This document shows, in pieces, positions 1 to 64,000 of a stretch of 64,000 nucleotides of DNA; positions within the stretch are counted from its first letter, which is position 1, and each line of letters begins with the position of its first letter. The DNA comes from Schmidtea nova. Its lineage: Eukaryota. The stretch spans positions 436,914,001 through 436,978,000 of the forward strand of contig CM097883.1 of assembly GCA_044892505.1 (NCBI GenBank). Reading direction: 5' to 3'. Under the pieces are notes generated by a model, which had not been told where the DNA came from, did not search any database, and saw only the letters and a list, made by a program, of their open reading frames with translations. The position numbers were made by a program, and so were the translations under genes.

Positions 1-118
1 ATATATATATATATAATTGATGCATGTGTGCGTATTTTTATGTAGTTAAATGTTTTAGGTAATGTCTTTATTTAAAATGTTTATGTATTTAGTTAATACA
101 TAACACAACAAGCATAGC

Positions 119-301
119 ACTAAAATAATTAAAAACAAACGCCAATCCAAATATATATTTTGCACAATATATTTCGAGAGCCTAATTCTCTTCATCAGGT
201 GCTACCCAATCTTACATTCAAATCTAAATCAAATAAATCGATTTTCTCAAACAAATTAGTATTAATTTATAAAATATATATTTTAAATTTCATATTATAG
301 T
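119..301 (-). repeat. Hammerhead-ribozyme-containing repeat (Penelope pLTR/retrozyme-like), copy 1
   Basis: Reverse complement is identical over about 173 nt to 7271-7443, with one indel at the outer edge. Confidence 0.9.
162..202 (-). ncRNA. Minimal type I hammerhead ribozyme (PLE-type)
   Basis: Minus strand reads GCAC-CUGAUGA-A-GAGA(auuaggc)UCUC-GAA-AUAUAU-U-GUGC. This gives the conserved core, a 4-bp stem II, a palindromic stem III and a GCAC/GUGC stem I. Confidence 0.75.
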
Positions 302-883
302 CAAAAAATAAAAATCGATTAAAATTTTTCAATTTAAATAAATTAATCTTAAAAATATAATATTATTTTATTTTTATACAAAAAAATATTTTTTTTAAGA
401 ATATATTAAAAATATTTCCATATTTATAAACAGAATGATTGAAAACGAAATCCATAATCCCCAATTGAAAATGCTCTAAAACTCGAGTACAGAAAAGTCT
501 TGTCCAAAGTATGTGGCATTACGTCCATGACATTTGAAAAATTAAACGAGTATAGAACACAAATCAAAAGAAGAAAATAAACATCGTCAACAACCACATC
601 AGTTAATCTGTTTAAACCGCAAAAAATGAAGCAAACACATATCGATGTTTGTGAATATGTGAGTGTGAGAGTTTTGAGTCCGTCTTTTCTGTACTTGAGT
701 TTTAGAGCATTTTCAATTGGGGATTACGGATTTCATTTTCAATCATTCTGTTGTTTATAAATATGGAAATATTTATAATATATTCTCAAAAAAATATTTT
801 TTTGCATAAAAATAAAAGAATATTATATTTTTAAGATTAATTTATTTTAATTAAAAAATTTTAATCGATTTTTATTTTTTGAC
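300..883. mobile_element. Foldback/MITE with about 200-bp imperfect inverted arms
   Basis: About 300-498 is the imperfect reverse complement of about 685-883 (gtcaaaaaataaaaatcg...cgatttttattttttgac). Flanked by TA on both sides. Confidence 0.75.
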
Positions 884-885
884 TA

Positions 886-960
886 TGTTTGGCAAAAACC
901 TCAAATTGTTTTAATAAAGCAATAACCCCATAGGTAGAGAGCGCGCAAGATTCAGTTTTA
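886..960 (+). repeat. Terminus of a dispersed LTR-like repeat family (TGTT(G/T)GGCAAAAA)
   Basis: Diverged similarity to the reverse complement of 12700-12810 (shared gtagagagcgc motif) and to 57972-58090. Confidence 0.4.
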
Positions 961-2118
961 ACCATTACATCCTTAAAAAATCCAAACGATTAAGTGAAAA
1001 ACACCAAAAGGTGAAGTAGACTCAGAACACATCAACCGATAGAGAGCGAGCTGGCTGTGAGACTGAAAGCCCTTACACTGAAACCTCGAGAAAAATCAAA
1101 TGCCATCAAAAGAAGAATGTCTGAAAGTTAGAATAGGCGGAAAACCCATTGAAAATACCCATAGAAAATGGAATTGCGTTATAAAACCTTCAGTGCAGGA
1201 AATATTAACAAAATTTTAGCCGAAAACTGTGATTTTATCAAAATATTTCACATTAACAACAAAAAGAACTAATATTGATCGAAATATCGTAAATTAAATC
1301 AAATCGAACAAATTTCGATTCAAAAATAAATATTTTGAATTAAAATAAATTATTTGTGTTTTATAAAAAACTATTACACAAAAATATGGATTTAATTTTC
1401 GGAAAATCATTAGAATTAATTTAGAAAAATTAAAAGGAAAATTCTAGAACAATTTGTTTTATTACACTACTGAAGGTAACGCAAAATCGATGGTATATAT
1501 ACCGCCATCAAAATGGAATTTATCGGAATTTGTGAGAATTTTATAGAAGAATATTTTTAAAATTTTAATTTTCTGGGAAAATTCGTAAGTCTCATTCTTT
1601 TGTTGGTGCGGGGTCATCGAACACCATGCCTGTCCGATTACCCCGTACCGGTAATATTTTTATATTTTTTGGTATATTATATTATTATTGCTATATTATT
1701 TTATGAATATTAAATGAGTATTAAAATTTTTACTGTTTATTTTTTTAAATTTTTTTTTGATTATTGTCACAAATCCCAGAGTTGAATTCACCAAAATTAT
1801 CTATTATAAAAAATGATAAAAGTAAATAAATACATTTTTTTTACTTCCGTACCCCCTGAAGCCTGTTTCTGGCCTTGTGCCGATCGGGTGGAAGTAGCCT
1901 GAGCGGATCGCTGGTTCGATACGTAAATCGATCAGCCCATATTTCCGAGTCCAGGTGAATAGCCTAAACATCCATGATCACTTCATCTCAACTGGGGAAC
2001 AGTGGCTTGGCCAAAGACAAGTTGTTATATTAATGATATTTGATTTATAATAAATGTAGTTTATCTAAATTTATAATTTCTGACGTATTTATCATTTAAA
2101 AATTAAGACCACATTTAA

Positions 2119-2199
2119 CACGTTGACGGACAGTATTAAAATTACAGCATTAAAATTACTTGAACTTGACGGCTATAGACGCAACTGTCCGTCAACGTG
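2119..2199. mobile_element. 81-bp piggyBac-type mini-MITE
   Basis: Perfect 16-bp TIRs cacgttgacggacagt/actgtccgtcaacgtg, with TTAA on both sides. Confidence 0.75.
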
Positions 2200-5100
2200 T
2201 TAAACGTAAAGACGATTTTCTCCAGTAATGTCTTTTCCATTATGAAAAATAATTGTGCAAGAACATTTTACTCGTCGTCGCCTTCACTCTCGCAACAACC
2301 GTCATCTTATCCGAAAACGCAAGTAAATGGAAGCTAATGTTGAAAAAAGAATCATATGAAATAATGCTCAAAACTGATATAATGATCCCGAAATGAAATG
2401 AATTTAGGACAAGTATTGATTGATCTGAATTAAACCTCATTCATTATCTAAATAATTTTCTCTAGTGAACTTTGTTTTCGGGAGCCTTAAATTCCTAAGT
2501 GAAGTGTCCCGAAAAATTCGCGCGCACTTTGGTTGGGGAAATTCATGCTCGAACGAAACCGAAATTCACTCTACTCGATGTCGAAAAATAGTCGTTGAAA
2601 AATTTATTACTTATTTTATTTTTATTTTTATTCAGTATATAAAACTTTTAGGTTGAATGCTTATTTGGATTTCTAAATTTATGGATAAAAATTTTTTTAT
2701 TATGTGGATTTCGTGTTGATCAAAAAATAAATATTTACCTTTTATTATATTGCCAAAATTTTATAAATGAAAAAAAGTAAACCAAAAAATTCCTAAGAAT
2801 TTATAAATAAAAACTTATATTGAAACCCATAAAAATTATAAATCGAAAATATTATTATTATATTAAAAAATTTTTATCATTTTATGAAATCCAAGATTTC
2901 GAAATTTCATAGAAAATATTTACTATTAATATATATATACTTAAAATACAAAAATTCGAACCTAAAAATGTATATTGTAAAAATCAGAAATTTTATTATT
3001 GTCGAAATCTTAAGAATCTATAAATTTAAAATTTGTATGAAATTATTTTTATTATTTTAATTTAGGAAATATAAAATTTATTATTATATTAATCTAGAAA
3101 GTATAAAATTTATTTTTATTAATTTAATTGTAAAAATTTATATTATTATTTTAATCTGGAATTTAATTTATATATTATGACTATATTATTTATAACATAC
3201 CCCCTAAAATCACATACAATTCAAATTTGCAATTCATTACACCCATACCAATCAATAGCATCACCCATACTAATACACAAGCAACATCTATTCAAAATAC
3301 AATATACACACATACAGAGCATCATTCAATAGTACACCCGGTTTCAAGCATTAAAAATAACTATGATACAAGTAGGTGTGCACACCAACTTGTTACTCAT
3401 AGTTACTTTGTTTAATGCTTTACATTTAATTTATTACATTTATTTTTCATTTATTTTTAAATTAGCCATTTTTTAAAACTGGCTATCAGGTAATTTTATT
3501 TATCTAGATATCTTTTAAGGATTCTATTTTGATCTTACAATGATGTAAGATCACTATAGAAGCTTTGAAAGTTTATCTACATTCTTCATTATTATTTTTA
3601 TTTTATATTCATTAGTTTTTTAGAAAAATATGATTTTTTATGAATTTTTTTGGAAGTATTTTATTTAAATGTAAGTAAAATTATTTTTTAACAAAAGTTT
3701 ATTAATGAAATTAATCGTTATCCGAATATTTCTATTTAATATGTTGTTCTACACTTACATTTATTAAATTTTTAAATACTTTTTAGGAAATCATGATTTT
3801 TTAAACATTTTTTGGGAATTATTTTCATTTAACGTAAGTTAAAAAATCATTTTTTAATAAGAATTATTATAATTATTTCTAATTTTGAAATATTTTTTGG
3901 ATATTCCAAGAAATAATTTAATTAAGCTTAATTTTTTATTTCAAGAATTGGCAAAGTATATTATCCTGTATTATCTTAGGCTTCAAAATGATCTAAATTG
4001 AAGTGTAAATATGTTATTTTGTCTATAATTTTAAAATAATTAGACTGAATTATTTTTTTTGGCAACTGAAAACGAAAAGATTTTGCAAATAATTTTTGGA
4101 AATATATGAAATTTTATATTAAAATAAAACTTACGATGTTATCTATCCATTTTCTGGACAACTACCCTAGAAAATATTCCAAATATTTACCCAAAAACCA
4201 TATTTTAAAAATAAATAACTTTATTATAGGATTTTTAATAGCGAAATAAATAACACCCTTAAAAGTTTGCATGCAATTTTCATTATGTTTTGTGTTTGTG
4301 TGTATAATTTATTTTTTCTTACAGAATGTCTATCACATATTAAAATTTTTTAACCATGAAATATCAAAATGCAACACCTACGTAAGTTTTCATTTGCTAT
4401 TAGTTATTTTTAATTTATATTATAGAAATTTTTAATGCTTGAAACCAGGTGTATTCAACAATTATATACACACAAGCAAACCATACCGAAAATTTCACCC
4501 AGACATGTCAGTTGGCGTCGTACGTCCAATCACACTCACAAGCACTCAATTGTTCTCAGTCACCCATCACGAAATTACGTACTTTCATTCAACATTTCAT
4601 CCAACATACCATCACAACAATAGAGTGTCCGTCTCAAACTTACAATAACGTATAGATACACACAAACTTGCAATCACTCCACTGAAAGTTTATAATATAT
4701 CCATCAAAGCAAGCATACATGTCATCACTGAACTATTACATTTTACATCATTAATCCATCGCAAGACTTAACAATCCCAATTATAGTGATTTCGCATCCA
4801 AATATAAATTCGGATGAAGCCCAAAATTTTCACCCACCCTGATAACTTATCCCCTACGTAAAAGGAAATTATTTGAACGAAAAGTGAGACCCGATTTAAC
4901 TTTAAAAGGAGATGCCATCCATCTGATAAGAAAGAGAAGATCGAGAAAGTTATTAACTCATGAATTATGGTCTTACGGTAATGTACTGTGAAAAAGGGTG
5001 CAACTCGTGCTACAAGAAAATTCACCCAAAACATTTGTGCTATAGATGTAGGAGGTACAAATATTTTTCTTTAATAAAAATCAAGATTTTTTTTTATAAA

Positions 5101-6247
5101 TAAAAATCAACATCAAAATTTATTTTAATTTATTAAAATGAACAAAAGGTGAAACCAAAGATTTTTACCACAATGAATAAAATTGAGAATCGAAAACTTT
5201 TGAAGAAGTCTTATCTAAGAAACCGAAGTGGATAAAATTCCAGAGATTTTCTTTCCAGTGAGCGGTAGATCCGCAGGTATAGATGTAGCAGATACATAGA
5301 GGCCGCTGAACTCAATTGAAGTAAATCCAAACGTGTAGTTCTAGCCAGCGCCATAATAATGAGAATGGAGTCATATTTGATATTCTTTTTGAGGAAATTG
5401 TATTGAATTGAGGATCGTAGAATAATTCATCTTCTTTCTTGTGACTAACTAAAAAGGAAAATGATGGCCGTTAAAATTTAAAAGTTAAAAAATCCAAATG
5501 AATTACCCGTAAATTTCAGCATTATTCGATCAGATGAAAATTTTTCTCGCATCTAAAAATAGTTTAACAAGAAAATCAATCAATACATTAATAAAATTAA
5601 ATTCCCATACTATAAATTAACCAATAAAATTTGGTAATTCCTTGTAATGCGTTTATATACTTTCTCCTTTTTTCGGGGGAACGCTGAGGGTATTGAGGGA
5701 ATCGCGGTTGAAATCGGATTTCCTAATCAAAAATTTAATTTGAAATTGGAATAAGAAATTAAAATTTATAAATAAGAGGATTATCAGTATAATAAAATTA
5801 ACATGAAAATTATAGATTGTATATTGTTACCGTTGCTAAGGCCTCGGCGAAATTTTGAAAAGTCAAAATGATAAATTTTAATAAAATGCTAAAGATTTAT
5901 AATAAGCAAGATAGACATTAGGTATAAGAGATAAGCGAAGTTTTAGTAAAATTTATCAACACAAAAATATAAAAAATCAAAAACACCCAGAAATTAATAA
6001 TAGTTGGGTCCAACTCAATAAAAATTAATTACCCCGAAATTTTGTGATAGATCAAAGATTTTTCGATCTCTGAACTGAGTTGGCGATGGTATAGTTGAGG
6101 GTAAACATTGTAAGCAATAATGAATGCGTATAAAAGATCGATAAATGTTCATCGATCAAAATGATCTTATTTTATTGATTTAAAATGAATATTTGAAATT
6201 GAATGTCAAATGACGACTGGAATGGGTTATGATTGTATAATTTTTAG

Positions 6248-6811
6248 ATGTCCGAAATGAATATAGAACAGAAATTCGAAGAGATGTACAAATTGATTTT
6301 GGAAAATGCCCGCCATAATCGTCGGGTAGACCAGTGTTTCGCCGAGATGGAGAGGGCGAAAACCTCAAATACGGATGCGCTACAAATCATGACTTCTCGG
6401 ATGGAGAAGTTCCGAGCGCGATGCCGGGAGATGGAGTCGACGTGGTCGGACAAAGAGACCGTTGACAAACTCCGCAAGCAGAACCAGATGCTGTTGCAAC
6501 AGGCTGCGGACGACGCAATGAGATTGAGGGCGTGCCGAGTCACAATCCGGGAATTGGAAACTCAGAATGAACAGCTGAAGACGGACAGTGGCATCATTGC
6601 TGCCGTCCTGCCAAAACCACCCTGTCTGTCTCAAGAGCTGTTCCCAGTGAGGGTCAAAGAACAGATATTGACACCTCCTGTTCCCGCAAAAACAGCCAGA
6701 CAGAAACCCAATAAAGGGGTGAGGGCTCGGCGAAGACGTCGGCAGGAAGCGAGATTGCTGGGGCAAATCCGCAAGGAATCTTCAGAAGTGATAGACATTA
6801 CTTCTTTGTGA
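6248..6811 (+). CDS. Uncharacterised 187-aa coiled-coil protein with Pro-rich linker and Arg-rich basic tail
   Basis: Intact ORF at about 50-55% GC in an AT-rich background. TATAAAAG lies about 120 nt upstream and AATAAA about 130 nt downstream. No recognisable family. Confidence 0.6.
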   Translation: MSEMNIEQKFEEMYKLILENARHNRRVDQCFAEMERAKTSNTDALQIMTSRMEKFRARCREMESTWSDKETVDKLRKQNQMLLQQAADDAMRLRACRVTIRELETQNEQLKTDSGIIAAVLPKPPCLSQELFPVRVKEQILTPPVPAKTARQKPNKGVRARRRRRQEARLLGQIRKESSEVIDITSL

Positions 6812-7269
6812 TTTAACTGACAATGAATATTTTATCGTGTATCTATTTATTTTTCTTTGTAGTTTGTGTTGTTATATTTTTTGTTAACATTAAAGTTTTC
6901 TCTTGTTTTTTTTATTTATTGGTTCGAATGATTGAAGGGAATAAAGTGATGTATGGAATAAATTGAGTAAAATCAACTGAGGTTTAATAGTAAATGAAGT
7001 TCATGAAGTTTTTCTGAAGTAAATAATACCTAGGAGGGACAAAATGGGCATAAAAACTTCTATCGGTAGCCCTTGGACCCAGGAGATATTCGGTCAATCA
7101 TAGTTTCGTATTGACGACGCTCACTGATTGCGAATACCCACCCACTTGTTACAGTACCAACGTTACATAGTGACGGGTAACAAGATGGTAGTTTAAATGT
7201 TTTATGTGTTGAGTTGTTGATGAGAGCCATAGAAACGTCAAGGTCATATTGACGATCAACAACCCACCA

Positions 7270-7451
7270 ACTATAATATGAAATTTAAAATATATATTTT
7301 ATAAATTAATACTAATTTGTTTGAGAAAATCGATTTATTTGATTTAGATTTGAATGTAAGATTGGGTAGCACCTGATGAAGAGAATTAGGCTCTCGAAAT
7401 ATATTGTGCAAAATATATATTTGGATTGGCGTTTGTTTTTAATTATTTAGT
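7270..7451 (+). repeat. Hammerhead-ribozyme-containing repeat, copy 2 (inverted relative to copy 1)
   Basis: Identical to the reverse complement of 119-301 apart from one indel at the outer edge. Confidence 0.9.
7369..7409 (+). ncRNA. Minimal type I hammerhead ribozyme (PLE-type)
   Basis: gcac ctgatga a gaga attaggc tctc gaa atatat t gtgc. The predicted cleavage triplet is AUU. Confidence 0.75.
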
Positions 7452-7715
7452 TAATGTTTATATTTCTTTATATATTTGACAAATTATTTAAAAAATTATT
7501 TTAATAAAGAAAACCTCTATATTAATAAAAACATATTATTGTTTAAAATAAAAAACTAAAAAACTGAACTTTAATAAAAACTTACAAACAAACTAAAATA
7601 CGAATGATAATACATTTATTAAATGAAAACTAAAAAAGGTAAATACAAATGATAACACAAAAACATTAATAATAACAATAACATAAAAGATATATACAAT
7701 ATACGTGTATTCAAT

Positions 7716-8254
7716 TATTGTTGCGGTGATGATTGATTGTAATCTGTCATCTCACGATTGCATTCATTGTAATCTGGAAGATTATCGGGAGTCTTGTAAT
7801 GACATTCATCACAATCAGGTTATTCTGACGAATCGTCGCATTGTGAAAATTTATTACATTGAACTGATTCGTTGAATTCTGAAGAAACAGGGCAATAAGC
7901 AGATTCATCGCAATCCGGAGTACAATTGGGTCATCTTTTAAGTTATTCTTATTTTTTTTCTTTTTCTTTTGCGGATTTTCACTCGAATTATTTCAGTTCT
8001 GTCCGCAAAATCCATATACGGAACCTCTGAATTCGGTCGGTACAATGCCCACATTAATAGGCACACAGGATGTTCTCGGCCATGAAAGGGATCTCAACAT
8101 CCAAATTTGCTAGATGGTCCAGCAATATTTGTTTGGCGACTATTCTCGAAATACACTGGATCTTATATGGGAATAGTTCGGGTGCTGTGTAAGTCAGCTG
8201 AGCCATCAAATTTGGGAATATTTCTTCCAGTTTGCTGTATAATACAGCCATCAT
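7716..8254 (-). pseudogene. Frameshifted unknown ORF with basic KRKRKK stretch and acidic Cys-containing repeats
   Basis: MMAVLYSK...YTAPELFP.../MWALYRPNSEVPYMDFADRTEIIRVKIRKRKRKK/...PDCDES...PDCDEC...PDYNEC. Same strand as the neighbouring TBP-like relic. Confidence 0.35.
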
Positions 8255-8558
8255 CTTTTCTAAATTTTAAAAATTATAAAAGATGTTAACTAGCAATTTT
8301 TTAATCTACCAGTTTTTAGTTTTGTTGATTTGAGACACATTTTAGATATAAATTATCACAAAATGTTCATGGTATATAAACGATAGTAACACACAACATA
8401 TAGAAAATAATACACACATAATAAATCAGATTCGAGTACACATAATATGTCTTTATTTGATAAATACATACGAAGCCAATCAGAATCGTGCATTACTATT
8501 GTAGGTTTATTGCAATCATGAGTCACACGATAATAAGAAATCTAAAAAGTCTTTATCC

Positions 8559-9010
8559 TCAATAATTGATTTTATATCGATAAATAATACTATCAACTAT
8601 ATTATAATAATCCTTATTTTTAACCCTAATATAACCGCTAGCAAATATATTAACACACACAGGATTATATTTTATATATCTCAAAGTTGGATATATTTCT
8701 GGCTCGTAAACACAGTCCAATAATTTAGATAAAATATTTAAATTACAACTAAATCCTAAGTCTACCGTTACAGTAATTGATTGTATTTTAAAATCATAAA
8801 TCTTTACTTTTTCATCACTAATAAATTCCTTGCATCCCATAATTCTAAATCTCCTGGTCTTAAAAGAATATTATCGGGTACTTACCACTTCTATCAATAA
8901 TTTTCTGTGGTTTCCCTTTGGGAATTTCATGTGAGATACATCAATTTTACCTTTATAATTTATGTTGCCAATCATTACTTTAATAAATGTTTTTTAAATA
9001 TGAGAACAAT
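8559..9010 (-). pseudogene. TATA-binding-protein (TBP)-fold pseudogene
   Basis: DFKIQSITVTVDLGF...CVYEPEIYPTLRY...VNIFASG matches TBP repeat 2 (DFKIQN..SCD..F...YEPELFPGLIY...LIFxSG). The upstream frameshifted IIFFKTRRFRIMGCK resembles the end of repeat 1 (LIFSSGKMVCTGAK). Confidence 0.75.
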
Positions 9011-9068
9011 GACAACTATTTTTAAAAAAAAATATAAACAATAATACTAAAATTAGAAAATTAGAAAT

Positions 9069-9693
9069 ATGGAATTAAGAAATGATGCAGTTTTTCAAAT
9101 TGTTGGCCCGAGCTGGAGTGGAAAAGCTTTGTTTGTTTGTAAATTATTACAATCAAAATTATTCAAGTCCAAATTTAATAAAATATATTGGCATAGTGGA
9201 GCAGATGATGAATATGGAATGACTCAAGCTCAATTTTGTAAAATCAAAATGACTATAATAAAGGTTTTGATAAACATTGGTCTACTAGATTACGACAAGG
9301 TTATGTGATTATTATTGATGACTTGTATGAAGAAGCAAATAAAGAAAACGATTTTAATAACTTATCTACAAATATCGCTAGGCACAAAGGTGTTACAGTT
9401 ATTTTTATTACTCAGAATCTATTTCATCAGGGTGATAGTCATCGAACTCGTAATTTTTATGTTCAATATCTAGTTTTTTTTAAATCCTAGAGATACAACA
9501 GTTATTGATTTTCTTGCAAGACAAGCATACCCTTTCTAATTGTAATTTCTTGATTGATGCGTTTCAAGAGGCTACAAAAGCTGCTTATGGATATCTTTTT
9601 CTTGTTATCACCCAGCAATGTAGTGATGATTTAAGAGTTAGAACAGATTTTTCAACAAGGAAGGAGCTATGGTTTATAAACAAAGTTAATTAG
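9069..9693 (+). pseudogene. Maverick DNA-packaging ATPase (FtsK/HerA, poxvirus A32-like), disrupted
   Basis: Degenerate Walker A GPSWSGKA, Walker B IIIDD, VIFITQNLF and YLVFFKS*RD...LARQ motifs across three frames. Confidence 0.9.
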
Positions 9694-9866
9694 ATGGATA
9701 TTATCAATCATGTTAATGAAATCTCGAGTAAGGTTTTCACGTTTTATAAATGCTAGAAAAACAAAGAAACTAGGAAAACAAAGAAAATAGGAAAAAACAA
9801 AGAAACTTAGAAAAACAAAGAAACCAAATGCAAAAACTAGTTATACACAACCGAAAAAATTAATCT

Positions 9867-10203
9867 TTGGATAATATTCCAAAGAGTAATCGTATTAAAA
9901 ATACTTTAAAACCAAAACCAAAACAAATACATCATCGTAGTTTCCCATTTTTTAATGCATTACTTAAAGCCCCTAGTATTAGAAGAATGAGTATTTTACA
10001 ATCGTTTCCTATTTACGTTATTGTGGATTTACTAATGATTTTAATTAAAGTTGTTAAAAGTAAAATCAATAAAAGTGAATCAAATAAAAGGGTTTTGAAC
10101 AAACACAAGAAACCACTTTTATCACTCGTAAAAACAAAAGATAGAAAATTAATGCGTAAAATAATATATAAACAACAAGAATGATTTATTGCAGCACTAT
10201 TGG
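9867..10203 (+). pseudogene. Small basic Maverick ORF ending QQ(G-G)FIAALL
   Basis: ...HKKPLLSL...RKIIYKQQE*FIAALL resembles the conserved Q-x-G-G-F-hydrophobic end of a small Maverick ORF. It lies between the ATPase and the integrase. Confidence 0.5.
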
Positions 10204-10289
10204 AAGGTGCTGGTTCATCAGGAAAAGGTCATAAACAATGGGACAATCGTTGCCTAATCTTAATTTTAACTCTAAATCTTCTTGTTGTA

Positions 10290-11305
10290 ATGGAGAAGAT
10301 ATGGACGAACCTAAAACACGAGGCAGGTTTTGGTGAGGTCGAAAAGCTAAGGGAAAATGTATTGAATTCGAAAAAAAACAGACTCAAAGTTGGTTATCGG
10401 GGCAACTTGCATACAGTCTAAACAAACCGATGCTGAAACGGTTTCCAACTCAAACATATAGAACGTATAGAATTAATGATTTGTGACAAATGGATTTGAT
10501 GGAAATGATTTCATATTCAAAAATTTTCAAGGGATGCAAATATATTTTGAGATGTAGTGATGTTTACAGTCGTTTTGCTCGGGCTATTCCAGTAAAATCT
10601 AAATCTGCTAATGAAATGGCTATTTCAATCAAAACAATATACAAAAGTGGACGTCCAACTAATTTACAAGATTATATATTATTTTATAAAATGATAATTA
10701 TTTATCTAGGTAAGGAAAAGAAATTATAGAAGGAATCGATCATTACTAAGTATTCTCCCAATTCAAAGCAGCCCATGTTGAAAGATTTAATAGTAAATTA
10801 AGAGATCGTCTAAAGAAATATTTTGTGCATCAAGGGAATAAAACATGGATTAATGTTTTACCACAAATTATTCATAGTTATAATCATTCTGCTCATAAGG
10901 TATAAATGGAAAGAAACCTGCTAAAGTAGTTGATACTGAAAATAATTTGAGTGATACGAAAATAAAGAAACCAAAATATAAAATTGGTGATCATGTTCGA
11001 ATTAGTAAAATTAGTGCATTGCCATTCATTAAAAATTTTGATAGTAATTGGAGTGATGAGTTATTTAAAATATCGAAAGTCAACACAGTCCAGAATCCTG
11101 TCATGTATAATATTTCTGATTCTGATAACAATATAGTCAGTGGTAAATTCTTTGAACAAGAATTACAAGTTATTCCCCCAAACGATATTTCGAATTCAAA
11201 AAAATATTGAAAACTAAAATGATCGGTAAAGATAAACAATACTATGTCAAATGGCATGAATATAAAGAACCGTCATGGATATCGTCAAAAGACCTCGTAA
11301 AATGA
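10290..11305 (+). pseudogene. Maverick retroviral-like integrase with C-terminal chromodomain, disrupted
   Basis: QMDLMEM...YILRCSDVYSRFARAIPVKSK; AAHVERFN; WINVLPQIIHSYN; KYKIGDHVRISK...NWSDELF; chromo-like YYVKWHEYKEPSWI. Confidence 0.92.
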
Positions 11306-12309
11306 GCTTTTATACAATTTTACCGAGCAATAGTTGTCCCGGTATACTGCCAGTAAATTCATGATCAATCTACAAAATCCGATTTATTTAGAAGGTATTT
11401 GGAAAGTTGCTCACTTAGACTTTACGTTTGTGTATAATCCATTTCCATTTTATAATAAAGCTGAACTTCGGTAAAAAATGAAAACTTTGCGCTCAAAATA
11501 TAAAAGTTTGATAATTGACAATGAACTAGATGAAGTTGATAAATCTAATCTTTCCGATGATAATGCTCAAATATCTAGCGATAAGAATTTTATTTATTTC
11601 ACATGTGATCTTTATCCCTTCACTATAACATTTAATACTTTGGCAATGGCGAAAAGGTAAGACAAACTGAATCAGAGTTATCAAAGTCCTACGGATACAT
11701 ACAATATGCCGTTACCTAAATATATCAAAGTTGGAGAAAGGCTTGAAAAATTTAGAATAAAGATAAAGTTTAAGGATGATACTTTCATACACATTTAAAA
11801 ATAACTTATAAATATCGAAACTAGATAAAATGCAATCATATATGATTCAAAATTGTGGAAGTATCTTTAAATCATTAGATTTGATAGATGATAATTACTT
11901 CTAATTCAGTTTGAATCCGGATATATGTGAAGTTACTTTTGACAGAAACCTCGTAAAAACATTGGGATTAGCGAAAGCAACCTACGCTCAAGATGGATAT
12001 TTCAATGTAGGAATAAATAAACCGAAAATAATTAAACTTCATCAATAAATGTTCATTTACAGTAATATAGTCAATCCTATAATTGTCGACGATTTATTAG
12101 TTCCCATGTTAAAATCGGTATGGATTGAAAAACATGAACAGGATGAGGTTGTTCAAATACAAGTAGAAAATCCAACGTATTTAACGGTTTCAACTTCTTG
12201 TGTAAACAATATAGAAATAAATATCAGAGATGATAGAGGTAATTAAATAAACTTTCCAAAAGATTCAAAAATTTATCTGACTCTACATTTTCGAAAAGGC
12301 GATGAGTAA
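11302..12309 (+). pseudogene. Maverick minor capsid (penton-like), disrupted
   Basis: N-terminal MSFYTILPSNS...LQNPIYLEGIWKVA; C-terminal FIYSNIVNPIIVDD...PMLKSV...IEINIRDDRG...LTLHFRK. Confidence 0.85.
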
Positions 12310-12390
12310 TCCTGTTATAATTTCATTGTACAGTAATAGCCAAACTGGTGGCGAATTACCGTATTTTGTAGGTAAACAGTATATACGGTA
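12302..12390 (+). pseudogene. Start of small Maverick ORF (QTGGELPYFVGKQY motif), truncated
   Basis: The ATG overlaps the end of the penton. The motif Q-x-G-G...F-x-G-x-x-Y is typical of the small ORF between the capsid genes. Confidence 0.55.
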
Positions 12391-12439
12391 TATACAGAAT
12401 AAACAATCGAATGAAAGGTCATCAAACTATATTTGAAGA

Positions 12440-12544
12440 ATGATTTGCTGTAAATCTGAATTATGTCTTTTTGATCGACCATCTCCCCAAGCAGCTATTG
12501 AATATGGGGTATTTGAAGATGTATTTCTAATGAATTTTATTTGA
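12440..12544 (+). pseudogene. Maverick major capsid (hexon-like) N-terminus, truncated
   Basis: MICCKSELCLFDRPSPQAAIEYGVFEDVF matches the CxKSELxLF..P.Q..IE.G N-terminal motif. Confidence 0.7.
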
Positions 12545-12699
12545 GATAGTAGAAATGATGTTTTTAATTTGTCTTAATTTGTAATTTTGTTACATAATTG
12601 ATGTTTTTATGTTATATATGGGTTTTTCACGTGTAATGCGCTTTTGTTCGTTTTAATTCTTAGACGTGTTTTATTTAATTATTTCGGTGTTTTGTAATT

Positions 12700-12810
12700 A
12701 TTGTGTTTTAATTGATGTTTTAGCTCATAGAATTTTAAATTAACTTCTTGAGCGCTCTCTACTTGCTGTGTTACCGATTCATTTAAACAATTTTTAGTTT
12801 TTGCCCAACA
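12700..12810 (-). repeat. LTR-like repeat terminus (TGTTGGGCAAAAA family) downstream of the truncated hexon
   Basis: Reverse complement is similar to 886-960 and to 57972-58090 (atgagc(t)aaaa(a)catcaattaa). Confidence 0.45.
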
Positions 12811-13253
12811 CCAATAACCACCTACTATTACCTCATGTTTATTAGTGGTTTATTCGGCATCTTACGTGAGAATTTAAATGAAAATCTTGCAGCTGTTTTA
12901 AATTACGGGGTTTTGTGATATTTAAAGAAATTTTATTCCAAGTTTGAGTTTTTGCCTTACTCAATGACCATATCTATTTGAACACAAAGAATTCTATTAA
13001 CACCTCACAAATTTATTTATTATAATTTTTTTTACACTTAACTTTTGAGCGAATTATTTGAAATATTATTTTTGTCTGGTATATAAAAAATATTCTTTAC
13101 GAGAAAATCAACGCGAACACTATTTATTTGAAATTGAAATCTTTGTTTTAATATATAATAAATGAAATTATAATTTTGAATGTTATAATTGCAAACATAT
13201 TTAATAGATGTTTAAGGTAATTTTTAATTATTTTGTTAAAATTTAAATAACTC

Positions 13254-13256
<3 letters not shown>

Positions 13257-13296
<40 letters not shown>
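13257..13296. repeat. (TA)n microsatellite
   Basis: Direct reading. Confidence 0.95.
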
Positions 13297-13300
<4 letters not shown>

Positions 13301-13575
13301 CCTGTTCTTGTTGAAATTATATACTTATTTTCTTATTAATATTCGATTGTCTTAAATATACAACAAACACATTTGAATTTAATTAATATGCATGATTTGA
13401 GACTTTAAAAAAAGTAAATAAACATTTAACTTGGTAACAAATGTCAAAGAATTCCTTCGATTTTATTTAGTAATTATCAATTGTGACTTATTTCTAATGT
13501 AATTAGCATTAAAATTTTGATCCTGTTTTCTTAAATTAAGAAATCGGAAGACAATTTGAAATATATTTGTTTAAT

Positions 13576-15045
13576 TCAATATCTGGTTTTAATACCTCTA
13601 CAATAGGTGAACCTTCTGAGTTTTCTAATTCTATTGTGTTTGGAATTAGAAGTTGCTAACAAATGCTGAATGGGAATAAAATTTGCCACATTAATTAACT
13701 GGAAATTTGAATAAGCAACTTTTTTATCGTTAGATTTTTGCAAATTAGAAGCATTATTTGTGTCCGAGAACTTTGAATCTGTATCTGTAATAGTATCAGT
13801 ATGTTTATCTGCTAAATGTGGATTCACTATTTCATCAAAATTTTCTTTAAATTTTCCATGCGAAAATGAAACATCGTAAGATGGATACGATAGTGAGATC
13901 ATAGAATTACCTTCACGACTCTGTAAAATACTCGTGCTGTTTAACTGTTCATCCTGAGTAAACGTGAATGAAATATTGGCATTTTGTCGTAAGTTATTAC
14001 AACTGTCAATGCTAGATTTTGTGTCATTTTTATCATCGTATGAAAATTGTAGCCTTTTAATTTTTTTATCAAATTCCACTACTTTATACATATTTTTCGA
14101 CTCCCTAAAATCCCAATAGTTTTTCTCATTTAATTCATCCATTGAAACCTTTAGAAATTTCTCTTCTAATATTAAATAAGTGCTCTCTTTTTTGAAATAC
14201 GATGTAAAATTCGATGGTGTAAAGAATAAGTTTTGGCTTTCCAATTCCTTCTTGAATTGATTTTTATATTTCTCGGCTTTTAAGTTGTGATCTAGATGCA
14301 TTTTAAATCCAGTTGAAGTTGAGAGATTATGAGAAATTATTTTCTGTTTTATTCTTACAATATTTGAAAGTAGTACTCTATTGGGATTTGAAATAATAAT
14401 GGTATTTCTAAAATTTTCTCCGATATTCATATGAAGTTTAAGATTTTTCATTTGAGTTTGCTTAATATTATATGTATTTTCATAGAATTCATTATTGTCT
14501 ATTAATTTTAAAACTGTCTGTTTGGGTTTGTAATTCAGAAATTGAAATAAATTGATATTGGATCTTATTAAAACTAATCTAAAAGATGAATCTTTATTCA
14601 CTACTATATTACTTGATTTTTCATCAGTAGCATGTTTATCAGAGTTGACAATGAAAGAATTCCATTGGTCAGATTCTAATTCGTAAAATTCATGCTCATT
14701 GATATCCCTTATAGGATGGATAATATATTGGCATTTAGCAGTTTTTCTCGACGATTTTAATTTCTTATTTTTCCGTAAAGTAGACTTTACAATTGTAAAC
14801 GGTTGAAATTTATCTATAATTATTTTTCCCCCAAAACATCCGAAAGTCTTCAGATTTTCTAAATAATATTTGGTGCGACTGTCCAAATTCTGAAATATTA
14901 TTTCATCGTGTAATTTTAAATTATCTGCATATAGAGGATATATTAGGCGATTGATATTTGGCTTATAGAACACTTTCTTTTTGGAATGTAAATCGTAAAT
15001 TAATTTATTGTTTAATGAAATTTCTCTACAAAATATAGTTTTCAT
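13576..15045 (-). CDS. Uncharacterised 489-aa K/N-rich protein (uninterrupted ORF)
   Basis: 1470-nt stop-free frame in very AT-rich DNA, beginning with ATG. No recognisable domain. A possible donor AG|GTATT near the 3' end means it may be a large exon. Confidence 0.7.
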   Translation of the reverse strand: MKTIFCREISLNNKLIYDLHSKKKVFYKPNINRLIYPLYADNLKLHDEIIFQNLDSRTKYYLENLKTFGCFGGKIIIDKFQPFTIVKSTLRKNKKLKSSRKTAKCQYIIHPIRDINEHEFYELESDQWNSFIVNSDKHATDEKSSNIVVNKDSSFRLVLIRSNINLFQFLNYKPKQTVLKLIDNNEFYENTYNIKQTQMKNLKLHMNIGENFRNTIIISNPNRVLLSNIVRIKQKIISHNLSTSTGFKMHLDHNLKAEKYKNQFKKELESQNLFFTPSNFTSYFKKESTYLILEEKFLKVSMDELNEKNYWDFRESKNMYKVVEFDKKIKRLQFSYDDKNDTKSSIDSCNNLRQNANISFTFTQDEQLNSTSILQSREGNSMISLSYPSYDVSFSHGKFKENFDEIVNPHLADKHTDTITDTDSKFSDTNNASNLQKSNDKKVAYSNFQLINVANFIPIQHLLATSNSKHNRIRKLRRFTYCRGIKTRY

Positions 15046-15255
15046 TAAAGAATTTAATACATAATTTAATAAGAATTAGATTTATTGATTTCAAATTATT
15101 CAATAGTATTTTCTTATTTTATTAGTTAATAAGTAATCCGGAAAGTGTAGATGGGTTGGTAGCGTGAGACAATTATTGTGGTTTATTCGGTTGGTTTTTA
15201 GGACATACCTACTAAGAGGCATGAGCAAACTTTTAATTAATTTATTATTGTTTAA

Positions 15256-15487
15256 CCCTTTGAGGACTGAATTATTTTATACGGCAATGATTCCAACTAT
15301 GCAAGAGCATGTGTTTACATTAACCTAAACTAGCTCACAATAAAAATATTACACGAAACGCAAAGTATGCATTAAAAGTACCATATAGACAATACATTTA
15401 ACGTCGTGACTAGTTGAGAAAACCAGTGGGAAGATATAAAACAATTTTTGAATGGGTGGTCTCAGATAACCGGCTGCCTTGAAAGGG
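15256..15487. mobile_element. piggyBac-type MITE
   Basis: TTAA|ccctttgagg...ccttgaaaggg|TTAA. A truncated second copy lies at 22530-22629. Confidence 0.8.
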
Positions 15488-15995
15488 TTAAATTAGAGTT
15501 TGTTATTTTGAGTTAATTTTTTATTTTGAATATTTGTCTTTTTATAATAGTTATATTTGAACTACACTTAGTGAATTTCCAAACCTCAAGTTCGTGGATT
15601 TTGTCGTTATCATATAAATTCAAAGAAAACAGACTTTCATCATTAAAGATTTTTTATTTAATTAATTCAAATTCAGTGTAATTGGAATAATCTTGTGTGT
15701 ATTCTTATAAAAAATTTCAAAAATTCTTACCAACAACAATGATTAGAATAGGAGGTTAGTACTGACGGCACCCCGACAGAAAAGCAGCAAAAGGTGAAAA
15801 ATGATATTTGTTAAAATTTTAGGTTTTTATTTAGCTATAATGGCTATAAATAAAATCAAAAGAAAGAGCGTTAATACTGTTGAGTTGATTTTTAAAGCCG
15901 GAATTAATGTCTGACTCGTCTTGCTCTTATTTAAAATCAATCAAATCACCAAACACAATAACTTTTATTGAATTTAGCACAATTATTCATACTTA

Positions 15996-16173
15996 TTGGG
16001 TTGTTTAATTTAAAATTTACCAATTAATTCTCTGACTCCAAGAGTACTTTATTTGGCCCACAAAACAACAATTTTCAGACAATAAAAACCTTTATTGATT
16101 ATTACAGTGGATTACACAATTTACAATGACACGATCAATTCAATACCACAACATTTCGCGAGGAATAGCACTA
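15996..16173 (+). repeat. Dispersed repeat 'R' ending in hairpin + gaatagcacta, copy 1
   Basis: Diverged match (about 70% by eye) to the reverse complement of 50697-50896. Confidence 0.7.
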
Positions 16174-16563
16174 TTCTTGATTCGATGGGTGGTGGTGCAT
16201 GGCCGTTCTTAGTTGGTGGAGCAATTTGTCTGGTTAATTCCGTTAACGAACGAGACTAACCTGCTAAATAGTACATTTGTGTTCTAACGCAAATGCTGAC
16301 TTCTTAGAGGAATAAATAGCGTTTAGCTAAATGAAATTGAGCAATAACAGGTCTGTGATGCCCTTAGATGTCCGGGGCCGCACGCGCGCTACAATGGCAG
16401 TAACAGCGAGGTTAATTCCTAGCTAGAAATGGCCGGGTAACCTGCTAAATCACTGTCGTGTCAGGAATAGTGGATTGAAATTATTCCATTTGAACGAGGA
16501 ATTCCTAGTAAGCGCAAGTCACTAGCTTGCGCTGATTACGTCCCTGCCCCTTGTACACACCGC
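16174..16563 (+). rRNA. 18S rRNA: 18S rRNA 3'-half fragment (isolated, non-functional copy)
   Basis: Universal SSU motifs ggtggtgcatggccgttcttagttggtgg, gcaataacaggtctgtgatgccctt and gtacacaccgc. Only about 390 nt, with no flanking rDNA. Confidence 0.97.
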
Positions 16564-17493
16564 TTTGTACAGACCGTGCATCCGAAGACATTGGTAGGTT
16601 CTTCCCGTGAACGGGCGTCCCCTACCACTGGAAAAAAGAAGGAGCAGGTGCGGGATTTTATAGAGTTTTCCGCAATTATCTCTTTCTTGGGTTTCTTTGA
16701 TTGAGGATTCGATTGTTGTTTCTTTGGATGGTATTCTTCTGGGATATATTTGATTTGTTCTTGGGTGTCTTTGATTTGGATTTTCTGATTGAAGTTCTTG
16801 GATAGGTTCTTTTTAATATATATTTGATTATTTCTTAGAAGTCTTTTGATTTGTTTTTGATTTTTGTTCTTGGACTGGTCTTTGTTAGTATGAAACTTTG
16901 TTTCTTTTTGACTTCTTTGATTGTTTGGATGTCTTTGTTTGTTCTTTTTGATTTGGGTATTCAATGTTTGCACGTTTTCTGTTTACAGGGTCGGGATTGG
17001 TTGCGTTTGATTTTTTACTGGGAACCATATTGGAGTGTGGTTTATTACGTTTGGTTTGAATTACGTAGTTGTCCATATGGTATTCTTTTTCATCAGCAAT
17101 TTTGAAAATTTCAGACCAAATTATTCAATACAAACATTTTCCTCCTAGAGCACAATTATAAAGAGATAAAAGAGACCCATTTGATAATAATTGTAGTTTT
17201 GTTATAGGTCAGTAAGAAATGTCGTTGCAAGAACATTTTAATTAAATATTTTTAAACGACCATTAGAATAATTTTAGCTCGAAAAGAATAAATTAGTTAT
17301 CTTTTATAATAGAATACCAAAGATTTAGCAGTCACTGACCACTGAGTCGGATCCAACAATTGGCAAATTGATTTCGGTTGTTCTATTGCTTTGACTCGGT
17401 ACTTTATTCAATAGGCTTTGACTCTTATTCGATTAATTCTTGTTTTATTTCGTTCAATTTAATCTTCTCAAATTTACGTTTTCCAATAATATA

Positions 17494-19155
17494 CAGTCGG
17501 GAGCAAATTACTAGGGACACCCTCATTTTCCTCTATTTATCGTATGTGGCAATTCTAAGAAACATCTGCGTCGACTACAGGTACTGGTGTGCTTAGCTAT
17601 ATGTATGACTAACGACTGAACTTGTGTGTGCGTCTAAATGCATAAGTGTGTACATGTGTGTGCGTGAATGTGTATTAAGCTTGTAACTAGAATATGCATA
17701 TGATTTGCTCTCAGTGGTAGCCAATTACCGCAACCCATTTTGTGTAATGAATGTTTCTTTGACTTTTTATAGCAGTTATTTTTACTTTCAGCATGGATAT
17801 TACCATCGATCAGCAGCAACGGGTTATTACACTCTATACTGACGCCGGGATGTCCCAACGGGCTATCAGTCGAGACACTGGGATCAATTTATCTTCCGTC
17901 AGTAGTATTGTAATGCGTTACAAAGTACTGGAGCCTCAAATTCTGCAATAAAGGAAGATGCGGTCGTAAGAAACCGTCAACAGCATCACATGGCCGATTT
18001 ATCTTGCGCAGCAGCATGAGGAACCCTCGATTAAGTGCTGTTGATATAAAAAGGGACATTGGAATCCATTTATCTGTCCATACTATCCGTCGTCAGCTGA
18101 ATGAAGGTGGAAGAAAGGTCATGAAACCAATTGTCAAGCCAATGTTGACCACAAAAATGAAAAGCACGCGGCTTCAGTGGGCACTCCAATACCGCAACTG
18201 GACTGTGGAGCAGTAGCGTTCGGTATGTTCGGTATATTTTTTTATATAGAAATTTGAGAAATAAGGTTTTCTTCCCTAATACGTTTTGGAATAGATAATT
18301 TTCTATATAAGAAACACTTTAAACAGGGATAATACATCAGGATTCCAATGAATTAAACATTATGGTTTCTAGTGTCTCACATTACTTGGATTTGAAATTT
18401 TATATTTATTTACATTTGTGTTCCTTCAGGTGATATTCAGTGACGAATCATCCTTCGAAGCACAATTGACACAGCCCCGCATCGCCAGACGCGGTTCAGT
18501 GCCGATATCCACTCTACACATGTCTTAACGTGTTAAATACCCACAAAAACTCATGGTATGAAGTTGCATGTTTGTTCATGGCTTTGGTCGTGTTCATATT
18601 GCTGAGGGAAATATGAACTCTGCGCCATATATGGATGTCATTCAGAGTCGGCTAATACCTCAAGCTATTGAATGGTTCGGTAGTAATTTTATATTACAGC
18701 AGGATAACGCACAGTGCCATACTTCAAACGCCAGCAAGCAATGTTTGGCAGAACACAACATCCGAGTGTTGCCGTTCCCGGCCAATTCAACTGACATGAG
18801 CCCAATTGAGACATTATGAGCTATTATTAAGGCCAAATTACGCACAGTCAGCATCTAAAGTAAAACAGAACTCATCAACACTCTTAAACATTTGCGTCCA
18901 TGACAACGACACAAGTCACCGTCTTCAGGAGACATGCGCGGAATTGATAGATACCATTCCGAAGAGAGTCGAGGCTTTAATAAAGACTAAAGGTGGCCAT
19001 ACCAAATTTTAAAAACATTTTATGAATATTATGGTTTCTGCTTTGCGTATTTCATGTATTTTGTGTTGGTTTTTACTCGATTACTACAAAGTGTATCTCT
19101 TTATTTGGGGAAAAATAGAAAAATGAGGGTGTCCCTATTAATTTGCTTCCGACTG
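17494..19155 (+). mobile_element. Tc1-family DNA transposon (1662 bp)
   Basis: TA|cagtcgggagcaaattactagggacaccctcatttt...aaaatgagggtgtccctattaatttgcttccgactg|TA. Confidence 0.95.
17793..19012 (+). pseudogene. Tc1 DD34E transposase with an intron (18223-18429), disrupted
   Basis: HTH region MDITIDQQQRVITL...; intron GT..AG then VIFSDESSF; QQDNAQCH; 34 residues to the E in SPIE. Several stops and frameshifts. Confidence 0.9.
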
Positions 19156-21392
19156 TAATCCTTATTGGCTCAATAAGTTTCTTTTCAATTTCTTCTATCA
19201 CAATTTCAATTTCTCCAATTTAAATTCTCCAATATGAACTCTTCAATCTGATTTCTCTCCAAATTCGAATTCTCTTCAATTGGGATTCTAATTCATTACT
19301 GTGGTTTTTCCCTTTTATAGCTCATCATTCTCTAGTACTTGAGATTATTTTTTTCTTATTTAATTGCCTTCAGCATACTCTGTACTTTCTTCATAATATC
19401 TTTTGCATTGCCTTTGACAGCTGTCGAGATATGCCATTCTTTTTTTTGTCTATCCACTTTTTCCTCCGCACTCCTGATATCTCTGACAAGCTATCACTAT
19501 ATGAATCTTCTTGTTTTTGTTTTCCAATTTTGGAATTCCTTTTTCCCTTTGCACTTATTAATTATCAATAATCTTTTCTTGTTTTCTTGTTTTATTTCTT
19601 TTATTTTGCTAATACTTTCTCATTTCCTAATTTTTTGCCTTTACCTCTTCTTTTCCAAGTTCCAGAACATCGTCTCTTTACCCTGTAAATTTACCCCTCC
19701 CCAATTATTTTATTTATTTGTGATATTATTTAATTTATATTTAGGTGTCCTCAACACACTTGTCAATAACACTCTTTTGTATGCACTTTCGCTGTGATTG
19801 GATAAATGTCACAACGGGAAATGATCTTTCTTGTATGCAGATTTGATTTAATTCGCTGATACTTTTACACTGTTCAATTTCTTAACTATTCTTAATTCTG
19901 AAATTTTTGAATATCGTTTTTTTGGAAGCTTCCAGTTGATTCTCACCAATGATATTACGTTCAATTTGTAGTTCCGCGTGATTTTATTCTAACCGGAAGT
20001 GTTTGATTTATTTGAAAATCGAAGAATGATTGCAGTCAACATACATGGATTATAATTATTTTAAATGATATTTTAAAAACTGGAAAAATAAAGAATAATT
20101 GCCTTAAATTATAGACATCAAAACTTTGTTCTTTTAAAATCACTTCTATATCTACCTAAAAAAAATTCACGCTCTTTTGGCGATCTTTTGCTGGGTTACC
20201 AGTAGAGAACTTACAGTATCTAAAAGTTTGATGTAGTAAATGCCAATCACTGAAATTGATTCCGCTCTGTGACTTTTCTTCAACATGCATTAGATCTAAG
20301 GATTATAATCATATGAATTCTAGGTTTTGTGGATTCCTTTTATTCATAATTTATTTTATTTATTTCATCTTTGATCCATTTTTTCAAATTTTCATATTAA
20401 AATTATGCTAATTTACAAAGTAAAAGAACCTGTCTACGCTTTGTTAAACTGAGATAAATCAAGAAATGTGTTTGTTTCTATGCCCTTTACAAATTTTTCT
20501 GTAATAAAAAATCTTGCTGGGGTTGATATAAAATTATGGAAATAAAAGCGCGGAAAACCAAAACATCAAAAGTAGTTAAGGTACAAAATTTAATCAAAAT
20601 TTTAGAAATACTAAAAATTAATATTTCCGGGAGAAATTCGTATAGTTAAGCGTCTAATCTAAAGACAAACCTAAATATAATAATAAAAATCTAGTGAGGG
20701 ATCCCAGAGAAAGTTATAAGAAACCCGAGCCAATGGGAGGCCCGAGCAGTATGGGAAAGCTGATACGTGTAGAGAGCCTAGTTGTATGGAAAGCCCGAGT
20801 GATCGGCAAAATAATTACTTTCATTTATGATAAATTACCCCAAGAATAAATTGCATGTTTGGAAGGCGATTACTCCTGAATTACTGGTCAAAATAGTAAT
20901 CAAAATATTTGGACAGAGATAGTATAAAAAGTAGAGCTGCCGAAAGACCAGGTACACAAATAAAGGATGAAGAGAAAACTTGTCAATAATTAAAAAGAAG
21001 AGTGCAAATAAAGTGACAATTTGTAATTTGTTTTTGAGAGTTAATAAATTTGTTCTGTGTTGGGTTTGGAATATTTGATTTATAAATAAAAGACACGAGG
21101 ACTCAGATCAACCAACTTATTAAATAATAACTTAACAATCTGAACAAATAAATAAATTAAATAATAACTCAACAATCTGAACAAAATTAGATTATTTTAT
21201 TTCTGTTTGAATATTGTAAATTTGGATTTTTAATTTTTTTTGAAATTTTTCGACAATTTTTTAATTTTTTCACTTTTTTAGAAAACCTTAAAAAAATAAT
21301 AAATACAAAATAGTACAATCGTAATTAAAAATTTATATCAGAAATCTAATCATTTTATTTATATCTTGAAAATGGTTAAGATAAATAATAAA

Positions 21393-21508
21393 GGGTTGGT
21401 TCACAACCCCGACAAATCACAATCCAGACAATTCACAATCCATACAATCACAATCTCGATAATCCTTGATTGTTGGGATTGTGATTTTCGGGATTGCGAA
21501 CGGCTTCC
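21393..21508. mobile_element. Tiny MITE built from inverted cacaatcc(cga) subterminal repeats (MULE-like)
   Basis: Tandem 15-16-nt cacaatcc units face gggattgtg units, with GG...CC termini and a near-identical 9-bp flank (aaataataa/aaatgataa). Confidence 0.5.
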
Positions 21509-21704
21509 AAATGATAATTAGCTACTATTAATGAAATATAAGTTGTATTATAAAATCCTGTTTATCCATCAATTGTTTAATTTTTAATAAATTATTAATA
21601 AAATTATATAATTATCATTGTACATCCGTAACTTTTGTATTTTTAAAATTTTGAATTACTTAATATTTTAAAGTAATATTTAAATAAATTTATTAGTAGT
21701 GTTA

Positions 21705-22188
21705 GGTAGAAGTGAGCGCACGATGACTCATCGTTTTTTCAAAAATTTTCAAAGTTCGAAATTATTCATCTGATGAGTCATAATGTAGGTCTTAGTCATT
21801 TGAACAAAGACATGTTACTATTTATAGACTATATAATGTTATGAGCTCACAATTACTCATTTTTTCAAAAGTTTTTCAGTGACTCACCTTATTAAAGATA
21901 TGTTACTATTTATGTCTATAAATAGTAACATATCTTTGATAAGGTGTTGTGAGCTATTGATATCATTTTTTCGAAAATTTTTCAAAGTCCGTTTAACAAA
22001 AAAATATTTATAAATTTTTTTCATTGAAAAAATGAGTCATTGTGAGCTCACAATATTACATGATATAAATCGTACCATTTGTCTTTGTTCAAATGACCTT
22101 GGCCTACATTATAACTCAACACATGACTAAAATCGGACTTCGACAAATTTTTGAAAAAACTGAAAGTCATCGTGCACTCACTTCTACC
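21705..22188. mobile_element. MITE with long imperfect TIRs and a central 27-bp hairpin
   Basis: TA|ggtagaagtgagcgcacgatgact...agtcatcgtgcactcacttctacc|TA; near-perfect inverted repeat at 21887-21944. Confidence 0.85.
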
Positions 22189-22529
22189 TACTATTATTAT
22201 TATTTTAAATAAAAATATATATGATTTTTATTGCTTTTTAGGTGCAGCAGCAGCATATGGGCACCAGAATGACAAAAAACTCACAAAATTGTAGAAAACA
22301 TCTATTTTAAAATTTGTAAATAACTAATGCATGATTATGAATTTGTTGTGTAAAATCAGTATTATGCGTACATCGTAACAATAGTAAACTAGATGTTGCT
22401 TGTAGATATAATGATTAATGAAAATGTATTAAACGTTGATTTAATATCAGTGAATGTTTTTATATAGGTATAGGGTTTCTCAGTTTACAGTATAACCTTT
22501 GCATTTAATAATGTTAATAATTCATTTAA

Positions 22530-22629
22530 CCCTTTGAGAGCTGAATTATTTTTCAATTATTAACCAACTATGCACGATCACATGTGTTTATATTGACCTA
22601 AACTAGCCCACAATAAAAATATTACACGA
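22530..22629 (+). mobile_element. Truncated copy of the piggyBac-type MITE at 15256
   Basis: ttaa|ccctttgagagctgaattattttt...aataaaaatattacacga aligns to 15256-15355. Confidence 0.75.
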
Positions 22630-22700
22630 TAAATATTACCCTATATTACTAAAATTAATTTATCTTGTCCCACTCCGTATTATATTATATTAGTGGATTT

Positions 22701-23047
22701 ATTTCTATTGGTAGGATCTGATCATAGTCCGACTCCGCACGTTCCTTTTATCAAAATTTACAACCCTAAAAATAATCATGTTAATTTTTAAAAACAAAAT
22801 CATTAAACAAATCGATATCAACACTTTCCATAATTGATTAAGTTTTCCGAATTAATTGAAATCGAATAAATAACTAAATATTTCTATTGGTAGGATCTGA
22901 TCATAGTCCGACTCCGCGCGTTCCTTTTATCAAAATTTACAACCCTAAAAATAATCATGTTAATTTTTAAAAACAAAATCATTAAACAAATCGATATCAA
23001 CACTTTCCATGATTGATTAAGTTTTCCGAATTAATTAAAATCGAATA
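22701..23047 (+). repeat. Two-copy tandem duplication, period 179 bp
   Basis: atttctattggtaggatctgatcatagtccgactccgc... starts at both 22701 and 22880, with few mismatches. Confidence 0.95.
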
Positions 23048-23265
23048 TCAATATTTTCCAAATGAAAAGGTATGATCGAGTGACAAATAAATAGTAAAAG
23101 ACAAATATAATAATTAAAAATCTCTGACCTCTTTGATCGTTGTTTCATCTTTGTATTGGTTGGTATAAAACTTAATTATTGATTAAATCCCAACAAATCG
23201 ACAGAATTTGCACAACGGTGGCTGTTTAAATTCAGGTTCATTAGAGCTGTTTAATTATCTATTTG

Positions 23266-23749
23266 GATCAAATATTATATCTTCCCCCTGACAAGATTAG
23301 CTATTATATCTCCCCTCCAAAAACTAAATAAAAACTATTAAAATATAAAAAAATCAAATATTTTTAATAAAAAAAATTAAAAAAATTAAAAAAAATAAAT
23401 TAAATTAAGTAAATAAAAAATTGAAAAATTTTTTAAAAAATAACTTATAACAACCTGTCCCCTCAAAGGGAGGAAGCTGGTTGTTATAAGCCAATTTTGA
23501 AGATTAGAATCTTCATTTCTAACTTTTTTGTTAATTTCAAATTGATTTTTGGAAAATTTATGTAAAAATTAAAATAAATTTTATTGCCTTCTACTAAATA
23601 ATAACTTTAAAATGAAACATTCAATAATTTACAAATTTGTTCCATTAATTAGTTTTTTTAATACATTAAAAATATTTTATTCATTTTATCGATAAAAAAA
23701 TTCAACTATTATATCTCCTCTCCTGGGGGGAGATATAATTGCTGATCCG
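23266..23749. mobile_element. MITE-like element with attatatctcccc inverted ends and internal hairpins
   Basis: The left end gattagctattatatctcccc matches the reverse complement of the right end (gatcagcaattatatctcccc). Internal 12-bp stem cttataacaacc/ggttgttataag at 23444-23490. Confidence 0.5.
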
Positions 23750-24901
23750 TCGATTTAAATTAGGTGAGCATACATTGCCGAAAGTGGTTCCCGAGCTCTA
23801 AAGAAAATCTTATTATTCACTATTGAGCCACATACGAATTCGGCAATTTTTGTTGTCCACACATGTCTAAAAAATCTTTGATTAATCAATTAGTTTGTAT
23901 TTTTCTACAACATCACCTCTTTACTCCCCATCAATATTAAATTATTTTATTTGTCTTTAACATTTATTTTCAACCCGCTCATATATTTCTCCTCTTGAAA
24001 ATATTGATTTTAGATTTTAATTAATTTTTGTTTTAGTTTATTTTCAAATTTTTTTATCAAATTTTGTGTTTTACATACTTTGCATTTGAATCTTTGCGCG
24101 CTCAAATCTTAATTGCGTATATTTATGCAACCCTAGTACCATTTTATACTAAAAGCAAAGATTCGCTTAGATTACAAATTTCGAATGCTGTCCGTAATCC
24201 CAAAGAACTTCTCAGGCAGAGATCAGTTAACTAGCGCTGTTTGTTCTCCAAGGACATTTAATACCAAGTTCGTAATAGAATTAATTTTCTAATGAAACCA
24301 TTGAGCTGGTAGAAATTTAATATTATTATCCATAAATGATTTATTGAAGAAATTAATAAAAATTAAATAATTGAAATTTATTTTACCATTAAGCCATTAA
24401 ATGATTTAAACATTTTCCTAGTAGCGCAGTTTTCGAAGTCATATGGTTACTATTAGTTATTTATTAATTTTTCATAAATTTTGTAATTTAATTTCAATTG
24501 TATTATGTTAATTTCTCATAATTCTAATTATTATTATCTGCTTTTCATTATTATTTTCGAATTTTAGATTACATTGATATCCATTCCTACTAAGAGCCAT
24601 AGCAATACATGTCCAGGTTTTTATTAATGAATTATTTTGACTATCTAATTACTTTGAATATATTTTATTGCTAATTTATATATTTTTTTATTTCCTGCGA
24701 AATGTGTTTGTTTCGATGAAAAACAACACCTTGTTGATCTGATTTGTTGAATTTTATTATAAATAACATTATTGATATCATTATTGAAACTCTTCAACTG
24801 GGAAAATGATACTATACATATTATACATACCTGATCTTATATTCCGCATCATGTGGGTATTATAGACATTTTATTATATGCTATTGTATTAATCGCATTT
24901 T

Positions 24902-24906
<5 letters not shown>

Positions 24907-24956
<50 letters not shown>
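24907..24956. repeat. (TA)n microsatellite
   Basis: Direct reading. Confidence 0.95.
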
Positions 24957-24958
<2 letters not shown>

Positions 24959-27650
24959 AACTCATTCTTTATTCATTATAATTAATTTTACATGCCACAC
25001 TCACTTTATACCAAATCACAAACATATATCTCGTTACTAGAATTCGGCAGTTTTTATAAAATGAACGTTTATGTTCTATAAATATAATAAATAAGTGTAC
25101 TTCAGAACATAGACACTGTAAGTAAAAATATTCGTTATTTTGACGCTAAGATTACGTCGTTTCGACGTTGGAGATATTATGACATTATTTTGGTGCTGGC
25201 AAATGTTTAAGTTGAATGAATCACCATTGACCTTACCTTATGTGGCACCCAAAAAATATAGTCCATCAATTAATCAGTTAATAATAATATTTAAAGTTGG
25301 AAGTTGAATGAAAATATCATCGCGGACCTTACCTCATTTGGAACCCACAAAATATTGTTAAAGGTTGAAAATAGCAGTTAATGGCAGCCAGAATTACATT
25401 TGCAAATGTGTTGATCGTTTGGGAGAAGTTCTTGTGATAAGCAGAGAGACATGTATTTTCTGTTTTATAGTATAGATCAATTCAACTGTGAAAAAATATA
25501 AATTAAAAAAATTGTTTGTCATATCCGTTAGATGACGTATAATTTAATAAAATATTGTACATAGATTTTTCAGTAATATTCAAACTAATAATTTTAGAAC
25601 ACTAAAAACTTTGATTTAAATAAGAAAATCAATATAAAGGACAAATACTAAGTCTCAACGTATAGGAAACACAAGTATGACGCAATTAATTCGACTTTCT
25701 TAAAATTGCGTCATATGTAATTTCAAATTTTTTCTATACATTGTGCTACTGAAAATCTCATCAGAAATTAACATCTTTGATTTCTGAGAAAGCAATAAAA
25801 CAAACTTTTGAAATAATAAAGTACGCTATACGCTCACTAGACATTCATGTTTTTTAAAAATACATGGCCACTTAGAGAATTCATTAGGGAATTATATCAG
25901 ATAGAAAGTTGTAAGTTGAATGAAAATATCACCTTGGACTGTACCTCGCCTAACACCCACAAAATATAGTTAAAAATTGAAAATAGCACAGTTGACCTTG
26001 TAATGACAGCCAAAAACACATTTGAAGATTTTACGTGGTTACTTTTCACCGTTTTGGAGGAGTTCTTGTAATAGACAGACTAACAAACACTTGAATTTTC
26101 TGTTTTGTATTAAAGATTAGATATGGGTGATGACGGACAGCAACCCTATTGATTTTATTGTTTGGGTCACCTTGAAATTGGCAAATGTTATCATGGGGTC
26201 ACAGCACCAGAAGGGTTGGGAAAGGCTGTCCTAAATTGTATTATTTGTTGCAGAAAAATATAATCCCTAAATTATATAAAAATAAAAGAGCTTTATTAGT
26301 TGTCATATATAGTATCAGGTGGTACACACATATATTGTGAAAAATATCTACACTGACTTCCAATTGCTTAATGTCAACTATTCGAATACTAATTAATGCT
26401 AAAGGGATGATTGAAGAGATAACTAGTCCATAAACATTGACAATAGTCATAGTGCAGACCGCAAACTTAATAGCGAAGCTAAGTCAACATACTAATGTTA
26501 ATCAAATTGTTGCTGTGCGTATTCATATAAATCCTTTTCATTTTTATAAAGTTCGTCTCGTTCAAAAAATGAACAGACACATCATCTATAAGAGAATTTT
26601 GGGTTGTTTTTCTATATAAAAATCCATCTATATAGAAACTATAAGTACTTATTAATTAAATTAATTGATTGATTGGTGTATGAATGTGTGTGGTTTGTTG
26701 TATGTATGAACTTTGATTAATCAAGTCTCATATTTCATAATCATGATTGTATAACAATTTATAATATCCTTGATATAAATACTGATTTGTGATGTAATAA
26801 AATAAAATTTAATAACTTAGTTTTGTTTTATAAAATGGTGACCATAAACAGTTTACGAATCGCAGAATTACTTCAGATTACTCCACAGTCGAAATTATAT
26901 TTCCTAGGGGAAGATTCGAAAGAATTTATTTTATTAATCAATAATTATTTTGATATGATAAAACTGGATGAACAAAACAAGAAAATCGTTGTACGTGCAT
27001 TCTTAGACGTAAGAAACAGAAAGAAATGACGAAACTTCATTCGAAAACAACTTGGACGAAAGATTAAGAAAAGCTTTCCGAACAAAAACAAATTTACCTG
27101 AAGATTTGCAAACTGCTTTGAATTAGAGAAAAAGAAATTCAAAAGTGAATGGATATGTTAAGACAATCGGAAAGAATGTTAAAAAAAGTATGAGACATTA
27201 GATTGCAAGCACTAAACTAGTAGAATTTTTTTAAAAACACTATTTGGATTGTGAAGAAGAGAGATATAGCTGGACGAAATTACAGAAGATCTAATTAAAG
27301 AAAAACTTCAGATAAAAAGATTTAAAAAATTGAAAATGAAGATTGACAAAATGACTCTACCCCAAGTAAATATATTAAATGCATCAAAAAGAAGATAGAA
27401 GAATCAAAACTAAATGACTGTAATGAACAAAGGAAGCTATGGTGAAGTGTTACATAAAAATAATACCCCAATGAAATTTATAGCAGCATTAAACGTGATC
27501 CAAGACAGAAAAATATATAATTCAAACCGGAAAGCTCGATTTCAGCTTCAATTTCAATGCATGTATAAGGGATGTTATGACAATTTCGAATGTTTGTTTG
27601 ATAAAAATTATGCTAATGAATTTTCCTATTTAAATATCGATGATTTATAA

Positions 27651-28344
27651 CAGGCGTGTCCAACCCGCTGCCCAAGATGGCTTTGAATGCGTCCTAACAA
27701 AAGTCATATACTTAAAAACTTTCTCAATATTTTATAAAACTATTTCGTGTTGCTATTTATTTAATTTTATAAAAAAAATTCATGAACAATTGGAGTTTAA
27801 ATCACTTAAAATTGTTAACTAAGTACATATATTCTATTTATATCAATAGATTTCATAACTGTACTGTAATACACACTTGATAAAGGCTGTGTCGAAATAT
27901 TGTGTACTTATTTAAAGAAATTTTGATCTAGTCTTACCATTATGGGAATTATTGATATTAATAATAAAAAAAGATCAAAGGTGAAACAAAAAGATAATTA
28001 TGATTGTACTCTATAGATCAAAACTTTTTTTTTGGATTTTTTAATTTTTAAGTACACGATATTTCGGCACAGCCTTTATCAAGTGTATATTTCACTTGAT
28101 AAAGGCTGTGCCGAAATATCGTGTACTTAACAACTAAAAAACCCAAAGAATATTTTTTGATCTAGTCATAGAATTATGAAAATTAATGGCATAAAAAAGA
28201 GATCAAACGTTAGATCAAATTATTATAATATATTCTACGTTTTTTGTTCATTAGATCTCTTTAAGGTTAGTTATTTTATGTGGCCCAATGTAACTCGTCT
28301 TCTTGCAATACGGCCCAGGGTAGCTGAAAGGGTGGACACCCCTG
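27651..28344. mobile_element. hAT-type MITE
   Basis: caggcgtgtccaaccc...gggtggacacccctg, with 8-bp flanks atttataa/atttaaaa (1 mismatch). Confidence 0.8.
27873..28086. mobile_element. Nested MITE with about 37-bp TIRs, followed by a partial tandem copy (28093-28250)
   Basis: cacttgataaaggctgtgtcgaaatattgtgtactta / taagtacacgatatttcggcacagcctttatcaagtg. Relics of the same family occur at about 54140-54600. Confidence 0.8.
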
Positions 28345-29956
28345 ATTTAAAATGTATGCTAATTGTGAATAATAAATGTGGGAATGGGTGAAAATATGCA
28401 TTTAGAAATGATTTTAATGATTTTAATAATAATGATTTAATTTTAATTAATTATGATAATGATTATAGCCATTTTGTAAAGCTAATATTAATAATAAGAA
28501 TTTAAATGTTTGTTAGACACTGGGGCTAAAATTAGTGTTATAAGTAAAAGATTATCTGAATTAATTAAGTAGAAGTTACAAAAAATAAGCTTTGCTAATA
28601 TAAGTGAGTTAAATATTTGTTTTAGTAATATAGAACTTAAATATGAAAATTTGATTATTGTTGCAAATTTTTACGTGGTAAATGAAATTTACCCAGAAAT
28701 CATTTTAGGCATTGATATATTAAATGAAATAAATATTAAATTAATGGAAATAAATGAAAATAGGAAACGTGATGCAATGAAAAATAATAAATGCATAATG
28801 AGTTTAAAAAGAAGTTTGAAAAAAATTAAAACAATGAATTTGAAAATTTAATTAAAACGAAAGATATTTCGTCGTCATATAGTTTAGTAGAAATAATAAA
28901 AACGATTTAAAAATATTTTTTTTGTTGAATAAATGGTGCATTGGACTAACTGATATTTTAAAGCACAAAATACAAACTAATTTTAAATCTATAATGATTA
29001 AACTGAGAAAATGAAAATTATGAAAATATAAAATCTAGAAAATAATGAAATTATAAGAAAATATGAATCTCCTTGGAATTCACCAATAGTATATGTAGCG
29101 AAGGAAAATACGAATGATATTCATATGTGCTTAGACTTCAGATCACTTACGCATTTTCAATTCCAAAAGTTAATGAAATGTTGCCGGGTCGCCCCATTTA
29201 ATCAACTTCTAAAACATCAACTTTTTACCCTAAAACATCAACTGGCAAAAACATCAACTGGCAAAAACATCAACTGGCAAAAACATCAACTGGCAAAAAC
29301 ATCAACTGTCAAAAACATCAACTGGCAAAAACATCAATTGGCTAAAACATCAACAATCTAAAACATCAACAATATAAAACATTGAATTTCATTACAATTT
29401 AAATAATAATTTATTATTAATTAATTATTATTAATTTTTTTTGGGGGGGCGCCCTTTCCGGGTCGCCCCATTTAATCAACTTCTAAAACATCAACTACGA
29501 AAACATCAACTTTTTACCCTAAAACATCAACTGTCAAAAACATCAACTGTCAAAAACATCAACTGTCAAAAACATCAACTGGCAAAAACATCAACTGGCA
29601 AAAACATCAACTGGCAAAAACATCAACTGGCAAAAACAACAACTGGCTAAAACATCAATTGGCTAAAACATCAATAATCTAAAACATCAACAATCTAAAA
29701 CATCAACAATATAAAACATTGAATTTCATTACAATTTAAATAATAATTTATTATTAATTAAATTTGTCAGTTGTTATTTTGATTTTTGAAACTATTATCT
29801 CTCGATCGCTTTAACTTCAACTCATCGTCACTCAACAGCATTAGATTCAACTCTACAATAATAAAGGTAAAATATTTTATATTTTAAAAATTAGATTTTC
29901 TTGCAAAAAGTTTTTTTTTATATTCAGCCTTTGTGCTTTCCGTCAAAAAGGTGATA

Positions 29957-30222
29957 CAGTCAAACATTTTATAACACGACATGCTGCAACGACAACATGC
30001 TTATAACGACGGACCCAAAAGTCAGAAACGACTGTCATTGTAAAATGTAATATAGGTATAACGACCAAATATGCTTATAACGACCAAATATGCTTATAAC
30101 GACAGCTTATTAATGTTGTTATAAAATGTTTGGTCATTGTAGCATGTCATGATATAACAACCAACATGCTATAATAATGAATGTTGGTGAACCCAAGTTC
30201 ATCGTTGTAACATGTTTGACTG
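29957..30222. mobile_element. pogo/Tc1-type MITE nested in the MULE
   Basis: TA|cagtcaaacattttataac...gttgtaacatgtttgactg|TA. Confidence 0.85.
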
Positions 30223-30607
30223 TACTGAAATAATTTTTAAAATTGTGTTCATTAATTTTTTTATACGGCTTTTGGAAATTCTCTGTTGCTCAATTTTTTA
30301 TTAGGCCGGTATTTCAGACCAAAAAAAATAGTTTGTTTTGAGAGCAATTGGAAAGCTGCCTATAAATTAATGTGTTCTAAATTTTATTTTAGATGGTCAT
30401 AGAACGTGGTCCAGGACATGGACGACCGAGAGGTCATAGACATGAAAATCATTCGTCACCTATTTCCTCTGAAGAAGATCCAGATTTGGTTTCTACTGAA
30501 CAAGAAGAGTATTTTCTGTCAAATTCATTTGAATTAATTTTTGAAGAAGTAGATCAGTCAGAAGATCACTATTAAATGTATCTTCACCAGCTTCTCCTCC
30601 AGCAAAA

Positions 30608-32068
30608 ATGTCAAAATTTCCAGTCCCAGATTTCTCAGAAGACATTCAAAATTCAATCCCAAGTCAAAAGGGGAGAGACAAACGCACCTTTGAAGGTCAC
30701 ATTTACATTCATGATAGGCCTGATTCAAAGATTCCTGGAAAATTGTATTGGAAATGTGAACGATGCTGTAGTGGATGTCCTGGCAGGCTGATTCAAGATC
30801 CTTCTGGAGAATTTCGCCATGGAAGAAATCCTCATTCTCACGAACCTTCAATTGGAAAGGCAGAAGCTGACATGTGGAGGTACAATGCAAAAATCTAAGC
30901 AACACAGCTGATACCAACAAGAACAATTTTATCTGGTTTAGCAACTCTTTCTAAAGAAGCATTTCACTGTGCTCCAACTACAGTTAATATGAGGAAAGCT
31001 CTTGTATACAAAAAATCTAAGCTTGGTGACCAGCGTTCACTGCCTCATTCAATTAGTTTTGATGTACCAGAATAATACCGTTGGACAACTTCTGCAACAA
31101 GAGAGCAATTTTTACGCAATTTTTTACGCATTCTGGGATTTACAACTCTGGCTTTTTTAAGAAAACTACTTTCATGTCGCACTATCTTTGGCGATGGGAC
31201 CTTTGCATCAGTTCCAGTGGATAGTTTCTACCAGCTTTACAGCCTTCACGGAGAAGTAAGTGAAGAATTCACTGTCCCACTTGTCTTTTTACTTCTCAAA
31301 AATAAAACTTCTCAGACATACACCAGAATGCTAAATCTGGTGTCAAAAGCAGTTCAAGGCTTGGAGTGGTCTGCAAACTATGTCACTTGCGACTTTGAAA
31401 AAGCCTTTATTAAGGCAGTTAAACAACAGATTCCAAATGCTGAAGCTGCTCTCTGCTACTTTCACATGTCACAGTCCATTTGGCGGAAAGTTGGAGAACT
31501 GAGACTGCGGAATGACTACCTTGTTGATCCAGAAATGAGAACACTGGTTAACTGCTTGAAATCACTTTGTTTTGTTCCATCGGAGGATGTAGAACAATGC
31601 TTTGATGAACTCTCAACTTCCGACTGGCAACATTTTGAGCCGTTGCGTCAGTACTTTGAGTCAACCTACATTGGCACCTTCAAAATGACCAAAATAAAAG
31701 GACAAACAGGTCCAGTGCTTCAACGAGGTACACCAGATTATCCTATAAAAACTTGGAATCAATTTGAAAGAACAATTGAAGGACGACAGCGAACAAACAA
31801 CCGAATTGAAGCTTGGAACGCAGCTTTTCATGCATCTCTTGGATGCTCACGGTCAAACATGTGGAATCTTTTTAAGCAATTTCAAGTTGAAGCAAACAAG
31901 ACCATGTCTGATTTGTCAGAGGTTGAGGCTGGAACTTATCAGCGAAGAACGAAGCCTCAATATTTGAGGTTCAAAAAGACCATTCTCACCATGTGTCAGA
32001 CTTATGAATCATTTGAATCAAAAGTTGACTATTTGAAGAAAATTGCTGTGATTCTTGGGTCATACTAA
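30608..32068 (+). pseudogene. FLYWCH + MULE transposase, disrupted
   Basis: LYWKC..C.GC.GR...H.H (FLYWCH); IFGDGTF...FYQLYSLH; TCDFEKAF; CYFHMSQ; RTNNRIEAWN. Internal stops at about 30896 and 31075 plus a frameshift. Confidence 0.92.
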
Positions 32069-33398
32069 ATTTTTCCGGCGCCCGAATTTCTCCACGTCTA
32101 TATTATATAAAAAATTATTAATATTGTTGAAAATTTGAAATAAAATATATCACATCACAGTCCTTTTTGCATTTATGAGAATTCAAACAATTTCAAATTA
32201 TTTTCTAATTGTTTTCTAATTGTGTCGTAATTGACTTGCACAAATTAATTTTTTTTTATTAAAAAATAATTTGCCGGTCCCTAAGAAAGATCCATTAGAT
32301 AAAAATATTTTTTAAAATTGATGTTTTTGACAGTTGATGTTTTAGGGCAAACTTGCAGTTGATGTTTTAGTCAGTTGATGTTTTAGGGCAAAACTGCAGT
32401 TGATGTTTAGTAAGTTGATGTTTTAGACAGTTGATGTTTTAGACAGTTGATGTTTTAGTCAGTTGATGTTTTAAAAGTTGATGTTTTAGTAGTTGATGTT
32501 CTAGAAGTTGATGTTTTGGGGGGGCGCCAAATGTTGCATGTTCTGTCGATTTAGGAAACTTATATTATCAAGTCGTACTTGAAGAGGACTCTTGAGAAAA
32601 AATGGGTTTTCCACTAAGTATAGACAATATTGTTTTAATAGAATGTCATTTGTCATATCAGCAGTCTTATAAAATTTCCAGAAACTAATGTCCATTATAA
32701 TTGGAGATAAGATGTGGAAAGATGCTTTAATATACTTGGATGACGTCTTAATCTTTTGTGAGACAATGACGAGCATAAAAATTGTATTGAAAAATTATTT
32801 ATCATTTATAAGAAAAATGCAAATTTTTAATTACAGTATTAAAATTCTTTGGACATGTCATAAACAAACGTATTAAAACTGATCCAGAGGAAATTAGTAC
32901 AGACTAATTTTCAAAAGCCCCGTTTAAAAATAATACTATATATAAGATCCAATGGTCTGAGGAATGTGAAAATGCCTTTGAGAAACTTAAATATCAGATT
33001 GTTAATACACCAATACAGAAGAAAGGTATCAACATATTTAGACATCGTGCAGCAACCTTAATGGAAATAGCTTATAAGTTGGTGATGACGATTGTAAACA
33101 AGCTTTTAATTAAACATTGAATAAATTATAATTTCACAAATACAGTAATTTGTCGATAAGTGTCAAAAGTGATAAATCAATTTTTTGAAACCCATAAAAA
33201 ATAAGGATTGACAGTCATCAATCTTTAATGTATTAATTTTCGATTCATATTTTGATGGCTTTATTTATCCAGCAAAATAGCTAATGAGTGTGACACCTAT
33301 CGATAATTTACTGTTTATATTTTATTTTATTTATTTATCCCTATGAACATAAATGTGATAAATGGTGACATTTATCGTTCAAACTCCATTTAAATATT

Positions 33399-33427
33399 AT
33401 GATTTTCCAAGATCAAGCAATAGTTCA
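33399..33427 (+). CDS. gld-2: Putative short first coding exon of gld-2 (MIFQDQAIV-CA), spliced to an acceptor at 33497
   Basis: The frame upstream of Met33559 stays open back to tttttag|33498 (SYHNAFSQQQHHHTHQNSWF). ATG33399 plus donor GT33428 gives the required phase 2 across a 70-nt intron. Confidence 0.35.
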
Positions 33428-33558
33428 GTTTTGTTTCGAAATCTTTTAAAAGTCTATATTTGTAGTTTACCAATGAAAATATTTTTAATATTTTTAGATC
33501 TTATCATAATGCCTTTTCGCAACAGCAGCACCATCACACTCATCAGAATTCTTGGTTT

Positions 33559-35440
33559 ATGTCACCAAATATAGTTAATAGTTTATTTTGTTCCCCTGGA
33601 AATAATTCGACTGCAAATTGTAATAATACTTTTATGAATGGCTCTAATATTAACAATCACCTGTCAAATTTATTAAATGCTCCTCATCATTTCGTTCCAA
33701 ATCAACTCAGCACTAGTCAGACACATTCAAACTCATCTCAGCCACCGATAATTGGCGGAAATACATTTTCATCTCATTATCATGGGAATCATCAGAATTT
33801 CAGTTCACAGCCATATTCGTCAATATTTTCAATGAGCGGTACTTATTCCAGTTCAGGATCGGGTAATCGTTTCATTGCCGGTCAAAACAATCACCATTAT
33901 CAGGGCTCGTCGAATTATTCTCGTTCGTTGCATTCAAATCGTACATCAAGGGCAAATGTCAACTTCAATTCTGAAACGAACCATTCTCGAAGATACCAAC
34001 CGGGTCTCAGCTCAAATGGACCGATGTTAACCTTTCCTGGTTCTATCGCTAATAATAAGTCAATTAGTATTAATCCGGACCTAAATTTGTTTAATGACAC
34101 GTCTGCGCGTTCTTTATCGTCGAATCCTTCAATTTATCAACACAAAGATTCAAAATCACCAATTAATAACAATAACTATAATTCCAATTCAAAGTATCAC
34201 GATTGGGGAAAACCGTCAAATTGTGAGTCTCATGGAAATATTTCGGGATCTGTGTCGGCATCTGATCTACAGATCAACTCTAAAATCGCAAATAAAAACC
34301 ACCATGTCAAAGGAATGGAAAACATAAAACTGGACAATGAAGGAGTTCATTCGAATTATGTTCAGTTCACGGGAATGTTGTCAAAATCTTTCAGCACTGT
34401 CATACAAAATTGTGAATCACCACTAGAAAGTAAATCTAAAGACTTGCCTTTCGTATCAAATTCAAAAGAAAATATGGAAAAAACAAACAACAATCATACT
34501 AAATTGAATACCAACCGTCCTGCTCCAGAATTGCGCAATGCGCAAATACCGTCTGCTGATGTAAATGAGCATTTAAAGTCAGCTAAAAATCAACATGGAA
34601 ATAAAAATCCTACAGATTCTTTTGAAAACCTGAAAAAAAATCCAGTGAAATTTACATTAAATGTCGATGAGGATGAATTAGTGTATTATGATGATATTGT
34701 GGAAATTGGAAGTTATCCAACAGAAACCATTGACCATTCCATTTTAAGCAATGAAGGACCCAAATCCAATCAGTCCTATGACAATAAACCTGGAGAGATC
34801 AAGCAAAAATTCAATTTGGAAACTGAAGGAAGAAATTCTTCAAACATAGACGATGAAGTAGATAATTTATCGGGATGTGATAGCCTCAAGAAGACTATAA
34901 ACAAAAATATCAGCCATTTGGATTTGAGAAATTCAGATACAAATCATAACTCGAATTCCGTAGGTTCCACTCAACCATCGCCGGTTTCAAACATAGAGTA
35001 CGTTAGTTCCGAAGGAAATTTTGATTCCCATCATCAACAACCGATATCGAGTTCCTGCTTGGCAAATAATTCTCATTTCACTTCAACGAATCTTATGCAA
35101 AATATTCCTCCCCAAAATATCTCAACATTTTCGCCGCATGTCACCCCAAATTTTCCAATGAATTGTCCTTTATTATCAAATCCTGGTAACAATATAATGG
35201 CTGCAGTTTATATTGCTGCGGCTTTGGGTGGAAATCACTCTTCAGTCCTGTCAAATCCTAATTCAAGATGTGCTGCATTTAGACATGACAATTTAGCGCC
35301 GAATACTAATGGATATCATGATATTGTTTCAAGCAAACTTTGGCAATATTATATTACTAACAGACAAACTGAAGCCATGTATGTTCGTAAAGTTCAATTG
35401 AGAAATGCACTTCATATGGTTATGTCATATGTTTTTGAAA
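33559..35440 (+). CDS. gld-2: gld-2 large exon: long N/S/H-rich disordered N-terminus and start of the catalytic core (may begin at 33498)
   Basis: ...WQYYITNRQTEAMYVRKVQLRNALHMVMSYVFE-a|GT. Phase 1 fits the next exon. Confidence 0.88.
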
Positions 35441-35760
35441 GTATTTTTTTGTTTATTATAACTAACTTTAAGATAAAAATCGTAACTTCAATATATTTTT
35501 ACTCTATTATATTATTAGTATCATATTACTTTTTCTCTCAATTTTCAATAGTATTTATAAAACCGATTATTTAATTTTCTTGTTAGGTGACTTGTCTACT
35601 TTGTTTTAGCTTTCGATTCAAACAAATAGTAAGTAATCTAACCTCCATGGGTGTCAAACTGTAGGCCCGAGGGCCAATGCGACCATTAATGTCATTTTAG
35701 AGTAAGTCGTGTAGTTATTGGCTTTCTAATGATTTCTAATGATTTCCTTTTTTGAAAGGT

Positions 35761-35839
35761 GTAGTAAGACAACAGTTACAAATGATAAAGGATAATAGAT
35801 CAGTAATAAACTGGCTATATCCAGTCAAAAATGACAGAC
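35761..35839 (+). repeat. 79-bp direct repeat, left flank of the MULE
   Basis: Matches 37388-37467 with 3 substitutions and 1 indel. Confidence 0.9.
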
Positions 35840-37387
35840 CGAAGAGTGACAACTCGCCTGTAGGTGAGTTGTCACCTAACTCGCCACAGCAAAAAAAGTG
35901 ACAACTCGCCACAAGAATAACAATTTAATAATAATATTAATAATAAAAAGAATTTTATTCAAATACATCTTCCAGATCATCATAACTCGCCACAGCAAAA
36001 AAAAGTTACAAGAATAACAATTTAATAATAATATTAATTATAAAAAGAATTTTATTCAAAAACATCTTCCAGATCATCATATCCATTCTTTTTGTTTTGG
36101 AATATTCTTACTAAAGAATCTAAAAAATCACACTTTTCAATAAATATATAGTTTTTTAAACACGTATATAGTTCTTCTTCGAACTTTAGGAAAACACTAT
36201 TAATCTTGAAAATTCCATGTTTTGCTCTGTTGATATCAAATTCAAATCTGTTTCAATATTGTTATGAATTGTGCTATATTTGGATGAACTACTGATATCC
36301 GGTCATTAAGTGTTCTATTCCACCTCTCGGCAAAATTTGTAGTTCTTGGCAATTTATTCATCACATTACCATAATTATTCCAAAAATCGTGAGTGTAGCT
36401 TGGAAGTTTTCGATTCAGAACATTTTTATTTTCTCCTAAATATACCTTTTCAAAATACTAATAAAAGGAATCTAACTCGTCGATTCCAGAAGCTATTGTA
36501 TTTTAGTTTATTTCATCATAAGTTTCATTTATATCATCCACTGGAACAAAAGACAATAAAAAAAAGGAAATGAACTGGCAAAAAACATCCATGAATTACT
36601 AAAACTTGGTAGAAACTGTGCGGTGATGATCTAAACGTACCATCAATCATTATTAATTCTGATTTTTCAATGTAATTTCTTTTAAACTCATGACTGAAAA
36701 TAATTATACGTTCCGGATCGTTGTACCCTGTATCTTTTCTAAGAAATAATTTTCCTCTCTCGTCAAATTTTAACTCGTCAGGTATATCTTCAACACTGAG
36801 ATCACCAATACCACCAATAAGTGTCCTGGCTCTGTTTATTGTTCTTGAGATCGATTTTATTTGAGGCATTAATATAGCTTCATCCTCTGCCATATTATTA
36901 ATTTCACGCGAAATAATATCTCTCGGTCTTTCTAAAGTTTCTCGTGCACGTTCTTTAATCTTGAATAGTTTTATAAGCTTCTTAGCTTTTTCTACTCTTG
37001 GCTCGTGATTATGCAAGCCGAATTCAAGAACGGTATCTGGATTCGAAACTATCAAAAACCCTCTGCTTTTACGTTCCTGACATCTCCATCTTGTATTTTC
37101 CAGTATTTTTTTGTCTTTGTTGTAAATAAAATTTTCAAAAATTATCATATCTTCTCCTAGCTGGCTTTTAATTTTAAAAAACATAGATAAATTAAACAAA
37201 ATTTTTTATTAATGGGTATTCAATATGAATTAATTATATGAATTAATTATATGAATTTTTAAATTTTCTTGATTCATTCAATTATATTAGTAATTATACT
37301 GGACAAGTCATTTATACAATTCCTTATATAAATACTGTTCTTATTAAATTGTTATTAAATCGTCTGTAGGCGAGTTGTCACCTTACC
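35840..37387 (-). mobile_element. MULE element with decayed FLYWCH-MULE transposase (36052-37199, minus)
   Basis: TIR core gtgacaactcgcct at both ends. Protein motifs RWRC...HNH and IMIDGTFRSSPHSFYQVLVIHG. About 100-bp internal tandem duplication at 35880-36080. Confidence 0.88.
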
Positions 37388-37467
37388 GTAGTAAGACAAC
37401 AGTTACAAATGAATAATGGTTAATAGATCAGTAATAAACTAGCTATATCCAGTCAAAAATGACAGAC
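37388..37467 (+). repeat. 80-bp direct repeat, right flank of the MULE
   Basis: Matches 35761-35839. Confidence 0.9.
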
Positions 37468-37834
37468 ATGTTTAAATATCAATTAAAATGCATTTAAAAT
37501 CAATTTTTTTTCTTTTATTGTTCTAATTCATATTCAACAATTCCTAATGACCATATTAATATCAGTCACAGAGAGTCCGCGCTAAATGTTTTTTACTTCG
37601 AAGGATCGGAGCACCATCTTCCAGCATTTCATGTAAAGATCGAATTTTTTAATTTAATATTATTTATTATAAATAATTATTATACACTTATTCGAAATCA
37701 ATATTCTCGACTACTGATAAAATTTTCAGTAGTACAAAGTATAGGAAACTTTTTAAATTAAGCATGATAGTATTTTAAAAACTTTAAAAAGTCTAATTCC
37801 TTGCGTCACACGCGCGTTTCCTTTGCGTAGGCAC

Positions 37835-40800
37835 CAATGTTCCCTCTAAGCTGTGCGCATGTGCGCGTGCACACGTCTTGTAAAGCGAGCACACACAAAA
37901 ATTTAGAGTGCGCACACAAAAAAATAAGTTCTCGTTGGCTTAGATTCCTCATTTCTCAAAAATAAGCCATGCATTATTGAAAATTAACTTTTCATTAATT
38001 ACTTATTTGTGTTCTCATCATAGTGAAGAAAAATAGCAATATTGATTGATTCACGAAACAAGAGCGTCGATTAGCAAAGATATAAGATTTTATGACGTCA
38101 TGGACATGTGGCACGCTACTACTTATCTTTCTATAAATATTATTTGCGATTTCTATCGCCATAGCCCATAATAAAACCATAACTATTAAAGTGATAGCTA
38201 CGCAACAACGAAGTACAGAGCTTTTGGCCATCTGTTGTAGGGCCGGTGAAATAAATAAATAATAAGTCTTTGGTCCAAAGAAAGATAAACCGAACGAATC
38301 TTAAGTCTTTGGTTGTTTACAAAACGCAGAATGCCGCTTCGAAATTTAAAAATTAAAATAATTAAACAATATGCTATAAATTTGTCTAAAAAATCAAATT
38401 ATGAATTTATTTTACATATTTATCAAGTTATTTCACAATCAGTCGGCGAAATTGATATTTCGATAATTTTATTTAAGGTTTTATAAGTCTAAGTAACGAA
38501 CATGGCGTAATTCAACCGCTCGCGCCCGATGTCTTTGGAATTTCCAAAACCCCATGGGATTTCGGTCAACTAGTAAATACTCTGCGAGAGTGGCTCTGTC
38601 AAACGAGGGTGCCGGTACATCGAGATAGGAAGTCTTACTTCCTATGTTCAAATGGGCATTTCATTTCTTGTCATTCATATACTTTGATAAAACGTCTGCT
38701 CATTCTGCTAGTCTGTTTTTCTGTATTTATGTGTTGAGATAAATCAATATTCACAAATTTAAAAAAATTTCAATTTTTAAATTAAAATATTGAAATCAGC
38801 ATTAAAATGTCTTTATCCAAAGTTCTTAAACGGAAGAAATGTTCAACATCATTTAACAACGCATGGCTTAATGAGATAGTGGAGACTGATACACCACATT
38901 CACGGAATGTTGTGCGTGTTGAACTGCGTGAAATTTTTACATATGATGACGATGCTGGAGTTGTTTGTATGTTTTGCCGTGATGCAAAAGTAACAGGTGA
39001 ATTTGCAACCGGGAAGTATTGGGATGATGTGTGGAAGCTGGACTTTCTAAAACGACATCTGTCATGTAAGTCGCATATGGCTGGTGTAAATGCTCTTAAA
39101 AATCGGAACACTTCCTTGGGATTAGGATTGCTTGGAATGCTCTCTGAAGGTCCAACAGAAAAGAAGAAAAGACTAGAAGCGCTTGAAAAAAAAACGATCA
39201 AATCCAGCTGCCATTAAGATTCTCATTGACGATGTTTTGCTGGCAGTGAAAATGAACAATTCCATGCTCTCTGTCCAAGAAATACATGAACACATGGAAA
39301 AATATGTAAATTTGCCTGATAGTTGGAGAAGCAAAAATTATGCATACGAGTTTTTAGAAAGCATTAATAGTGTTGTTCAAACGGATATGATGAATGAAAT
39401 AGCTTCTGCTGATTTTCACACTTTAACGGTTTACGAAAGTACAGATATTTCTGTAAACAAATACCTAATACTATACTTCAAATTCAGAGTACAAAACAAC
39501 TTTTGGTGGAATATTAGAACTAGAGTCATGTGATGCAACTGCAATAGTTTCTGCAATCAAAAACTTCTATTCAAAGCATGGACTTGATCTAATGAAAATG
39601 TTTATGTTTACTTCAGATGGTGCGTCTGTTATGTTAGGTAAAAATAACGGTGTAGCAGCACAACTTAGACGTGACATTCCACACTTAGTTCAGCAGCACT
39701 GCGTTGAACATCGCGAAGATCTTGCAATTTCAAATTCATGGAAAGAAATCAAATTAATGGGGGATCTGGAAACTTTAATTAGGACTGTTTATACAGTGTT
39801 CTGCAGATCGTCCACGAAACAGTGCAAGTTTGAAGAGATTGCAAAAGTTTTGGAATGTGATTCAGTGGCATTTAGACCAATCAATGAAGTGCGCTGGCTA
39901 TCAAGGCATTTTGCTCTGGAAGCACTTGTTCGGAACTACGATCCTCTGTTGAAGTATTTTGAGCAAGAAAAAAATACTAACAATGATCCAGTTTCTAAAT
40001 ACTGCTACAAGATGTTGAACAAACTCGAAATTCGAATTAATTTGGATGTTTTGAAAAGTGTTTTGTCCGAACTAGCTTCTTTGTGTGTGCTTCTTCAAAA
40101 ACGTTCTCTGACGCCACTTGATGCATTTGATTTGGCAAGAGGAAAAATGAATAAGATGAGAAGCCAGTATCTCTGTGGCGAAGTAGCGTGGGATGAAAAC
40201 GTCAAACTTCTTTTGAAGAACAGTGGTAAAAAAATTGAAGACGTGGATACGCGGTCCATACTAAACTTCATACAATCCCTCTGTGAATATCTTGCAGATA
40301 GATTTCCAGAGAATGAAGTTCAGGACTGGTCCGCTTTTGATTGTGACGCTATAAAACAATGCAATTTCAGTTTTGGTATTGAACAAATTAAGAATCTGTG
40401 CTCAAAATACAAGAATCTCCTTGAGCTCAATGAAATTGATCTTGTAGTTCAAGAATATAACGATTACAAATTTGTTGTAGCAGAAAAGATAAAAAGTAAA
40501 CTGGTTTCCAATTATGCAGACATGGTTACATACGCACTTCAAAGTGACCAGTTTCAACATCTATCCAAACTGATGGATATAGGGGGAACGTTCCTAGCTT
40601 CAAGTGTGGACTGTGAATGAGGTTTCAGTTTAATGAACAATATAAATACCAAATTACGAAATCGTTTAGAAGAATTTCATCTCGATATGCTCATGCGAAT
40701 TAAAAGTTACCTGCTAGATGGCGGAATAATAAATCTGGACACAGTTTATTCGGAGTGGGCTAACACTAAAGATCGAAGGGAAAAATTGTGAATTGTTTAT

Positions 40801-41439
40801 AATTTTGTTATGTTTAAACTTTGAACTTGAATAACTTGGAAGCTCCAACTTGGCACTTCCAAGTTGGAGCTTTGTTCGCGAGCAGTTTGGAAGACTGATA
40901 AAATGACAATGCAGAGTAAATTTTGAAGTTTGTACTAAACATTTATTGATCTAAAAAGCATGTTATAAACTGAAGTTTTAGCGATGAAAGCTCAACAATG
41001 TAGAACGTTTTTCTATACCTATTATAACATTTTATCAATGATTCGTTTCTTCTCCCAGTCCCAGATATATCTGACTCATAATCCGAGTAATTTTTCTGCC
41101 CTAGTATATAATAGTAATTTACATTGAAATGCGAAATGTGTGCTATATTTGTCGAGACAAGATGATTTATTGTACTCTTCCATGGGCTCAAATATCTATC
41201 GCTTTTATCTTACGTATTTTAATGGCCAGAACATTCTATTACCCTATTTAATTCTCGATCAATTAACATGATCGTAATTGGGCCAACACTATAAGAGATG
41301 TTGTTGCACGACAATATTAATCGCGGATTTCGTAATTTTTCAAACTCGCACAGCGCACAAAATTATGAAGCTTCTCAAAAAAGTTGCACAGGCAGAATTT
41401 TCTGCGCACATACTCTTCGAGAAATTAGAGGGAACATTG
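37835..41439 (+). mobile_element. hAT transposon (Tip100/ZNF862-like), 3605 bp
   Basis: TIRs caatgttccctctaa/ttagagggaacattg; exact 8-bp TSD gtaggcac. Confidence 0.95.
38807..40791 (+). pseudogene. hAT transposase, frameshifted with a late stop
   Basis: VCMFC zinc finger; TSDGASVMLG; HCVEHREDLA; RWLSR; SSVDCE*GFS (CERGFS motif). Frameshifts near 39190 and 39490. Confidence 0.92.
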
Positions 41440-41496
41440 GTAGGCACCTATTATTTGTACTTTACATGACTTTCTTATATAAATCATACTTTATAG

Positions 41497-41820
41497 CAGT
41501 GCTCCGCAACCTTTTTAAACACACGGCACAGTAATATTATTTCTTAAATTTACAAAATAAAAAAAGTATTGATTTTAGATAGTAGAAACTTATCATAAAA
41601 ATTTGCTAAAATGGGAAAATTTGTGAACTAAATTGTTTTAAACGAGTACTCTGTATTCTAGGAACTTCAAGATTTAATAGACAATAGTTTTTCTGTATTA
41701 CTTTTTTAAAAAATATATAATTGTTTTAAAATCCATAATTAAAATTTTAAAAATGTGAAATTTTTGATTTGACTGCGACACGTTCGAGTATGATTGCGGC
41801 ACACTGGTTGCGGAGCACTG
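41497..41820. mobile_element. hAT (Buster/Charlie-type) MITE
   Basis: Perfect 15-bp TIR cagtgctccgcaacc; exact 8-bp TSD ctttatag (central TA). Confidence 0.95.
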
Positions 41821-42292
41821 CTTTATAGTGTTGTGAAACTGATTGTTTGATTATTAGTGAAAATATCTATATACAACGTCTTATTGAAATACGCGTCATT
41901 TGACGGAAATGACACAAACATTTTTTTTCTTTTTTTACAATTAAAACAATACACGTATCTAATCTTCTGATATATAAAGAACAAAACTATATATGTTTTT
42001 ATGTTTGTATCGCTAATTCACTCTTGAACGCTTTTTGACAGCGATTTGAAAACAATCTACGTATGTCTTTTGATTAATTAAATTTTGTGCATATTTAAAT
42101 TCCTAAACATCAATGTTCTCTGTCAAATACTACACTGTACATTATTAATTTAATTTTGACTACGAAATTAGCGGTGTTTGAATTACCCATTTTGAAAAAC
42201 CAAGCAATAAATATTTCCAACGTTTTGTCACTGTGAGCATAGTGGTGTTTTATTTACGGATTTTGGAAAAAAATCATTTTAACAGTGTTAAC

Positions 42293-45200
42293 TGCAATGA
42301 AATTGTCAGCTTCAGATTTATTTGAAATATCAGAAGTCATTCGTTTTTTAAAAAAATTATTTAATCCAAAATTTGTTTAAACAATTCTGCATTATTTTAA
42401 CAAATATTTTTGTTCTCAAGACATATTGATATTTTCAAATTTAATTATTTTCTAAAAATGCTATTTTTAAATTTTAACATTTTTAAATTTTAACATCTTA
42501 TTAAAATATTTTAATATTCCTAAATTATTATCCTTTTTCGAAAATTTGTTAATTTTGTATACTGTGCGTCTATCGCAGTGGTTTGCAAACTTTTTTTACT
42601 GCTGGCGCCCCAAAATAATGTATTGAAACTCACGGCATCCTCTCATCTCCCATGTATAAGTAAAGATATGTACTTATATATCAAAACAACATTTATACAC
42701 AAGCGAGTTTTATATTTTCGTAACAACATTTTATTAATAAATATGTATACCAGAGATATATCATCACATTTAGATAAACATACGACCAATTATTGCAAAG
42801 TTACTTATAATACGCTTAATCAATTCAATGGGAAACATGCGACTGGTGTGATGCGCATATTTTTTTAATGTCAGGGCGAATTTGAGATAGGCATTCTCTC
42901 ATTTCATCTTCGACTGCCTTGAGTCTTTCTATTTTTTTAGTTTTGATGTTCACCAAAGCAGAAAAGCCAAGCTCGCACAAATATGAAGCTGAGAATTGTA
43001 GGAGAATTTTGAGCGCTCGTAGTCCTATATTCAAATATTCTTTTTTAATCTCAATCCAGAAGCAGTTGAGGTCTAATTCTTCATATCTTAGTTTCAGTGT
43101 TCGATCATTTCGAATATTCATCAATTCCTCCTCTTCTATAAGTTCCAAATCATTTTTTTCCATCACTGATGCCACAAATGGATTTCTTATCCAATCATAA
43201 TGTTCTACATTGATATCGGAAAAATAATTATCAACTTTAGTCACTAAAGTTGTTAAATGCTCAATAATAAGTTATCGAATTTGGTTATTCTCGATTTCCT
43301 CGATTCTTGATGAAGCTATGGCTTACTTTCTTTATCCACAACTTCAATTTGTCTTTTAATTTATTCTGTTGTTCAAAAATATCTGCCAAATAAGCCAACC
43401 TTGAATGCCACGCAACGTCCTGCAATAATTCGCAATATTCGTTTTGCTTTTCTTCTTCAAAAAATATGATTAATTCTGCTTTCAAATCATAAAAACGACT
43501 CAAAACACGCCCTTTAGAAAGCCATCTTACTTCTGTGTGAAGAATAAGATTTTTAAATTGAGATCCCATTTCTTCGAAAAGTTTATTAAATAAACGTGAC
43601 TTCAGAGGTTTACTTTTAACGTAATTGACCATCTTGACAACCATGTTCAAGACACATTCTAAGTCTATATTTATGGATTTTGCTACTAAAGCTTCACGGT
43701 GTATAAAACAATGTTTGGATACGATATTCATGTTCTTTTTTAGCAAGAGACACAAAGCCCTTTATGGAACCGATCATAGATGGTGCACCATCCGTACATA
43801 TGCCAACACATGTTTACCAAGATATGCCAACTGATGATAAATACTGATCTAAAATATTAAAAACATCTGCCCCAGTAGTTGTTCTTTCAAATTCTTTGCA
43901 ATATAAAAATTGTTCAATTATTTTTTCATCGCTATCAATAAATCGCGTGTATACTAATAACTGAGCTTTTCCTCCAATGTCAGTACTTTCATCAACTTGC
44001 AAAGCATACATATTAGCTTCTTTCATTTTCAAAACAACATTTTCTTCTATGTTATCAGACATTTCATTAATACGTCTTCGTACTGTGTCATCTGATAATG
44101 GAATTTTTTTGATTTCAGCTTCACTTGCTTCTCCGAGCACTACCTTTACAATTGCTAAACATGACGGTAAAATTATTGTCTCTCCAATTGTGTGTGGTTT
44201 CATTTGCTGTGCTATTATTTCTGCGACTATGTAGCTGGCCTCTTTAACACGATCAGAAATTTTGAATTGTTTTGTAAAATTACTACTTTGTTTTTGTTGT
44301 GAACAAAGCAGTCTTTTAAAATATTCCACATTTTTTTGAGAAAGATGAGCATGTTTCGACGAAAAATGGCGCAATAATTTACTAGGCACCATAGCTTCAT
44401 TAGCCAGTATTTCGCCACATACAACACATTTCGGATTAGGAGATATTTTGTCACCACACCAAGTAAACCCGTATTCCAAATAGTTTTCTTGGTATAGGCG
44501 GGTCTTACTCTTACATGCTTTTTTATTAGTTAGAGCTTTATCCTCATTTGTATCACCAGCATTTGTGTCAATTGTACTGGGTTGCAAATATGAATTCTCG
44601 TCTATACTCCTCTTTCTTCCAATAAATTTGTCCATTTTTTTAGACTACCAAAAAAAATAAAATATTCCAGTATGTAAAAATGCTTATTTTAATGTTATGC
44701 TTACCAAATATTGAAAATATTCTATGAACAAAATTTTATTGATATTAATATATTGATAAACTTGTCACAAGTTCATTATGTGAGTAGAAATGAGCTCGAC
44801 TAACAACTAAAACAAACAGTAACACTAACTATATCTGGTTTTATGATTTCTGAGAAAAGTACGTACGTGTCTACGTGCCAAACAATAGCATAATATTTCT
44901 GGGTATAAAACGGATGACAACTTACAGAAGACGATCCAAACCAATATTATTCTAAATTTTTACTGGAGACAACTAAAAATTTCTGCAAATTTTTGCCTAA
45001 AAAAATTATAAAATGTGATTTTTTACGGCACCCCTAAAAATAATTCACAGCACCCCGTTTGAGAACCACTGGTCTATCGTCTTCGTTTGTACTACTTGTC
45101 TTCTCTTATAATAGATGATATACTACTTATACTATAATATTCTATAATTTGGGAGTGCGTCTAGCTGTCTAATATAATGCCCCGACTATCTCCACTTCTG

Positions 45201-46500
45201 TCGAGGCGTTACCTTTTGGGTAATCACAATCTTCTGCGCCTGATCTCTCGGAATACTTTTCTTCTAAATTTGCTATGTAACTTCCATTCGTATCAGTCTG
45301 TTTTCTCTTAAATTCGTGTCCTTCTGCATTTCTTTGATTTCCTTGATATTTGTTGTTTCTTTGATACTCTAAATTTCCTCGATATTCTCTATTGCTTTGT
45401 TATTGTTTTTCTCATGGGTTTAGATTCATTGAATCTTCTTGGGTTCTCTCTGTCTAACCTTGTGTAGCACTAATTCTCTCGATGTCCACCTCTGTTACAC
45501 CTCTTTCATCTGACATTTATACATTCTTTTCTTACGTGTCCCTTTTCTCCGCAAGTGAAACACTTGATTACTCTTCTTGGGCACTTTCATCTTAGATGCC
45601 CTTCTTCGTGGCATATCCAGTGCTCTATCTTTCTCTGGTATTGTCTCTCTTCGTGTTCTCTTCGCCTAGGCCTGAAACCTCGCCATGTTTTTACATATGG
45701 TATATGACTACTGATGGAGCTTTTGATAGCATCTCTATACCTTTACCTTCCAATCACCAAAATATATTTGTCATTTTTCGTGCTTTATGTAGTATTTTGA
45801 TTCGATCTTTTGTATTATCTATTCCTGTGACATTATTTACGCATTATTCGCGCTTCAACTCCTTTTCGTTTGAACACTCGATTAAAAGCTGTTCTTTCAA
45901 TTCTTCCTTTGACAATTGGCGGTTCCAAATCTTGTCTACCAGCTTTTCAATGGTTGCGAAATACTTTTCGGGCTCTTCAATAGTTTGCTTGTAAGTTAAA
46001 GCAGTCTTCAAATCTTGAAGCAATGTTGTTTCCGCCGTAAAGGCTTTTCTTAGTCGCTCTTTGTACCCGGTTTTTTTTCGGTTCGACTTTTTCATATTTT
46101 TCTCTGATATTTTTGTCTAACAAAGAAATTGCTAGTATCTCTTGTTTGTCTCCAGAGTATTGAACAATTTGGAAGAATGTCTTACATTCTTTAATGAATT
46201 CCTCTTCGTTTCTGAACGCTGATAGCATAAGTCGCGACAGGAAAAATTCCGAAGACGTGGTCGTCATGGTAGCTGTAATAAAATTGTCAGCTTCAGATTT
46301 ATTTGAAATATCAGAAGTCAATCGTTTTTTAAAAATTTATTTAATCCAAAAATTGTTTAAACAATTCTGCATAATTTAAAATAATATTTTTTTTCTCAAG
46401 ACAAATCGATATTTTCAAATTTAATTATTTTCTTAAAATGCTATTTTAACATTTTTAGTTTGAAAATCTTATTAAAATATTTTAATATTCATAAATTATT
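42293..46500 (-). mobile_element. gag-only LTR retroelement (direct repeats 42293-42530 and 46274-46500), interrupted by a hAT
   Basis: Two direct repeats of about 230 bp at roughly 85-90% identity. Minus-strand gag from ATG46267 with zinc knuckle CFTCGEKGHVRKEC near 45560. No pol. Confidence 0.7.
42576..45071 (-). mobile_element. hAT Buster/ZBED5-like transposon with decayed transposase (42825-44635, minus)
   Basis: TIRs cagtggtttgcaaac/gtttgagaaccactg; exact 8-bp TSD gtctatcg; BED finger CVVC...RHFSSKH, DESTD, HCFIHRE, RWLSKG, CELGFS. Confidence 0.95.
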
Positions 46501-46988
46501 TTATAATTTAAATGAATATTTTAAATTTTAAAAATAAAAATATTGTCTTTAGAAACGTGTCCTCTCACAAACAATTTACTTATTATTGAAATTTTAGTAC
46601 TGCCATGAAAAACGTAACTTGGCAAGCGATTAAAATGACATAAAAATTGAATAATCATAACTAAAAATACATAAAAACAGATTTCGTATGAAAATAAATC
46701 TGTATATAAAGATTCTTATAAGATTTATAACCGGTAAATAATACAATCAATGCGAGCTGTCATTAGAAAACATTAAAGCATATTTAACATATTTAACAAT
46801 TGCAAGTAAATCAAAATTGTCAAATATAATTTAACCTTTGCATCTTTGATGTGTTTATGATTTTGATTTGTTATTTCAATAAAGTTATCTACCTAAAAAT
46901 CATAAGAAGCTTCACTTCAGTCGGGTGTGAGCTCCAAGTGCTTACTTTGTTTTGTTTTATTCCTGGACGAAGACGGGTAGGGCAGCTA

Positions 46989-46989
<1 letters not shown>

Positions 46990-47031
<42 letters not shown>
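46990..47031. repeat. (TA)n microsatellite
   Basis: Direct reading. Confidence 0.95.
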
Positions 47032-47034
<3 letters not shown>

Positions 47035-48182
47035 CATATTATGTATTTTTGTCAATCAGTAAATATTTTGCATCAATAATTATATACGTGTCCGTTATTA
47101 CTTCTGTATATTTTCTTTTGATTATTTATTAGTTAAATATTTTTTTATAAATTTGATATTTCTTTAAATAATTATTCCAAAATCCGTGAAATTAGAAAAT
47201 TATAATGAGTATTACCATAAATATTACATTATCGGCCTGTGTGATTTTTACTTAGAAAATGGCCTGTGGCTAAAATGAATTTGTACCTTTGGATTATGCG
47301 TATTAACCTCCAATTAGTCGCGTCAATGTGACCACAGGCTATTGAATATAAGTTCTCTTTGTCGGAGACATTATCACGGAACCTTGAGTTACTCAGTACT
47401 ATTCATCGGCATGCAAATGAATCAATTTCCTGTGTGGACGCATCTGACGTCAATGGACTTATTGCTCTTGCACTTGATATAATAAATTGACTGCTTGTGT
47501 TACTTTTTCCAACGCGAATATTAAGAATTAAATATGGTTTCTCTTTTTTATATATATCTTAATTAATCTTAGATACCATTGAATAAAAATCCAATAATCT
47601 ACAAATTAAGTGAAATAAATTATTTTAATGGTTATTTTATAAAAATGAATTGAAAGCGAAAAAAAATAATTTTATTTCATTGAAATTATTTTTTACTTTC
47701 ATTTACCAAATTCTGAAAATAATCATAATAATTGAACCAAAATCAAAATTTTGAATGATGTTCTGATATTCTTTTCCAATTTGTTTTGGTTTCTAATCGT
47801 TTTGAGGTTTGCAGAAAAAAACAAATTTTCCTTGAACTCATTCCTAATATTAGGATCTTTGCTTGCTTTCAACATTTTACGAACTGGAAAAATTCAAGCA
47901 TTCTTAACTTCTCTTGAAATTTGATAGAGGAAATTCGATAGGTAACTGCTTTTAACTCCTTGTAGAGCTAGTGAGTTGTTTTCTAGGATCTGTCTGATTT
48001 TGAAATGTATAACTTCTTTATTCTTTATTTAATCAAATATGTTCTTATTGATAAAAATCTTTTGTTTGAAGTATTTTGTCATTAATGTTAAATTAAAATT
48101 TTTTAAGAATAAGTGAAATATTTATTATATATATATATATTTAGAGATAAAAGGCTCTTTATTTATGAAATATTTTGTAATA

Positions 48183-49448
48183 CACGGTAAGGCTAAAAAG
48201 TCCTTAGACTCGCATGGAAATAGTGACGTTAGAACATAGTTCTTTTATATTTGAAATAAGACACATACAAAGATTATAAATCTATAGTTTGCCTTAATGT
48301 ATTAATATTTAATTTCAGTCTCGACGATTTTTTAAAAAATGTTTGATGCAGTGGAATTTTAAGTGTAATTCGGTTTTTATTTTTAAAGAAGTTAGAAAAG
48401 AAATAAATTATGCAACAGATTGAAGATGCATATGGAGGAGAGGCTCTTTCAATAGCAACAATATTTAACTTGATTGGGGAGTTTTTTAGTCCAGAGAACA
48501 AGGGATTTTGACAGTCAAAGAAGTTGAAGACTTGTAGAGATTGATGGAGAAAATATTGCAAAATTGAAGGAAATTGTTGCTAAGAATAGGAAAATCACAC
48601 AAATGGAGTTGTCTGTAAAACTAATGTTTGCAAGAGAGCAGTCAAGTGTATGTTGGATCAATTGGGAATCAGGAAATTATTTAGCAGGTTCTTTCAATGG
48701 TATTTAATGATCAAGAGGATGAATAGACGAAACGTTGCTTGTGAAAATAATCTTTTCCTTTTGGATCGCATTTGACCAAGCTTTCTGACAATATATAATG
48801 ACAAAGGATGAGATACATTTGAGCCTCTACATATCCAACTCTAGATGAGAATATCAAGTGGGTATTAGCTGGAGAGAATTCACTAAAAGTCTTTCGTTCA
48901 AACGCCTCACATCATAAATGCGTGATGTTGAGTAAACTTTAGAATGTTAAGAGTCTTGAAGGTCAATTTTTCTAATGGCAACATCAACTCAGAGTACTAC
49001 ACCACTTTGATCAATAAAGTCAGAGCCATACGATGCAAGGCACAAAACCAGGACCTTTATTTGATCCATGACAACGCTCCAATCCACACATTTTATCGAA
49101 CACAGGAACAGTAGCAAAATGTGGGTTTGTGCAATTGAACCATTTACCAAATAGCAGGATCTTGCACTTAGTAATATTTGGTTGTTCAATCACCTGACAA
49201 AATATTTGAACCAAAGCATAATTTGAAGGACAATATGGAGAAGGTTTTTGCAGAGAAGGGGAGAAAATTCTTCGAAGTGTGTCTCAAATCAATGGTAGAT
49301 GATGAAGAGTTGGAGAAAGTTCATCAGTGTTGATGAAGGCTATGTAGAGAAATAAATCTTAAATATCTATCTTGTTGATAATAGTACATTTGGTTCAACT
49401 AACTTTATTATTTATTTGCGAATCTAAGGGCATTTTTACCTTACCTCG
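48183..49448 (+). mobile_element. Decayed mariner element (1266 bp)
   Basis: TA-flanked imperfect TIRs (cacggtaaggctaaaaagtccttagactcgca vs the reverse complement of the right end). Relics YGGEALSIATIF, HDNAPIH and PNS.DLA.S..WLF. Confidence 0.85.
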
Positions 49449-49653
49449 TATGTAATAACTATTGTATTTTGTTATAACAATTAATCAAACTGTTGACTTG
49501 TATTTATAATCCTGCGTTTATTTATGTCTTTGACAGAAGTGTTGATCTTTTAAAGGTTACAAACATAATTTAGGTCATTATAGTTTACGTTAGAACTTTG
49601 ATTTTAAAAATGTGCGTAATTTTATTGAATTGAATTTAAAAAGATATTTTAAG

Positions 49654-49953
49654 ATGCCGGATTGTTCATTGTTGGTTCTTCAATGAATGGATTTGGAAAT
49701 GATCACAGTGATATGGATCTTTGTTTAACAATTACCAGTAAAGAATTACATCAAAAGAAAGAGGCATTTGTAGTACTTAATCAATTAGTTGAGCCATTGA
49801 GAAAATGTTCTTTCATCAAAAATCTGCAGCTCATCCGTGCGACGGTTCCAATATTGAAGTTTCGTGATGCTTTAGCTAGTGTTGATTGTGATTTAAATAT
49901 AAATAATGTTGTTGGCATTTATAATACACATCTTTTAGCCATGTATAATAGAA
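49654..49953 (+). CDS. gld-2: gld-2 exon: nucleotidyltransferase catalytic motifs
   Basis: ttttaag|at... gives VFE-N-AGLFIVGSSMNGFGNDHSDMDLCL...VPILKF...DCDLNINN. The D-x-D motif and third Asp are intact. Donor is a|gtaag. Confidence 0.95.
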
Positions 49954-49970
49954 GTAAGATATTTTTGTTG

Positions 49971-49971
<1 letters not shown>

Positions 49972-50043
<72 letters not shown>
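49972..50043. repeat. (TA)n microsatellite just inside the gld-2 intron
   Basis: Direct reading. Confidence 0.95.
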
Positions 50044-50046
<3 letters not shown>

Positions 50047-50086
50047 GTTTTGTCGATTACAATAGATAAATAAGTTAGCTAAATTA

Positions 50087-50423
50087 TAGGGGGTTCCAAA
50101 AATAATTTCGCATTTATTGATCTTTGTTATAGAATAATAGCCTGGAATTGGAAGCAATTTAGATTTATGGAAATTATTGAAAATTTAAAAAAATTCAAAC
50201 ATATTATCGATTTTCATTTTTTCCCTCTTATTTTCGCAAAGTAATTTTACGAGTAGTAAATCTGATTCATTTGAGTGGTGAGAAGGTTCTGGAAAACTGC
50301 GAACATCTAAATAATCATTCCACGTTTATTTGTTTTTATTGAAAACTTGGCACATACATGAAATTATTTTTTAATCTTTTGGAATAAAAATCAAGAAAAG
50401 CTAAACTTTTTTGAAACACCCTG
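50087..50423. mobile_element. Tc1/mariner-type MITE
   Basis: TA|tagggggttccaaaaa...ttttttgaaacaccctg|TA, imperfect TIR. Confidence 0.6.
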
Positions 50424-50512
50424 TATTTATTTAACATTCAGTTTATAAGGGAAATATTTTCATGGTAAAATCGTGTAAAAATACATTTTGCACCTATTAA
50501 AAAGGTTAATAT

Positions 50513-50629
50513 GTTTGAATTTATTTCTTTTCTGATATCATCATCACCTTTCATAATACTGTTATAAGAGGCTTCATGCATACCGCCAGATTCCATACTC
50601 AGGAAAGCCGTTTGAAGTGTAGATTCAGG
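50513..50629 (-). pseudogene. Actin fragment (about 39 codons)
   Basis: [39 protein letters not shown] compared with actin [39 protein letters not shown]. Confidence 0.85.
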
Positions 50630-50696
50630 ATCGAATTTGACATTTGTTGAATCCAAGTTAATTGTAAGTGATCGTCAAATTTTAGGTATTTTACAC

Positions 50697-50896
50697 TAGT
50701 GCTATTCTTCATGAAGCGTCGTAATAAGTACTGTTTAGTAACATGTGATGATATTGAATTGATCGTGATTTTGTAATATGTAGCCATTTGTGGTAGTCAA
50801 TAATGGTTTATATTGTCTAATTTTTTATTGTGTGGTCAAACAATGCACGCTTGGATTCAGAGAATTAATTAGTAAATTTATATGTCACCAACCCAA
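50697..50896 (-). repeat. Dispersed repeat 'R', copy 2
   Basis: Reverse complement aligns with 15996-16173, including the terminal gaatagcacta. Confidence 0.7.
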
Positions 50897-51862
50897 CATT
50901 TTCTTCTGCTATACTACTGCTATTCACCTTACTTCAGTAAAACACATTGCTTGAAAACAGCACAAATCCTTCGTTTTGATAAACAAATGATTTTTAAAAT
51001 AGCTCAAGTCACTTTACCTTAATGAAAAATACCAGTACGTTACTGTAATAGCCAAAGATTCTTAATCTTTTATGGGATTTCAAGTTTTGTTTTGCGGATT
51101 TAAACAATTTTCACTAACTGCCGAATTTAAATACTTCCTATTCCGTGTGCAACAACAATAATTGGGTTATTTCTTTCAATAACTGTTCTTCTGGAGCTAA
51201 TATCGTTATATAATTCTTGACAGTCGCCTTATTTTCTTGAGTGTTGCAAGAAACTGCCTAATGCTACTTTTGAAATTAAATTTAAATATAAGCAATAACT
51301 GAGTTATACGAAGATGAAAGAAACTGCGAAAAGATATAAATTTTCAAAATCATTATATAAAAATATTTTGTTTCATATTTTGTTGTTGAAAAATTTAACA
51401 GTACAAACTACAGTAGTATAAAATGTATAATGTGATCCACCTTTGGAAACCTGAGAAGAAAAGGAACCGAATAATGGTGACAGACTATTATTGGTATGTA
51501 AAATTCATGCTTGTTGTTATAGAAATATAAATTTAAAATTATGAAAAGTTGAGTGTTTTTGCAACACAAAATTTTGGTACTGACTTTTTTAAAGTGTTGA
51601 AAAAGGCAATGTCAAAATATTATGTCGAATAGAAAAATATTTGCTGTTGTAAAAAATGAAAATAAAAAGATCGTAAAAAAATCAAAAGCGAGGAAGATTA
51701 ATGATTTTAATGATATAAAAATGAAGTTTTGTGTTTTTTTACTCCGAATAGATAAATCTAAAGATTGAAATACAACTTAAATTAGAAGTTTAGTTAATTA
51801 TTTATCTTTATATGCATTTATTATTAATTTTTATTGTTTCTAATGTATTTCAACTTTGTTAG

Positions 51863-52300
51863 TTGACTGGAGAGTTAGGCCTCTTGGTATGTATATTAAG
51901 CACTGGGCTCAAAAACTCGATTTACATGATGCGAGCAGAGGACGATTGTCCACTTACACGCTTATACTAATGATTATTCAGTATTTACAAGCTGGTTGTC
52001 AACCACCTGTGCTTCCTAGTTTGCAATCAAAATTTCAGAAACATTTTAGCTATGATCGGCAAGTAAAAGAAGTTGATATGAGATTAGAGTTGCCGTGGGA
52101 AGATTTAAGGTCAACTAATACAATGAGATTATCCGATCTTTTGTTGGGGTTTTTTGAGTATTACGTAGAAAAGTTTGATTTCTCAAGAATGGTAGTTTCC
52201 GTTCGCACCGGTAAGCCATTACCAATTGAAACCGCTATAAAGCAATTACCTCCGCATGAACAATTGCACAATGTCAAATCATTTAAGATGTTTGTTGAAG
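51863..52300 (+). CDS. gld-2: gld-2 exon: central/PAP-associated domain
   Basis: ttag|tt...IDWRVRPL..IKHWAQ...LSTYTLILMIIQYLQ...LLGFFEYY...FVE-g|gt; phases 1/1. Confidence 0.95.
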
Positions 52301-53780
52301 GTATAATGCATTTAGTTTTTTATTAATCATTTATTAAATTTGTATTACATAATTCTAATATTTCATAAATGATAATTAAACATTCCACACATTTCAAATG
52401 TCAGAAATTTTCATTCTTTTTTATTAAGACATTAGATCAAAATAAAATTATATAGGTCTATATAAAAATAATGAAAATATCTGAAATAGAAACGAAAAGA
52501 TCAAAAGTGAAGATAAGAAATGTTAATGACATTTCTAAATGTGTTTTACAAATTTTTATTCAAAGTTTTTCATTTTGTCCGTCCTCATAGTGTAACACTG
52601 TTAAATTTTTCATAGCTGCTCAGAATAGGAAACGAAGCGATGAAAGCATTTCACTATGATTTTAAACTTTAATTTATTTATTATGTTGTAATTTATTTAT
52701 ATTTTAATAACAAAATTAGCAACTAAGTATTAAATCATATATTAATTTGACATTGACTAATCTATATGTAATCGGAGGAACCGTATCTTTTGTGGCTTCT
52801 CCTTGAATATCATTAACATTCATTGGAGCAGTTTTAACCACATCTTAGCTTAACAGGCTAAAATAATTTTATTAAATAAAATTTGTTTATTCAAAATATG
52901 GTATGTCCTGTGGGGGAATAAATAGGGTATATTGTGTCAGAGGGTAGGAGGGTATAGAAATGTCCTTAATTGAAGCTCTCTATTTCTATTTTAACTTTTT
53001 CAAACTTCTTATAATTTTTCAATAAGTGCTTATGTGGTATATTCTTTCGTGGTTGACCATTTATTATTAAGTTTATGTGGAATACAGAGGTTTCTTAAGT
53101 ACTTTTTACTTTTTTGAATAAGACAATTCCGAATAAGGAAATTTAGTTTGAAAAACTGATTAATCCTTAAATGCATTCTGTTGCATATCTGAAACAATTT
53201 ATTTAAGCGCTTATAACTCAGTATACATGCAATAAATGAGCTCCAATGCATAGTGTTGCGTAAGTGTACCAATACGCCGAGCCATCGTGTTTTTAAATTA
53301 TTCGAGTAGATGTCTCTGTACGCATGAAATTTTAGTATAAAAATATTTTTACTTTTGAATTTGGAAAAATCATGCATATTTATATGTGATGATTTTATGT
53401 ACATTCATTATATACAATATCCATGAAAGTCATCCACATCGAACTTGCCTTCATTGAATTGAGGCACCCATTGAAAGTAGAAACGTTCACTAATAGTGTT
53501 GTTGCCCATTTCGGAGTTCATATCTGTAACCATCTCAAGATATGGCAAATATCGTTTCCAATAGTAATAAATCAAATTTCATAGGTAACATTAACTGAAA
53601 ACATGTTTGTGTAAATGAAATAATTGTTAAAAACAAACAAGACGATAACAATTTACAATTAATTCTAAGTTCTCTAAGATCAAAGGAGTTTCAATAGCAT
53701 TTTTGACAAATATCTATCGACCTTTAGGTAACCTATTTATAAATGATCATGAGAATTGATACATGCCTTAATTAATGTTT

Positions 53781-54862
53781 CAGGCAGCCCTTGAATAACA
53801 CGGCACTCGGATTACATGAAAATTGCGGCAATCCTCAAATAACACGGTGGCAAATTTTGGGAAATTTCCAAATAGTATAGTTAACATAGCAATACTGTAT
53901 AACTTTTTATTATAGGTATTGATTTTTCTATGATTGGCACAACCAAAATTAATCCTATTGACACAATTTAATTATAGGATTCTTGAAGTTTTATAACTTA
54001 TCAAACCACTTTTATTAGAAAAACCTTAAAGAAAAATTTTAAAGACACCAATGAACTAATGATTGTAGTTCAATTATTTTCATACTAATTGTTCTAAGAC
54101 TAGATGAAAAATTTATTTTTATTATGTACACTTTATTTTGACACAGCCTTTATTAAGTGTGAAAGATGTTCCGAAATATTGTGTGCCTAATAAAAAAAAA
54201 TTCATCTATAGCACAGTTCTCAGAGTTTTTAAAATTTCCTGTAATTGTTCAATAGCTCGAAATCCCCTTTAATAAAAAAAGAAAAGTGTTGTGAATAATC
54301 TTAAAAAATTTAATATGAAAATTATAGAATTAAAAAATATATCAAAGGTGAAACCAAAAGGTAATGATGAAAGAATTATAATGTATTTTTATTGATTACA
54401 AACTTCTCCTAATTCGAAGAAAGATAATTCGATCTTTAAACAGTGATTAAAAATGAAAAATAAAATTTATTTCAATAATTTTCATAATTGTATCACTATA
54501 GATCAAAAGAATTTTTTCTTTTTTTGGTTGTTAAGTACATGATATTTCATCACAGTCTTTATTAAGTTGTATAAAAAGAGATCAAAGGTGAAACCAAAAG
54601 ATAATTATGATAGAAAAAATAAAATGTTACATTTATAAGAATTTTTGAAGAATTTGTATTAATTCTTAATTTCTATTCTCTTATGAATTTTTTATGTTAA
54701 TTTTGTGTTTAATTCTGTTTACTATGAATTTTTAATGTTTTGAGATTTAGCAAAATAAAAAAGTACACTTTTTGCTCATAATTATTTTCTTTAAAATACT
54801 TTTGGAACAAATTCCAAGTCTCAAATACTTCGTAACCAATAGTGTTATTCGAGGGCTGTCAT
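53781..54862. mobile_element. pogo/Tigger-like non-autonomous element containing nested MITE relics
   Basis: caggcagcccttgaataacac ... gtgttattcgagggctgtc imperfect TIRs. Confidence 0.6.
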
Positions 54863-56019
54863 GGTGTGATTGGACAAGCATGATTCTTTGAATTACTAAA
54901 ATCAGAGACTGTTTTTTAATTTAATTGTTCGTTTCGTATCATTGGTTACGAATCAACACAGATTTACTTGTCTTTTAAATCAAACATTAATTATTGGTCT
55001 CCAAACGATAATAAATATAAACAAAATGTGTTGCATGTAAATAAGAAAGATATGTTTTAAACTAAATATTTATTAAATATAATAATTAATGATAACAATC
55101 AAGTTTACTTTTCCCAAAATACAAAATAGTTAAAACTGCGGCTGTATAACTCAAGTAAGATATCGTTTGAAACCGTCCTTAGATATTTCTAAGTGCGAAA
55201 GCCGGACCTAATTGTCTCAACAGCTCCGACTAGGTAAAAAGGTAAACAGAAAAGAAGAGATTCCCTTGATTTCCCATAAATTGGTCGATACTTTATTCTA
55301 GATTTACCCTTCTGAAAGTTTAAACCAAAGTAGCAAAATAGTATCTAAAAATACAATACTCATGATATGGGTTAATGATGGAAAAATTAATTAGAAAAAA
55401 TTACCCATGTCTCCTCCTGATCAATATTTCAAAATGGTTTTCGCTCTACTAATTTATTTCTCACTTTTAATAATTTTTGTCTGTCTCTTACTGATTTACT
55501 ATCAGTATTTATAGTTATTATAATGCTCGTGGTACCATGCTACTTTTATGGTACCACTCTATATTTTCTTTCTTTAAATTTGTTATGGTGGTCATCCACC
55601 CAGCTATTATATATTATTTATAATTTATTATCAAAAATATAAATTATTTATTACTTTTATTATTGTATTTATATTTATAACTATTATTTATTACTATATT
55701 TATTTATGTACCTATTAATTAATACTAATTATTATAATCTATTTAAATAAAATCTAGATTTTCCGAATCTTTCAACCTCGAACCCTAACATAATTGTGTA
55801 TTTTAAAAATCTCGTAGCTTGCATAGGATTTCTAAAGGGTGACTTGAAAGAAAAATTTGCGTTCAGGTTTAAGTAAAAAGTAAAATTTCCTTTAATATGA
55901 AACCCCCAATGACATTTTTAGAAAATGATATGACTCGGGTTGGGATCATTGCAATAAAATGAATATCTTATAAATTTATATTATGTAAAATTTCAATTTT
56001 TCAATTTATTATCTATCAG

Positions 56020-56429
56020 AACCATTTTCGTTGACAAATGTTGCCAGAAGTCTGTTCGATGAACTTGTGTTTTCAAGAATCAAACGCTGTTTTCGTCATT
56101 CATTACAGGTGATGAGAATGAAAAAATCTCTAAAATGCATTTTTTCATTGCCTACCCTGTCAAATTCTAGCAGTTTTTTGTCTAATTCAGACAATCCAGA
56201 TCAGGCCCGGTCCATTATTAATACCAGTCCAACAACGTCAAATTCTACACAAGATGACAATTCCAAAATTGCTCCGATTTCCGATAACATCGAAAATGAT
56301 ATTTCTGAAAGATCAGATTTCAAAGAAGACGGATTCCTAAGTGATGATAACAAGTCGTTGGAGAAAAATTCTGTCACTCAGTGCGACTTTGATGATGACG
56401 ACGTCAGTATTTCCGGAATTATAAGTTGA
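56020..56429 (+). CDS. gld-2: gld-2 last coding exon
   Basis: tcag|aa gives E-EPFSLTNVARS (the conserved EEPF...N.ARS motif), then an S/D-rich tail ending in TGA. Confidence 0.93.
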
Positions 56430-57971
56430 AATTTTAGATTTTCTCATTATTAAATTGTATATTTTGTATAATTAATTGGAAAAAAATGAACTCGACCTAG
56501 CTTAAAATGTGTTTTGACAGTTACCTTCATTTTTCTTTAACTAAACTCGAAAGCCTTAAAAATGTCTATCATGAATTGAAATGAAATACCAGTAAAGAAA
56601 TACGAATAAATTTTATACATAAAATATATATTTATATATATTTATATATAAATAAGATTAACTAAAAATTCTCGACATTTATGACAGTGGTTTTGTGCTG
56701 GAATTGGGAGGGTGTGTGTGTGTGAATGTGAATGTGCGTGTGTGTCTGTGTCTCTCTAGTTGTGTTGTAATTGTTGGATAATATGAAATTTAAAAATGTT
56801 ATAAAACTATCTTGAAAAATGAATAAAAATGTAATTTTGTAGATGGTTAAAATGAGAAAAGTGTGAAAATGATAGATAGTGGGAAGTTATTAATTTTTTT
56901 TTTTTTGATTTTAATGATATTATTTTTTGATTTATGAATTTAATTGAATAAATTATGAAAAAGTTAGTAACAAAAGTTTATTTTCTAAATTCCAAAAGAA
57001 TATTTTTTCGGTATTTTATATGAATGATAACAAGTATATGCATATATTATCGACATTTATTTTCGTGTTAAAAACTAAAACAAAAAACGACTAATTTTCA
57101 ATCTTGTTCGTTTGCTTTAATTTTTGTGTATGAGTTCGATTCTAACTAAAAAATGTAAATAAGTATGTTATATTGAATAAGATAATAATAATATTAATAA
57201 TAATAATAATAATAAATTGAAATGACATTTATTGCAATAAAAATTCAACTGGTGGAAGAGTTATTGAATGAAAACAAGTGAAGGGTATAGTGAAAATTTT
57301 ATTACGTGGAAAATTGGATTATAAATATAAATAACATTTACATTTATGCAAGTGTTTCTGGTTCTATTGTGATATTTACGGTTTGATTATGTGGATAGCT
57401 AGTTGTGCTTTGATTTGTTTTATTGTCGGTGAGGCGTGCTCATTTATGCAAGTGTTATAATTTTCAGATCTATTTATTTTTATCACTTCATTTATATATT
57501 TTATTTCTTGGATTATTAAATTTGGTTTTTATTTGATAGTAACATTTGTCAAGGTGTCTGTATGTGTGCGGGGTTGGGGGTGAAAATGTGAATAGTGATC
57601 ATTATTATTAAATGACAACCTGGCTAAATAATATGCTGATTAACTGACTTGCGGAGTTGTCGGAAATGATTTCAGATGTTACTTTGTAGTCCATTTGTTA
57701 TTTTTAAAAATTTTTAAATTCGGTTTATTCGTGATTTATGATTTAATTATATTATCTTTAATATATCGTTTACTGATTTATTTTTGCTTTTTTTATTTTA
57801 ACAAGTAAAATGGTGAATCGAAAAAATATATTAAAGTTTGTTTTTATTTAATCTAAAAACAAATTGAGGTTTTATTTTTTTGAGGTAAATGATTTATTTT
57901 TTGAAATAATTTAATGATTATATTTGGTAATATTTTTTCAGTTTTAATTAATTTAATTGCTTATATATATA

Positions 57972-58090
57972 TAGTTGGGCAAAAATTAATTATTAACAAG
58001 GTAGCGGGTGTAAAACAGAGCATATAGTGAAAACTCATGAAGTATACTCAAATAAATGAGCAAAACATCAATTAATCAAAAATAATCAAC
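57972..58090 (+). repeat. LTR-like repeat terminus (GTTGGGCAAAAA family)
   Basis: Similar to the reverse complement of 12700-12810. Confidence 0.4.
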
Positions 58091-58503
58091 AACATACAGG
58101 AAGGAATTTGTAAAAATAAATATAAACTGAACAAGTTGCATGAAGTAAGCACAAGAAAACATAAAACAAAACAATTAAATAAAAAGTCCCAAAAAATTAG
58201 GTAATTATGAAAAAGTCAAAAATTTTATAAAAAATTTTCTTAATTTTAATATAAGAAATACAAAAAAATATTAAAATTAAAGTAGTTAAAATAGGTAAAA
58301 AATAAAATTTGTTAAAATAATAGCTTAAGATTTAGATGCAAATAAAAATTTATTTTGTTCAAAATTGCAATATTTAAAAAAAGTAAATGAAAAGAAAAGT
58401 TGCGAAACGTTTGTGTTAATCTATCAAAAAATATAATGATCTGAAAATGGTACAATTTTGATACTTTCAGCGCTCTCGTAAACAGTAAATAGATGAAACA
58501 CCT

Positions 58504-60413
58504 CACATTGTACCGGAAGGGCCATCTAAACTTTTAAAAAACTACCCCTAAATGGATTGCGTTTTTTAATAGTACTATAGGCACAGATGTTGAAACAGTA
58601 TATCTACAAAATCCTGATTGAGCTATTAACGAGCAATTGACGAAAATCTGTAAAATGAGATTGAAGCAAAACTATTTAAACCGTACGCACATTTTTTTCA
58701 CATGAAAACATGAGAACAATGACATGAGCCATCGATGTAATATGTACACTTTATTGTTGAGTTGTCAGATGCACAGTTCGTTAAACACAACGGCTTTTTC
58801 AATAAGTTTCTTTGACGGATTAGTGATGGGTTTTTTGGTGGTTTCAGCATTGCTAATGTTTAGACAGAATTTTAAAAAATCTCCACCTGTATCAATTCCA
58901 ATCTTGATGGAAACATTTTCTTTATCCAAATTTGTCTTCTCACAGACTAGGTCTATCAGTCCGACAACATCATTACAGTAAACAACTGTACAGGATGCAG
59001 TCGCATCAACTCCTTTGTTGGTAGAGGTGCATTCAAAATCGTGGCTAAGGCAATCAAAATATTCAGCGCATGTTTTGTCACGTCGTTGAAGTTGTTTTCC
59101 AATGAATGATTCTACTGAAGTTTGGCCAAACATGCTACTAACAAAGGGTATAATTTTACGTTTCATATCATTGTTAGACGCTGAAAATACATTTTGAAGT
59201 TTCGTAACACCATCTACACTAACTTGCACAATGGACGGACTTTCTTTAGAGCCAACTTGAACTTGCAGAGGGTATGAACCACCGGAATAAAACTCCTTGG
59301 TTGACACTTTGTATCCTTCAGTCGATCGTTTTATCATTGAAGTAGCAACCAATTCTTCCGTTCTTCTATCTGTAGATACACACAATTCTACAATGTTCTT
59401 TCGTAAAGCCTGTACCGTACACTTGTGACGAATGCCCCTCCCATAACGAGTCTGACATGCACTGCACACAGTCATGATTTTTTCCGGTGGGCCACAGGCT
59501 ATACTTTCGTCTTTTCGTGGGCGACCCTTTTTTGCCTTTGACATTGATTTCCCAGATTGCCTTGCTATTTTGCAAATTTGACACTCGCAAACTGGAATCG
59601 GGTTTGAGCAAGTTGCTGTAGTATATGGCGCTATCACACGGAAATCAAAAGGTGTCGGTATTGCGCTGGTAGAATTCTTTCCGTCACTAATGTCTAGCAA
59701 ATTAGAACGACACCTGCTGCACATTCCACATGGTAAATTTTTGTTTGTCATCTCGTAAGTTGGCATAAAGTAACGACGAATTCTTGCTAACACGACATCT
59801 GTGATATTACAGTTTGATTTGTTGAAGCAAATAAGGCATACTTTCTTCCTGTTTTCTTCACGATTCAATACATGGGTTTCATGAAGTGGCATCTGAAAAG
59901 AAAATTTTAAACGTTAGCGTTTCATTTTTAGAATACTAAACATGAATATCATATTTGAAAAAACATTGCACTAATAAAGTAACTTTTACAAAATACATAC
60001 TTTAAAAATAAAATAAAATATGACACTCAATCTTACCACCGTATTTTTGTAATAATGACTTGTAGATCACACCACCGCTCAAACTTGAACTTTAAAACAA
60101 ACGAATAGTTTACTACTTAATACCCAATAATATTATTATATTCTGACATTGAAACATATTAAATAATGTGTCGCCGTCTAAAACTATAGAAAATTATTTT
60201 CATTACTCTGTAATATATGCATATATATAGAACTGTCATTGTATAACTTATATTAACTTAAAACTATAACGTTCTATGCTTTACTCCTAAATAGCTCAAT
60301 CAGGATTTTGTAGATATACTGTTTCAACATCTGTGCCTATAGTACTATTAAAAAACGCAATCCTTTTAGGGGTCGTTTTTTTAAAATTTAGATGGCCCTT
60401 CCGGCACAGTGTG
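58504..60413 (-). mobile_element. Chapaev-type DNA transposon, internally deleted (1910 bp)
   Basis: About 115-bp TIRs with CAC...GTG termini; 4-bp TSD acct. Confidence 0.88.
58765..59892 (-). CDS. Chapaev transposase N-terminal part (Chapa-type zinc motifs, AT-hook, first catalytic Asp region), C-terminally truncated
   Basis: H...VCLIC...LPCGMCSRC...CECQIC; KKGRPRK; KIGIDTGGDFLKFCLNI. An acceptor ttttcag lies directly before the ATG (putative 5'UTR intron 59893-60036). Confidence 0.75.
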   Translation of the reverse strand: MPLHETHVLNREENRKKVCLICFNKSNCNITDVVLARIRRYFMPTYEMTNKNLPCGMCSRCRSNLLDISDGKNSTSAIPTPFDFRVIAPYTTATCSNPIPVCECQICKIARQSGKSMSKAKKGRPRKDESIACGPPEKIMTVCSACQTRYGRGIRHKCTVQALRKNIVELCVSTDRRTEELVATSMIKRSTEGYKVSTKEFYSGGSYPLQVQVGSKESPSIVQVSVDGVTKLQNVFSASNNDMKRKIIPFVSSMFGQTSVESFIGKQLQRRDKTCAEYFDCLSHDFECTSTNKGVDATASCTVVYCNDVVGLIDLVCEKTNLDKENVSIKIGIDTGGDFLKFCLNISNAETTKKPITNPSKKLIEKAVVFNELCI

Positions 60414-61442
60414 ACCTTGATGCCTAAAATTTTATGATTTTTTGGAAGAGACAGCTCCACCCTCGGAATCACATAATGTCGGTTTGGAAGCTTTTCTCGG
60501 CTCATCGAGTTTTTTTTCAACCCTGTCATGTTTGGATATTTATGTTTAATTATTGGTCAAATACATTATGTTCAATCCACAGATTCTCAGTATTATTAAA
60601 CTTTAAATGCACGCATTAAATGATTCTTTTTTGTTTTCTCTTGATCTTTCCGAGCTGTAATCTTGATGTGGCATTCCCAGCTTGTTACAGTGCAGGTATT
60701 CAGTAAGAGCTAACGTGTGAGGAGTGGATTCTCTTATAATGACCAACCCAATAATGTTATTGCCACCCCCAATCTGAGCCTCATACTCTTCGCAGATGAG
60801 AGAGAATGGCTGAATGAAGATCCGCAAGATTTTTATACTAATCTTATCTTTAAAATATATTTATGTAATTTTGTCGTTTCATTTTTTTTCAAAATAATAA
60901 CTTCTTTAAGTAACAACTACAATTTGCTACGCATTAAACAGTGAAAGGTATCATTAAATAAGAAAAGAACAGAGAAATAAAAATGTTCTTACGAGTATTC
61001 ATAAGATTTAAATGTGGAATCTGATCAAATTCTAAGAAATAGTCAAGAAAACATGTTGATAAATTTTTTTAATTAATTAGTATCGTATGTAGATTTAGTA
61101 CGACAAGGTCACAAAACAATGCGTTAATATATAGTTAAAAGGCTAATTCAACCAGTATCTTTAGGAGATAACAGGATCATCCAATTTTAAATTTTATGCA
61201 TTTAAAAATCATATAAAAGGAACAAGACTAGCAATGGGTAAATATGTTTATTAAAATAACACTTACAGGCAAAATCAATGCATAAATTCTTCATCAAAGA
61301 GATAAAATAAACCGATAGGTAAATCCCGGACAAAAATGACGGAAATTGATGGCTTCGAAAATGAAATCTAAAAAATCAAAGTTATTGAAAAATCACAAAT
61401 ATTCTTTAGAAATTTAACTCACTCAGCCATGAAGTTCTATAT

Positions 61443-63815
61443 CAGCGGTTCTCAAATTCTTCGAAATATTCTGCGATGCGCTCCCTTTAAAAATTGTTAA
61501 ATAGCTTGCGGACCCCTAATAATAAAAAATAAAAAAGGTATAGCAAATAAAACATATATATTGAGAAAATATTACATCGTAAAAGTTAAATAACAATTTT
61601 AATGCGACGGATGCATGCGTTTTTACAGAACTAGAGCTTCTAGGTTTGGCTTTGTCTTGGCCAGTGCAACTCGCATATCATTTGTCGCGCATAATCTATT
61701 TCTTGCTTTTGTTTTAATTGTAAGTAGTGTAGAAAAAGCCGACTCACACTCATAGGTGGTTGCAAATGGAATGAGGACTTTTAGAGCCATCTTTGCAACA
61801 TCAGGATAGGACAGTGCCATTTCAATCCAAAAGTCACTACAGCAAGTTCCACGGAAAACATGTTTTGCACCCTCATCGTTTATTAAATCAATAAATTGTT
61901 CCTGAACTAAATTGTCGTCCGAGGGCAGGTCACTAATGGATACTTCAAATGGGTTAGTGATAAACCGATGGTGTTTTTCAAATTCTCGCAGATCAGGAAA
62001 ATAGTGAGACATTTCTTTGCTAAGAACGAATACATGCTGTTCCATCATTTCAAGAATATCTGAATCGACTTCAAGCTTATTTTCATCAATATATGTATTC
62101 AGCTGCGGAAATGGAGCAAAATTCTTATTCTCTAACTTTGTAATCCATAGTTCGAGCTTCATTTTGAAAGCCGTCAATTTTTCATGACAATGTAGCACTG
62201 TGATATCTTTTCCTTGCAGCGCCAGATTGATATAATTCACGGATTCAAATATGTCTACCAAAAATGACAAGGAAATAAGAAAACGGACATCGGAGAATTT
62301 TGTGTGCATGTCTGGTTTGGTATCTTTCAAAAATTGCTGAATTTCTTTATGGAGTATAAAAACCCTCTTTAAAACTTTCCCTTTGGAAAGCCACCTCACG
62401 TGTGAGTGCAACAAGAGTTTTTCAATTCCGGAATCACTTTCTTTGCATAACTCGGAAAACAAACGAGAGTTAAGTGCATTTGATTTTATGAAATTTACTG
62501 CTGTAATCACATGATTGAGAACATTTTTCAACTCGTCAGGCATGGTTTTTACCATTAAAGCTTGGCGATGAATAGTGCAGTGTGTACCAATCATGTTTGG
62601 GGATTTTTGTTTAACCAAAGTTTGAAACCCAGAACGACAACCAAGCATTGCTGGAGCACCGTCAGTACACACGCCAATAAGATTTTCCCATTTGATATCA
62701 TGCGCTTTAAAGAATCTGTCCACTTTATCAAAGATTTCTTTTGCAGTTGTTCTGGTATTGAGAGTTTCACAGAACAAAAATTCATCTTCCAGGTGTTTAT
62801 CATACGTATATCGTAGGTAGACGCAAAGTTGTGCTAAGTTGGCGACATCCGTCGTTTCATCAAGTTGGATTGCAAAGAAGGAGAACGTTGAGTTTTGAAT
62901 TTTTGACACCACTTGCGACAGAATGTTTTCGGACATTTCTGCTATTCGCCTCCGAACAGTGTCGTTTGACAGGCAAACGTAACTTAGCTTGCTGAGCTCC
63001 GAACATCCCAGAACATTTGATATTATATCTTTGCAGCAAGGTAATATCAACTCTTCTCCGATATTGTGTGGTTTTTGGGCCGCAGCTATTTTCCTTGAAA
63101 CCTCATAGGACGCCCTCAGACCAGCCTTAATGTTCTCCGACCAGATTCCTGTGTCATCAATCCTGGAGTTGTGCAGTCGTTCGGCTTGGCGCTTAAAGAA
63201 GTCGACATCTTTGGTCATTGAGCTGGGATGCTTCGTTTCTAAGTGTCTCTTTAACTTGCTGGGTTTAAGAGAAGAGGGTGCCAGCACCTCAGAACACAAG
63301 ACACACTGTGGTTTCTCTTCACCTTTCGAATTTATTACAGTAAACCCATATTGTAAATATGAAATGTCATATCTCATTTTCTTTTTGGTGGGCATCTTAA
63401 ATCTAAAAAAATCGATAAAATAAAATAAAATTATAAATTTATAAAATTATACAGCAAAAGTTAAGGTTTATTATACCACAAACTGTTTACAAGAAAATAA
63501 AATACTAAATGTGATGCGTCGTTCACTCGGAGAAAATACAATTAAAGGCAAAGAATAAGCAGACAGGCCTGCTATATAAACCCTCGAGGTTGGACCGAGT
63601 CGAGGTGACAACGTTACAATTTTAAACAATGACGTCACAAATTAGCATACAACCTCAACATGCGCGCAAAATATTGGAGACACAAAACGCAGTTTTACCC
63701 CGTAAGGGGGCTAATGTTGAATTGATTTTTAATAACAGAAATGATTAAATTATTTTTTGATGTTTTTTTTAAATGATTTAAAAAAATAAATATGCGTTAG
63801 TTCGTCGCGGTCCCC
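61443..63815 (-). mobile_element. hAT Buster/ZBED5-like transposon; only one TIR found
   Basis: cagcggttctcaaa end at 61443, preceded by ttcTAtat. No matching TIR or TSD after the cgcggtcccc motif near 63810. Confidence 0.85.
61623..63395 (-). CDS. Nearly intact 590-aa Buster-type hAT transposase
   Basis: BED finger CVLC...RHLETKH, LDETTD, CTDGA, HCTIHRQ, RWLSKG, CESAFS. The stop falls 8 codons before the usual HPSH* end. Confidence 0.93.
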   Translation of the reverse strand: MPTKKKMRYDISYLQYGFTVINSKGEEKPQCVLCSEVLAPSSLKPSKLKRHLETKHPSSMTKDVDFFKRQAERLHNSRIDDTGIWSENIKAGLRASYEVSRKIAAAQKPHNIGEELILPCCKDIISNVLGCSELSKLSYVCLSNDTVRRRIAEMSENILSQVVSKIQNSTFSFFAIQLDETTDVANLAQLCVYLRYTYDKHLEDEFLFCETLNTRTTAKEIFDKVDRFFKAHDIKWENLIGVCTDGAPAMLGCRSGFQTLVKQKSPNMIGTHCTIHRQALMVKTMPDELKNVLNHVITAVNFIKSNALNSRLFSELCKESDSGIEKLLLHSHVRWLSKGKVLKRVFILHKEIQQFLKDTKPDMHTKFSDVRFLISLSFLVDIFESVNYINLALQGKDITVLHCHEKLTAFKMKLELWITKLENKNFAPFPQLNTYIDENKLEVDSDILEMMEQHVFVLSKEMSHYFPDLREFEKHHRFITNPFEVSISDLPSDDNLVQEQFIDLINDEGAKHVFRGTCCSDFWIEMALSYPDVAKMALKVLIPFATTYECESAFSTLLTIKTKARNRLCATNDMRVALAKTKPNLEALVL

Positions 63816-64000
63816 TATATTAAAATTAATCAACTGATTCAGGCTTGATAAGCGAATAAATTTGATTGATTTTCTTGTAAAAATGTGTATATCTCTTCAA
63901 ATAAACTATCCTATTGAGTTTTAGTACGTCTTATAAGAATCACTACTCATTTTCGAACAAAACTATATAATTCTTATGATTTTATCATTATTTAATTACT

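Follow-up and report, generated by a model that had tools for sequence, protein, structure and literature searches.

The broken gene found in the 64,000-nt stretch of Schmidtea nova DNA analysed here (the window) belongs to a family of small TATA-binding proteins (TBPs). Our data support that this TBP gene has long belonged to a broad Polinton/adintovirus clade and is not a host retrocopy, because divergent elements carry it linked to Polinton genes, its divergence tracks that of the packaging ATPase, and it is separated from host TBPs; the sequence-only reading of the window had rightly suggested that this lineage carried a divergent TBP of its own. Sequence comparison further makes it probable that the viral TBP acts as the element's own promoter-recognition factor, setting off a second transcriptional wave at a YATAAACR box.

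The window contains a decayed Polinton remnant, which over 4.1 kb is 86% identical to young copies as a whole, and which comprises the following features:

10..98: continuation of the remnant past the 7.3-kb insertion
123..7448: later insertion splitting the remnant, with 179-bp perfect inverted repeats at its ends
7438..12561: main Polinton remnant, 77-91% identical to young 17-kb copies
7718..8263, minus strand: Cys-motif accessory gene orf179, downstream of TBP, broken
8507..8975, minus strand: broken minimal TBP gene of the Polinton; intact natural copies encode 158 aa
8562..8870, minus strand: stop-free piece of the TBP gene covering the last part of repeat 1 and the greater part of repeat 2 (PF00352, 1.1e-9)
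9033..9040, plus strand: TATAAACA box, 36 nt upstream of the ATPase ATG
9069..9686, plus strand: A32/FtsK-type packaging ATPase, broken
9675..9682, plus strand: TATAAACA box ahead of the basic core-protein-like gene
9680..10190, plus strand: basic Lys/Arg-rich gene, broken, probably core-protein-like from its composition and position
10167..10174, plus strand: TATAAACA box ahead of a small MG...CC peptide ORF
10230..10237, plus strand: CATAAACA box ahead of the integrase
10284..11302, plus strand: RVE integrase with a C-terminal chromodomain-like part, broken
11266..12306, plus strand: minor capsid (penton-like) gene, broken, assigned from position and similarity among relatives
12437..12562, plus strand: first 42 codons of the major capsid protein, where the match to natural copies ends

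No PolB was found in the window remnant. The insertion at 123-7448 (7.3 kb), whose 179-bp terminal inverted repeats are 100% identical, contains a nested inverted-repeat element at 297-886 and a 187-aa ORF at 6248-6811 without a Pfam match. Just past the remnant lies a 499-aa open frame (13576-15075, minus strand), again with no Pfam match, and arrays of a 16-nt unit at 29184-29809 and 32318-32519 are oppositely oriented and separated by about 2.8 kb. The small Met-Gly...Cys-Cys ORF, a conserved frame situated just before or overlapping the integrase start in the window (near 10238) and at loci L052, L057, L066, L095 and L111, has its own upstream box and is a candidate for a lipid-modified virion peptide.

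The TBP-fold gene that had been proposed at 8559..9010 is real. Its in-frame piece at 8562-8870 on the minus strand matches not only PF00352 (1.1e-9) but also 35 PDB TBP sequences, the structure model described below matches TBP as well, and alignment to natural unbroken copies extends the gene from an ATG at 8975 to about 8507, with 94.6% identity to the youngest subfamily. The same alignment places disruptions of the frame at five sites (near 8916, 8866, 8636, 8621 and 8584) instead of the three or so frameshifts initially read near 8913, 8863 and 8632, and the start codons of TBP (8975) and ATPase (9069) are separated by 93 nt instead of about 60 nt. The absence of an intron was borne out, as was a decay similar to that of the flanking ATPase, integrase and capsid genes. 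For all protein analyses we used natural unbroken copies throughout, not the window copy.

Searching the S. nova genome (1.25 Gb) revealed at least 150 TBP copies; all 150 scored candidates matched, and as they were scored out of 16,356 first-look candidates, the figure is a lower bound and not a copy number. Among 29 fetched copies, 21 are stop-free over 158 codons, with a median pairwise identity of 99.2%. Four of five 40-kb neighbourhoods hold elements of 16-17 kb, while the fifth is rearranged. Polintons are defined by long terminal inverted repeats (TIRs) with AG...CT ends and a 6-bp target duplication; in 4/4 copies examined we found TIRs of 1.1-1.2 kb beginning AGTAGTAG together with 6-bp target duplications. 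One strand of the element encodes the ATPase, basic protein, integrase, minor and major capsid proteins, protease, orf165 and protein-primed PolB (pPolB), and the opposite strand TBP, orf179 and the unassigned orf168. Pfam identifies pPolB (PF03175, 8.3e-29 in a natural copy), the RVE integrase (PF00665, 6.2e-9) and the A32-type packaging ATPase (PF04665, 9.5e-7). The frame after the major capsid gene carries the His, Asp and Cys motifs of an adenain-like protease, and PF00770 scores above cut-off at seven genomic places and 1.1e-7 in the relative L090. The major capsid protein matches the double-jelly-roll profile PF21738 under the cut-off (E 0.001), with fitting size, position and conservation, and the minor capsid protein, without a Pfam match, is assigned from position and conservation among relatives. 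The element is a Polinton, and no RNA polymerase gene was found among its mapped ORFs.

In young copies (e.g. L040:8600-8740) the integrase is interrupted by a 43-nt GT...AG intron-like segment, at a site where it is continuous in nine metagenome relatives, which suggests that the element is transcribed by Pol II in the nucleus and its transcripts spliced; a similar intron-like stretch occurs near the start of orf179. At L010-L014 (G000:C1:172.09-172.11 Mb), five tandem copies of TBP plus orf179 are spaced 4.0-4.1 kb apart, with no long ATPase ORF adjoining.

The TBP gene is under purifying selection. Between L002 and five older subfamilies its dN/dS is 0.12-0.16 in 5/5 pairs (dS 0.6-0.8), and over all 15 pairs of six natural copies from different subfamilies it ranges from 0.04 to 0.44, the highest value occurring at a dS of 0.03; for the ATPase, three pairs give 0.04-0.08. 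At least 38 close relatives score distinctly higher than cellular TBPs, with a clear gap in between, and the family comprises 59 clusters at 50% identity with E under 1e-30. A metagenome scan yielded 78 loci, of which 72 were kept after removal of six (five other TBPs and one without a match). A core Polinton gene lies on the contig at 34/72 of these loci, and at 26/32 of those of at least 3 kb, confirming the suspected linkage to Maverick genes. The head-to-head arrangement with the ATPase, correctly described for the window, was rejected as a conserved feature: it recurs at only 2/25 loci with an ATPase match, 21 being head-to-tail. TBP and ATPase distances correlate over 16 elements (Spearman 0.83) and also within two subfamilies (0.66 and 0.77).

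Furthermore, four host TBP-type and 18/19 cellular sequences are set apart from 39 Polinton rows by a long branch (SH-aLRT 99) in a tree that was a quick 63-row run with archaeal and giant-virus TBPs left out, and in which one long-branch sequence (P0088) was placed on the Polinton side. A processed host pseudogene, which had been named as an alternative outcome of such a tree, was not borne out. The host loci of TBP type (L129-L133) include a canonical gene, a near-duplicated paralogue and two further paralogues, both divergent, that form one group in the tree; host TFIIB is split over exons, and its single-exon match reads as Brf1-like. When distant queries for ATPase, capsid and protease were run against the S. 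nova genome, no TBP-less Polinton emerged, and 13/13 checked ATPase loci adjoin a TBP match, so that this genome offers no internal TBP-less control. IMG/VR scans returned no relatives; the only two matches, both weak and to Walker A, were rejected as Polintons on inspection. Accessory genes in L054, L095, L099 and L106 encode a ubiquitin-conjugating enzyme, a RING finger, a KilA-N protein and a PLA2-like domain. Polinton contigs L181-L184 come from bacterial MAG records, two of them from a tubeworm endosymbiont bin, and are probably host contamination.

The Polinton TBP is a single domain of 158 aa (family range 145-170 aa). Profile search and structure prediction both match TBP: the natural protein scores 6e-16 against PF00352, and its AlphaFold (AF2) model (pLDDT 92.8) superimposes on human TBP with a Z score of 12.3 and an rmsd of 2.6 over 141 residues at ~28% identity in the structure alignment. 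The two-repeat fold recognised from the sequence alone thus holds for the strands, which are predicted in both repeats, but not for the helices of the first repeat, both of which are missing; in the model of this short subfamily, no helix of at least four residues precedes residue 79. In a sister subfamily of longer proteins (165-173 aa; L093, L096, L098, L099, L102, L106, L107, L109, L112 and L180), which uses the same box, both first-repeat helices are predicted to be present, making it a natural intermediate towards the short form.

Residues, given in yeast TBP numbering, were counted over 157 non-redundant family members with the register anchored by structure alignment. Three of the four DNA-intercalating Phe residues, whose presence was an obvious point to check, are kept (F116 in 154/157, F190 in 156/157 and F207 in 157/157), but the F99-equivalent is variable, with Phe in 20/157. 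Hence the Polinton TBP lacks two canonical TBP features, the first-repeat helices and the set of four intercalating Phe. The acidic C-terminal stirrup for TFIIB appears retained (E186 in 152/157, E or D in 157/157; E188 in 156/157). The DNA face, on the other hand, seems to be re-coded family-wide relative to cellular TBP: V122 is replaced by R in 155/157, T124 by M in 157/157, I194 by R in 156/157 and L205 by N in 156/157, and N159 to S and V203 to C are further near-invariant replacements among the 157 members. Of these positions, I194, V203 and L205 are reportedly the residues altered in the altered-specificity yeast mutant TBPm3.

Upstream of the Polinton genes, the core motif ATAAAC occurs on the sense strand in 57/67 non-redundant segments against 5.7 expected, and on the antisense strand in 3/67. 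These segments cover the 90 nt upstream of the ATPase, core-protein-like, integrase and both capsid genes, and the box was first spotted by eye in the same sequences as were used for this first count. Ahead of TBP genes, ATAAAC is found in 3/49 cases against 2.6 expected. The box is seen in elements whose capsids are 27-57% identical, lies 31-38 nt upstream of the ATPase ATG in 17/22 cases, and occupies different reading frames of the upstream genes, which indicates that the constraint acts on the DNA. In one complete S. nova element, the virion-gene strand carries 11/12 strict matches, and the 3.8-kb PolB frame is free of them; the window copy still has the box at 9033, 9675, 10167 and 10230. 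The box also precedes the integrase, orf165 (5/8) and PolB starts (1/2), and some elements lack it upstream of the protease, so that calling the box-bearing genes 'late' simplifies matters.

The box and the TBP gene also tend to occur together. The box lies upstream of 40/57 ORFs in eight TBP-carrying elements versus 0/28 in four TBP-less ones, and among five further Polinton contigs retrieved with an ATPase query, L180 has both TBP and box and the four without a TBP match are without the box. As the TBP-less controls represent about two lineages, three of the four being GC-richer and three being partial contigs outside which a TBP could lie, this co-occurrence is suggestive only. Compared with a canonical TATA box, the YATAAACR box differs at position 7 (C), at the end of the TATA box that is read by the first repeat of TBP, the repeat that is remodelled in the Polinton protein; the leucine facing this position is Ile or Val in 120/157 members. 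The TBP genes themselves are preceded by TATAWAWR in 21/49 cases versus 6.4 expected and by TCAYT in 33/49 versus 14.5 expected, with no canonical TATA found upstream of TBP genes in the S. nova subfamilies.

We thus propose a probable course of events in which the host machinery would make the viral TBP first, since relatives have a canonical TATA and an initiator-like TCAYT upstream of TBP. In a next step, the re-coded DNA face of the viral TBP would bind YATAAACR and its intact acidic stirrup would recruit host TFIIB and Pol II, so that a second wave of genes (packaging, integrase, capsid) would be switched on. In cellular TBP, the surface of the first-repeat helices is used by Mot1, TAF1 and Brf1. 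It also includes helix 2, which touches TFIIA and NC2 (accessible part of PMC2577341), and Mot1 sits on the convex side of TBP (accessible part of PMC4565979). The loss of both first-repeat helices in the short subfamily would remove the TFIIA/NC2 surface and may put the protein beyond the reach of the host factors that regulate TBP.

Several other readings of box and protein have to be weighed. The box could be a real promoter element whose reader is either host TBP, which would take it for a weak TATA, or a Forkhead factor of the host. We consider this unlikely; the viral TBP would then act otherwise, conceivably as a general boost to initiation or by binding the termini. ATAAACA does fit the Forkhead consensus RYAAAYA, but the classic form GTAAACA occurs in 1/67 segments. 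Host TBP prefers A or T at box position 7, against the C that is present there almost without exception, and both versions have to contend with the strict sense orientation of the box and with its absence from all 28 ORFs of TBP-less elements. What keeps this main rival alive is a crystal structure of wild-type, host-type TBP bound to a C(-25) variant of TATA (PDB 1qn3), in which Hoogsteen pairs avoid a leucine clash at position 7 (accessible part of PMC4402545), so that host TBP could read TATAAAC.

It is quite improbable that the viral TBP serves as a decoy or host shut-off factor, titrating TFIIB or occupying host TATA boxes. An intact TFIIB stirrup without the regulatory helices would suit such a role; yet the DNA face is invariant while unlike that of cellular TBP, which better fits a specific new site, the element is present in at least 150 copies in the genome, and the box would be left unexplained. 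Of the two functions offered by the sequence-only reading, driving the element's own promoters gains support from the YATAAACR box, and competing with host TFIID found none. Still more doubtful is that the box is an initiator or a 3'-processing signal, instead of a TATA analogue, with no link to TBP. In favour of this, the box and the stop codon of the preceding gene frequently overlap, and a few boxes sit no more than 8-19 nt ahead of an ATG; however, the modal distance of the box from the ATG is ~35 nt, it is absent after several capsid genes, and it is present before ATPases that have no preceding gene on the same strand, including head-to-head ones, which argues against a 3'-end signal. 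Finally, the chance that a host TBP retrocopy landed recently in the element is negligible, as an intronless gene is all that speaks for it and a processed pseudogene is ruled out by the linkage to Polinton genes in divergent elements, the purifying selection and the position of host TBP-type sequences across a long branch (SH-aLRT 99), to which the breadth of the family (59 clusters) adds.

Cellular TBP/TRF and archaeal TBP share with the Polinton TBP the two-repeat saddle, three intercalating Phe and the EPExFP stirrup; in contrast to them, it has no N-terminal tail, its F99 position is variable, its DNA face appears re-coded, and helices H1 and H2 are absent in the short subfamily and present in the sister subfamily. 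Nucleocytoviricota likewise encode TBP homologues, with BFVD matches to E 1e-7 but only 8-22% identity to the Polinton TBP. Those proteins serve a viral multi-subunit RNA polymerase. As is proposed for the Polinton, the herpesviruses with the TBP mimics KSHV ORF24, EBV BcRF1 and HCMV UL87 are DNA viruses of the nucleus that bring no polymerase of their own and express structural genes by means of a TBP-like protein and an altered TATA box, here a TATT box ~30 bp upstream of late start sites (accessible part of PMC6541308). These herpesvirus mimics are, however, large, bind Pol II directly, work in a six-subunit complex and read TATTWAA (same source), whereas the Polinton TBP is a single domain of 145-170 aa that keeps the TFIIB stirrup and is probably paired with YATAAACR; its match to the BcRF1 fold is weak (E 0.044, 13% identity). 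If the proposed reading holds, the Polinton TBP would work like these mimics without being one.

Polintons/Mavericks/adintoviruses have in common pPolB, an RVE integrase, a packaging ATPase, a protease, two capsid genes, long TIRs and a 6-bp target duplication (Starrett 2021, PMC8502044, accessible part). The accessible part of this paper describes no TBP family, reduced fold or promoter box; it does carry the label 'TBP' once, in a figure legend of related viruses, as a label alone whose family may differ, which qualifies the earlier impression that TBP is unfamiliar as a Maverick gene. Literature searches whose coverage left out most subscription papers and Repbase found nothing on a Polinton TBP family or the YATAAACR box.

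In summary, it is possible, and we put it forward tentatively from the sequence comparisons, that this large Polinton clade runs its own transcription cascade in the host nucleus via an orthogonal TBP-promoter pair that evolved independently of the herpesvirus TBP mimics. If true, this would be direct evidence that Polintons stage their virion-gene programme, by means of one protein of ~150 residues that reads YATAAACR, retains a TFIIB handle and has lost the helices by which TBP is held in check in the cell. Being a minimal TBP made by nature, and one whose specificity appears altered, the Polinton protein could help to find out which parts of TBP initiation needs, and the proposed cognate pair of factor and box makes virion-gene expression and viral autonomy in Polintons testable.
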